Shown: one piece after another, positions 1-32,000 of the stretch
How the letters are laid out: the number at the start of each line of letters is the position of its first letter
How positions within the stretch are numbered: the first letter of the stretch is position 1
From: Halomicrobium mukohataei DSM 12286
GTDB lineage: Archaea; Halobacteriota; Halobacteria; Halobacteriales; Haloarculaceae
Length of the DNA: 32,000 nt
Assembly: GCF_000023965.1 (NCBI RefSeq)
Contig: NC_013202.1
Span: forward strand, 510,001-542,000
Direction: 5' to 3'
Translations under genes and position numbers: made by a program
Notes under the pieces: generated by a model
What the model saw: only the letters and a program-made list of their open reading frames with translations
What the model was told of the DNA's origin: nothing
Databases searched by the model: none

Positions 1-64
1 CGAAGCCCTCGTCGCTCTCGTAGTACTTCGTGAGCCCCTCGGTTCGGAGGATCGTTCTACTCAC
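1..64 (-). CDS. ABC transporter ATP-binding protein, second ATPase of the Opp/Dpp operon (OppF/DppF-like); only the first ~21 codons lie in the window
   Basis: The reverse strand reads (GTG)SRTILRTEGLTKYYESDEGF, a typical OppF/DppF N-terminus. The start overlaps the stop of the upstream ATPase gene. An alternative GTG lies at 73. Confidence 0.5.
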   Translation of the reverse strand, partial: MSRTILRTEGLTKYYESDEGF

Positions 65-1124
65 GCTGATCACCCGGTGTGATCTGTGGTTCCTCGCCGT
101 CGACTTCGACGGTGTAGTCCAGCCCGCCGGTCAGATCGTCCGTGTACTCCAGGCAGGCGGCGGCGTGTTCGCCCGGATCGCCGCTGGCCTCGTGGCCGGT
201 CTCGGGATCGACGAGCACCGGGTCCTTGCGGGTGCAGGCCTCCTCCGCGTACGGACAGCGGGGGTGGAAGCTACAGCCCGTGGGAACGTCGACGAGGTCC
301 GGCATCGTGCCGGGGATCGTCTGGAGGCGCTCTCGGGTGTCCCCGATCCGGGGAATCGAGCTCATCAGCCCGACCGAGTATGGGTGTTTCGGGTCGTAGT
401 ACAGCTCCTCGACCGGTGCCTTCTCGACCGGGCGACCGCCGTACATCACCATCACGCGATCGCACACCTGTGCGATCACGCCGAGGTCGTGGGTGATCAG
501 CTGGATCGACGTGTCGAACTCGTCGGCGAGGTCCTCGAGCTGGTCGAGGATCTTCGCCTCGATGGTCACGTCCAGGGCGGTCGTGGGCTCGTCGGCGATC
601 AACAGGTCGGGATCACAGGACAGCGCCATCGCGATCACCGCTCGCTGTTGCATCCCGCCGGAGAACTCGTGGGGATAGTCCGAGTAGCGCGCTTCCGCCT
701 CGGGGATCCCGACCTCGTCGAGGAGACGGATCGTCCGCTCTTTGGCCTCCTGTTCGCCGTAGTCGAGGTGGTGTCGGATCACCTCGGAGATCTGTTCCCC
801 GACGGTGTAGACGGGGTTGAGCGCGGTCTGGGCGTCCTGGAAGATCATGGCGATCTCGTTGCCGCGGATCGATCGGACCCGCTCTTCGCTCATCTCCAGG
901 AGGTCCTCGCCCTTGAACAGGATCTCGCCGCTCTCGATCTGGCCGGGGTCCTCGATCAGGCGCATCAGCGACATCGCGGTGACGCTCTTGCCGGCACCGC
1001 TCTCGCCGACGACGCCGAACTTCTCGCCGCGTTCGATCGTGTACGAGAGGTCGTCGACGGCCCTGACGACCCCCTCTTCCGTGTAGAAGTTCACGGTGAG
1101 GTCGTTGATCTCGACGAGGGCCAT
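57..1124 (-). CDS. Oligopeptide/dipeptide ABC transporter ATP-binding protein (OppD/DppD-like)
   Basis: 355-aa ORF with Walker A GESGAGKS, ABC signature FSGGMQQR, Walker B LLIADEPTTALD and a C-terminal Opp/Dpp-type Cys cluster (GCSFHPRCPYAEEAC). The start overlaps the stop of the upstream permease gene. Confidence 0.95.
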   Translation of the reverse strand: MALVEINDLTVNFYTEEGVVRAVDDLSYTIERGEKFGVVGESGAGKSVTAMSLMRLIEDPGQIESGEILFKGEDLLEMSEERVRSIRGNEIAMIFQDAQTALNPVYTVGEQISEVIRHHLDYGEQEAKERTIRLLDEVGIPEAEARYSDYPHEFSGGMQQRAVIAMALSCDPDLLIADEPTTALDVTIEAKILDQLEDLADEFDTSIQLITHDLGVIAQVCDRVMVMYGGRPVEKAPVEELYYDPKHPYSVGLMSSIPRIGDTRERLQTIPGTMPDLVDVPTGCSFHPRCPYAEEACTRKDPVLVDPETGHEASGDPGEHAAACLEYTDDLTGGLDYTVEVDGEEPQITPGDQRE

Positions 1125-2167
1125 CAGTTACCGCCTCCCTGTTCGACGTCGACGTTGCTCTGGGCGTCCAGCGCGTCGTTGACGCCGTCACCGATCATGT
1201 TCATCGCCATCACGAAGATGAAGATGGCTCCACCGGGGAAGACGGTCGCCCACCACGGGATCGAACCGCCCGGCCCCTGGATGAGCGTCTCGCGGGTCGC
1301 GTCCAGCATCGTCCCCCACTCGGGGGTACCCGGCGGGAAGCCCAGACCGAGGAAGCCAAGCGCCGCCACGCCGATGACGACGGTCCCGATCGACAGCGAC
1401 GCCTGGACGATCAGGGGCGCGATGGCGTTGGGAACGATGTGTCTGAAGATCACCGACCGGTCACGAGCACCGAGCGCCTGGGCGGCCGTGACGTACTGGT
1501 TTTGCTTGACCGAGAGTATCTCACCGCGTATCAGCCGTGCGTAGCCGGCCCAGCCGGGGAAGGCGAAGGCCGCGACCAGTTGCCAGTAGCCACCGCCCAG
1601 AATGGCGATAATCACCAGCGCCAACACGAGCGCCGGGAAGGCAAAGACCGTGTCGACGATCCGCATCATGACCTCGTCGACCCAGCCGCCGTAGTAGCCC
1701 GCGACGGCACCGTAGACGAGCCCGAAGCCGGCAGTGATGAACACGACGACGAAGCCGATCGAGATGCTCGCGCGGCCGCCGACCATCACACGAGAGAACA
1801 TGTCTCGCCCCGAGGCGTCGGTCCCCATCGGATGGGCCAGCGACGGCGGGTCGTACGCCCCGACGTTCGAACCGGGTTCGAGAAAGAGACTCTTCTGGGG
1901 CTCGAAGGGTGCGAGCGAGATCGGCTGGACGGTGATGCCGGCGATCTCGACCGGCCGAGCGAACGTCGTCAACACCACCATGATCGCGACGACCGAGAGC
2001 CCGATCATCGCCGTCCGGTTGCTCTTGAACTGCCGCCAGGCGCGTTGCCAGCGACCTTCTGTGCCTCTGTCGGTGCCACCCGCTGTCCAGTCGGACAGTG
2101 GCTCCCGTTCGGTCACCTGTTCCGTGTCGAAACCGCTGATCTGTATCCGTCCTCGTTGCGTAGACAT
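1124..2167 (-). CDS. ABC transporter permease (OppC/DppC-like)
   Basis: 347-aa multi-span membrane ORF with the binding-protein-dependent permease loop (YVTAAQALGARDRSVIFRHIVPNAIAP). It sits between the other permease and the ATPases. Confidence 0.9.
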   Translation of the reverse strand: MSTQRGRIQISGFDTEQVTEREPLSDWTAGGTDRGTEGRWQRAWRQFKSNRTAMIGLSVVAIMVVLTTFARPVEIAGITVQPISLAPFEPQKSLFLEPGSNVGAYDPPSLAHPMGTDASGRDMFSRVMVGGRASISIGFVVVFITAGFGLVYGAVAGYYGGWVDEVMMRIVDTVFAFPALVLALVIIAILGGGYWQLVAAFAFPGWAGYARLIRGEILSVKQNQYVTAAQALGARDRSVIFRHIVPNAIAPLIVQASLSIGTVVIGVAALGFLGLGFPPGTPEWGTMLDATRETLIQGPGGSIPWWATVFPGGAIFIFVMAMNMIGDGVNDALDAQSNVDVEQGGGN

Positions 2168-2169
2168 AG

Positions 2170-3126
2170 TTAGTCGTATCTGATCCGTGGGTCCAGCATC
2201 GCGTAGACGATGTCTGCGAGTAGGTTCGCGAGCACGAGTGCGACGCCGGTAAACAGCGTGATCGCCAGGATGAGATTGACCTCACGGGAGGTGATCGCCT
2301 GGACGAACTCTCGGCCCAGTCCGGGCCAGCTGAAGACGACCTCGACGACGACCGAGCCAGCGACGATGTTGGCGGTCAGGAACGCCGCGACCGTCGTCAC
2401 CGAGATCAGGGAGTTGCGCAGAACGTGCTTGAGGATCACCGTCTGCTCGGGGAGCCCCTTCGCGCGCGCGGCAGTGACGTACTCTTTGTTGAGCTCCTCG
2501 GCCATCGACGAGCGCATGATCCGCATCAGCGTCGAGGCAGAGGCGGTCCCGATCGTGATGCCGGGCATCACGAGGAACCACAGCGTATCCAGACTCAACA
2601 GTCCGTTCCGCGGGGGCAAGACCGGCCAGATGTTGAACACCAGCGCACCGAACAGGATCAGCATCAGGCCGAGCCAGAAGTTCGGAACCGAGATGCCCGA
2701 GAGGGCGATGAAGCGACTCACGTGGTCGCCCAGGTCGTCCTTGTTGACGGCCGCGTAGATCCCCGTCGGGATGGCGATGACCAGTGCGAACACCCATCCG
2801 AACAGCCCGAGCACGATCGTTTCGGGCAGTCGGTTCATGATGACGTCGTTGACGCTGACACCCGAGCGGGTGATGACCGGACCGAGATCTCCCTGTAACA
2901 CGTTCCCGATCCAGCGGAGATACTGCTCCCAGACCGGGAGGTCGTATCCGTATCGTTCGCGCAACGCCGCCTCTTCGGCCGGACCGACATCCGGGTTGAA
3001 CGACACCAGCACGTCGATCGGGTCGCCCGGCGTGAGATGTACCATGCCGAACGTGACGATCGAGACACCGAACAGTATCGGGATCGTCAGCAGTACTCGT
3101 TTGACGATGAAACGTCGAAGGCCCAT
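2170..3126 (-). CDS. ABC transporter permease (OppB/DppB-like)
   Basis: 318-aa ORF. The N-terminus RRFIVKRVLLTIPILFGVSIVTF is typical of OppB/DppB, and it carries the permease loop EYVTAARAKGLPEQTVILKHVLRNSL. Confidence 0.9.
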   Translation of the reverse strand: MGLRRFIVKRVLLTIPILFGVSIVTFGMVHLTPGDPIDVLVSFNPDVGPAEEAALRERYGYDLPVWEQYLRWIGNVLQGDLGPVITRSGVSVNDVIMNRLPETIVLGLFGWVFALVIAIPTGIYAAVNKDDLGDHVSRFIALSGISVPNFWLGLMLILFGALVFNIWPVLPPRNGLLSLDTLWFLVMPGITIGTASASTLMRIMRSSMAEELNKEYVTAARAKGLPEQTVILKHVLRNSLISVTTVAAFLTANIVAGSVVVEVVFSWPGLGREFVQAITSREVNLILAITLFTGVALVLANLLADIVYAMLDPRIRYD

Positions 3127-3138
3127 ACGTTGTCCTCG

Positions 3139-5118
3139 TTATCTGCTGAGGTACGTAATCTGTTCGTCCTGTGGAGCGAACAGGCCGTATCCGATGATGT
3201 CCTGCGTGCTCGGATACGTGTTGAACCCGTTGACGACGGTGTCGTCGACGACACCGACGAGCGTGCTGTGCGTACCGTAGGAGTTGGCGCTGAGTTCGAG
3301 GACGCGTTCCCAGACCGCGTTGTACCGCTCCTGTCTGAGTTCGGGATCCTGGGCCACGTCGACGCCGTATCGTGCGTCGCGCAACAGCTGGCTCAGTTCG
3401 TCGTCGTTGATGTTCTGGAAGTTACAACACTGAGCGAAGTTGTCCTGTGAGTGGACGGACTTCGCGTAGCCGTGTGGGTTGAAGCCGCCCGAGAGCCCGA
3501 TGAAAGCGAACTTGCCGTCGTCGTAGTACTCCTCGCTGAGGAGCTGGCCGATGAAGTCGAGGAACTCGTAGGTCTCCAGAGAGGCCTCGAAGTACTCCGA
3601 CCGATTGAGCGCTTCCTGGATCAGCTCGACGGTACGGACGCGGTCGTCGTTGTCGGAGTTCGTCTCCAGCTGGACCTCGATCGGGGTCTCCCAGCCATTG
3701 TCCTCGATTGCCTCTTCGACGAGCTCCGCCGCTCGCTCTTGGTCGTATTCGTTGTACTCGCGGCCGTCCTCGACGAGCTGCTCGTAGTCGTCGGTCCCGG
3801 CCCCGGCGGCGACCGGCGGCAGCGGCGTCCAAGCCGGATTTTCCCACCCGGAGAAGATGTTCTGGGCGATATTCTCACGCGGGATGAGGTGGTTGATCGC
3901 CTGTCGAACCCGCTTGTCGGTGAAGGGTTCGACCGTGACGGGGTGCTGGAGGAACGTGTAGCCGGCACCGTCGGTCGGGGCCGTCCGGAAGTCTTCGGAG
4001 TTCTGGTAGTCGTTGAGCGTGCTCGCAGTCAGCCCGTAGCTCATGTCGATCTCGCCTTCCTGGAGGGCCGCGGACCGTGAAGCGTCCTCCGAGACGAACG
4101 ATACGTCGACCTCGTCGACGACCGGGCCGTTCGGGAACTCCGAGGAGCCCTCGAACCAGTCTTTCATCTCGGTGTCGAACCAGTAGTCGTCGAAGGCGGT
4201 GAACACGACGTACTCGCCTTCCTGGAACTCGTCCAGTTCGAACATTCCGGTCCCCATCGGCGTGTTCCCCTGTCGGGGGTCCATCGCCTCGGGCGGGAGC
4301 GTCGCCGACTCGGAGGGGTAGATCGGCGCGTCGCCGAGTTCCAGCACCGCGGCCGCGTCGGGTTCCTGAATGTAGAGGTGGACGGTGTAGTCGCCGTCGG
4401 CCTGGATGTCCAGCATCGAGTCGTAGTACTGGCCCGACAGCGTCGAGTTCCGGATGCGCTCGTAGGACTCGACGACGTTGTCGGCGGTCATCTCGTTGCC
4501 GTTGTGGAACGTGACACCCTCGTGGAGGTCGAACCGGAAGTGCATCCCGTAGGTGCCATCCGCGACGGCGTCGCCGGCCTCTTCGACGGTCAGAACGCGG
4601 GCGTCGTCGCCGGACGCGGGATCGTTGTCCGGGTGTTCCAGGACGATCTGTGCGTCCGTGTCGATGACCATCGCGCCGTCTTCGGTCTCGGTGTAGGGGA
4701 CGGAGGTCATGTAGTCCGCGTAGTCGGCCGGCGATACGTCCTGTACGTCGACCTGTTCGTACGACTCGGCGAGCCACGGATAGATCTCGCCGCTCGCGTC
4801 GGTCGTCACCATCCCCTCGAAGATGAGGTTGTGGAGGATCGAAGCCGAAGCGGAGCTACTGTACGCGAAGTCGAACGAGTCCGGTCCCTCACCGATCGCG
4901 GCTCTGAACGTCCCGCCCTCTTCGATGTCGGCGGGATCGACCGTGACACGATCCTGAACGGGGTCGACACCACCGTCGCCGCCGTCGCCACCGTCACCAC
5001 CACCGCCGAGCTGATCCGAACAGCCCGCAAGTGACATTGCGCTGAGGGCAGCTGCGCTTTGGAGGACCTTACGACGCGAAATACCGGGCAAATTATCGTC
5101 CAAATTTAATTTCGACAT
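3139..5118 (-). CDS. ABC transporter substrate-binding lipoprotein, family 5 (peptide/nickel type), Tat-exported
   Basis: 659-aa very acidic ORF. The N-terminus ISRRKVLQSAAALSAMSLAGCS is a twin-arginine signal plus a lipobox Cys. It is the first gene of the transporter operon. Confidence 0.9.
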   Translation of the reverse strand: MSKLNLDDNLPGISRRKVLQSAAALSAMSLAGCSDQLGGGGDGGDGGDGGVDPVQDRVTVDPADIEEGGTFRAAIGEGPDSFDFAYSSSASASILHNLIFEGMVTTDASGEIYPWLAESYEQVDVQDVSPADYADYMTSVPYTETEDGAMVIDTDAQIVLEHPDNDPASGDDARVLTVEEAGDAVADGTYGMHFRFDLHEGVTFHNGNEMTADNVVESYERIRNSTLSGQYYDSMLDIQADGDYTVHLYIQEPDAAAVLELGDAPIYPSESATLPPEAMDPRQGNTPMGTGMFELDEFQEGEYVVFTAFDDYWFDTEMKDWFEGSSEFPNGPVVDEVDVSFVSEDASRSAALQEGEIDMSYGLTASTLNDYQNSEDFRTAPTDGAGYTFLQHPVTVEPFTDKRVRQAINHLIPRENIAQNIFSGWENPAWTPLPPVAAGAGTDDYEQLVEDGREYNEYDQERAAELVEEAIEDNGWETPIEVQLETNSDNDDRVRTVELIQEALNRSEYFEASLETYEFLDFIGQLLSEEYYDDGKFAFIGLSGGFNPHGYAKSVHSQDNFAQCCNFQNINDDELSQLLRDARYGVDVAQDPELRQERYNAVWERVLELSANSYGTHSTLVGVVDDTVVNGFNTYPSTQDIIGYGLFAPQDEQITYLSR

Positions 5119-5502
5119 GTCTGAATCACCAGTGAAAGCCTACCCCACCATCACAGTGGTCATCAAAAAGGGTTGTGGCGTTGTCCCACGCATCAGAGAC
5201 ATAAACCATAAATAATCTTATTTAGTTGCGTAATAATTGTATGTGGGGCAAGTATACTTGCGTCGGCGGTAGTTAACGCTGCTCAACACCCCAGTTCGTA
5301 AACAACAATATCGTGGTTTGTCGGAAACTCAAGTATATCGAGAGAGGCGCGAGCTGTCAGTCGGTCGCGTCGAGTGAACCCATCGCAGTCGTCGGCCGAT
5401 AGCCGCATATCCCGGCCGCCGAGAATTAGCGTCTGTTATGAAATGGCGAGTTGCAGTTAACACGTCGGGACGGCATCCGACGGGCGACGAGAGACCAGAA
5501 GG

Positions 5503-5508
5503 ATATTT
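5503..5508 (+). promoter_or_regulatory. Candidate TATA box for the peroxidase gene (leaderless spacing)
   Basis: ATATTT is centred about 28 nt upstream of the ATG at 5533, inside a visibly AT-richer 410-bp divergent intergenic region. Confidence 0.3.
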
Positions 5509-5532
5509 GCAACGGCATCCCTAGGACCGCCG

Positions 5533-6795
5533 ATGCAACCCACCCAGCGCGGTGTCTCACGGCGCGAGTTCGTCAAGGCGGCCGTGGCCATCGGCGGGTC
5601 GGCCGCGCTGTCGGCCTGTCTCGAGCGAGAGTCACCGGACCTGGCGACCGGAGACCCGTCGTCCGTCCCCGACCGCCAGCACGCCTGGGACGAGGCGTTG
5701 CCACGAGACGACCACGGAAACGTCCGAATCCCTCGTCACCACGTCCTCCTGCTCGTCGAGTACAGTGAGACCGGCGTCCCCGACGACGACGCGCGCGAGA
5801 CCGTCGAAGCGGCGTTCCGCTCGCTCGAACGGGCCTACCCGTGGAGCAACGAGGGGCTACTCTTTACCGCGGGCTATGCCCCCGCGTACTTCGACCGATA
5901 CGACGCCGGCCCCGACGGCGTCGCGCTGCCAGCGCCCACGGCACTGGCCCCGTTCGAAGACCCGGAACTCGACGAACCAGACGCGGTGATACACCTCACC
6001 AGCGACTACGGGAGCGTCGTCCTGGGGGCCGAACAGGCCCTGGTGGGCGAACGGTCGACGCTCAACGGCGTCGACGTGTCCGGCTTCGGAGAGGTCTTCG
6101 ACCGCGTGGACAAGCGAACCGGGTTCGTCGGCGACGGCCTCCCCGCGGAGAACCAGGACGTGGACGGGATTCCGGACGACGAGCCCGTCGACGAGGACGC
6201 ACCGCTGTTCATGGGCTTCGAGTCCGGCTTCGAGAAGAACCAGGCCAGCGAGGACGGCGTCACGATCGAGAGCGGCCCCTTCGCCGGTGGGACGACCCAG
6301 CACCTCTCGAAGATTCGGCTCCACCTCGACCAGTGGTACAATCAGGACAGTCGCTCCCAGCGCGTCGCGAAGATGTTCTGCCCGGCCCACGCGGAGGACG
6401 ATCGCGTCGAGGGCGTCGGCGAGAACCTCGGCGACGACAATCAGGTCGGCGACTGCGTCGACGACATCGAGGCCGACGCCGGCAGCCACGGGATCGTCGG
6501 TCACGCCCAGAAGAACGCCCGCGCACGCGACGAGGACGATACGCCGGTCCTGTTGCGCCGGGACTTCGACTCGACCGACGACGGCGCGGCCGGCGTCCAC
6601 TTCCTCTCGCTGCAGTCGTCGGTCGCAGACTTCGTCGCGACGCGAGCGGCGATGAACGGCAGCGACGTGAGCGAGGAGTCGAGCGTCGGAACGCGACTCA
6701 ACAACGGGATCCTCCAGTACATGACCGTCCAGCGGCGGGGCAACTACCTCGTCCCGCCGCGCTCGTCGCGTGCGCTGCCACGGCCCAGCCCGTAG
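5533..6795 (+). CDS. Tat-exported DyP-type (EfeB-like) peroxidase
   Basis: 420-aa ORF with a twin-arginine signal (GVSRREFVKAAVAIGGSAALSAC). The C-terminal half has DyP/EfeB-like blocks (GIVGHAQKNARAR, PVLLRRDFDSTD, GVHFLSLQSSVADFV). The family call is from motif memory only. Confidence 0.7.
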   Translation: MQPTQRGVSRREFVKAAVAIGGSAALSACLERESPDLATGDPSSVPDRQHAWDEALPRDDHGNVRIPRHHVLLLVEYSETGVPDDDARETVEAAFRSLERAYPWSNEGLLFTAGYAPAYFDRYDAGPDGVALPAPTALAPFEDPELDEPDAVIHLTSDYGSVVLGAEQALVGERSTLNGVDVSGFGEVFDRVDKRTGFVGDGLPAENQDVDGIPDDEPVDEDAPLFMGFESGFEKNQASEDGVTIESGPFAGGTTQHLSKIRLHLDQWYNQDSRSQRVAKMFCPAHAEDDRVEGVGENLGDDNQVGDCVDDIEADAGSHGIVGHAQKNARARDEDDTPVLLRRDFDSTDDGAAGVHFLSLQSSVADFVATRAAMNGSDVSEESSVGTRLNNGILQYMTVQRRGNYLVPPRSSRALPRPSP

Positions 6796-6849
6796 CGTCT
6801 TCGACGGTCAGACCACATCGCTATAGAGGGACCAGTGCCAAGCGCCGGT

Positions 6850-7902
6850 ATGGACAGATCGCAGTACACGCGTCGAGCGCTCCTCGGTGGCGTCGCCGGG
6901 CTCGGTGCGACCGCGACGGCCGGCTGTTCGGGGCTCCTCGAAAGTCAGGCCGTCGGCGAGCCGCCGGTCGTCGAGGAACGGCCCAACGCGGTCTACTACC
7001 CCACACACGTCGAGGGGATGGAGATGATCGGTATGACCGACGCGGGCGACCGTCAGATCGGACTGATGTACTCCTACGCCCACCGGTTCTGGACGATGGA
7101 CGTGGGCGACACCGCACGCGTCTCCGCCGGTGACGCCGACGCCCACCTGATGGCGAGCGTCTGGGATCCCGACACCGGACAGGTGTTGCCCGTCCGGAGC
7201 GGGCTCTCGGTCGCGATCGAACGAGACGGCCAGACGATCGACGAGCGCACGCCCTGGACCATGCTCTCACAGAACATGGGCTTTCACTACGGCGACAACG
7301 TCTCGCTCGACGGGGACGGCACCTACACCGTCACGGTCGAGGCCGGCGGACTCGGGATCGACCGGCTCGGCGCGTTCGCAGATCGCTTCGCAGAGCCGGT
7401 CACCGCCGAGTTCGAGTGGGAGTTCAGCCGGAGTCGGAGAAACGAGATCAGCTTCCGGCAACTGGACGGTGCCGGCGACCCCGGCGCACTCGACCCGATG
7501 GAGATGAAGATGCCCCTCTCGGTCGCGCCCGCTCGCGAGGACCTTCCGGGACGGATCGTCGGAACCGGCGAGACCGGCGACGCGACCCTCGTCGTGGCAG
7601 TGACCGACCGCGGCGGAGAGCCGTACCTCGCCGTCGCCCCCCGGACGCCGTACAACCGCTACGTCCTGCCGGCCATGTCGCTGTCCGCGACGCTCACCCG
7701 CGAGGGCGAGGCGGTCCTGGACGACTCGCTGTCAGCCGCGATCGACCCAGACCTGGGATATCACTACGGAACCGCAGTCGACGGCGTCGACTCCGGCGAC
7801 GAGCTGACGATCGCCGTCGATTCGGTCCCGCAGATCGCTCGCCACGAGGGCTACGAGACCGCCTTCCTCTCGATGCCCGACGTGGAGCTGACCGTCGAGT
7901 GA
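6850..7902 (+). CDS. Tat lipoprotein of unknown function (possible extracytoplasmic metal-binding partner of the peroxidase)
   Basis: The ORF-track frame is 6835..7902. The ATG at 6850 gives MDRSQYTRRALLGGVAGLGATATAGCSG, a twin-arginine signal plus a lipobox. It lies on the same strand 55 nt after the peroxidase stop. Confidence 0.75.
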   Translation: MDRSQYTRRALLGGVAGLGATATAGCSGLLESQAVGEPPVVEERPNAVYYPTHVEGMEMIGMTDAGDRQIGLMYSYAHRFWTMDVGDTARVSAGDADAHLMASVWDPDTGQVLPVRSGLSVAIERDGQTIDERTPWTMLSQNMGFHYGDNVSLDGDGTYTVTVEAGGLGIDRLGAFADRFAEPVTAEFEWEFSRSRRNEISFRQLDGAGDPGALDPMEMKMPLSVAPAREDLPGRIVGTGETGDATLVVAVTDRGGEPYLAVAPRTPYNRYVLPAMSLSATLTREGEAVLDDSLSAAIDPDLGYHYGTAVDGVDSGDELTIAVDSVPQIARHEGYETAFLSMPDVELTVE

Positions 7903-8002
7903 CGGCCAACGACCGCGGAGCGCGGTCCACCTGCCGTTCACGACCGCTGTGGTGCGCGTGGAAAAGAAATCGTTATAGGTCGCGGCTTCCGACCGTCGAA
8001 GT

Positions 8003-8854
8003 ATGCAACGACGAGCCGCGGCGATTTACTTCGTGTTCTTCCTCGTCGTCGGTGCGGGGGCGTATGCCTACATCGGCGTCGCCGAGCAGACAAGCCAGCC
8101 ACAGTACGACCTCGACGGAACGATGGTCGAGAGCAACGAGACGGTCGCGATCGGCGAGACCGAGTACACGCTCAACGGGATCCACCGGACGGAAGGTGAG
8201 CACGGGAGCGGGGGCGAGCTCGTCTCCGAGCTGACCTGGACCAACGACTCCTACGTCGGCACGGGATCGATCTCGCACAACTCGACGACGGAGTATCAAA
8301 ACGAGAGCTACCGGGTCCTCGTCGCCAACGAGACCGGCGTCTCCGAGTTCACGCTGGAGGCCCAGCAGAACGTCAGCGCGATCTTGCAGGCCGACCCCGC
8401 GGTCGAGAACACCACCGCGACGCGTGACGGGACCGAGTACGTCGTCTACCGGAACAACGACACCATCCAGCCACTCGCGGAGTACCTGCCCGAACCCGAG
8501 CGCCGGACCGTCTCCGAGGGCGAGACCTTCCCCTACGAGGGCAACGACGCGACCGTCGTCAACGTCACCACCAGCGAGGTCCGCCTCGAATGGGACAGCT
8601 CCGAGGAGAACACCGTCGAGCTCATCGAGGGCGGGAACGTCACGCTCGCCGACGGCCAGCAGTACTTCGCCAACTACCACGGCGAAGAGTCGGTCTCGCT
8701 GGTCCCGGCCAGCCAGTACAGCGAGTACGTCCAGACGAACAACGAACGCGATAGCTTCCAGACGCGGCTCAACGGTCTGTGGGGAATCGCGATCATCAGC
8801 GGACTCGCCGCACTGACCGCCCTCTCGACCGCGTACCTGCCCGTCCGGGGCTAA
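8003..8854 (+). CDS. Hypothetical membrane-anchored extracellular protein, rich in N-glycosylation sequons
   Basis: 283-aa ORF with an N-terminal TM (AAAIYFVFFLVVGAGAYAYIGV), a C-terminal TM (LWGIAIISGLAALTALSTAYL) and about ten N-x-S/T sequons in an acidic ectodomain. Confidence 0.7.
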   Translation: MQRRAAAIYFVFFLVVGAGAYAYIGVAEQTSQPQYDLDGTMVESNETVAIGETEYTLNGIHRTEGEHGSGGELVSELTWTNDSYVGTGSISHNSTTEYQNESYRVLVANETGVSEFTLEAQQNVSAILQADPAVENTTATRDGTEYVVYRNNDTIQPLAEYLPEPERRTVSEGETFPYEGNDATVVNVTTSEVRLEWDSSEENTVELIEGGNVTLADGQQYFANYHGEESVSLVPASQYSEYVQTNNERDSFQTRLNGLWGIAIISGLAALTALSTAYLPVRG

Positions 8855-8962
8855 CACGTCCGGCCGTCACTCTTTCGTGAGTGCCACTCTCCGTGTCTCG
8901 AGCACTGGCACACAGCCCCCAGCGTGAACAGTCGCCGCCAGAAACGCCGCTTCTCGCTCGCG

Positions 8963-9184
8963 TTACCGTCCACTCCAGCTGAGCGACGCCAGCGCCGCGC
9001 CCAGCGCGATCGTGGCCACGACGCCCAGAATCTGTAGCACCGACACCACCAGACTCCCGTTGGTCGTCCACGGCGTGCCCGCGACAGTTCCGAGTCCGAT
9101 CAACACGAGCACCACGCCCGTGCCGATTCCGAGCGGTTCCGCGAGGTCGTCGAATCGCTCCGTAAGTGCGTTCATACTCGCCAC
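8963..9184 (-). CDS. Small hypothetical membrane protein (2 TM)
   Basis: 73-aa ORF with two hydrophobic spans (GIGTGVVLVLIGLGTVAG; VVSVLQILGVVATIALGAALASL). The start could be the ATG 9 nt downstream (MNALTERF). Confidence 0.55.
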   Translation of the reverse strand: MASMNALTERFDDLAEPLGIGTGVVLVLIGLGTVAGTPWTTNGSLVVSVLQILGVVATIALGAALASLSWSGR

Positions 9185-9256
9185 CTCGGCACTGACCGTG
9201 GTAAATCTCGTGGTTCTGGCACGCGCCGTCGGATCTCCGACTCGGAGACACCCCTC

Positions 9257-9337
9257 ATACGGACAGTTGTAGTTGCTTATCGGTGAGCGTCGCCACGGGG
9301 TAGACGCTCAGCGCTACATTCCTACAACTGTCCGTAT
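9257..9337. repeat. ~80-nt palindromic element bounded by inverted repeats (MITE-like or structured RNA), copy 1
   Basis: A perfect 16-nt inverted repeat, ATACGGACAGTTGTAG (9257-9272) / CTACAACTGTCCGTAT (9322-9337), encloses an inner 8-bp hairpin (9284-9291 / 9303-9310). It is homologous over its whole length to 31112-31189. Confidence 0.7.
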
Positions 9338-9364
9338 CAGCGTGGTACTCACAGGGAACTGCGA

Positions 9365-9386
9365 CGGGCCGGGAGGGACTTGAACC
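9365..9386 (-). repeat. Exact 22-nt duplicate of the 3' end of tRNA-Lys (orphan tRNA fragment, att-like)
   Basis: CGGGCCGGGAGGGACTTGAACC at 9365-9386 is identical to 9476-9497 (T-loop, 3' T-stem, 3' acceptor strand and discriminator). I could find no matching 5' acceptor strand, so it is not a second tRNA. Confidence 0.8.
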
Positions 9387-9475
9387 GGATCCAGACGTGC
9401 TCGGCTGCTGCGCGCGACTGGTAGGGTCCAAGCCCACGTGGCCGCTTCGCTCTTCACGTCCGTTCGTCGCAGAAG

Positions 9476-9548
<73 letters not shown>

Positions 9549-9588
9549 TCGATTTGGTGTGAGGGCAGCGAGGGCTAAGGGCTTACGA

Positions 9589-10578
9589 TTACTCGTCGTC
9601 GAAGGGGAGCTCGATCTCGTAGCCGACGGCCTCGATAGCGGCGTCGAGCACGCCGTCGACGTTGTCGCCCTCGGTGACGCTCATGTAGTGGTCGGCCTCG
9701 ACGTCGCGGGTGAGATCTGCCTTGTTCGCGATGGTCAGGACGGGCGCGTCGAAGCGGTCTTCGAGCGCGTCGCGCAGTTCCAGCTGGACCTCGATCGGGT
9801 AGCCGCAGTTGCCGCTGGCGTCGAGGAAGACGAGCACGGCGTCGGCGAGGTGCTCGACGGCGCTGACGGCCTGGGACTCGATGTCGTTGCGCTCGGCCTC
9901 GGGGCGGTCGAGGAGCCCCGGCGTGTCCACGAGCTGGTAGCGGATGCGGTCGCGTTCGACGTGGCCGACGCGGATCTGTGTCGTCGTGAAGGGGTAGCTC
10001 GCAGTTTCGTTGCGGGCGTTCGTGACGAGGTTGACGAACGACGACTTGCCGACGTTGGGGTAGCCGGCGACGACGATGGTCGGTTCGTCGGGGCGGATAT
10101 CCGGCAGCGTCTTCAGGGCGTCGCGGGCGGCGGAGATGCCGGCGAGGTCGTCTTCGACCTCCTCGACGATGTCCGCCATCCGGGCGAACGCCTGCTTGCG
10201 GAGCTTGCGGGCGGTGTCGGCGTCGCCGGTCATCCGACCCTGGTACTCGCTGTGGATGTCCTTGGCCTTGCGAGAGGCCCACTGAACCTCCGAGAGGTGC
10301 TGTCGAAGGGCGTCGATGCCGCCCTCGCCCTCGACGTTGCTGGTGATGATCGCGTCGGCGAGTTCGACGTAGAACGGATCGAGCGTGTCGATGTCCGGCC
10401 ACGCAGTGACGACGTTCTGGAGGTTGTCCGAGACGATGTTCGACGCCGTCTGGAGCATCGACTGCTGGCCCTCGATCCCGGTCTTCGCCTTGCCGGCGCG
10501 GGCAGCCCGAGAGAAGGCCTTGTCGATGACTTCCTCGGCGGTCGGCGTCGTCGGAAGATCCTCGAAGGGATGGCTCAT
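9589..10578 (-). CDS. NOG1-family GTP-binding protein
   Basis: 329-aa ORF. An N-terminal NOG1-like helical region is followed by the G domain (VVAGYPNVGKSSFVN, ASYPFTT, DTPGLLD, NKAD). Confidence 0.9.
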   Translation of the reverse strand: MSHPFEDLPTTPTAEEVIDKAFSRAARAGKAKTGIEGQQSMLQTASNIVSDNLQNVVTAWPDIDTLDPFYVELADAIITSNVEGEGGIDALRQHLSEVQWASRKAKDIHSEYQGRMTGDADTARKLRKQAFARMADIVEEVEDDLAGISAARDALKTLPDIRPDEPTIVVAGYPNVGKSSFVNLVTNARNETASYPFTTTQIRVGHVERDRIRYQLVDTPGLLDRPEAERNDIESQAVSAVEHLADAVLVFLDASGNCGYPIEVQLELRDALEDRFDAPVLTIANKADLTRDVEADHYMSVTEGDNVDGVLDAAIEAVGYEIELPFDDE

Positions 10579-10685
10579 TGGAGCGGGATAGACGGCCTGC
10601 GCGTAAAAGCACGTTCGTTCGAGCGCGCGTCTCGGAGAGTCGGTGCCCAGCGCCGTCGAATCCCGGCGTCGGGCCGAAGCCAGGG

Positions 10686-11060
10686 CTACTGTTCCGTGAG
10701 CAAGTCACAGTGCCGCCGGAGGGACGACGGCAGTTCCTCGACGTGATCGTGGAGCAGGTCGACGATCGCGGCCGCCTCCGCGAACCGCGGCCCGCGTCTG
10801 GTACGCAGTGGCTCTCGGTCCCACTCGATCAGATCGGCCTCCGCCAGCGTCGGCAGGTGTAGGTGTACGAGTTGCCGGTGTAGCAGGTCCCGGTCGCGCT
10901 GTGGCGGCGACGAGTGTGCAGCCTCGGGGAGCGCCAGCGTCTCGTCGGCCCGCGCGTCGGCCAGCGCGACGACGAGCCGTCGGCGCGGCTCGGCCGCGAG
11001 TACCCGAAACATCGTGTCCCACCGTTCGGTCGACCGTCGTCCGTCGACGGGCCCCGTCAT
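10686..11060 (-). CDS. Haloarchaeal winged-helix transcription regulator (ArsR-like, DUF7344-type)
   Basis: 124-aa ORF. It has the characteristic block LHRQLVHLHLPTLAEADLIEWDREP preceded by RRRLVVALAD. Confidence 0.7.
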   Translation of the reverse strand: MTGPVDGRRSTERWDTMFRVLAAEPRRRLVVALADARADETLALPEAAHSSPPQRDRDLLHRQLVHLHLPTLAEADLIEWDREPLRTRRGPRFAEAAAIVDLLHDHVEELPSSLRRHCDLLTEQ

Positions 11061-11168
11061 CGTTGCGCTGGAGTTGTAACCCAGTTTACAAAAATTTCTG
11101 AAAGTGGGCTGTCAGGAATTGTCGTTCGTTTCGACGCCGCTTTTGTATCGCGTGGGACAACGACGGGT

Positions 11169-11486
11169 ATGTCCGAGATCGACGCCGGAGAGATCCTCCC
11201 CAACGAGCACGTCCAGCAGATGGCCGCCGACGGGACGGTCACACAGATGCACCGCGGTCACGCCTACGCCAGCGAAGGCGACACCTTCGTGATCGACGGC
11301 CAGCGCTTCGAAGTGACCGACGTGACCCACCGGACGCTGGGGGACCTGACCGACGAGGACGCACGGCGCGAGGGATCGGACGACCTCGAAGCCTACAAGC
11401 GCCGCCTCGAACGCGTCCACGACGAATTCGAGTGGGACCCCGAGAGCGACGTGGTGCGCCATCGGTTCGAGCCGGTCGAGGACTGA
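11169..11486 (+). CDS. ASCH-domain protein
   Basis: The ORF-track frame is 10914..11486. The ATG at 11169 follows a TATA-like TTTTGTAT about 25 nt upstream. The 105-aa product (GDTFVIDGQRFEVTDVTHRTLGDLTDEDARREG) looks like an ASCH/PUA-like domain. Confidence 0.65.
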   Translation: MSEIDAGEILPNEHVQQMAADGTVTQMHRGHAYASEGDTFVIDGQRFEVTDVTHRTLGDLTDEDARREGSDDLEAYKRRLERVHDEFEWDPESDVVRHRFEPVED

Positions 11487-11512
11487 GGACCGATTCCCGA
11501 CCGCTCGTCGGG

Positions 11513-11573
11513 CTCACGCTCGCTCCTACCGACGAGCCGCCAGTTCGTCCCGCAGATCGCTCACGTCCACATC
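11513..11573 (-). repeat. 61-nt duplicate of the hisE 3' end (last 14 codons, stop, and 15 nt of trailer)
   Basis: 11513-11573 aligns with 11655-11715 at 55 of 61 positions without gaps. On the minus strand the duplicate reads DVDVSDLRDELAARR* against DLDVSDLRDELAERR* in hisE. Confidence 0.85.
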
Positions 11574-11620
11574 GCTACCACCTTTTTCCGCTTCGGGTGC
11601 GCTGTGCGCACCACTCGCGC

Positions 11621-11663
11621 AAAAACGTGGGCGAAAAAACGAGCGCTCGCAATGCTCGCGCTC
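11621..11663 (-). terminator. Candidate hisE terminator: hairpin plus two oligo-T tracts
   Basis: On the minus strand, 5 nt after the hisE stop, lies the hairpin GAGCGC-GAGCATTGCGA-GCGCTC (11641-11663). It is followed by T6 (11634-11639) and T5 (11621-11625). Oligo-T is the known archaeal termination signal. Confidence 0.45.
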
Positions 11664-11667
11664 GCTC

Positions 11668-11967
11668 CTACCGCCGCTCGGCCAGTTCGTCCCGCAGATC
11701 GCTCACGTCCAGATCTTTCATCGCCAGCATTACCAGCAGGTGGTAGACGATGTCGGCGCTCTCGTGGGCGATCTCCTCGTGGTCGTCGTCTTTTGCCGCC
11801 AAAATCAGTTCCGTCGTCTCCTCGCCGAGCTTTTCCAGGACGGCGTTCTCGCCTTTCTCGTGAGTGAACAGCGAGGCGGTGTAAGAGTCTTCGGGCAGGT
11901 CGGCCTTGCGCTGCTCGATGACGCTGAACAGTTCGTCGAGAATCTCGTCGGCGTCGGCATCGGTCAT
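11668..11967 (-). CDS. hisE: Phosphoribosyl-ATP pyrophosphatase
   Basis: 99-aa product MTDADADEILDELFSVIEQRKADLPEDSYTASLF...EEIAHESADIVYHLLVML, the MazG-like HisE signature. The ORF-track start at 11973 is a TTG; the ATG at 11967 is preferred. Confidence 0.9.
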   Translation of the reverse strand: MTDADADEILDELFSVIEQRKADLPEDSYTASLFTHEKGENAVLEKLGEETTELILAAKDDDHEEIAHESADIVYHLLVMLAMKDLDVSDLRDELAERR

Positions 11968-12040
11968 ATGCAACTCAGCGTGGGCGCGCGTCTTGAGAGC
12001 ATCGCTCCGTTACGCTGCTCCTGGGTGGTCGTTTGAGAGA

Positions 12041-12124
12041 TATAGTAGCCATTGAAAATCAATGCACACCCGATCGCACGACTGCAGTGCGATCGGTGTG
12101 TAAATCGTTTCAATTGTTACTATA
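12041..12124. repeat. 84-bp imperfect palindrome
   Basis: TATAGTAGCCATTGAAA...ACACCCGATCGCAC gactgca GTGCGATCGGTGTGT...TTTCAATTGTTACTATA. The arms are symmetric around about 12082, and the right arm overlaps the stop of the 59-aa ORF. Confidence 0.8.
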
Positions 12125-12289
12125 GTAGTACGCAGTGAGTGCGCCGTAGTACAGCAGGCCAGCGATAATCGGGAGCAACACGAACGCAATCCAGTGATTC
12201 GGAAGGAGGTCTCCGAAGAGCACGGCTGAGACCATCAACGACGCGAACAGGAGGACGACACTGGTACCGAGCGTCAGTGAGCGGGTCAT
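12110..12289 (-). CDS. Small hypothetical membrane protein (59 aa, below the ORF-track cutoff)
   Basis: My translation is MTRSLTLGTSVVLLFASLMVSAVLFGDLLPNHWIAFVLLPIIAGLLYYGALTAYYYSNN*, giving two clear TM spans with an ATG start and TGA stop. Confidence 0.5.
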   Translation of the reverse strand: MTRSLTLGTSVVLLFASLMVSAVLFGDLLPNHWIAFVLLPIIAGLLYYGALTAYYYSNN

Positions 12290-12370
12290 CTGTCGTCGGC
12301 GTTTACGGCCTGTAGACTTTTATCTACCGACTGATTGCAGTCGAAAGAACGGCGCTCGTCACAACCCACT

Positions 12371-12964
12371 TCAAGCTTCCACACTCTCGAAGAACGCCAG
12401 ATCGTGGAGCCGGGAGTCCTCTGTCAGCTCCGGGTGGAAAGAGGTCCCGACGACGGGGCCCTGTTTGACCGCCACCGGACGGCCGTCCCACTCGGCCAGC
12501 ACCGCGACGCCCTCGCCCACGGCGTCGATGACGGGCGCGCGGATGAACACCGCCGGGAAGGGCTCGTCGAGGCCGGCCACGTCCAGTGGGGCCTCGAAGC
12601 TGTCTTTCTGGCGGCCGAAGGCGTTGCGCTCGACTGTCACGTCGAGCAGGTCGAGTTCGTCGACGCGGTCGTCCTGTGGGTCCGTCGAGGCGACGATCAG
12701 GCCGGCACAGGTCGCCAGCATCGGCTTGCCGGCGTCGACGTGGTCGACGATCTCGGCGGCGATGCCCTCGTCGCGGAGCAGGCGGGAGATCGTCGTCGAC
12801 TCCCCGCCCGGCAGCAGCAACGCGTCACACTCCGGGACGGTCCCCGAGTGGCGGATCTCGTGGATCTCGGCGTCCTCGCCGTGGGCTCGTGCGGCCCGCT
12901 CGATGGCGGTCGCGTGCTCGGACACGTCGCCCTGGACGGCGATCACGCCAGCGGTCAGCGTCAT
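12371..12964 (-). CDS. pdxT: Pyridoxal 5'-phosphate synthase glutaminase subunit
   Basis: 197-aa ORF with GVIAVQGDVSEH, LLLPGGESTT, the catalytic Cys in ATCAGLI, and FHPELT near the C-terminus. Confidence 0.92.
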   Translation of the reverse strand: MTLTAGVIAVQGDVSEHATAIERAARAHGEDAEIHEIRHSGTVPECDALLLPGGESTTISRLLRDEGIAAEIVDHVDAGKPMLATCAGLIVASTDPQDDRVDELDLLDVTVERNAFGRQKDSFEAPLDVAGLDEPFPAVFIRAPVIDAVGEGVAVLAEWDGRPVAVKQGPVVGTSFHPELTEDSRLHDLAFFESVEA

Positions 12965-13051
12965 GCTCGCCCGTAAGCGACTGGGGGCGAAAAAGCTCTC
13001 GTTGTCGTCGACGGACCAACGCTTAGGTACGGGGATTCCCTTGCCGGAGAC

Positions 13052-14071
13052 ATGGGAAACAGACGCCGTGATCCGGTTTCGGTCCGCGACGACGGGTCAC
13101 AGGACCTCTACGACGTTTCAGAGTGGGAAGTCAGGTCGTGGCTCGACCGCGTCGCGTGGCTCTGCTACGCCGCGCTGGTGTACTCGCTGCGCGGGTTCGT
13201 CGTGCTCGCGGCGATCGCGATCTTGCTCTCGCAGTTCCTCGTGGGCGGTCTCGGCGCGCTGTCGAATCCGGTACTCGGCGCGTTCACGGTGCTGTCCGCG
13301 GTCCCGGCGCTGGCACTGGCCGCCTACGCCTGGCACACCGACGTGACGACCAAAGAGCCACTGGCGTTGCTCGTCGCGACGTTCGTCCTCGGAGTGTTGT
13401 TCGCCAGTTTCGCCGGGATCGCCAACAGTGGCCTCGGCCCCGCAGTCCAGGGGATCGGGTCGGGCTTTCTGGCGTCGATCGTCGGCACCGTCCTCTTTTA
13501 CTTCCTCGTCGTCGGCCCGGTCGAGGAGGGCGTCAAGCTGCTGTCGGTGCGACTGGTCGCCTACCGGAGCGACCGCTTCGACGCCGTCATCGACGGAGCG
13601 GTGTACGGTGCAGTCGCCGGACTGGGCTTCGCGACGATCGAGAACGCGCTGTACATCACCCAGAACGCCGACGCTGGCGTGACCGTCGCCAACGCCGTCA
13701 TGGAAGCCGGCTCGATCACGTTCCTGCGCTCGCTGGCGGGTCCGGGCCACGTGATCTACTCGGCGTTCGCCGGCTACTACCTCGGACTGGCGAAGTTCAA
13801 CCGCGAACACGCCGGCCCGATCGTCATCAAGGGGCTCATCGTCGCGTCGCTGATCCACGCCACCTACAACACGCTGGTCGGCGTCGTCCCGGCCGTCGTC
13901 TCGGTGCTCACCGGCGTCTCGCCGCTGGTCGCCTTCCTCGGCTTCGTCCTCGTCTACGACGGCGTGTTCGGCGCGTTGCTGCTGGGCAAGTTCAACGCCT
14001 ACGAACGGGCCTACGAGCGGGCACACACCGACGAGGTGCCCGCACCGGAACTAACGGAGTTCGAACCCTGA
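13052..14071 (+). CDS. PrsW-family intramembrane metalloprotease
   Basis: 339-aa polytopic ORF with the PrsW motifs (GPVEEGVKLL; FATIENALY; HATYNTL). Confidence 0.8.
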   Translation: MGNRRRDPVSVRDDGSQDLYDVSEWEVRSWLDRVAWLCYAALVYSLRGFVVLAAIAILLSQFLVGGLGALSNPVLGAFTVLSAVPALALAAYAWHTDVTTKEPLALLVATFVLGVLFASFAGIANSGLGPAVQGIGSGFLASIVGTVLFYFLVVGPVEEGVKLLSVRLVAYRSDRFDAVIDGAVYGAVAGLGFATIENALYITQNADAGVTVANAVMEAGSITFLRSLAGPGHVIYSAFAGYYLGLAKFNREHAGPIVIKGLIVASLIHATYNTLVGVVPAVVSVLTGVSPLVAFLGFVLVYDGVFGALLLGKFNAYERAYERAHTDEVPAPELTEFEP

Positions 14072-14650
14072 TCAGACCATCCGCTCGACGTACTTCGCGA
14101 CCACGTCGACCTCCAGGTGGGCCGCGTCGCCGGGGGACTTCTCGGAGAGGGTCGTCACGTCGTAGGTCGTCGGGATGATCGCCACAGAGAAGGAATCCTC
14201 GCGGCGGTCGGCGACGGTGAGGCTGATGCCGTCGACGGTGATCGACCCCTTCTCGACGACGTAGCGTTCGATGTCGGCGGGCAGCGAGAAGGTAAAGCGC
14301 CAGTCCTCGCCGACGCGTTCGATCTCCTCGACGGTCGCCGTCGCGTCGACGTGGCCCTGCACGATGTGGCCGTCGAAACGGCCGTCCGCCGGCATCGCCC
14401 GTTCGAGGTTCAGTTCGTCGCCCTCGGCGATTTCGTCGAAGAAAGTGCGGTCGATCGTCTCCTCGGCCAGGAACACGGAGAACCACTCGCCCGGTTCGAA
14501 CTCCTCGACGGTGAGACACGCGCCGCTGACGCTGATCGACTGGCCGTGGCTCAGTTCCTCGAACGGCGATCCGATCCGGAGTCGTCGGCCGTCTGCCGTG
14601 TCCTCGACCGCCCGCACTTCGCCCGTCGCCTCGACGATTCCCGTGAACAT
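14072..14650 (-). CDS. ribE: Riboflavin synthase (alpha chain, bacterial RibE/RibC type)
   Basis: Starts MFTGIVEATGEV and has two lumazine-binding repeats (GQSISVSGACLTV / GSITVDGISLTV). The ORF-track N-terminal extension to 14755 was rejected. The stop abuts the convergent PrsW stop (TGATCA). Confidence 0.92.
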   Translation of the reverse strand: MFTGIVEATGEVRAVEDTADGRRLRIGSPFEELSHGQSISVSGACLTVEEFEPGEWFSVFLAEETIDRTFFDEIAEGDELNLERAMPADGRFDGHIVQGHVDATATVEEIERVGEDWRFTFSLPADIERYVVEKGSITVDGISLTVADRREDSFSVAIIPTTYDVTTLSEKSPGDAAHLEVDVVAKYVERMV

Positions 14651-14748
14651 ACCACCGCTTTGAACAGCCATCACAAGAGAGTTATGGATAACGGATATGG
14701 AACGGCCACAGCGAACGGCTTTTGCCAGACGGTCGCGTACGCTGGCCC

Positions 14749-14982
14749 ATGCCACGCGGGATTCTGGAACTGATCGGCCTCGCCGGCTCGGTCCTGTTCG
14801 CGTCGTCAGTGGGGCTGTTCGGTCTCCAGACGGTCACTGACGGCGACACCCTCGCCGGAGTGGGCTATCTGGCCGTCGCGGCGCTGATGGTGCTCGTCCC
14901 CTACTACGTGACGACGCCCGACGACGTGGCGGGCAGCGCCGCCGAGCGGGCGGTCGGGTGGGTCGTACGAGACGACGACTAG
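14749..14982 (+). CDS. Small hypothetical membrane protein (2 TM)
   Basis: MPRGILELIGLAGSVLFASSVGLFGL...VGYLAVAALMVLVPYYV with an acidic tail. The start is ambiguous: the ORF-track frame opens at 14722. Confidence 0.5.
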   Translation: MPRGILELIGLAGSVLFASSVGLFGLQTVTDGDTLAGVGYLAVAALMVLVPYYVTTPDDVAGSAAERAVGWVVRDDD

Positions 14983-15147
14983 TCCTCAGCGCGCCAGCGA
15001 TCTCCCTCGTCCGCGGCGGCCAGGTACTTGGACAGCAGCGACGGGAACGTCCGTCAACGGAAGTACCGTAGGCGAATCCTCGGTCCTGTTGATGATCCTC
15101 CGTGGCGACCTGTGGGAATAGGAATAGAATTCACCAATACAAGAAGG

Positions 15148-15154
15148 TTTATTA
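15148..15154 (+). promoter_or_regulatory. Candidate TATA box for the 63-aa island gene
   Basis: TTTATTA is centred about 27 nt upstream of the ATG at 15178. Confidence 0.4.
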
Positions 15155-15177
15155 CATTCAATCATCTGACTTTTATT

Positions 15178-15369
15178 ATGGTGGTTGAGATCTTTGGAGG
15201 GATTGTGCTCTTAATTATCCTCCTGCTGCTCGGTGCAATGAGTGCTTGGGTGTATAAAGACGGAAAGCGTCATAACGTAGATTACCCAGTAATATGGGCT
15301 CTGGCCACGTTCATCGGTGGTATCGGAGGACTAATTCTCTACATTCTTGCTAGGGAAATGTATTATTGA
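15178..15369 (+). CDS. Small membrane protein resembling the PLD-nuclease N-terminal (PLDc_N) family
   Basis: MVVEIFGGIVLLIILLLLGAMSAWVYKDGKRHNVDYPVIWALATFIGGIGGLILYILAREMYY. The layout (TM, VYKDxxxR, W-A-L, second TM, LYIL) matches that family from memory. AT-rich codon usage. The upstream part of the track ORF (15028..) was rejected. Confidence 0.6.
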   Translation: MVVEIFGGIVLLIILLLLGAMSAWVYKDGKRHNVDYPVIWALATFIGGIGGLILYILAREMYY

Positions 15370-15412
15370 ACCGTGTAAATCATACAGGCATTGTATCAAT
15401 GGCTATGGAAAA

Positions 15413-15420
15413 TTTTTATA
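15413..15420 (+). promoter_or_regulatory. Candidate TATA box for the Tat-signal island gene
   Basis: TTTTTATA is centred about 29 nt upstream of the ATG at 15446. Confidence 0.45.
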
Positions 15421-15445
15421 CATGGTGTTAGAATAGAAGATTGCA

Positions 15446-16248
15446 ATGGCGAAAGACAAGAATACACCGTGTGATAGTCGTCGGGGCGTACTCAAAAAAC
15501 AGGATTAGGACTGACAGCACTCTCTGCAGTTCCATCAGGTGTTGTCGCACAGCAACGCAGAAGAAAAGAAAAAGATGCAGAGAAAGTATTTGCCGAAGCT
15601 TTTCGAATTGAGAATAAAACTGATCAAGAAGGAGTATATAAAGATTATTTGAGAGAGAATGGTATATCAATTTCTGGTCAAAAGAAGACATATACAGTTC
15701 AGGGTTCATCAAATGAAATAACAACAGAATATTTAGATAGAAGGGACTTAAATATTGAAATAGGCATTGGAGCATACGGTGGCGATTACACCGATAACGA
15801 TGGTGAATACGCAGTCACACTCACCTGGGATTGGTCAGGCGAAGACTTAGACGACTGGGGAGAACCACCGCGGGATATTGTCGGGCTTCACTGGGTAGGA
15901 GATGACTGGACCGTAGCAAACGCTGAACATAAGAGTACTAATCATACATACTATAAGAAACACTCTGGAAAGCATATAGACTATCAATTTAATGATAGTC
16001 TAGGCGATGGAAGTGATGTTCACTACTTTGTCACCAATTTAGAACCCACTGGTGATTCTGATCCAGATGATCGAGAAGTCGGTGGCGGATACATTCACAC
16101 ATATGATGGTGTCAAAATCGAGAGCGTAACTGCAGGGTTCCCAGCGGGACTTAGCGCCACACTTTCTAACAACAATAAAAAATGGAATACTTCAACCGAC
16201 TCTGATAGTGATGCACTTATTGTGAGTCAAAGTGATGGACACGCCTAG
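15446..16248 (+). pseudogene. Tat-signal secreted protein of unknown family, interrupted by a -1 frame change at an A6 run (pseudogene, homopolymer sequencing error, or recoding)
   Basis: Frame 1 reads MAKDKNTPCDSRRGVLKKQD*. Stepping back 1 nt at A6 (15494-15499) gives ...SRRGVLKK-TGLGLTALSAVPSGVVAQQ..., a complete twin-arginine signal running in frame into track ORF 15649..16248. Confidence 0.7.
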
Positions 16249-16551
16249 TTAATAGACTAAGTCATAATCATATATTTATTATTTTAAGAGTGTGGACTAA
16301 AGAGCCGATGGTAAAAGCCAATCTCACATACCCAATCTAATTGTTGTTTTTCGTCACTGTTGGTTAGTGTGTATAGTTAAATATATTATCACATACTTAC
16401 GAGATGGGGAGATATCTGTAGTTTAGCACCCGGTCATTAAAAAGAAAAATTGACGTTATTGATTCAGTCCGACCATATTAATTGACTGTTCTCACCGCGG
16501 GAACGACCCCCTCCGCAGAGGCAAATAGTGCGGCTACTGAACAGGCACCTA

Positions 16552-18393
16552 TCAGGGCGTCGGCAGCGGTTCCTGCGCCTCGATCAGAAGCTCCTCGGGG
16601 GAATCGGGCCTGGGCTCGTTCTCCAGGATCACGTCGATGGGGAGCGTCGGCGCACCGTCGACGAGGTTCTCCATCAGGACGAGTCGCTCGCGGGCGCGGC
16701 TCATGCCGACGTAGAACACGCGCCGTTCGTTGTCGGTCAGGGTCGGGATCGGATCGGTGTGCTTGGTGAACTCCTCGTCGCCCGGCACGTGGCGGTCGTT
16801 TTGCTCGACCTGTGCGGCCATCTGCTCGACGACCTTCTCGGTGAGGTCGGTGCCGACGAAGACGTGGTCGGCCTCGCGGCCCTTGGCGGAGTGAATCGTC
16901 CCCAGCCGGACCTGATCGGCGTCCATACCGGCGTACTCCCCGTGGAAGTAGGCCTCGACGGTCCGCTCCTGGAAGTTGGTCACCTTCCGGAGCATGTCGG
17001 CGGCGGCCCGCGGATCGGGCGCGAACGGTGCGTGTTCGCGGATCACGTCCGGATCCATCTCGATGTCCGCCAGATCGTCTTTCTCGCTGGCGTCTGCGAT
17101 CTCGTCGAGTTCGTCGAACAGGTCGTCGCGGTCGCCGGTCCCGAAAGCGGAGTCGGCGAGCATGTCCGCGAGCCGGCGACCCTCTAGCACGGAGAGGCGT
17201 TCGTCGGCGTCCAGCGCCTCGACGCCGCGAACGTACTCGGTGAGCCGGTCGGTCCACATCCGCTGGTCGGTCAGGCAGGTGAAGGGGATCCCCTCGCCGA
17301 TGAACTCGTCCATGAACTGGAACATCTGGTACCGCGCCCGAAAGAGGATCATCACGGTTCCCTCGTCGTCGTCGACGGTCCGGCGGATCTCGCGGACCAG
17401 ATCGAGCATCGAGGGGTTCAACATCGGCAACACCTCGCCGCCCTCCTTGCGCGGGTTGAGGTCTTTCTCCTGGCGCTTCTCGATGTGGCGCACCTCGCGG
17501 TTGACCACGTTGAGAATCGAGGACGGCAGTCGGTATGAGTTGGGCAGGACCTCGTCGACGTCGACGTCTTCCTCCAGCAACAGATCGGGGTCGGCACCCT
17601 GCCAGGCGTAGACGACCTGGTCGTCGTCGCCCGCGATGAGAATCTTCGTCATGCGGGGTTTCCACTCCTCGTACACGTCGTACTGGAGGGTGGTGATGTC
17701 CTGAAACTCGTCGATGATGAGGTACTCGACGTTGGGCAGCAGCGATCGCTGCTTGACCCGTTCGAGCATGTCTGCGAACCCGGTGAGGTCGTTGTCGCCC
17801 TTGTAGGTGCGCCAGGCGCGGATCGCTTCGGGCACGTCGAGTCGGTCGTCGTCGCCGGGCCAGGTCGGCGTGTACTTGTTGCCAGTCTGGGCGTTGTCGT
17901 CGATCTCGGGCGGAAGCCGGACCTCCTCCTCGTCCCACTTGAAGGGCACGTCGTACCAGTCGGCAACGTCTCGGCGAGTGCGCTGGAGCCACTGGCTCGT
18001 GGCGATGACCTTGTTCCCGAGCGTCGTCGAGCGGGCCGACCGACGGCGAGAGCCTTCGTACTCGTCTTCGAACTCCAGCCCGAACTCGTCACAGAAGTCC
18101 TCCTTGTCGGACTCGCCGACCACGTCGCCCCGAGAGAGGTCGAGCAGTTCGTACGCCTTCGCGTGCATCGTACAGACGTTCCCCTTCAGAGAACGTGGGT
18201 TGATGTCGAGTCGTTCGGCCAGTCGCTCGCGGATCTCGGCGGCGGCCGCACGGGTGTACGAGACGACCAGGATGTCGCGCACGTCGGCGTCGTCCTCGGA
18301 CAGCAGTTCTTCGACGCGGTCGAGCAGCGCCGTCGTCTTCCCGCTCCCCGGACCACCGAACAGCCGGACCACCTGCGGGCTCGTGTCAGTCAT
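16552..18393 (-). CDS. UvrD/Rep-family (SF1) DNA helicase
   Basis: Walker A GGPGSGKT near the N-terminus, followed by VVSYTRAAAAE, IIDEFQD, the ILIAGDDDQ-type motif, and C-terminal SAKGREADHVFV / YVGMSRARERLVL. The ATG at 18393 is preferred over the track start at 18417. Confidence 0.9.
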   Translation of the reverse strand: MTDTSPQVVRLFGGPGSGKTTALLDRVEELLSEDDADVRDILVVSYTRAAAAEIRERLAERLDINPRSLKGNVCTMHAKAYELLDLSRGDVVGESDKEDFCDEFGLEFEDEYEGSRRRSARSTTLGNKVIATSQWLQRTRRDVADWYDVPFKWDEEEVRLPPEIDDNAQTGNKYTPTWPGDDDRLDVPEAIRAWRTYKGDNDLTGFADMLERVKQRSLLPNVEYLIIDEFQDITTLQYDVYEEWKPRMTKILIAGDDDQVVYAWQGADPDLLLEEDVDVDEVLPNSYRLPSSILNVVNREVRHIEKRQEKDLNPRKEGGEVLPMLNPSMLDLVREIRRTVDDDEGTVMILFRARYQMFQFMDEFIGEGIPFTCLTDQRMWTDRLTEYVRGVEALDADERLSVLEGRRLADMLADSAFGTGDRDDLFDELDEIADASEKDDLADIEMDPDVIREHAPFAPDPRAAADMLRKVTNFQERTVEAYFHGEYAGMDADQVRLGTIHSAKGREADHVFVGTDLTEKVVEQMAAQVEQNDRHVPGDEEFTKHTDPIPTLTDNERRVFYVGMSRARERLVLMENLVDGAPTLPIDVILENEPRPDSPEELLIEAQEPLPTP

Positions 18394-18502
18394 TGCACAC
18401 AGAAACGGGCCGCTCACTCATAAACGACGTGCTTTCTACGGGGTGGTGTTCGGCGTCGCTGGCGACGCGAGAAGACAGATCGGAGACGACAGCGAAGGCG
18501 TC

Positions 18503-18661
18503 CTACGAGTGTCGGGGAGACCGTGCCTCCCGAACGTCTGCGCCGTCACGGATCATGTCCTCGCAGTCGGGACAGACCCGCGGGTCGGTGTCTTCTTGAG
18601 GTGTGAACACGCGTACGTAGTCTTTGGTCACGAACGAACCGCAGTTCTGGCACTTTGGCAT
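18503..18661 (-). CDS. Small zinc-ribbon protein (52 aa, two CxxC pairs)
   Basis: MPKCQNCGSFVTKDYVRVFTPQEDTDPRVCPDCEDMIRDGADVREARSPRHS. It is hidden at the end of the spurious 152-aa track ORF 18503..18961. A TATA-like AATATAAGTA lies upstream. Confidence 0.65.
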   Translation of the reverse strand: MPKCQNCGSFVTKDYVRVFTPQEDTDPRVCPDCEDMIRDGADVREARSPRHS

Positions 18662-18797
18662 GGACTCTCTCCCAACGTAACCCATACTGGTTATCGCTAA
18701 TATAAGTATCGCCGATTTACATAATGATCGTTCCAGTCGTGGCAGCCACACACTGCTCACACGACTGTGCTGGATCGCACACGGACAGTCGGCACCG

Positions 18798-19109
18798 TCA
18801 CCGGTACAGAGAGAGATACAGCATGCTGAAGCCGATGATGAAGGGAATCGTCTCCGCGAACTGGAAGAACAGGCGGGTGGCCTCGCCGGTGTCGCTGACA
18901 CTGAGCTGGGTGATGACACTCGAAACCGCGACCCCCATACTGATGAACGCGAAGCCGACAAAGGCCGCCTGGAGCCGTTCGGAGGGACGCTTTCGGTAGG
19001 CCTGGAAGCTGATCAGGGTAATTCCCAGCGTCAGGCCGAACACGACCATACGTAACAGTGCCAACACCCCACTCGCGATCACGACTCCATCGACCATCCT
19101 ACCTACCAC
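18798..19109 (-). CDS. Hypothetical 3-TM membrane protein, coupled to the upstream wHTH regulator
   Basis: 103-aa ORF with three hydrophobic spans. A GTG start follows the regulator stop directly; an alternative ATG is at 19097. Confidence 0.65.
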   Translation of the reverse strand: MVGRMVDGVVIASGVLALLRMVVFGLTLGITLISFQAYRKRPSERLQAAFVGFAFISMGVAVSSVITQLSVSDTGEATRLFFQFAETIPFIIGFSMLYLSLYR

Positions 19110-19460
19110 CTAGTCGGGGTTGAGCTCGTCCCAGAGCTGACTGAAACGGTCTGGGAGGTTCTCTTCGCGGTAGATCCGGACCTTGTACTCGTCGTCTTCC
19201 AGCGAGATGACCGTCGACTCGAAGTTCGACTCGTACACCTTGTAGTGGTTCCCGTCGTCGGCGACGAGTGTGCGAGCCGTCACCAGTTCGTACTCGGTGA
19301 GCATCTCGATGCGGCGATACACCGTCGGCAGCGACATATCGCACTCCTCGGCGAGTTCCTTCGCCGACTGGGACTCGCGACTGATCGCGGCCAACACCTG
19401 CCTGGCGTGCTGGTCACCGATCGTGTCGAGGATCTCTTCGATGCTCTTCTCGTCGTTCAC
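19110..19460 (-). CDS. Winged helix-turn-helix transcription regulator (ArsR/TrmB-like)
   Basis: 116-aa ORF with GTG start and an HTH core: ARQVLAAISRESQSAKELAEECDMSLPTVYRRIEMLTEYELV. Confidence 0.8.
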   Translation of the reverse strand: MNDEKSIEEILDTIGDQHARQVLAAISRESQSAKELAEECDMSLPTVYRRIEMLTEYELVTARTLVADDGNHYKVYESNFESTVISLEDDEYKVRIYREENLPDRFSQLWDELNPD

Positions 19461-19592
19461 TACCGGATGCTTCTCCTCTCGTCATATAAGCGTTTTCAGC
19501 CGACGGGGTTCTTTCAGATCCAGAAAACACTGGTGGGAACTTATGCACGGACCAGCCGTACGTCAGTGTGCGGATCGACTCCAGGTGACCAC

Positions 19593-20093
19593 ATGACCGA
19601 AGACGAACTCCGTCACGTTCCGACGGGCGATGCAGGACACGCCAGCGCCGACGAGCGCTTGACCCCCCTCGTCGGCGGGCGCGACACCGAGACGTCGTCC
19701 GACCGATCGAGCCGTGACGGCGTGCCAGAGACGCTACTATCTTCGGTCGGCGAGACCCTCGCCGATGGCGACGCCGCAATCGACGAGGGTCTCGTGACCC
19801 AGAGCCTGGACGAGATCCTCCTCGCGTTGATCGCGTCTTCGACCGATCAAACGCACGGCACAGAGCTGATGGACGAACTGGAGCGGTGTTTCGACGCCCA
19901 GTTGAGCCCAGGAACGGTCTACCCCCGACTCCACGAGCTCGACTCCGAGGGACTCCTCGAGATGCACGAGCTCGTCCAGACCAAGCAGTACTCGATCAGC
20001 GACGACCCCGCTGCTCGAGACCGCATCGAACGCGCAGTGTATCAACACCTCGCGATCGGCATGTTCCTGCACGCGTCACTCGACGACGCGTAA
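19593..20093 (+). CDS. PadR-family transcription regulator
   Basis: After an acidic disordered N-terminus, the ATG at 19593 gives the PadR core ILLALIASSTDQTHGTELMDELERCFDAQLSPGTVYPRLHELDSEGLLEM. The upstream part of track ORF 19245.. overlaps the divergent regulator and was rejected. Confidence 0.75.
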   Translation: MTEDELRHVPTGDAGHASADERLTPLVGGRDTETSSDRSSRDGVPETLLSSVGETLADGDAAIDEGLVTQSLDEILLALIASSTDQTHGTELMDELERCFDAQLSPGTVYPRLHELDSEGLLEMHELVQTKQYSISDDPAARDRIERAVYQHLAIGMFLHASLDDA

Positions 20094-20339
20094 CTCCGTC
20101 AGAACTGACCCCCCAACTCTCTCTCCCCCCTCTCGACGTTCGAGAGCGACGGTGACGCTTCGAGCACCACCGGTCGACGTTGCGTGAGGCTGCCGTCGGT
20201 CACTACCGCACGAGCTTCGTCACGCTGTGACAGCAGGAGATTTCACGGACAGACAGCCACCGCTACGGAGGACATTGCCACGAGACGAGCCAGCAAACGC
20301 CAGTACGACGGACAGTTGGGCGTGTGTGCTGCTGGGGAG

Positions 20340-20519
20340 TCAGTTAGCGGGTCCCCAGCCACACACCGAGCACTCTGTGGCCGCTCCGTCGTGAAGACCG
20401 CCACAATCCGGACACTGTTTCTTGTTGTAGCTTTCTTCCCAGCCGCTCGTTTCGACGTCGTGACCGCGCTGGGACAGGAACTCGTCGATCATGTCGTCGG
20501 TACTCGGTGCGGTCGCCAT
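20340..20519 (-). CDS. Small zinc-finger protein (59 aa, CPxCG-type)
   Basis: MATAPSTDDMIDEFLSQRGHDVETSGWEESYNKKQCPDCGGLHDGAATECSVCGWGPAN. TATATA at 20544-20549 sits about 27 nt upstream of the ATG (leaderless spacing). Confidence 0.65.
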   Translation of the reverse strand: MATAPSTDDMIDEFLSQRGHDVETSGWEESYNKKQCPDCGGLHDGAATECSVCGWGPAN

Positions 20520-21045
20520 ACATGCTATGGTATACCACACCAGTATATAGCTCTATTGGTATCGACCCATGTTGCCAGGACACACGGTACGGAGAGGCGA
20601 CTGGACACCGTTGGCCCTCACGTCGTCGCGACCGGCGTCCCGACGACGCGGCGACAGTCTACAGAGAGGGTCGGCCGACACTGTCGCTGTGTCGCAGTCT
20701 CCCGGCTCAGTGTGGCGACGTTCCGTACCGCCAGTAGCGTGGACGAAGTAGAAAGCATCCGACCGTATCGATGTCACTCGACGGTCGAAAACGGAAAGGA
20801 AGGGTGGTGGGGGTGGGTGGTGGGTGCTGGCACCGGGATGGTGCCGTACCTGAAACGAGGAGGTGATGGATGATAAAAACAGTGGCCAGAGTATCACAGA
20901 CAATAACTGGAACAGGGCAGAGCACGGCAGTGGCGAGGTGCTGGATGTCCCTTTAGTAGCTGGAATCACGTGAGAACATTCGACAGTACGTCGACGAGCG
21001 CCTCGAAACCGGCGGCGAGACGAGCAGCGTCGACAAAGAACTCGA

Positions 21046-21121
21046 TGGGCCCTGGCGGATTTGAACCACCGCTCAATCGGTTATGAGCCGATCGCTTTGA
21101 ACCAGACTAAGCTAAGGGCCC
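21046..21121 (-). tRNA. tRNA with anticodon CAT (Met, or Ile2 if the C34 is modified)
   Basis: The reverse complement GGGCCCTTAGCTTAGTCTGGTTCAAAGCGATCGGCTCATAACCGATTGAGCGGTGGTTCAAATCCGCCAGGGCCCA folds as a cloverleaf, with anticodon loop CTCATAA. Met and Ile2 cannot be told apart from sequence alone. Confidence 0.9.
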
Positions 21122-21238
21122 TCGTACGTCCGTATCCCACCGGCCGACAAAATTCTACCGTCTCGTTGCGGCGGCGGCGAGACACTCGCCACGGGCCGCT
21201 CGACGGAACTGTGCGGTTAGCTCGGGAGTCGACGACGG

Positions 21239-21265
21239 GAGAAGCGCCACCGCCAGGGCTCGAAC
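21239..21265 (-). repeat. Exact 27-nt duplicate of the tRNA-Asn 3' end plus 6 nt of trailer (orphan fragment, att-like)
   Basis: GAGAAGCGCCACCGCCAGGGCTCGAAC at 21239-21265 is identical to 21385-21411. Confidence 0.85.
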
Positions 21266-21390
21266 AGGTGCAAGACCGTCCTGCTCACTTCGTTGTGCGG
21301 GCTGGGACTCGCGTGCTCGATCCCTGTACGAGGCACGCACTCGGCGCGCTGACGGTTCGCTTTGCTCACCGTGATACGCGCCGAGAGAAG

Positions 21391-21463
21391 CGCCACCGCC
21401 AGGGCTCGAACCTGGGACAACCACGTTAACAGCGTGGTGCTCTACCAACTGAGCTACGGCGGC
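21391..21463 (-). tRNA. tRNA-Asn (anticodon GTT)
   Basis: The reverse complement GCCGCCGTAGCTCAGTTGGTAGAGCACCACGCTGTTAACGTGGTTGTCCCAGGTTCGAGCCCTGGCGGTGGCG folds as a cloverleaf, with anticodon loop CTGTTAA. Confidence 0.95.
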
Positions 21464-21555
21464 TCTGTCCCATCATAGCCCGAGTTGTTAAATAGGACTT
21501 TCGCTTTCCGTCGTCCATCGACACGCTTTCACGCACTCCTCGCAAAGCCGGGGGC

Positions 21556-22908
21556 ATGAGCGACGAGGTCGACGCCGTGGTCGAGCGGGTTCGCGAGCGG
21601 GTGACTCCCGGCGACGACGAGCGCGCGGAGTTGCAGGCGGTCGCAGACAGACTCACCGAGCGGGGCGAGGACGCGATCGCGTCGTTGCCCGTCGACGCGC
21701 ACGTCGTGCGGGTGGGCTCGACGGCGCGCGGGACGTGGACGGCGGGCGATCGAGACCTGGACCTGTTCGTCTGTTTCCCTCCCGAGCTCGACCGCGAGGA
21801 GTTAGAGGAGTACGGGCTCTCGGTCGGCCACGCCGTGTTGCCGGCGGGCCACGAGGAGTACGCTGAGCACCCTTACGTCAAGGGCACCGTCGACGGGTAC
21901 GACGTGGATCTGGTGCCGTGTTACGACGTCGCCGACGCGGCGTCGATCCAGTCGGCGGTCGACCGGACGCCGTTTCACACGCGCTATCTCGCCGAGCGGC
22001 TCGACGAGACGCTGGCGGCGGACGTGCGGGTCTGCAAGCAGTTCATGAAGGCGATCGGCGTCTACGGCAGCGACCTCAGGACGGAGGGGTTCTCCGGTTA
22101 CCTGACGGAGCTGCTCGTGCTCGAACACGACGGGTTCCGGCCGCTCGTCGAGGCCGCGGCGGCGTGGACGCCGCCGGTCGAGTTCGATCCGGCCGACCAC
22201 GGACGGGAGAGTTTCGACGATCCGCTCGTCGTGATCGATCCCACGGACCCGGAGCGAAACGTCGCGGCGGTGTTGTCGACAGAGCAACTGGCGACGTTCC
22301 AGCACTACGCACGCGAGCTGGCAGCCGAGCCACGAACGGACCTGTTCGAGCCCAGCGAGTCCGAGCCGGTCGACGCCGAGACGGTCCGGGCGTGGTTCGA
22401 GCGGCGGGGGACGACGCCGGTCGCGGTGCGGTTCGACGCGCCGGATCTCGTCGACGATCAGCTCTGGCCCCAACTCGAACGGTCGCTGTCGGGAGTGACC
22501 GACGCCTTGAATCGGCGCGGGTTCGACGTGCTCCGCTCGGCGGCGTTCGCAGACGAGACGGCCGTCTTGCTCGCAGAACTGGAAGTGGCCGAGCGGCCCG
22601 CGGTCGAGCGCCACGAGGGGCCGCCGGTCCACGTCCGGGACCACGCCGAGGGATTCTACGAGACGTACGCAGACAGTGACGCGACGGGACCGTACGTCGA
22701 CGGCGATCGGTACGTCGTCGAACGCGACCGCGAGTTCGCGACGGCGTCGGCGTTCCTGCGAAGCGACGCGCTGTCGAACGTGGCGCTGGGGACGCACGTC
22801 GCGTCGGCGCTCGAATCGGAGTACGAGGTGCTGGTCGGCGAGGAGGTCGCGCCCCTGGCAGGCGAGTTCGGCGTCGAACTCGCAGACTACGTCGATCCGA
22901 AGCCCTGA
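21556..22908 (+). CDS. cca: CCA-adding enzyme (archaeal class I tRNA nucleotidyltransferase)
   Basis: 450-aa ORF with the VGSTARGTW...DLDLFV nucleotidyltransferase motif and DRTPFHTRYL. The length is typical of archaeal Cca. Confidence 0.92.
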   Translation: MSDEVDAVVERVRERVTPGDDERAELQAVADRLTERGEDAIASLPVDAHVVRVGSTARGTWTAGDRDLDLFVCFPPELDREELEEYGLSVGHAVLPAGHEEYAEHPYVKGTVDGYDVDLVPCYDVADAASIQSAVDRTPFHTRYLAERLDETLAADVRVCKQFMKAIGVYGSDLRTEGFSGYLTELLVLEHDGFRPLVEAAAAWTPPVEFDPADHGRESFDDPLVVIDPTDPERNVAAVLSTEQLATFQHYARELAAEPRTDLFEPSESEPVDAETVRAWFERRGTTPVAVRFDAPDLVDDQLWPQLERSLSGVTDALNRRGFDVLRSAAFADETAVLLAELEVAERPAVERHEGPPVHVRDHAEGFYETYADSDATGPYVDGDRYVVERDREFATASAFLRSDALSNVALGTHVASALESEYEVLVGEEVAPLAGEFGVELADYVDPKP

Positions 22909-23894
22909 TCGACCAGAGCGTCGAGCACGTCGCGGGCGTCCTCGCTGACCGATCCGTCGGGCTGTGAGGGCTGGTAGCCGTCGAAGACCTCGTGGACGGT
23001 CGTGAGGCTGTCGGTCAGGGTATCGAGACTGTAGCCGCCTTCGAGAACGAAGCCGAGGCCGGCGTCACAGCGGTCGGTGAGGTCGCGCATCCGCTGGGTG
23101 AGGAGTCCGTACCCCTCCGAGGAGACCCGCATCCGGGAGATCGGATCGTGGCGATGGGCGTCGAAGCCGGCGCTGACCAGCAGGAGGTCGGGATCGAACG
23201 ACTCGATCTCCGGGGCGATCAGCTCGTCGACGGCAGCCAGGTAGTCGACGGTGTCGGCACCGGGATCGTAGGGGACGTTGAGAGTCCTCATCGCGCCGTC
23301 ACCGGTCCCCGTCTCGTCGACCTCGCCGGTCCCCGGATACAGGCCCTCCTCGTGGATCGACGCGTAGAAGATGTCGTCGCGGTCGTAGCAGATGTCCTGG
23401 GTCCCGTTGCCGTGGTGAACGTCCCAGTCGAAGATCGCGACCCCGTCGGCACCCTCGTCGAGGGCCGACTGGGCGGCGACGACGGCGTTGTCGACGAAGC
23501 AAAATCCCATCGCGTCGTCCGCGACCGCGTGGTGGCCGGGCGGACGGCCGAGCGCGAACGGCGTCTCGCGACCGTCGTCGCCGTCCAGCGCCGAGAGCGC
23601 GGCCCACTCGGCGAGGCCGGCACTGGCGAGTGCGGCCTTCCAGGTGTCCTCGACGGCGACGGTGTCTGCGTCCCAGTTGCCGCCACCCTCCTGGCAGAAC
23701 GCCTTGATCTCCTCGACGTAGTCGGGATCGTGGACCTTGCAGATCAGTTCCTCGTCGGCGTCGCCCGCGGCGACGTACTCGACGCCGTGGTATTCCGCGA
23801 GGCCCCGCCTGATCGCCCGGAGTCGATCGGCACTCTCGGGGTGGCGCGGACCCGTGTCGTGGTCGAGGCAGACCTCGCGGTAGCCGAAGTTCAT
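22887..23894 (-). CDS. hdaI: Class II histone deacetylase-family protein (HdaI-type)
   Basis: 335-aa ORF with RPPGHHA, DWDVHHGNGTQ and the GGY-type C-terminal motif (EGGYS). The start codon directly follows the histone stop (TGAATG), so the two are co-transcribed. The 3' end overlaps cca by 22 nt. Confidence 0.9.
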   Translation of the reverse strand: MNFGYREVCLDHDTGPRHPESADRLRAIRRGLAEYHGVEYVAAGDADEELICKVHDPDYVEEIKAFCQEGGGNWDADTVAVEDTWKAALASAGLAEWAALSALDGDDGRETPFALGRPPGHHAVADDAMGFCFVDNAVVAAQSALDEGADGVAIFDWDVHHGNGTQDICYDRDDIFYASIHEEGLYPGTGEVDETGTGDGAMRTLNVPYDPGADTVDYLAAVDELIAPEIESFDPDLLLVSAGFDAHRHDPISRMRVSSEGYGLLTQRMRDLTDRCDAGLGFVLEGGYSLDTLTDSLTTVHEVFDGYQPSQPDGSVSEDARDVLDALVDQGFGST

Positions 23895-24332
23895 TCAGTA
23901 GTACTGCCGCAGTTCGAAGTACGTCTCGACGTCCTCTGCCTTGATCGTCCGCCGGTCGGCGTGGCGGGCGAGCGTCGCGGCGGCCGCTGCCACGTCGTCG
24001 GCGTACGCTTCGAGGATGTCGGCGAGCGCGACCCGGGCGTCCATCGCGACCCGGTAGCTGTCGTCGATGTCGAGCCGTGCGATCCGGTCGACCGGCGCGA
24101 CCGGCAGCTCCAGTTCGTCTTTGTCTCGGACGCCCTCGGTGTCGAAGTCCTCGGGCATCAAGGTCTTTCGTCCGTCCGCCGTCGCCGTCTCGGCGGCGTC
24201 GGCGGCCAGTCGCGCCCCGTACTCCTGGATCCGGCGAGCCAGTTCCTCGGCGGCTTCGGCACTGACACGCAACCCACCCGCGTTCCGCCGGATCACGGAA
24301 TCGACCGGCGCGAACGGTAGCTCGACGCTCAT
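23895..24332 (-). CDS. Archaeal histone, tandem two-fold doublet (HstA/HpyA type)
   Basis: 145 aa with two histone-fold halves, each starting ELPxAPVDR/S (SVELPFAPVDSVIRR ; LELPVAPVDRIARL). The ATG at 24332 is preferred; the track start is a TTG. Confidence 0.88.
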   Translation of the reverse strand: MSVELPFAPVDSVIRRNAGGLRVSAEAAEELARRIQEYGARLAADAAETATADGRKTLMPEDFDTEGVRDKDELELPVAPVDRIARLDIDDSYRVAMDARVALADILEAYADDVAAAAATLARHADRRTIKAEDVETYFELRQYY

Positions 24333-24387
24333 ACACAAAGGCGGGACTGTCGCAGCCTTAAGAGTTTCCGTAACTGCGCTCGGCGCG

Positions 24388-25836
24388 TCAGAACACGTCG
24401 TCGGCGTCGAGTCGGTCGTCTCGGAGGGTCCCGCGAGCCGTGACCTCCTGACCGAGCTGGACGCGTTCGTCCGTCTCGACGCTCATCGTCTCTTCGCCGT
24501 CGTCGAGTACGACCGGGTCGCCGGTCTGGACGACCGTCCCGGTGAACTCGATCGTCTCGCCGGTGGTCGCGTCTGCGTCGCCGGCAGTCTCGCTCGCGTC
24601 GTCGGTGTGCTCGTCGGCCCCGTCGTCGGCGAAGGCGTCCAGCCCGGCGGACTCGTTCCCGCCGTCGGCGCTTGCGGTCTGCTGGTCACCACCGCCACTC
24701 TCCGGAGCACTGGCGGCACCGTCGAGGACGACCACTGTCGACTGCCAGCCCGCAGAGGCTTCCTTGTCGTCTTGCCACCCGTCGTCGATCTCCACGTCGG
24801 CGGCGAGGATCTCGTCGCCGGGTGCGATCTCCTTGTCCGCCTTGTCGCCCCAGAGCGCGACGCGGATGTCGCCGGTCGCGTCCTGAATCCGGACGTTACG
24901 AACCTGGCCCTCGCTGCCGTCGTCGCGGTCGAAGGTTCGCTTCGGATCGGCCGAGCGAACGACCCCGGCAATGTCGACAGTCTCGCCGATCTCGACGCGC
25001 TCGATCGCGGCGGCGTCGGGCTCGAAGGCGACCTCCTCGTCGATCTCGTCGACGGCACCGTGGTCGCCGACGTGGAGTTCGAGACTCCCCTCGCGCTCGC
25101 GGACGTAGCCGTCGACGATCTCGACGGCCGTCCCGGGGTCGATCTCCTCTGCGCGGTCGGCCCGGTCGTCCCACAGCGTCACCCGGACTCGCCCGGTCTC
25201 GTCGCCGATCGTCAGGTTCGCGACCCGCCCTTCGCTGCCGTCGTCGCGGTCGAAGGTTCGAATCGAGTCGGTGTCGAGGACCACGCCGCGCACGTCGACG
25301 TCGGACTGGCCCATGCTCAGGGCGTCGATGGTCGATCCCCCGCCCGGCTCGACGTCGACGGTCGCGTCCGCGTCGGGTTCGGCCTTGTCGACGGAGACTT
25401 CCAGCCCGTTGTACCCCTCCTGTGGCCGGCCGGCGACGCGTAACACGTCGCCCACGTCGAGTTGTCCCTCTGCGATGGACTCGGCTTCCTGGTCCCAGAA
25501 CGCCAGTCGAACCGATCCCGTCTCGTCGGCCGCCTCGACGTTGATCACGCGGCCCTCGTCGGGTTCGTCCTCACCGTCGCCGTCTCGCTCGAAGGTGCGC
25601 AGATCGCCGACCGACATCACCTTCGCGATGAACTTCACCTCGTTCATCCCCGGCTCGATGTCGGCGACCGTGTTGACCTCGTTCTCGTTGAGTTCGTGTG
25701 CGAGCAACATCGCGGCGGTCTCCTCGTCTGCGAGCCCGCCCATCTGCTCGACCTTCTCCTCGACGGCCTCGCGGAACTCCTCCTCGGAGACCTCGTCCGT
25801 CTCGAGGTCCGCGTAGATGTCTCCTATCGCACCCAT
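24388..25836 (-). CDS. rpa2: Replication protein A, multi-OB-fold single-stranded DNA-binding protein
   Basis: 482-aa acidic ORF with repeated OB modules (RTFERDGDG..GRV.N..ADETG.VR..LWD occurs three times) and a C-terminal OB. It is a standalone gene next to histone-hdaI, as for Haloferax rpa2 (synteny recalled from memory). Confidence 0.85.
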   Translation of the reverse strand: MGAIGDIYADLETDEVSEEEFREAVEEKVEQMGGLADEETAAMLLAHELNENEVNTVADIEPGMNEVKFIAKVMSVGDLRTFERDGDGEDEPDEGRVINVEAADETGSVRLAFWDQEAESIAEGQLDVGDVLRVAGRPQEGYNGLEVSVDKAEPDADATVDVEPGGGSTIDALSMGQSDVDVRGVVLDTDSIRTFDRDDGSEGRVANLTIGDETGRVRVTLWDDRADRAEEIDPGTAVEIVDGYVREREGSLELHVGDHGAVDEIDEEVAFEPDAAAIERVEIGETVDIAGVVRSADPKRTFDRDDGSEGQVRNVRIQDATGDIRVALWGDKADKEIAPGDEILAADVEIDDGWQDDKEASAGWQSTVVVLDGAASAPESGGGDQQTASADGGNESAGLDAFADDGADEHTDDASETAGDADATTGETIEFTGTVVQTGDPVVLDDGEETMSVETDERVQLGQEVTARGTLRDDRLDADDVF

Positions 25837-25983
25837 TGATCTATACGAGGCAAGGTTGGCCGCCGCTTAAGCGTTGTCGTTACGAGAACGCACCGCTCAC
25901 GTCCGGTGGTTTCCGCCCCTCGGCTCGGTGGCATAGGGGCGATGGGTCGCGTTCACGGATAAACGCACGGACCGCCAGCGGGG

Positions 25984-26454
25984 TCACGCCGTCGCCGTCG
26001 CGACCGTCTCCACGCCCTCGTCGGTCTCGTGTGTGACCGTCACGCTTCCGGGCAGGCCATCCAAGAACGTCGCCGTGACCCGGTACTCGATCTCGGCGAT
26101 ACACTGGACGACCGGACCGCTGTCGTCCCGTGGTTCGACACCGACGGCGACGGTCAGTTCGTCGGCGTCGGCGTCGTAGCTCGCCGCCGACAGGACAGCC
26201 GTCCAGCCGGGGTCCGGGGCCCAGATCGTCCCCGAGACGGCCACGTTCTCCGCGAACGACACCGTCGCGTCGCTGGTCGTCTGTCCACAGTCGTTGCGCT
26301 GTACCGCGATCGTCGCGTCGTCGAGTGTCGGAGTCATGGCTGTCTGAGTCGTCTTCCGCTGGGGAGGGCCGCCGCCGTCGCTGCCGGACACACAGCCCGC
26401 CAGTCCCGCCGTCACGAGCCCGCCGAGCCGGGCCAATATCGTTCTACGCTCCAC
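25984..26454 (-). CDS. Hypothetical secreted lipoprotein
   Basis: 156-aa ORF with GTG start. MERRTILARLGGLVTAGLAGCVSGS is a signal with a lipobox Cys. I did not recognise a family. Confidence 0.65.
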   Translation of the reverse strand: MERRTILARLGGLVTAGLAGCVSGSDGGGPPQRKTTQTAMTPTLDDATIAVQRNDCGQTTSDATVSFAENVAVSGTIWAPDPGWTAVLSAASYDADADELTVAVGVEPRDDSGPVVQCIAEIEYRVTATFLDGLPGSVTVTHETDEGVETVATATA

Positions 26455-26610
26455 GTTCCCCGACAGAATCGCTGAAAGTAATTAGCTTGTGGTCGTCCAC
26501 GCGACGGGAACGGCCCCACCGACGGCAGACCGGCGACACTCGTGGTATCGTCTCGCAGTGCCCGATCGAACCGTAACCCCTTTACAACGCTCCCCCGTTC
26601 GTCAATATGA

Positions 26611-26683
26611 GTCCGGGTAGGGTAGTGGACTATCCTCTTGGCTTGCGGAGCCAGGGACCAGCGTTCAAATCGCTGTCCGGACG
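26611..26683 (+). tRNA. tRNA-Arg (anticodon GCG)
   Basis: GTCCGGGTAGGGTAGTGGACTATCCTCTTGGCTTGCGGAGCCAGGGACCAGCGTTCAAATCGCTGTCCGGACG folds as a cloverleaf, with anticodon loop TTGCGGA and T-loop TTCAAAT. It is followed by TTTTCCTTTC. Confidence 0.93.
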
Positions 26684-26748
26684 TTTTCCTTTCACCACCT
26701 GTCGAGTCGCTGGACCGGTCGTCGCACCCCTGGAGCGAACCGAGACTG

Positions 26749-27534
26749 TCACACGCACCCGGGAAAGTCCTCGCCCCGGATGTGGACGGAGTCGACCCAC
26801 GGCGGACGCTCCGCGGCCGATTTCGTGAACCGCGAACGGGCGTCCATGTACGACATGATGAGCGCGCGCCGCCACTGGTCGGTCGTGTTGGGCGCGGTGA
26901 AGTGAGGGACCAGACAGTGAGCGAACAGCGCGTCGCCCGGTTCCATCGGGACGGGGACGGCGTCGGCCCGGTCCACGTCGCCCTCGGCGATGACGATGTC
27001 GGTGTCGTAGTCGGCGGCCTCGTGGCCAAGCAGTCCGTCCGTGTGTGCGCCGGGAACGACGTTCATACAGCCGTTCTCGGTCGTCGCCTCGTCGAGCGCG
27101 ATCCAGACGGTGACGTGGTCCATCGGCTGGATCGGGTAGTACGCGGCGTCCTGGTGGAACCCCTTCTCGCTCCCGACCGCGGGGGGTTTGAACATCGCGG
27201 CGCTGCGCAGGAGCTTCAGGTTCGGCCCGAGCAGTTCGGCGGCCGTGTCGACGATCGTGTCGTCGTCGGCGACCGATCGGAACACGTCGTCGGTCTCGAC
27301 CATCCCCAGTCCCTCGAACTTCCGCACCGCGTCGCCCGATTCCTCGACATCGACCTCGCCGCGTTCGACGGCCGGCTCGATCTGTGACTGGAACCCCTCG
27401 ACGGCGCGGTCGCCGTGAGTGTAGGCTCGTAGGCGTCGCTTCACGCGGTCGACCGTCTCGGCGTCGAGGGCGTCCTCGACGACGACGTAGCCGTCTCGCT
27501 GGTACTGTTCGAACTGCGTGTCGGTGAGTGTCAC
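26749..27534 (-). CDS. Phytanoyl-CoA dioxygenase (PhyH) family Fe(II)/2-oxoglutarate oxygenase
   Basis: 261-aa ORF with GTG start. It begins LTDTQFEQYQRDGYVVVEDAL and has the HQDAAYYP (HxD) and later VPGAH metal-ligand motifs. Confidence 0.85.
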   Translation of the reverse strand: MTLTDTQFEQYQRDGYVVVEDALDAETVDRVKRRLRAYTHGDRAVEGFQSQIEPAVERGEVDVEESGDAVRKFEGLGMVETDDVFRSVADDDTIVDTAAELLGPNLKLLRSAAMFKPPAVGSEKGFHQDAAYYPIQPMDHVTVWIALDEATTENGCMNVVPGAHTDGLLGHEAADYDTDIVIAEGDVDRADAVPVPMEPGDALFAHCLVPHFTAPNTTDQWRRALIMSYMDARSRFTKSAAERPPWVDSVHIRGEDFPGCV

Positions 27535-27643
27535 GGCCGCAACTGAGTGGTACCAGTGCCTAATTCTTGTGGTCCGGCGACATCGGGATACTGATCGAGG
27601 AGTAGTCCCCAGGCGTTTTGCCCGCCGGGACCGAAGCCCGTGT

Positions 27644-28252
27644 ATGCGCGATCCGCTCCGGGCGGGCGTCGCGATCTACAACGAGGGCCGGTACCACGCG
27701 GCCCACGACGCCTGGGAGGACCACTGGCTCGACCTGTCTCGGGGGACCGACGACGAGCGGCTGCTCCACGGGCTGATCCAGTTCACCGCGGTCGTCCACC
27801 ACCTCGACGACGGAAACTACTCCGGGGCCACAGGGCTGGCCGAAAGCGCGGCGGCGTATCTCGCCGACCTGCCGGCGGCGTACCGCGGCGTCGAACTGGA
27901 CGCCGTCCGGTCGTTCCTCGGTCGCGTCGCGACGGCTCCCCGGGAACTGACGCCGGACGACGCGCCGCCGCTGGTCTACGAGGGCCGGCGGTTGACCTAC
28001 GACGATCTGGACTTCGAGGCGACGGCCGTCGCCGCGAGAGTGCTGGCCGAGGGCGACGACGAGCACGCCGTCGAGGCCGGCGTCGAATACGCCCGCGAGG
28101 AGGTCGCCGCCGACGAGAGCGGCACCTACACCGGACTGGTCTTCGCGTTCGTGCGCGAGCGCGACCGCCGGCCGATCGTCACGACCAGACTCGGCGAGCA
28201 CGTACAACGGCGCGAACACCGAGAATCGGACGTGAACGGGCTGTTCGAGTGA
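27644..28252 (+). CDS. DUF309-domain protein
   Basis: The ATG at 27644 gives MRDPLRAGVAIYNEGRYHAAHDAWEDHWL...LLHGLIQFTAVVHH, the DUF309 signature. The track start at 27518 overlaps the divergent PhyH gene. Confidence 0.75.
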   Translation: MRDPLRAGVAIYNEGRYHAAHDAWEDHWLDLSRGTDDERLLHGLIQFTAVVHHLDDGNYSGATGLAESAAAYLADLPAAYRGVELDAVRSFLGRVATAPRELTPDDAPPLVYEGRRLTYDDLDFEATAVAARVLAEGDDEHAVEAGVEYAREEVAADESGTYTGLVFAFVRERDRRPIVTTRLGEHVQRREHRESDVNGLFE

Positions 28253-28404
28253 TACTGCCGGCTGGAAGTCCGTACAGAACTTCGCGGCCCCGTGGTCGCG
28301 AATGTCTCGAAGCAGTGATAGCCGGCAGTGTGAGACGGGTCACTGTCGCCGCGCTCCCGGTCGACCGCGCACGCTCGTCTCCTTCGAGAAGATTCTTGTG
28401 AACC

Positions 28405-28427
28405 GCCTCGGGGTCAAGCCCCGAGGC
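28405..28427. repeat. Subterminal IS hairpin on the tnpB-proximal side (RE)
   Basis: GCCTCGGGG-TCAAG-CCCCGAGGC, a 9-bp stem starting 11 nt beyond the tnpB stop. Confidence 0.8.
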
Positions 28428-28437
28428 TTCCCGTGGT

Positions 28438-29712
28438 TTAATCAGACACACCCATCCGACCATCGGCCTGATAGCCTCGAACGGTCGAATGGGTCACGGT
28501 CGGGGCGTCCACGGCCCCCGATGCCTGCCGTCGCACCTTCCGAACAACGGGAAGGCTGTTGAGAGCAGGCACATTCCAATCGAGTTTCTTCACGCCTTTC
28601 ACGGCGATGTTGACGCTTGCACTACGGTCGCTGTGGTCTTGATGCTCGCAGGACTTGCACTCGAACCGCTTTTTGTTTCGATTCGCTCGCTCTGTATGCC
28701 CACACATCGGACACCGCTGACTCGTATATTCGGGATTGATCCACGCAGTCGGGATACCCTCAAACGACGCCTTGTACGACGTGTAGTATTGGAGGGCGCG
28801 GAACGGGAGGTGGTGCAAGCGTCGGTTCATCCGCGTCCCGTAGTCGATACTGTCGCGCATCTCTTTGAGGTCTTCAAAGACAATGCACGACTTCTCGAAC
28901 TGCTGGCTCCACTCTACGATGTGTCGAGACACCTTGTGGAGGCGGTCGCGGACAAACCGTTCTTCGCGTCCTTCGAGCGTGTCGTGGATGCTGTCCTTCC
29001 CCGCGTTCTGGACGCGCTTTCGCATCGTGAAGTAGCGGTGGCGCTCGAACTTGATTTCGGGGAAGTCAATAACCAACGTGCGCTTGACGCCATCTCCGGA
29101 AAGTGCGGTGAGAGCCACGTTGTCCTCGTTCACGTCCACACCCACGACAGTCCGTGAGTCTTCCTTGTCCCGAACGGTCTGCTCGGTGTTGGTGACGTTG
29201 ACGTGCAACTCGGCGTCGTCGTTGTGGAACAGGGCTTCCGCCGTCCCAATTTTCCACTCGTCGCTCGTGAGCGCGGTCTTGAGAATGTCGAGGTGGGCGT
29301 CACTCCCGGTGAGAAAGCCCTTGACGTGCTTGTACGGCTCCGTGCTGATACGGAACGCCACGCCGCCATCGTCGGTGAGCGACAGGTTGTACCCCTCCTC
29401 ATAGTTCGCACGAAGCGGGTACGCGCCGTCCTTGGTGTGGCTGGGTTGGCTGAAGTCGTCGTACTCGTAGTAGTTCTCCATCGCGCCGAGCGCCTTGGCG
29501 ACGACGCGCTGTGTCGTGTTCTTCACGAGGTCAGCGTCATCAGCCACACAGTCAGGAGTGGTGTCCCAGTCCACGCCTTCTTTCGCGAGGCGGATGGTTT
29601 CGTTGTACACCGAGCGGGCTTCAAGCGTGGCGTCGTACAACAGGCTCTCGTTGTCACTCTGGATGTCGAGTTGGAAGTCTAGCGTCTTGACGAGAGCCTG
29701 TGCCGTGGTCAT
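28438..29712 (-). CDS. tnpB: TnpB (IS605 OrfB-type RNA-guided endonuclease)
   Basis: 424-aa ORF. RuvC triad candidates are VGVDVNEDN, IVFEDLKEM and HSDRSASVNIA. The zinc finger is CPMCGH...CKSCEH. The frame is intact. Confidence 0.95.
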   Translation of the reverse strand: MTTAQALVKTLDFQLDIQSDNESLLYDATLEARSVYNETIRLAKEGVDWDTTPDCVADDADLVKNTTQRVVAKALGAMENYYEYDDFSQPSHTKDGAYPLRANYEEGYNLSLTDDGGVAFRISTEPYKHVKGFLTGSDAHLDILKTALTSDEWKIGTAEALFHNDDAELHVNVTNTEQTVRDKEDSRTVVGVDVNEDNVALTALSGDGVKRTLVIDFPEIKFERHRYFTMRKRVQNAGKDSIHDTLEGREERFVRDRLHKVSRHIVEWSQQFEKSCIVFEDLKEMRDSIDYGTRMNRRLHHLPFRALQYYTSYKASFEGIPTAWINPEYTSQRCPMCGHTERANRNKKRFECKSCEHQDHSDRSASVNIAVKGVKKLDWNVPALNSLPVVRKVRRQASGAVDAPTVTHSTVRGYQADGRMGVSD

Positions 29713-29864
29713 TCTTCGTCTTGTTCGGTGGGTTCTGAAGTTCGGACGACTTTCACATCTGCTCCACGCCAGCGTTTAGGGACGGTGACATGGGCGCTGT
29801 TCCCGAACGGCTTGACTTCACCGTCGAGAACTTCTTCGCCGTCGATCTCAAAGCGATTCGCCAT
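29709..29864 (-). CDS. Small transposon-encoded protein, DUF2080 / AbrB-SpoVT-like (51 aa, below the ORF-track cutoff)
   Basis: My translation is MANRFEIDGEEVLDGEVKPFGNSAHVTVPKRWRGADVKVVRTSEPTEQDEE*. The KPFGNS..V.VPK.W.G..V motif matches my memory of DUF2080. Its stop overlaps the tnpB start (ATGA). Confidence 0.7.
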   Translation of the reverse strand: MANRFEIDGEEVLDGEVKPFGNSAHVTVPKRWRGADVKVVRTSEPTEQDEE

Positions 29865-29870
29865 ACCTGC

Positions 29871-29889
29871 GTATATCCTTTGGATATAC
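29871..29889. promoter_or_regulatory. Palindromic double TATA-like element between the divergent IS genes (bidirectional promoter and/or operator)
   Basis: GTATATCC-TTT-GGATATAC is a perfect 8-bp inverted repeat. It lies 7 nt from the small-ORF start (29864) and 29 nt from the tnpA ATG (29918). Confidence 0.5.
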
Positions 29890-29917
29890 TTAACTGTGCT
29901 GGTGGAGTAGGTTCGAT

Positions 29918-30367
29918 ATGGGTGAGAAGCGGTCGAATCACACGGTGTACAACGTCAACTACCATTTCGTGTGGTGTCCGAAGTCAAGCAAAGCGAAGCT
30001 TTGCGTACCTCGCGGGATCGAAGATCCCGCTCAGTATCGCTACACGATTCTCGAACCAATCGAGGATTCGCTGGAAGCGAGTTTCCGCGATGTGTGCGAC
30101 GAGTACGGTTACGAGATACTATCGCTACATATTTCGCCCGATCACGTACACTTGTTCCTATCAGCTCACCCGAAGTACGGGCCGAGCGAGATTGTACGGA
30201 CAATCAAGAGCATCACGGCACGGGAGATGTGGGAACAGCACGAACCGTTCTTGGAGGAGTACCTGTGGGGCGGTGGATTTTGGGAGGAATCGTACTACGT
30301 GGGGACGGCAGGCGATGTTTCGACCGACACGATTGAGCAGTATATCGAGCGAACGGAACACGTTTAG
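29918..30367 (+). CDS. tnpA: IS200/IS605 TnpA (Y1 HUH transposase) carrying a 17-aa in-frame insertion
   Basis: 149 aa with YHFVWCPK...YRYTIL, the HUH motif DHVHLFL and the catalytic-Tyr region ESYYVGTAG. The conserved CPKYR block is split by SSKAKLCVPRGIEDPAQ. Confidence 0.9.
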   Translation: MGEKRSNHTVYNVNYHFVWCPKSSKAKLCVPRGIEDPAQYRYTILEPIEDSLEASFRDVCDEYGYEILSLHISPDHVHLFLSAHPKYGPSEIVRTIKSITAREMWEQHEPFLEEYLWGGGFWEESYYVGTAGDVSTDTIEQYIERTEHV

Positions 30368-30386
30368 CGGAGTGTACGGCCTTCAC

Positions 30387-30408
30387 CCTCGGGGTCAAGC
30401 CCCGAGGC
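30387..30408. repeat. Subterminal IS hairpin on the tnpA-proximal side (LE)
   Basis: CCTCGGGG-TCAAG-CCCCGAGG plus C, identical to 28406-28427, starting 20 nt beyond the tnpA stop. Confidence 0.8.
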
Positions 30409-30453
30409 ACTCGGCCTGCTCCGCCTGTAGACTGCCGGTGTAATCGAGACGCT

Positions 30454-30699
30454 ATGTCAGTCCTATCGACAGCAGACGAGGGGAAGTTCCTGATGGACAA
30501 CGAAGCCGAACAGATCGGCGTCGTCACCGAAGTCGATCCCGACGAGCAGGTGGCCTACGTCGAACCGGAGCCCGGCATCGCCGAGAGCGTGATACAGGGC
30601 TTTGGCTTCGGGAGCGCCGACGAAGACGACATCGAGGTACCAGCCGACTCCGTCGAGACGGTCACCGACACGGAGCTTCGGGTCGCGACCGATCTGTGA
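30454..30699 (+). CDS. Small acidic hypothetical protein (possibly PRC-barrel-like)
   Basis: 81-aa ORF. GKFLMDNEAEQIGVVTEVDPDEQVAYVEPEPGI resembles haloarchaeal PRC-barrel proteins, but the family call is weak. Confidence 0.5.
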   Translation: MSVLSTADEGKFLMDNEAEQIGVVTEVDPDEQVAYVEPEPGIAESVIQGFGFGSADEDDIEVPADSVETVTDTELRVATDL

Positions 30700-30711
30700 G
30701 GCCATCGAACC

Positions 30712-30735
30712 CTACAACCGTCCGTATGAGGGGTG
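30712..30735 (+). repeat. Solo end of the ~80-nt palindromic element (partial copy 3)
   Basis: CTACAACCGTCCGTATGAGGGGTG matches the reverse complement of 9249-9272 (CTACAACTGTCCGTATGAGGGGTG) at 23 of 24 positions. Confidence 0.7.
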
Positions 30736-30753
30736 CGGCGTTCGAGGTGGAGG

Positions 30754-30996
30754 CTACTGTGTCCACCTGATTTCGTACTCGAGTTCGTACCGCTGCTCGC
30801 CGCTGTCCGAGTCCGTGAGTCGTTCGAGTTCGACCTCGAACCGGGGCTGCTCTGGAACAGTGACGCGCTGTTCCGCCGTGTCGCTCGCTAACGTGACGTG
30901 CCCCGAGTCGATCTGATCGGCCGCGTCCCGCAACGCGCGAGCGATTTCGGCTCTCGGGCTCTGTTCCTCGGTTTTGAATAGTTGTTCTTCTGGCAT
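30754..30996 (-). CDS. Amphi-Trp domain protein
   Basis: MPEEQLFKTEEQSPRAEIARALRDAADQIDSG.VTL.....RVTVPEQPRFEVELER......EQRYELEYEIRWTQ follows the layout of that small family from memory. The ATG at 30996 is preferred over the track GTG at 31002. Confidence 0.65.
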   Translation of the reverse strand: MPEEQLFKTEEQSPRAEIARALRDAADQIDSGHVTLASDTAEQRVTVPEQPRFEVELERLTDSDSGEQRYELEYEIRWTQ

Positions 30997-31111
30997 CAGC
31001 ACACACTACGTCCCCGACCGGCATATAGATGTTCTTAGGTTGATGATTTGTCGGTGGATTTGCGGTCCCGATACCGGCCGCTGTTGACGCCGGAGACAGA
31101 GAGCCCGTATC

Positions 31112-31189
31112 ATACGGACCGTTGTAGCGATGTACTGGTCGTCTATCCCGTGGCGACGATCGCCGGTACGCGACGACAACGTTCCGTAT
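31112..31189. repeat. ~80-nt palindromic element bounded by inverted repeats, copy 2
   Basis: ATACGGACCGTTGTAG (31112-31127) ... CGACAACGTTCCGTAT (31174-31189), with an inner hairpin at 31136-31143 / 31155-31162. It aligns end to end with the reverse complement of 9257-9337. Confidence 0.7.
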
Positions 31190-31600
31190 CAGCCGTCAGT
31201 TTCGACGCGCTCCTCGCCGTCGAAGTGCGCGGAGTTGTCCCGGGGTTCGTAGCCGAGCGCCTCTTTGGCCCGCTCCAGGGAGTAGTACTTGCGATCGTTG
31301 TCGGAGACACCGACAGGCTCGCTACGCTCGCCTGTCGAGCCCTCGCTCGCTTCGCTCGCGAGGATGCCGTAGACGATATCGGTACCGGCTGGGATCACGT
31401 CGGGTCGGCGACGCGCTCCTCGCCGTCGAAGTGCGCCGAGTTGTCCTGGGGATCGTAGCCCAGAACCTCCTTCGCGCGCTCGATGGAGTAGTACTTGCGA
31501 TCGTTGTCGGAGACACCGACAGGCTCGCTACGCTCGCCTGTCGAGCCCTCGCTCGCTTCGCTCGCGAGGATGCCGTAGACGATATCGGTACCGGCTGGGA
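31189..31600 (-). repeat. Two tandem 206-bp units, each duplicating the 3' end of the adjacent epimerase gene
   Basis: Units 31189-31394 and 31395-31600 each begin (on the plus strand) with a stop-codon complement TCA. They repeat the gene tail found at 31601 to about 31745 and end in the same ~100 nt. Confidence 0.9.
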
Positions 31601-32000
31601 TCACGTCGGGTCGGCGACGCGCTCCTCGCCGTCGAAGTGCGCCGAGTTGTCCTGGGGTTCGTAGCCCAGAACCTCCTTCGCGCGCTCGATGGAGTAGTAC
31701 TTGCGATCGTTGTCGGAGATGCCGTAGACGATCTCGAAGTCGTAGTCGGCGAGGAGGGCTCGCTCGTGGATATGAGCGCAGTCGCGGTAGGAGAGCCACA
31801 TCGCCTGGCCGCGCTCGTAGTCGATCGGCGGATGGCCCTTCGTGAGGTTGCCGATGCGGACGTTGCACACGTCGATCCCGTACTCGTCGTGGTAGTACCG
31901 GCCGATGATCTCTCCGGTGGCCTTCGAGACGCCGTAGAGGTTCCCCGGGCGGGGGAACTCGGAGCCGTCGAGTCGGAAGTCGTCGTGGGTGCGGTACAGG
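31601..32000 (-). CDS. NAD-dependent epimerase/dehydratase family protein (C-terminal part; the 5' end is outside the window)
   Basis: The frame is open to the window edge and reads ...PGNLYGVSKATGEIIGRYYHDEYGIDVCNVRIGN... (the SDR YxxxK motif), ending ...NSAHFDGEERVADPT*. Confidence 0.85.
   Translation of the reverse strand, partial: LYRTHDDFRLDGSEFPRPGNLYGVSKATGEIIGRYYHDEYGIDVCNVRIGNLTKGHPPIDYERGQAMWLSYRDCAHIHERALLADYDFEIVYGISDNDRKYYSIERAKEVLGYEPQDNSAHFDGEERVADPT

Follow-up and report, generated by a model that had tools for sequence, protein, structure and literature searches.

We analysed a 32,000-nt stretch of Halomicrobium mukohataei DNA (the window), in which a set of short hairpins with a common apex recurs. 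We conclude, with a probability of about 60%, that these hairpins belong to a family of insertional elements, palindromic and very small, which occurs in haloarchaea, chiefly in the Haloarculaceae. The elements are considered insertions because filled and empty sites both occur in conserved genes. A unit of the family consists of a single hairpin or, in the more frequent case, of two that together span 50–63 nt, and its copies lie directly 3′ of stop codons, with the strand carrying the GA dinucleotides in the sense orientation, or in frame inside proteins. The window matches a segment of CP045142.1 (GCA_009217585.1) exactly and has a GC content of 63.5%; across the NOG1 locus Halomicrobium katesii shares 99% protein identity with it.

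A search for perfect stems of 5–8 bp around the core TCGCNNNGCTC identified six hairpins in the window with the core on the plus strand. The sense strand of the upstream gene reads GAGC-NNN-GCGA in all six, and four of the six are independent because two sit in a tandem repeat. These hairpins, an enclosing helix and a look-alike are as follows.

11640–11664, minus strand: module hairpin CGAGCGC-GAGCATTGCGA-GCGCTCG with a 7-bp stem, 3 nt past the hisE stop codon
21352–21372, minus strand: module hairpin ACGGT-GAGCAAAGCGA-ACCGT with a 5-bp stem, after tRNA-Asn
21343–21382, minus strand: longer GGCGCG/GCGCGCC helix enclosing the tRNA-Asn module hairpin, beginning 8 nt past tRNA-Asn
31311–31337 and 31517–31543, cores on the plus strand: azf-locus hairpins with 8-bp stems
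31341–31363 and 31547–31569, cores on the plus strand: azf-locus hairpins with 6-bp stems
8943–8964, minus strand: weak look-alike hairpin overlapping the stop codon of a 73-aa ORF, with a core mismatch, not counted as a member

The positions and sequences given for these recurring hairpins in a first-pass annotation of the same DNA were confirmed, except that two looser instances it had included (9436–9459 and 8943–8964) each lack one GA and have a core mismatch; at best they are distant or degenerate relatives. The annotation had also named a composition artefact as an explanation to be weighed; we considered it for GC-rich, GAGCGA-like sequence. The bare core is indeed about 3-fold over-represented, which is not extreme: 12 occurrences on both strands of the window compared to 4.2 expected, with 2 of 100 shuffles reaching 12. 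However, six of the 12 cores carried a stem of at least 5 bp, compared to 0.00 across 300 dinucleotide-preserving shuffles, and the covariation, strand bias and intergenic location described below also argue against an artefact, the probability of which we consider negligible. None of the three mirror-orientation cores in the window had a stem. A relaxed window scan found no additional good copy and none 3′ of plus-strand genes, where the annotation had proposed looking for modules.

A gene end is duplicated at the locus of each of the six hairpins, and the genes near hairpins are hisE, tRNA-Lys, tRNA-Asn, tRNA-Met and the 3′ part of azf. The four independent copies have only an 11-nt apex in common. 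As an alternative to common descent of the copies, this apex-only likeness could reflect convergent selection on a functional hairpin. That the stems differ completely holds within the window; across genomes the claim fails, as some stems recur, for example CGAGCGGG...CCCGCGAG.

Loci around the NOG1 GTPase gene were taken from 80 Halobacteriales species (80 loci, ~1 Mb) and searched for hairpins that combine an outer stem of 5 bp or more with a 2 × 2 internal loop, two inner pairs and a loop of 3–5 nt. The combination of GA/GA with a triloop gave 78 matches, compared to at most 25, and mostly fewer than 15, for each other non-Watson–Crick combination in ~1 Mb; many of the 78 copies are orthologous, so that independent spacers number perhaps 8–10. 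The general motif is stem-GA-N-C-NNN-G-N′-GA-stem, and we conclude that the apex is a 2-bp mini-helix with a triloop, seated on a tandem G·A/A·G mismatch. The inner-pair strings of the 78 copies were GC (31), CC (23), AC (17) and GT (5). The triloop was GNA in 46 of 78, with ATT, ACC and AGC among the others. In a scan that did not demand the N–N′ pair, it was Watson–Crick in 51 of 56 cases and of the types G–C, C–G and A–T.

When 37 distinct hairpins were aligned in register, GA..GA was invariant in all of them. Paired cells amounted to 87% of this alignment, compared to 53% after shuffling and 30–43% when the partner was slid, and outer positions that had not been selected for still paired in 17–28 of the 37 hairpins. 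In RNA folding the GA strand was predicted to be the more stable of the two strands for 36 of the 37 hairpins, by ~2.5 kcal/mol on average, and the two inner base pairs and the triloop formed in every fold (37/37). The closing pair was C–G in 57 of 78 copies, which gives C-GA-G, the classical stable context for tandem sheared G·A pairs. The commonest stem starts were CGAG (16/78) and GCGG (15/78), and the feet were variable. G·U and A·C stem mismatches (3 and 1, respectively) were too few to separate RNA-level from DNA-level selection. The earlier reading of the core as a triloop flanked by GA/GA fits the data, as this is by far the commonest 2 × 2 mismatch and the GA strand is the steadier one as RNA. 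GNA mini-hairpins and tandem sheared G·A pairs (5′-CGAG-3′) are unusually stable in both DNA and RNA. The apex resembles these motifs, d(GCGAAGC) among them, in its C-GNA-G triloop (46 of 78 copies) and in having GA/GA within C-GA-G, although they are physical motifs rather than genetic elements, and triloops other than GNA are also found here. Rfam 15 contained no match to the module at E values up to 1 for the window and five related loci.

K-turns and K-loops have tandem sheared G·A/A·G pairs beside a 3-nt bulge or an open loop, and a K-loop follows the order 5′-stem-GA-loop-GA-stem. The order here, stem-GA-7 nt-GA-stem, is that of a K-loop, and it raises the alternative that the hairpins are a K-loop-like RNA motif bound by L7Ae or a similar protein and marking mRNA 3′ UTRs, with spread and duplication being secondary. 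The invariance of GA..GA in the 37 hairpins and the mostly C-GA-G context with its C–G closing pair agree with this alternative. However, the 7 nt between the GAs consist of two covarying Watson–Crick pairs and a triloop, there is no 3-nt bulge, so that no kink would be expected, and the motif is present inside coding regions as well. We consider a K-loop-like motif highly unlikely.

The placement of the copies was examined with crude, GC3-based gene calls in the related loci. Fifty-nine of the 78 copies were intergenic and in the sense orientation relative to the 3′ end of the upstream neighbour, 35 of them in convergent and 24 in co-directional spacers; in the latter no antisense copy was found (24 sense, 0 antisense). 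The hairpin started within 5 nt of the stop codon in 13 of the 59. Most of the remaining copies were attributable to missed small genes or tRNAs, as in one locus (L039) where the stop codon of a 41-aa ORF overlaps the hairpin stem. Four loci had copies on both strands, each copy lying 3′ of a gene on its own strand. Thus, the orientation with the upstream gene noted in the window holds in the NOG1 loci and also in the metagenome subfamily counts described below.

Among the Haloarculaceae genera, Halomicrobium, Halosimplex, Halorientalis and Haloarcula had a hairpin density of 1–2 per 10 kb and Natronomonas a little less, and the corresponding loci in other families had almost none. This comparison supports the suggestion that the structure is specific and restricted to a lineage. 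Similar arrays were found on plasmids of Natrialba, Halomarina and Halobaculum. Spacers with multiple copies were common, the copies being in one orientation. For example, seven copies lie within 240 nt 3′ of pdxT in Halosimplex sp. TS25, and six lie in three 163-nt tandem units 3′ of hisE in Halorientalis regularis. Closely related Haloarcula species carry differing tandem duplications of one two-hairpin unit 3′ of NOG1.

One stem version, CGAGCGGG-GARC-NNN-GYGA-CCCGCGAG, recurred in at least 120 metagenome stretches, a set that is independent of the NOG1 loci and was picked for this one subfamily. Identical 27-nt copies occurred in many genera at unrelated loci, and the 27-nt pattern was absent from viral contigs. 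Among the matches listed, the free R and Y positions covaried in 123 of 126 copies, and a second hairpin was present 3–14 nt upstream in 86 of 122; of these upstream partners, 47 had a GA..GA apex and 27 a plain triloop. The resulting double-hairpin unit is 50–63 nt long with a GAAnnG-like linker, and the subfamily hairpin is usually its second half. Co-directional spacers among the listed matches contained 24 sense and 6 antisense copies. Long ORFs contained 37 of the 126 listed copies (~29%), of which 33 were sense. This result is contrary to a specific targeting of gene ends, as had been suggested. The ORFs holding the 33 sense copies were mostly 250–1300 codons long and the frame continued through the element, whereas the four antisense copies lay in implausible arginine-rich ORFs (again among the matches listed). 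All three sense frames were used, giving SSGE[RQ]SDPRD, RAGSEATRE or GERGAQRPAS, such that the sense strand of elements within proteins encodes short hydrophilic or acidic peptides.

Copies inside the ORF were present in LysZ of Haloarcula laminariae and of strain S1CR25-12. LysZ/ArgB kinase orthologues with flanks of more than 85% identity had or lacked an insertion of ~20 aa after DVASLV, and a different set of orthologues carried an insertion at a second site, after APPMAG. At the DNA level the insertion after APPMAG is a double hairpin of exactly 57 nt, and the one after DVASLV measures 63 nt. These filled and empty sites support the small mobile system that had been proposed as one option for the window hairpins. 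The 57-nt length is shared with a double hairpin in pseudo-copies of the end of azf, the gene for NAD-dependent glucose-6-phosphate dehydrogenase. The features of this locus are as follows.

31203 to about 31719–31724, minus strand: azf 3′-end tandem repeat with a 206-nt unit in 2.5 copies
31512–31568, minus strand: 57-nt double-hairpin insertion in azf pseudo-copy 2, in frame (LASEASEGSTGERSEPVGV) by comparison with the intact gene at 31709–31732
31306–31362, minus strand: 57-nt double-hairpin insertion, identical in kind, in azf pseudo-copy 3

The hairpins of the insertion are CCTCGC-GAGCGAAGCGA-GCGAGG and CGACAGGC-GAGCGTAGCGA-GCCTGTCG. The live azf gene, 200 nt away, does not contain the insertion, nor does its real end with the stop codon at 31601–31603. 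An insertion at this point, between VYGI and SDNDRK, was absent from every azf homologue retrieved, and the insertion is therefore not an ancestral feature of the protein. Copy 2 is chimeric: in its hairpin part it equals copy 3, and in its coding part it differs very little from the live gene. We infer that copy 2 arose when the live end and an older, displaced end crossed over unequally. The azf locus was found on one other contig, which stops inside the repeat.

The three resolved insertion sites (azf and the two in LysZ) showed no clear target-site duplication and no conserved target tetranucleotide, and no transposase, recombinase or target motif could be attributed to the elements; mobility is therefore deduced solely from the presence/absence patterns. 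A neighbouring IS200/IS605 unit in the window comprises a Y1 transposase (29918–30367), DUF2080 and TnpB (28438–29712). Its end hairpin, GCCTCGGGG-CTTGA-CCCCGAGGC, is unrelated to the module, and therefore no mobilizing enzyme can be named.

The first-pass annotation had also proposed a terminator. On this alternative the hairpin is a non-mobile, lineage-specific terminator or 3′-processing signal that evolved in place, with the apex acting as a signal for a protein or RNA polymerase. It accounts for hairpins placed right 3′ of stop codons in the sense orientation, for the T6 that follows the hisE module hairpin (11634–11639) within an arrangement kept across genera, and for orthologous Haloarcula copies that retain the stem and GA..GA while the triloop drifts. 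Archaeal termination depends on U-tracts and aCPSF1 rather than on hairpins (PMC8716108), and a dependence on U-tracts has been published for haloarchaea and other archaea (PMC7237163, PMC8716108). A run of four or more T residues lay within 20 nt downstream in only 10 of the 78 copies (upstream in 8 of 78), and the class is therefore not one of hairpin-plus-U-tract terminators; the hisE copy with its T6 may be such a terminator. A terminator consensus scan did not call the modules. In addition, the majority of gene ends in the window have no module hairpin, arrays reach seven copies in 240–400 nt, copies lie deep in long ORFs distant from gene ends, LysZ sites are filled or empty, and the identical 27-nt copies span many genera and unrelated loci. 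A general terminator is not tenable in view of the T-run counts and the bare gene ends in the window, and we regard an in-place terminator or processing signal as unlikely. A related comparison is with SPRITE, a mobile terminator-like element of Streptococcus pneumoniae (PMC10969869), and with U-tract terminators. The hairpins resemble these in lying 3′ of genes in the gene orientation and in the T6 at hisE, but differ in that 68 of 78 haloarchaeal copies have no T-run.

The duplicated gene ends reported for hisE, tRNA-Asn, tRNA-Lys and azf are real. The features of the hisE and tRNA loci are listed here.

11668–11967, minus strand: hisE, phosphoribosyl-ATP pyrophosphohydrolase (Pfam PF01503; exact protein on CP045142.1)
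11526–11570, minus strand: displaced hisE end comprising the last 14 codons and the stop (GTG start, MDVSDLRDELAARR followed by the stop)
11496–11525, minus strand: degenerate copy of the post-stop hairpin after the displaced hisE end
11596–11612, minus strand: second hisE-spacer hairpin, GGTGCGC-ACA-GCGCACC, between a T5 run and AAAAAGGTGG
21239–21265, minus strand: displaced 27-nt copy, without mismatches, of the 3′ end of tRNA-Asn and 5 nt of its trailer (original at 21385–21411)
9359–9472, minus strand: structured unit after tRNA-Lys with terminal inverted repeats CTGCGACG/CGTCGCAG

The hisE duplication (11512–11573 and 11654–11715) extends over 62 nt with 90% identity. The order of elements is the stop codon, the module hairpin (which is identical in H. 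katesii), T5–6, CGCCCACG-T5, the second hairpin, AAAAAGGTGG and the displaced copy with its stop. This arrangement was found in Halomicrobium, HArc-gm2, three species of Halorientalis, Haloarcula regularis, Salinibaculum salinum and a Haloarculaceae metagenome-assembled genome. Across genera the spacer motifs are homologous and the hairpin stems covary, including those of the second hairpin, which also keeps its position; the displaced copy comprises the last 13–14 codons. In many Haloarcula species hisE is separated from the convergent gene by ~10 nt with no insert. The displaced copy matches its own hisE end at 35.75/39, compared to ~23/39 between genomes, and 19 of 26 differences between the copies are at third codon positions. 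This pattern fits an old duplication whose copies gene conversion has kept alike, with purifying selection on the live copy. The third-position bias is no proof of translation of the copy, since a similar bias would arise if purifying selection acted only on the live one. AAAAAGGTGG could be read as the Shine–Dalgarno sequence of a 14-codon mini-ORF, but on the other strand it reads CCACCTTTTT, which elsewhere lies directly 3′ of the stops of opposite-strand genes, and in one genome (L017) a start codon is missing. AAAAAGGTGG is therefore no less likely to serve the convergent gene as its T-run terminator, and it may be that terminator rather than a ribosome-binding site.

The unit after tRNA-Lys contains the degenerate module hairpin at 9436–9459 and a displaced 3′ fragment of tRNA-Lys of ~23 nt (9364–9387, original 9475–9498). 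H. katesii, which is 96–98% identical to the window, has an extra unit of ~125 nt with two more module variants, and the form in the window resembles the outcome of a deletion that joined two GGGCTTGAACCCT-like segments. A phage collection gave no match to the spacer and tRNA-Lys region. Plasmid matches of this region were limited to a separate 90-nt palindromic repeat.

Direct repeats of at least 30 nt within 300 nt were used as a measure of duplication. They were present in 18 of 43 hairpin regions (42%) compared to 15 of 497 control spacers (3%), a difference of ~14-fold, and 25 of the 43 hairpin regions had no repeat. The proposed tie between the hairpins and gene-end duplication is thus statistical, not obligatory.

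These duplications bear on a further alternative, in which a site-specific recombination system targets gene 3′ ends and the duplicated ends are att-like repeats of cassettes that supply replacement ends. A displaced gene or tRNA 3′ end is present at all four loci in the window, the displaced hisE end has the same boundary in at least six genera, and the excess of third-position differences is what would be expected if both copies had once been live ends. However, that excess would also result from purifying selection on the live copy with occasional gene conversion. Repeats flank the intervening DNA at the four loci, but this DNA is just 17–125 nt long and unrelated from locus to locus save for the hairpin, and no integrase lies near any of them. 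Insertions within ORFs have no flanking repeat, as is true of the 25 hairpin regions mentioned above. With neither a recombinase nor a consistent att site found, the recombination system that had been suggested is quite improbable. The view that fits the duplicated gene ends best is that palindrome-rich DNA produces them as by-products.

An insertional element family of this kind invites comparison with several known systems. REP/BIME elements are bacterial and are mobilized by RAYT Y1 transposases. Like the haloarchaeal hairpins, they are short, GC-rich, imperfect palindromes that are abundant, extragenic, mostly 3′ of genes and often clustered, with ties to local duplications and a presumed role in stabilizing upstream mRNA. 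The haloarchaeal family differs in its conserved apex (GA-NC-NNN-GN-GA), where REP has a 5′ GTAG/CGTC tag that was not found here, in its one-way clusters, where REP clusters alternate, and in its strictly gene-linked orientation, its copies in frame in genes and its archaeal host. A RAYT is a solitary Y1 transposase gene flanked by the repeats; none was identified in the window, whose Y1_Tnp gene sits with TnpB in the IS200/IS605 unit and has no modules on its flanks. The presence of a Y1 gene of this family in the window, a hairpin-based structure and the lack of target-site duplication are points of likeness to the small IS200/IS605-derived elements (PATEs) of haloarchaea, from which the unrelated end hairpin and the lack of a conserved target tetranucleotide set the modules apart. 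Rickettsia palindromic elements (RPEs) share a palindromic, selfish-looking character and insertion in frame within unrelated conserved genes, where a short peptide is added, as well as in non-coding DNA. The haloarchaeal units are shorter (50–63 nt compared to ~100–150 bp) and unrelated in sequence, consist of two GA-capped hairpins, show a strong bias to positions just past stop codons and have an archaeal host. They differ from MITEs in having no target-site duplication and in being two separate hairpins rather than one pair of terminal repeats. Double-hairpin elements (DHEs) and GC clusters of fungal mitochondria are pairs of short neighbouring hairpins that move together into intergenic and coding DNA and show insertion polymorphism. 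Paired hairpins inserted in both kinds of DNA and polymorphic between relatives may suggest an analogy with these elements; sequence, host and genome type are unrelated.

In the mechanism that we propose, the GA strand in a transcript would form an unusually stable capped hairpin, which could act as a barrier at the 3′ end or as a stabilizer of the transcript. Where a T-run follows, as at hisE, the hairpin would be part of a terminator. The palindromes could also promote slippage, unequal crossing-over or illegitimate joining and so give rise to duplicated gene ends. A role as 3′-end barrier or stabilizer is plausible, and the hairpin RNA probably protects or ends transcripts. The simplest account of the strict orientation is the asymmetry of the GA hairpin as RNA, the harmlessness of the sense-strand peptides, or both. 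A bolder reading, which we offer tentatively, is that mobile, G·A-capped double hairpins of ~57 nt insert in the transcribed orientation only, add short acidic peptides to conserved enzymes, lie at mRNA 3′ ends, and cause duplication and replacement of gene and tRNA ends. If the mobile-element reading is true, the strict sense orientation would point to insertion that is transcription-coupled, single-stranded (HUH/Y1-type) or RNA-templated, a mechanism not yet known in archaea.

The hairpin family is apparently undescribed: the open-access literature that we found contains no description of it, although an earlier one is possible, and neither the recent surveys of archaeal REPs nor those of MITEs in prokaryotes include haloarchaeal elements of this type. 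If confirmed, the family would be an archaeal counterpart of the bacterial REP elements and the Rickettsia RPE elements. It would be a source of recurrent peptide insertions in the proteins of halophiles, such that some ‘halophilic insertion peptides’ may be derived from elements. It would also drive local duplication where genes and tRNAs end, and be a likely determinant of mRNA 3′ ends in organisms in which termination and decay signals are poorly known. The signature stem-GA-NC-NNN-GN-GA-stem would then be compact and searchable for annotation, and the hairpins would provide a defined substrate toward finding the mobilizing enzyme.

The duplication of the hisE 3' end was kept across genera, together with a structured spacer of ~100 nt, and was located as follows in the window and in related loci compared with it (L numbers).

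Window 11496-11667, duplicated hisE end
L003 1255-1410, duplicated hisE end
L039 3886-4390, duplicated hisE end
L035 3950-4125, duplicated hisE end
L017 1620-1790, duplicated hisE end
L043 5770-5900, duplicated hisE end
L011 and L041, duplicated hisE end

The end copy and the live gene end underwent concerted evolution, with 19 of the 26 differences between them falling at third codon positions. Most genomes carrying the duplication also contained AAAGGTGG and a start codon upstream of the end copy, an arrangement that could constitute a 14-codon mini-ORF.

The tRNA-Lys trailer was a folded unit closed by CTGCGACG/CGTCGCAG (window 9359-9472; related locus L002 7105-7345). Its long internal helix, including G.U wobbles, paired the GGGCTTGGACC arm with GGTTCAAGTCC, the T-arm-like part of the displaced tRNA-Lys fragment. 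One possible origin of this unit is the decay of a tandem tRNA copy.

A palindromic repeat of ~90 nt, with the layout ATACGGAC.GTTGTAG ... CGTCGCCACGGG.TAGACG ... CTACAAC.GTCCGTAT, was found at two window sites, which are listed here together with the IS200/IS605-family unit of the window.

9254-9340, plus strand, ~90-nt repeat just past the displaced tRNA-Lys fragment
31105-31195, minus strand, ~90-nt repeat just past the third azf end copy
28290-30450, IS200/IS605-family unit
28438-29712, minus strand, TnpB of this unit
Upstream of TnpB, small DUF2080 ORF of this unit
29918-30367, plus strand, divergent Y1 transposase of this unit

A Halomicrobium mukohataei plasmid carried eleven copies of the ~90-nt repeat, and a plasmid of Halomicrobium sp. 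LC1Hm carried a single copy. This repeat had no match in Rfam and looks MITE-like. A sub-threshold match to Rfam sot2652 (28452-28574) overlay the 3' end of TnpB. Compared with H. katesii DSM 19301, ~1.5 kb of the window (14999-16551), containing two to three unannotated ORFs, stood in place of 43 nt, and another short stretch (12047-12122) was also replaced.

Module hairpins also occurred within coding sequence. In four Halosimplex loci (L013, L027, L033 and L018) the first hairpin after pdxT fell within the reading frame and encoded a PdxT C-terminal extension, ESEVANAVSDLD and variants; pairing of this hairpin was conserved while the encoded peptide varied. Metagenome contig Ga0207733_100110 (L155) contained two copies of the palindromic element (2824-2928), 78 nt apart, towards the C-terminal end within an 862-aa ORF. 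The coding flank was repeated along with the element, such that DGGSEVERERDLDSSGE[QR]SDPRD occurred twice; this repeat is a within-gene tandem duplication of element and flank.

One further module hairpin array was situated on a plasmid, within an unannotated 1-kb spacer.

L082 1490-1670, module hairpin array, Natrialba magadii plasmid pNMAG01, 183.77-183.95 kb

In this array CGAGCGGG-GAACAACGTGA-CCCGCGAG hairpins alternated with GAACGAAGTGA units. From its presence on pNMAG01 we conclude that the hairpin family extends to Natrialbaceae replicons.

Follow-up and report, generated by a model that had tools for sequence, protein, structure and literature searches.

The 51-nt insert that interrupts the transposase gene tnpA of an ISNph7-like IS200/IS605 element in Halomicrobium mukohataei DSM 12286 probably represents a non-coding mobile element with two hairpins and a length of 49-51 nt, a copy of which entered the gene at the DNA level within the conserved CPK/YR motif (the slash marking the insertion point). 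Comparison with related loci demonstrates that the segment is inserted DNA, that it recurs at specific sites, that its structure is constrained and that it is limited to haloarchaea. It is also likely that this A-type element represents one of several haloarchaeal families of 45-57 nt, which land preferentially in the parts of IS200/IS605 elements and are in effect parasites of the IS. The relevant features of the window, i.e. the whole 32,000-nt stretch of DNA analysed, are collected in Table 1.

Table 1. Features of the window that bear on the 51-nt insert and its host element
Feature	Position	Strand	Remarks
A-type double-hairpin mini-element, 51 nt	29984..30034	+	sequence, folding, empty alleles, ~100 further copies
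Hairpin 1: 7-bp stem GCAAAGC/GCTTTGC, GAA loop	29988..30004	+	C-GNA-G type; includes GCGAAGC
Hairpin 2: 8-bp stem GCGGGATC/GATCCCGC, GAA loop	30012..30030	+	
tnpA, Y1 HUH transposase, IS200 type, 149 aa incl. 17 inserted residues (23-39)	29918..30367	+	
tnpB, RNA-guided nuclease, 424 aa, same IS	28438..29712	-	PF07282
Small DUF2080 gene, upstream of tnpB	29709..29864	-	
Near-terminal IS palindrome CCTCGGGG TCAAG CCCCGAGG, tnpB/omega-RNA end, uninterrupted	28406..28426	+	
Near-terminal palindrome identical to that at 28406..28426, tnpA end of IS	30387..30407	+	
Omega-RNA-like region, 3' end of tnpB	28452..28574	-	Rfam sot2652, 47 bits, gathering score 61 not reached
ISNph7-like IS200/IS605 element, approximate extent	28398..30431	.	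inferred ends GTGAAC... ...CTGTAGA
E-type double-hairpin insert, 57 nt, different family	31514..31570	-	
Second E-type copy, other unit of 206-nt tandem repeat	31308..31364	-	

The insert consists of TCAA (29984-87), hairpin 1, GTACCTC, hairpin 2 and TCAG (30031-34), thus having the termini TCAAGC...GCTCAG, and is located between the Lys (AAG) and Tyr (TAT) codons of the motif. Sequence, open reading frame and folding agree with the original prediction that a 51-nt segment with two perfect GAA-triloop hairpins splits CPK/YR of tnpA. As single-stranded DNA, the insert has an MFE structure that consists of precisely the two hairpins (-15.5 kcal/mol, z -3.47 versus shuffles), and as RNA it folds into two hairpins and nothing else (-24.7 kcal/mol, z -2.74). 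Dropping the 17 residues restores the motif, as had also been proposed, to give ...HFVWCPK/YRYTIL... as in the 132-aa homologues. Each hairpin occurs a single time in the window, with a chance expectation of 0.03-0.06 matches, and five adjacent triloop-hairpin pairs are found in the window versus 0-1 in shuffles, of which the 51-nt insert accounts for one and the duplicated 57-nt insert for two. An Rfam E-value scan of positions 27800-32000 matched no family at the insert, and elsewhere recovered sot2652 and a chance snoRNA match.

The extent of the host IS was deduced from the points where five related copies lose similarity; in related copies, the loop of the palindrome at the tnpB/omega-RNA end is occupied by a C/D-type mini-element. 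The match of the tnpA ORF to the Pfam profile Y1_Tnp (PF01797, E 8.6e-35) starts only at residue 39, which corresponds to profile position 14, indicating that the N-terminal strand is split off by the insert. In the AlphaFold model of TnpA the core fold is confident and the insert residues 23-39, which follow beta1 (13-21), have a pLDDT below ~55. As the window copy has a length divisible by three and is stop-free, the tnpA ORF reads through, and the product would be a TnpA with a floppy 17-residue loop directly after beta1, while the same element breaks tnpA in most other genomes.

The alignment with other tnpA copies that had been suggested as a check uncovered uninterrupted alleles, with insert-free TnpA proteins of 132 aa, which miss exactly these 17 residues, being 92-94% identical outside the insert. 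For the clusters P0003 (A insert) and P0020 (none), which are 96.2% identical, the difference is limited to the insert state. Among the 120 closest clusters of homologues, 85 have no insert of any kind, and element-free TnpA of the ISH22 clade predominates in the protein database (P0123 with 220 members on 88 contigs), which indicates that the filled copies are a minority and probably young. Thus, insert-free alleles falsify the view that the whole TnpA subfamily carries an equivalent loop, and ~100 copies together with empty and filled alleles falsify the view that the 51-mer is without other occurrence or polymorphism.

Among 185,579 species genomes scanned, 48 palindromic matches were obtained, all of which are haloarchaeal, the non-palindromic matches being bacterial chance matches, and metagenomes contributed 52 additional copies, so that the A-type element is represented by ~100 copies of 49-51 nt from haloarchaea only. 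Every A-type copy resides in one of three IS200/IS605 contexts, namely the K/Y site of tnpA, a site in tnpB or a stem-loop of the omega-RNA/right-end region, a restriction to IS components that, as the copy searches used a pattern specific to the A-type subfamily, holds for that subfamily only. In tnpB, the element is inserted in antisense between aa 42 and 43, its removal restoring ...LMRY/NDED..., and the third site is a small stem-loop located between the stop codon of tnpB and the palindrome at the right end, a site which is usually empty in plasmids. The 3' end of the element is ..AG in all copies, and the flank ends equally in ..AG in 46 of 52 copies (..AA in three and ..TG in three), hence the target repeat is an AG dinucleotide at most. 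In the window clade, the tnpA site is surrounded by a conserved target hairpin, GTGTGGTG...CGCTACAC, which is absent from the ISH22 clade and does not constitute a general rule. A high-copy REP-like repeat was also considered and rejected, as A-type copies number 1-3 per genome and all reside within IS elements, and 50 kb of Natrinema DNA contained one triloop-hairpin cluster.

The sequence of the element is decoupled from the divergence of its host genes. The A-type element remains ~90% identical across tnpA genes diverged to ~40% amino-acid identity, and insert identity stays at ~0.90 throughout, while identity of the downstream tnpA DNA drops from 0.93 to 0.56. The 51-mer of the window is identical to the insert of locus L063, the TnpA of which is ~51% identical, and the allele of locus L018 differs from that of its 93%-identical sister L036. 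Together with the uninterrupted alleles and the recurrence at unrelated sites, this decoupling supports the suggestion that the segment is a tiny palindromic mobile element. Constant parts are the termini TCAAGC...GCT(C/T)AG and the centre GTACNTC. Stem positions are Watson-Crick in 452 of 461 cases across 32 variants, and the three perfect stem versions of hairpin 1 (with GCAAATC and GCGAATC as variants) and the five of hairpin 2 are connected by double-sided changes. The loops, on the other hand, are variable, with TTC, TCC, GGA, TCT or TTT in hairpin 2 of other copies, and occur as reverse complements, mostly C-GNA-G triloops on either strand. With the central GTAC as axis, the left unit, made up of YYRA and a hairpin, is the mirror image of the right one, a pseudo-two-fold symmetry which resembles a miniature inverted-repeat element without apparent target duplication.

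With respect to the reading frame, a TAG codon in the element or a length of 49 nt is found in 30 of the 53 tnpA-borne copies. The comparison with the Rickettsia palindromic elements (RPEs), which had been based on a stop-free length divisible by three, consequently applies to the window copy but not to these 30, nor is the element scattered in ordinary genes, all ~100 copies being in IS200/IS605 components. The tnpA genes with TAG or frameshift copies are otherwise intact, with dN/dS of 0.04-0.28, which is compatible with dead genes only if the insertions are recent.

Precise removal of the element recreates an intact ORF in 26/26 tnpA and 3/3 tnpB copies, those with frameshifts and stops included. 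It might thus be a removable intervening sequence or switch, a reading we regard as unlikely, in which precise removal by DNA excision in some of the polyploid genome copies, by an RNA-level reaction or by ribosomal bypass keeps the interrupted tnpA and tnpB functional and provides a reversible safety catch on transposase expression. Besides the restored ORFs, it would accommodate a Halorientalis tnpB which contains three mini-elements and is otherwise lesion-free over 1.3 kb, the dN/dS of 0.15-0.28 in a clade with the 49-nt TTAG allele in all four sampled members and of 0.09-0.24 in a clade with a GTA loop (a stop), and alleles that are partly clade-specific; moreover, loops that are free, even to become TAG, with termini, centre and stems fixed, are the pattern of a recognised, never-translated element. 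However, the interrupted alleles are far outnumbered by element-free ones of 95-97% identity, therefore the low dN/dS is accounted for by recent insertions into active genes, with no removal required, and purifying selection fails as proof of removal. Alleles shared by different clades of tnpA, and alleles that differ between sister genes, point to turnover and not to long residence, and the B, C and D inserts, like the majority of A copies in tnpA, have lengths divisible by three, which suggests selection for read-through, pointless if the element were removed. The archaeal bulge-helix-bulge (BHB) intron has two 3-nt bulges with the splice sites and a 4-bp helix between them, a motif absent here in all three equivalent junction registers inspected by hand and in the RNA fold; the required 4-nt strands in the three registers, which are set by the AG repeat, are CCGA/GCUC, UCCG/CGCU and GUCC/CCGC, none of which pairs. 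Translational-bypass inserts, such as the 50-nt gap of T4 gene 60 and the mitochondrial byps, share with the element that a hairpin-forming mobile insert of ~50 nt in coding DNA can contain stops and frameshifts and that its exact skipping restores the ORF. They differ in that the take-off codon AAG or AAA and the triplet before landing, CAG or TAG, are unmatched here, that no stop directly follows the take-off codon in tnpA and that the element occurs also in non-coding and antisense contexts; to our knowledge, there is no evidence of translational bypassing in archaea. A bolder version, which makes these elements the smallest intervening sequences known from protein genes of archaea, with exact removal reconstituting tnpA and tnpB and the insert acting as a reversible on/off catch on transposase and TnpB expression, appears slightly more doubtful still. 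It could operate by TnpA-like or replication-slippage excision in some polyploid chromosome copies, a BHB-independent RNA reaction or a ribosomal hop, and the element would, in analogy to inteins and homing introns, target the best-conserved motif of the gene it inhabits.

The finding of the same codon boundary in tnpA clades of 38-50% identity could reflect recombination between IS copies instead of transposition. Taken to its conclusion, a single ancient insertion would have been passed from one tnpA gene to another through gene conversion or homologous recombination via the conserved HFVWCPK/YRH coding flanks, which is quite improbable, even though haloarchaea recombine readily, no other DNA stretch of the gene is as conserved as this site, the alleles are partly clade-specific and filled and empty copies coexist within the same lineages. 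The element is also present at the tnpB N-terminus and in the omega-RNA region, both without homology to tnpA, so that at least those events need non-homologous insertion, and the downstream homologous flank between clades of 40-50% identity is only ~10 nt. A lineage-specific surface loop of TnpA with coincidentally palindromic DNA, or a cis-regulatory attenuator evolved in place, would agree with the in-frame, stop-free window copy and the AlphaFold loop after beta1, but is hardly credible as most of the closest homologue clusters (85/120) are insert-free, over half of the copies in tnpA break the ORF, this DNA is found in antisense orientation and in non-coding sequence as well and the loop codons are unconstrained. 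The protein-loop view was rejected on the insert-free alleles and the stop and frameshift copies, and the attenuator proposed in the original prediction received no support. The insert might finally be a terminal-only PATE, i.e. the fused left and right ends of a core-deleted IS200/IS605-type transposon, mobilised by its cognate Y1 TnpA 3' of a short target. Such PATEs of 52 bp, IS605-derived and haloarchaeal, with two hairpins and no target duplication, are known in Haloquadratum as HqIRS46 and ISHwa23 remnants (Dyall-Smith et al., 2011; PMC3119063). Size class, haloarchaeal hosts, two hairpins with 4-nt outer tails, the apparent lack of a target duplication, flank and element both ending in ..AG and the exclusive IS200/IS605 association would all be in line with this origin, which we nevertheless consider distinctly improbable. 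PATEs are by definition without inverted terminal repeats and their palindromes match known IS605-type elements (PMC3119063), whereas the A-type element has inverted-repeat symmetry and its hairpins, perfect triloop stems of 7-8 bp, are unlike the IS palindromes contained in related loci totalling 467 kb, the IS ends here having GC-rich stems and loops of 4-5 nt; a full-length IS bearing such hairpins was not encountered, and the targets are specific sites on a 12-nt scale or hairpin loops, not a ubiquitous tetranucleotide.

As a mobile element inserted at the DNA level, the A-type element would move as structured, probably single-stranded DNA via an enzyme supplied in trans. A candidate is an HUH/Y1 transposase, which might act on a dumbbell-like minicircle with a cut after ..AG, and the net effect would be a modified or inactivated transposase. 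The architecture of 4 nt, hairpin, 7 nt, hairpin and 4 nt is compatible with IS608-type mobilisation, in which TnpA binds subterminal hairpins, a 4-nt guide 5' of each hairpin foot reads the cleavage sites and insertion takes place 3' of a fixed short target. No simple complementarity of the IS608 guide type was detected between the 4 nt 5' of hairpin 1 and the target, a result which is not decisive as guide-target pairing is non-canonical even in IS608. The element hairpins do not resemble the end palindromes of the host IS (CCTCGGGG TCAAG CCCCGAGG), which leaves the earlier idea of a hairpin captured by the single-stranded DNA transposase itself unsupported, and the predicted cleavage sites of the host IS (..AC on the tnpB strand) would differ from the ..AG of the element.

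Several classes of small repeats share features with the A-type element. REP, BIME and REPIN sequences are paired short inverted hairpins with a conserved tetranucleotide at the foot and are linked to RAYT (TnpA-REP), an IS200-like Y1 HUH protein; the inverted hairpin pair, the compensatory stem change and the link to the Y1 HUH (IS200-like) enzyme family are thus common to both. However, REPs are extragenic, number tens to hundreds per genome and are tied to a single-copy domesticated RAYT, in contrast to the few A-type copies per genome within IS components, and we know of no RAYT in haloarchaea. RPEs are similar as palindromic mobile DNA in frame within protein genes, as observed for the window copy, for B, C and D and for E in hemG, but they are ~100-150 bp long and scattered over many unrelated genes, whereas the A-type element has 49-51 nt, occupies three IS200/IS605 sites only and breaks the ORF in 30 of 53 tnpA copies. 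Classical MITEs have terminal inverted repeats matching those of a resident DDE transposon and a target-site duplication of fixed length; for the A-type element the duplication is at most 2 nt, and no parent transposon was identified.

Compared by description and not by sequence, the closest known relatives seem to be the small mobile repeats (SMRs) of Haloquadratum. SMR-A and SMR-B (HqIRS40-43, HqIRS55) of Haloquadratum walsbyi are non-coding, have inverted terminal symmetry that bears no relation to known transposon ends and cause no target duplication (Dyall-Smith et al., 2011; PMC3119063). They strongly prefer IS605-type transposons and PATEs, near-terminal palindromes included, and at times share one position in opposite orientations; mobilisation of the SMRs was termed 'enigmatic', and inactivation of IS605-type elements was proposed as their role (PMC3119063). 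The A-type element is likewise too short for a transposase, has inverted terminal symmetry and ends unlike those of the host IS, and the occurrence of A-type copies in tnpA, tnpB and the omega-RNA/right-end region and of C/D-type copies in the IS palindrome loop parallels the SMR preference. On the other hand, SMRs have a size of 80-110 bp (one of 296 bp) and insert mostly outside transposase ORFs (PMC3119063), whereas the elements described here have 45-57 nt with just two triloop hairpins, and one tnpA codon boundary is targeted across many genera. Literature searches returned no account of these 45-57-nt elements.

If the preferred reading of mobile elements parasitising IS components applies, a layer of hyper-parasitism is added to the IS200/IS605/TnpB elements, which are now central to RNA-guided nuclease research, with elements of ~50 nt finding the same transposase codon boundary across many haloarchaeal genera in addition to tnpB, the omega-RNA stem-loop and the loops of IS end hairpins. 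For the mobilisation of small mobile repeats, called 'enigmatic' in 2011, they would provide a concrete substrate of defined sequence, and they would account for a class of tnpA and tnpB annotations as 'truncated' or 'frameshifted' in haloarchaeal genomes. Natural variants on offer include TnpA with loop insertions and omega-RNAs with extra hairpins, and, if the elements were removable, a genetic switch or intervening sequence of a new type would emerge.

The A-type element is accompanied by three further insert families of 45-54 nt, B, C and D, in the same tnpA gene, with C/D-type elements located also in loops of IS end palindromes. The second in-frame double-hairpin insert of 57 nt that had been noticed in the window is real and possesses a twin (E-type copies in Table 1). 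As the B, C and D inserts, the E-type insert, which is situated in hemG, is in frame and would be translated as an additional peptide.

The IS200/IS605-type element in the window carries three genes, tnpB, a DUF2080 gene and tnpA, and within tnpA at 29984-30034 lies the segment TCAA GCAAAGC-GAA-GCTTTGC GTACCTC GCGGGATC-GAA-GATCCCGC TCAG (A-type), which is 51 nt long and starts on a codon boundary. Its minimum-energy ssDNA fold is exactly two hairpins (-15.5 kcal/mol, z -3.5), equally found in the RNA fold; each hairpin occurs once in a window-wide search, adjacent triloop-hairpin pairs are far more numerous than in shuffled sequence, and the Pfam Y1_Tnp match in TnpA begins only at residue 39, corresponding to profile position 14. 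On all these counts the original prediction, two perfect GAA-triloop hairpins set in frame into the transposase gene, described the segment accurately. Rfam sot2652 is the sense-overlapping transcript that constitutes the omega-RNA of haloarchaeal tnpB, and the sub-threshold match is consistent with a divergent omega-RNA for the tnpB of the window. The 53-nt spacer separating DUF2080/tnpB from the divergent tnpA holds, at 29871-29889, a perfect palindrome of 8 bp around a TTT loop (GTATATCC TTT GGATATAC), which may serve as an operator or promoter.

Features of the host IS element, sister inserts in the same tnpA family and C/D-type elements in IS palindromes
Feature	Position	Strand or orientation	Remark
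tnpB	28438..29712	-	gene of IS200/IS605-type element
small DUF2080 gene	29709..29864	-	gene of same element
tnpA	29918..30367	+	149 aa; divergent from tnpB and DUF2080 gene
near-terminal palindromes	28406-28426 and 30387-30407		two identical copies of CCTCGGGG TCAAG CCCCGAGG
omega-RNA-like match, Rfam sot2652	28452-28574	-	tnpB 3' end; 47 bits, gathering score 61
insert B	after VWC		45 nt
insert C	between EILS and LHISP		54 nt
insert D	between HPK and H		54 nt
C/D-type in palindrome loop	L003 3491-3545, L008 3545-3601, L010 976-1030, L016 1355-1409, L027 2004-2057, L046 5373-5427; also L004, L005	forward	related loci
C/D-type in palindrome loop	L001 3534-3586, L026 2510-2565, L040 83-134	reversed	related loci

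Judged by alignment with other tnpA copies, a check proposed with the original prediction, the segment is an insertion, as uninterrupted alleles exist. The closest TnpA homologues group into length classes: in the alignment, precisely residues 23-39 are missing from those of 132 aa, giving ...HFVWCPKYRH..., and the 149-aa class, to which ISNph7 of Natronomonas pharaonis belongs, contains SSK(A/S)K(L/I)CVPRGIxDPAQ. In the N. pharaonis DNA one stem departs from that of the window copy by compensatory substitution, GCAAATC/GATTTGC in place of GCAAAGC/GCTTTGC, and the second loop is different too. Three further in-frame inserts of the same tnpA family, B, C and D, each consist of two perfect triloop hairpins and are found in combinations; 85 of the 120 best clusters have no insert at all, and insert state differs between alleles that are 96-99% identical outside the inserts. 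In Halalkalirubrum salinum (L035 ~4620-4715 and L054 ~780-870), B and A adjoin in one tnpA, 5 nt apart (...VWC-[B]-PK-[A]-YR...). A 145-aa ISH22-clade TnpA (P0187) has a different 17-residue insert (SRRTRGPADLAELCSAQ) at the same boundary between CPK and YR, which suggests that additional element families use this site, and another protein (P0206) has an insert a few residues upstream.

A degenerate pattern run against one genome per species gave 72 matches in 185,579 species genomes, 48 of them with a palindromic first stem and all of these haloarchaeal except one MAG labelled Pacearchaeota; the remainder are bacterial chance matches in about the expected number. Metagenomes added 52 palindromic matches. 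Genomes carry 1-3 A-type copies, and three contexts account for every copy found: (a) the boundary between the Lys and Tyr codons of CPKYR in tnpA, flanked by ...TGGTGYCCNAAR and TAYCG..., in four or more tnpA clades, the TnpA of which shares from 92% to as little as 38-45% identity with that of the window; (b) a small stem-loop, ATCCC-GAG/CGTT-GGGAT (slash, insertion point), lying after the tnpB stop codon and before the right-end palindrome, the omega-RNA region, where the element is antisense to tnpB and its flanks, once joined, correspond to contiguous, empty stretches of many plasmids and to one filled site; and (c) an N-terminal tnpB site, also antisense, where removal restores ...QRLMRY-NDEDGF....

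Element identity stays at ~0.90 regardless of host gene divergence (downstream identity 0.56 to 0.93). The window 51-mer recurs identically in Halegenticoccus soli, whose TnpA is only ~51% identical, one allele is common to ISH22-clade genes and a gene of the window's clade, and the 93%-identical sisters L018 and L036 carry different alleles. With empty alleles, recurrence at several sites and identity independent of the host, the reading as a tiny palindromic mobile element proved right. Across 32 distinct variants, stem positions pair in 452/461 cases, three perfect stems of hairpin 1 and five of hairpin 2 are linked by double-sided changes, and neither the termini TCAAGC/GCT(C/T)AG nor the centre GTACNTC varies. 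GNA predominates on the plus strand in loop 1 and on the minus strand in loop 2, which also occurs flipped (GAA/TTC and GGA/TCC); by its sequence the element is a pseudo-symmetric inverted repeat of a ~21-nt unit. C-GNA-G triloops are unusually stable DNA mini-hairpins, and this stability and the loop flips together point to constraint at the DNA level.

Being 3n long and stop-free, the window copy leaves an ORF that encodes TnpA lengthened by 17 residues. An AlphaFold model (75 homologues, mean pLDDT 72.9) gives a confident HUH core fold with strand beta1 at residues 13-21, and pLDDT below about 55 at residues 23-39 predicts a floppy loop directly after beta1. The sequence relatives whose structures have been solved are TnpA of Sulfolobus, ISDra2 and IS608. 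The proposed likeness to in-frame Rickettsia palindromic elements (RPE) holds for this copy but fails for the family: of the tnpA-borne copies from species genomes, 13 contain a TAG, from loop 1 = GTA (GCG TAG) or from the end GCT TAG, five are 49 nt long, and only about 10/28 are open (about 13/25 in metagenomes). The element might then be removed before translation, as a switch or intervening sequence, a role which is possible though unlikely. Precise removal rebuilds an intact tnpA in 26/26 copies, downstream coding dN/dS is 0.04-0.28 even in pairs with both copies interrupted, and a Halorientalis salina tnpB (L029 3643-5132) holds three different mini-elements of 49, 51 and 49 nt (between aa 42 and 43, between 113 and 114, and at 211), with two more just upstream, and is otherwise collinear, without other lesion, with the intact 447-aa Halobacterium salinarum TnpB (79-93% identity per aligned segment, about 85% overall); two other species (L019, L080) have only the first. 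Recent insertion into active genes, however, explains both the dN/dS and the intact-ORF pattern, because element-free ISH22-clade TnpA of 95-97% identity is far commoner (cluster P0123: 220 members on 88 contigs), and the multiple-of-three lengths of B, C, D and most tnpA-borne A-type copies argue for read-through over removal. Neither a BHB motif in the junction registers of the insert nor matched bypass codons around it were found.

The A-type would move as structured DNA, probably in single-stranded form, through a defined reaction of strand transfer. This is favoured by the shared ..AG end of flank and element, by hairpin loops among the targets, as for the C/D-type, by the A-type targets all being IS200/IS605 parts, and by the symmetric dumbbell of two hairpins with 7-8 nt linkers which a circularised element would form. 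IS200/IS605 elements themselves go through a single-stranded circle, which could account for their being preferred. The C/D-type, a double hairpin of 54 nt (5'-TGGTTCGAG...TCATC...CCGTACGA-3'), lies in either orientation inside the loop of IS near-terminal palindromes, between GGGGTCAAG and CCCC; those of the window are uninterrupted. The resident TnpA is a candidate for the mobilising enzyme, but the hairpins and ..AG ends are unlike the IS's own palindromes and inferred ..AC ends, and simple guide/target complementarity is not visible for the A-type, a rule non-canonical even for IS608. Some of the spread within tnpA may be due to recombination between copies of the IS.

Compared by description, the closest described relatives are the small mobile repeats (SMR) of Haloquadratum, 80-110 bp elements with inverted terminal repeats and without target duplication, which insert into IS605-type transposons and palindrome-associated transposable elements (PATEs), near-terminal palindromes included, and whose mobilisation was termed "enigmatic" (PMC3119063). 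The present elements behave alike, but are half the size or less, consist of just two triloop hairpins and strike a precise tnpA codon boundary across many genera. PATEs were rejected for the inverted symmetry and unrelated hairpins, classical MITEs as any target duplication is at most 2 nt long and no parent element was identified, and REP/REPINs as the elements are low-copy and inside IS elements; the likeness to RPEs is only partial. Literature searches, incomplete in coverage so that an earlier description is possible, found no paper describing these elements, and the A-type is, by this descriptive likeness, a new, very small variant of IS605-targeting small mobile repeats.

On the minus strand, an epimerase-like gene has its 3' end re-duplicated by a tandem repeat of 206 nt (31203-31719; 2.5 copies with 96% matches). 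The second, 57-nt double hairpin of the original prediction is present there at 31514-31570 and again at 31308-31364, thus in both extra units (E-type: stem, TC.TC, which on the coding strand is GA.GA, and GC-triloop-GC); the insert would contribute LASEASEGSTGERSEPVGV and is missing from the intact gene end (about 31724). Similar elements lie in frame (18 aa, VRASEASAGSSRAERSDG) in the annotated intact protoporphyrinogen oxidase gene hemG of Halorussus vallis (L085 1490-1545) and in an intergenic region of a Haloarcula plasmid (L086 1500-1560), and the E-type, unlike the A-type, seems to resemble RPEs in inserting into ordinary genes. Two imperfect adjacent triloop-hairpin pairs (6414-6465 and 20130-20172) and an isolated triloop hairpin with a 9-bp stem (2553-2573), flagged by the hairpin scan of the window, may be chance in GC-rich sequence. 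Downstream of purF in Natrinema thermotolerans (L012 2880-3050 = L087 43140-43310), between convergent genes and outside an IS context, one long hairpin is accompanied by four consecutive triloop hairpins, the last pair of which is A-like (GGCGGTGC-GAA-GCGCCGCC GACCTC GCGGGATC-GAA-GATCCCGC TCAG) with a first hairpin that differs from the A-type.

Follow-up and report, generated by a model that had tools for sequence, protein, structure and literature searches.

A 57-nt double hairpin occurs twice behind the azf gene of Halomicrobium mukohataei DSM 12286. We consider it probable that this module is an ancient repeat kept by selection, situated in an untranslated copy of the azf tail, doubled by an unequal crossover and only incidentally in frame with the tail copy. 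According to this reading, the 57 nt would be one selectively kept copy of a ~60-nt double-hairpin family of the Haloarculaceae, and the module would sit in the second copy left by an old partial tandem duplication of about the last 150 nt of azf. Gene conversion would keep this tail copy like the working tail, and the module, which has no conversion partner, would be held by purifying selection. The working tail and the tail copy would have recombined once, recently, in an unequal crossover that added a hybrid unit of 206 nt. Much is known of small palindromic repeats in bacteria (REP, BIME and RPE), whereas those of archaea have hardly been studied. New here are the identity of the gene, the orthology of the module across genera, its quantified excess conservation, the covariation in the hairpin apex, a nested insertion and the proposed crossover origin of the second copy.

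The azf gene and the tail copies behind it

The analyzed window is the whole stretch of 32,000 nucleotides (positions 510,001 to 542,000 of NC_013202.1). It ends inside a minus-strand gene of 255 codons, which spans genome positions 541601-542368. Pfam places the product in the NAD-dependent epimerase/dehydratase family, and its database relatives carry the name Azf. The gene is azf, predicted to encode the haloarchaeal NAD-dependent glucose-6-phosphate dehydrogenase. An earlier note, made from the sequence alone, had spoken of an epimerase gene; this holds for the Pfam family, and Azf is the more precise name. The features of the locus are as follows (window coordinates).

31601..32000, minus strand: 3' part of azf, intact and without insert; the gene (255 aa) reaches genome position 542368, past the window end
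31395..31600, minus strand: unit 2, 206 nt, a hybrid unit defined by alignment with the gene tail and unit 3; spacer and 15-nt gene-like piece at 31569-31600, module at 31512-31568 (or 31514-31570), tail copy at 31395-31511
31189..31394, minus strand: unit 3, 206 nt; module at 31306-31362 (or 31308-31364), tail copy T3 at 31189-31305
31547..31569, minus strand: hairpin B, copy 1, 6-bp stem, loop GAGCGAAGCGA
31517..31543, minus strand: hairpin A, copy 1, 8-bp stem, loop GAGCGTAGCGA
31341..31363, minus strand: hairpin B, copy 2, in unit 3
31311..31337, minus strand: hairpin A, copy 2, in unit 3

The azf stop codon TGA is at 31601-31603, and the working tail copy T1 is the last 119 nt of the gene (31601-31719). 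Tandem Repeats Finder reported a period of 206 nt with 2.5 copies and 96% matches at 31203-31719. Each unit opens with a short spacer. Next come 15 nt that match the gene sequence immediately before the point of insertion, then the insert of 57 nt, and finally a copy of the gene's last 117 nt. Aligned with the intact tail, the insert stands out as a clean gap, with ...GGCATC on one side and TCCGAC... on the other. The tail copy of unit 2 differs from the azf tail at 1 of 119 nt. Unit 3 agrees exactly with unit 2 in its spacer, gene-like piece and module; its tail copy T3 is diverged by about 10%, has its own ending (...VETDG, then a stop), and is orthologous to the sole extra unit of two related genomes, G002 (Halomicrobium katesii) and G003. 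Both insert-bearing units lie downstream of the azf TGA, and the module lies 32-47 nt past this stop codon. Since 206 is 3 x 68 + 2, each unit is out of frame with the preceding one.

The 57-mer has exactly two copies in the window, at 31308-31364 and 31514-31570, with 0 mismatches; 0 matches were obtained in 100 shuffles. It is free of stop codons in the tail-copy frame, and the positions and the translation claimed earlier were found to be exact. Because of the flanking TC, its borders are ambiguous by 2 nt, and 31306-31362 and 31512-31568 are equally valid. The genome search that had been proposed for the 57-mer returned the two array copies only, even with 9 substitutions allowed, and related modules were found genome-wide.

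Contigs from four DNA runs were compared as well, and yielded no evidence on copy-number variants of the array. Those built from short reads break off at the azf repeat; a 235-nt contig of a separate run, possibly from the same strain, covers 31279-31513 without a mismatch. It passes from the tail of unit 3 through the module of unit 3 and the tail copy of unit 2 to the edge of the module of unit 2. Joints in metagenomes that skip ~416-421 nt were left unused, being from other organisms and of low likeness. That the module is a palindrome of low complexity arisen by chance in GC-rich DNA, or an artefact of assembly, is extremely improbable: besides the 235-nt contig, the absence of matches in the shuffles, orthologues in at least seven genomes and a covariance-model E-value of 2.5e-19 stand against it, and the modest folding z-scores and the likeness of the hairpin B sequence to a GCGA tandem are what speaks for it.

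A 76-nt palindromic MITE occupies 31113-31188, exactly on the TGA of the last tail copy, and has duplicated that stop, TCA being present at 31110-31112 and at 31189-31191 (T-G-A on the minus strand). G003 has an empty site there, the TGA being followed directly by GACGGGCTCTC. In three runs, contig depth across 31122-31195 was 10-100x that of the flanks. Thus, the 76-nt MITE is highly repeated. Its central loop represents a second abundant loop family, GCCACGGRGTA, with at least 35 hairpins.

In G002 and G003, the intact azf is followed by a 46-47-nt spacer including the gene-like piece, the 57-nt module and one tail copy. An exact-pattern scan detected the junction layout also in Halosimplex sp. 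TS25, Halosimplex carlsbadense, 'Halobacterium sp. CBA1126' and one metagenome contig. The layout is therefore carried by three Halomicrobium species, two Halosimplex, CBA1126 and the metagenome contig (seven carriers). Small ORF calls (P0122-P0129) place it in further metagenomes; P0129 has a 48-nt variant, and in P0123 the homology of the tail copy extends at least 19 codons upstream of the insert. Annotation pipelines wrongly report azf tail copies as little 'epimerase' ORFs. All seven carriers have spacers that can be aligned with each other, and thus the junction arose only once. Ahead of the insertion point, homology with the gene extends for 23-31 nt and no further. The idea that the spacer is a decayed extension of the duplicated gene segment was rejected: similarity continues for only 8-16 nt past the invariant 15 nt (significant in 3 of the 7 genomes), and the rest gave no signal.

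The azf gene itself is a single-copy orthologue in 37 of 41 relatives, all of which read ...VYGISDNDRKYY... without the insert. A comparison of orthologues had been proposed in the earlier note; 20 of 20 inspected azf orthologues have the same uninterrupted reading, and the insert is present in 0 of 20. The 120 longer Azf proteins from the database (120/120) also have no insert and align only with the part of the query that follows it. No second tail was found at 17 other orthologous loci. In the azf tree, whose backbone is poorly resolved, the array carriers fall in three groups. This patchy distribution requires several losses or lateral transfer.

These comparisons bear on a different history, in which the 57 nt are the relic of an in-frame insertion into the working azf tail, a clean tail being regained later and T3 left behind. 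We consider this history unlikely. It would explain why the 57 nt are in frame and stop-free in five of the seven lineages, since only such an insert could survive in the gene, and it agrees with the conserved ending of T3, with the long upstream homology of P0123 and with the fact that members of the family do enter working genes in frame (uvrA, mutS and tnpA). However, an insert-bearing azf is absent among the 20 orthologues and the 120 database proteins. Moreover, all carriers share a clean first tail and a homologous spacer, so that an insert-bearing tail could have been functional only before their common origin, and the frame was later lost in the modules of 58 and 85 nt.

Five of the seven carriers have a module of 57 nt; that of the metagenome contig is 58 nt long, and that of TS25 is 85 nt. 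In TS25 (L022 3050-3134), a second hairpin with the loop GACCAGCGGGA is nested at the central base of the hairpin A loop. The nested loop has the same GA-2bp-3nt-2bp-GA design and stands on a 12-bp inner stem; the whole module has a folding energy of -61 kcal/mol. Hairpins thus appear to insert into hairpin apices.

In Halosimplex carlsbadense (L025 4000-5290), a 1.25-kb island of 38-46% GC separates the azf stop from an older tail that is truncated at its 5' end. It has one ORF of 281 aa with weak matches to RPA_C and MCM winged-helix domains, and the locus presents three azf tails in succession. The 3' end of azf appears to be a repeated landing or recombination site. Two candidate traces of insertion were discarded. 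The word TAATTCGG, shared by the azf spacer and a hairpin-bearing piece at C1:1557506, was considered as the end of an element; with 19 occurrences where 35 are expected, in unrelated contexts, it is a chance match. A hairpin arm copied from the target was considered for uvrA and azf, where the match of 4-5 nt is too short.

Reading frame of the insert and of the tail copies

The earlier note had attached meaning to the fact that the insert is a multiple of three and free of stop codons. For the copy behind azf, we conclude that the in-frame property is incidental and without present meaning, because the units are untranslated remnants after a stop codon. Furthermore, the frame is not preserved, since the orthologous modules include lengths of 58 and 85 nt, and the tail-copy frame of G003 has no start codon. 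The length of a single insertion into non-coding DNA is divisible by three with a chance of 1 in 3, and the fit is such a coincidence or, possibly, a relic.

Translation of the units, either as a 69-aa protein that starts at a GTG overlapping the TGA or as a frameshifted C-terminus of Azf, is very improbable. In this genome, such a GTG overlaps the preceding TGA at each unit start, the codon usage of the units looks gene-like, and ORFs of this type are called in other assemblies. However, gene-like codon usage is inherited from the gene via conversion. In G003, no ATG, GTG or TTG precedes the insert in the tail-copy frame, and a TAG precedes the azf stop by five codons. Genomes vary in the offset of the tail-copy frame from that of azf, and for this reason a read-through or frameshift extension of Azf was rejected. 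In addition, TS25 and the metagenome contig have a broken frame, and the changes within the module track pairing, not codons.

One observation fits both the translated and the relic reading. T3 of G003 differs from T3 of this genome (G000) and G002 at five positions within the last ten codons (31189-31220 in the window), and all five are synonymous third-position changes. This is unexpected for a remnant that was never translated. T3-type ends may at times serve as the working tail in collapsed alleles.

Conservation, structure and family of the module

Between clades, the module is identical at 53-55 of 57 positions, compared with 52-60% identity at the four-fold sites of azf and 76-83% over the whole gene. 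The binomial P ranges from 3e-11 to 4e-7 against the four-fold rate and from 1e-4 to 5e-3 against the gene average, with genome pairs that are not independent. The two loop-centre bases differ among almost all lineages and the adjacent spacer has drifted; thus, mutation is not lacking, and the locus contains an internal neutral control. All other changes among the 57-nt copies are compensatory: a G-C pair in the hairpin A stem is A-T in three genomes, and a G-C pair in the hairpin A mini-stem is A-T in G003. The 58-nt copy of the metagenome contig departs further, by a single base change in its 3' tail and by a disturbed loop in hairpin A. In the alignment, 99% of the cells pair, and double-sided changes were found at 5 pairs, compared with 1.5 in shuffles. 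No double-sided change was found when the partners were slid. These comparisons of sequences point to purifying selection on both the sequence and the pairing of the module, which, being nearly unchanged across genera, is probably functional.

The tail copies behave differently from the module. They are nearly identical to the gene tail of their own genome and unlike the tails of other genomes, which indicates concerted evolution by gene conversion. The module has no conversion partner, yet it is conserved between clades. The azf locus is a clean natural experiment, in which a partnerless module stands beside a freely drifting spacer; that the module hardly varies from genus to genus is direct evidence that a non-coding hairpin is constrained.

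The alternative is that the modules are selfish or neutral non-autonomous mobile DNA, whose conservation comes from recent spread or repeated site-specific insertion. Dispersed copies, up to 73 per genome, are what such DNA would leave, as is the variation between close relatives: G002 has neither the block with the C1:1166202 paralogue nor the 60-nt mutS unit. The nested hairpin of TS25 can be read in the same way, and so can the short flanking repeats, 2 nt (TC) at azf and 5 nt (GACGG) at uvrA. However, the spacer has diverged at a near-neutral rate beside an unchanged module, which makes a recent transfer of the block unlikely, and the stems of the paralogues differ, so that no master copy is at hand to re-seed an identical sequence. 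The module has no terminal inverted repeats, and neither a fixed target duplication nor a partner enzyme was identified. We therefore regard this alternative as rather improbable, and keep to selection on an old copy.

The module forms two hairpins on either strand. Their 11-nt loops, GAGCGNAGCGA, differ only at the central base, in agreement with the near-identical cores described earlier. On the sense strand, each loop is GA, a 2-bp stem, a GNA triloop and GA, with the core GCGAAGC (a GCGNAGC mini-hairpin). GCGAAGC is an extraordinarily stable DNA mini-hairpin with a 2-bp stem and a Tm of about 76 C (PMC10527192). The folding energy of the whole module is ordinary for its GC-rich composition (z from -1.5 to -2.6); the argument for structure rests on covariation and family membership, not on folding energy. 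Directly after hairpin A on the sense strand there is no T-run such as a hairpin-plus-T-run terminator would have, and the sequence reads GTGTCTCCGAC; other family members have one, for example that at 11640-11664. No match was obtained in Rfam 15 at E<=1 over 30700-32000 on both strands.

Loop cores of this type occur 136 times in the genome. The flanking stem is bimodal, with 94 cores having 0-2 bp and 40 having 4-10 bp. Among the 83 hairpins of the apex design with an outer stem of at least 5 bp, the outer and inner pairs of the mini-stem are Watson-Crick in 81% and 90%, respectively; where the same loop pattern has no outer stem, the values are only 29% and 26%. The outer mini-stem pair of the 83 is G-C in 33, A-T in 29 and C-G in 5, and the inner pair is C-G in 73. 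Since mini-stem pairing is tied to the outer stem, the hairpins are a true structural family and not an effect of composition.

A covariance model (R1) was built from the azf modules and one paralogue. At E<=0.01 it found 28 matches in this genome. Of 61 Haloarculaceae genomes sampled, 52 gave matches, at 1 to 73 per genome. The 28 matches and the bimodal stems contradict the possibility, named in the earlier note as a refutation, that the insert is unique to this array and the likeness of its cores due to chance. The better copies follow a loose consensus of NGTC, hairpin 1, GGCT, hairpin 2 with the stem CGRNAGAC, and then GTG. In this small and variable set, copies start with CGTC (3), GGTC (3), TGTC (2) or GAGTC, and the azf copy with CATC. 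Hairpin A stems keep to the loose consensus CGRNAGAC and hairpin B stems vary widely, the loops being the conserved part. In BLAST searches, the azf module is linked with a paralogue at C1:1166202 and with numerous copies in two further genomes, G001 and G005. With this paralogue as the query, the azf modules of G002 and G003 matched at 84% and many G001 and G005 copies at 86-94%.

With a crude gene caller of our own that omits tRNAs, 58 of 65 single hairpins of the loop family were intergenic; 15 of the 65 lie at most 100 nt past a same-sense stop, and 3 at most 100 nt from the start of a divergent gene. The window itself holds members at 21352-21372, 18 nt after tRNA-Asn, and at 11640-11664, with its T-run, after the gene ending at 11668, and the family that had been suspected from such copies is borne out.

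Relatives of the module are also found inside translated genes. In uvrA (C1:308105-308163), a 51-nt double hairpin is inserted between ...VLV and DGTSITEV and flanked by GACGG repeats. It is present in 4 of 24 genomes, namely four Halomicrobium species, and absent in the 20 others. Its identity between species is 48-49 of 51, compared with 62-65% at four-fold sites. In mutS (C1:350925-351009), a 60-nt unit of hairpin plus linker lies in the variable C-terminal linker of this genome and G003, and is lacking in G002; a compensatory stem change in G003 alters two residues, D to G and S to P. Thus, two DNA-repair genes contain family modules as translated sequence. In the window, a Y1 transposase gene (tnpA, 29918-30367), paired with a TnpB-type gene as in IS200/IS605, carries a 51-nt in-frame double hairpin at 29984-30034 (plus strand), as had been noticed before. 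This insert exactly fills a 17-residue gap relative to a paralogous IS200-type transposase, and its DNA fold has a z-score of -4.8. Both of its hairpins have GAA triloops, one being GCAAA-GCGAAGC-TTTGC. The earlier proposal that palindromes enter genes in frame therefore stands for the family, and fails for the copy behind azf.

Called ORFs of 973 aa and 282 aa read through family hairpins in their last 10-30 codons (C1:2367043-2367105 and C1:1767586-1767606). Judging from these two calls, module sequence may supply or lengthen protein C-termini.

As for function, the module might work as a single strand in its folded form; the likeliest place for this is the 3' end of the azf transcript, where it would terminate or protect the transcript or bind a protein. 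We treat this role as possible, at somewhat less than an even chance; it is proposed because of the constant sense orientation, the family-typical distance of 32-47 nt from the stop and the constraint on the sequence. The missing T-run behind hairpin A speaks against it, and the equal constraint inside the translated uvrA suggests a general role at the DNA level, in binding a factor or in maintaining the element, over a function particular to the 3'-UTR of azf. Should 3'-end formation or a factor that binds the hairpin lie behind the constraint, the module would bear on how haloarchaeal transcripts end and are stabilised, which is poorly understood.

Gene-end duplication and comparison with known repeats

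Unit 2 is the same as unit 3 through the spacer, the gene-like piece, the module and the first ~27 nt of the tail; beyond this point, it follows the gene tail to the stop and the spacer with 1 mismatch. A hybrid middle unit with identical junctions is what an array formed by unequal crossover requires, and G002 and G003 have a single unit. The second unit is, as read from this pattern, probably the product of a recent unequal exchange between the working tail and T3, within the identical first 27 nt. The single unit of G002 and G003 dates the exchange after the split from these two.

The family is also frequent in tandem arrays: 19 of the 65 hairpins lie within six arrays (period at least 40 nt), and these six together make up 0.48% of the genome. 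At C1:1557506, a 58-nt hairpin-bearing piece is placed between direct repeats of ~50 nt that consist of a gene tail, its stop and 17 nt; this genome has 3.3 units, G002 has 1.3, and a single, decayed copy is present in G003. Stable hairpins provoke slippage and rearrangement. Slippage or unequal exchange promoted by hairpins would explain why hairpins mark gene-end duplications. The azf locus shows how hairpins, gene conversion and unequal exchange may jointly build and keep gene-end arrays.

Genome-wide, there are 53 tandem arrays with a period of at least 40 nt, for example at C1:222433, 869964, 2591728 and 2825301 and at C2:191909. A gene 3' end lies within fourteen of them, and in many the units share 98-100% identity. 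The GA-loop family is present in only 6 of the 53, and the remaining arrays may carry other hairpin types.

A broader proposal is that these repeats are an undescribed class of the Haloarculaceae: double hairpins of ~50-60 nt with a GNA apex, whose selected copies have a genome-wide function as single strands and which duplicate gene ends. We put this forward tentatively and regard it as doubtful in its full form. If true, the folded single strand would be, for example, a recognition site for a host protein or one encoded by an element, selection at the nucleotide level would operate on the scale of a genus both in 3' flanks (azf) and in translated genes (uvrA and mutS), and the double-hairpin elements would have a causal role in gene-end duplication. 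An incomplete search of the literature found no account of the family in archaea, which is weak evidence of novelty.

Several known systems share parts of this picture. Unequal exchange with concerted evolution accounts for the hybrid 206-nt array and for the tracking of the gene tail by its copies, and not for the module or its conservation. MITEs such as Correia elements and the haloarchaeal HqIRS are likewise small, non-coding, dispersed, structured and polymorphic between close species. In contrast to them, the present family has no terminal inverted repeats matching an IS and no fixed target duplication (2 nt at azf, 5 nt at uvrA), and the genuine T-N-A MITE of 76 nt that adjoins the array looks quite different.

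Rickettsia palindromic elements (RPEs) resemble the family in that palindromes lie in frame inside working genes, here uvrA, mutS and tnpA, and also between genes. RPEs are about 100-150 bp, bacterial and unrelated in sequence. Entry in frame into a working gene, with absence from the orthologues, marks an RPE, and this description is right for the family and not for the azf copy, which lies outside the translated gene.

REP and BIME sequences are GTAG- and CGTC-tagged families of bacterial extragenic palindromes, and the survey of them lists bacterial phyla only (PMC3733652). The present family differs from them in its archaeal host and in that both hairpins of a unit point the same way; it also appears to differ in having a conserved loop on stems that vary between copies, loosely alike in hairpin A and widely different in hairpin B. 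In the small and variable set of copies compared, no clear GTAG or CGTC tag is apparent (NGTC in general, CATC at azf), and no RAYT-type partner was identified, the one Y1 transposase examined being that of tnpA. The apex here is a GNA mini-hairpin flanked by GA on both sides. The likeness to REP and BIME is nevertheless broad. Both are short, GC-rich hairpin repeats in tens of copies, located mostly just after genes and occasionally within coding regions, and often paired into composite units with conserved linkers; with 58 of 65 hairpins intergenic, the family is dispersed, mostly extragenic and near gene 3' ends, as REP and BIME are. The literature ties REP and BIME to 3' stabilisation of mRNA, to termination and to local rearrangement.
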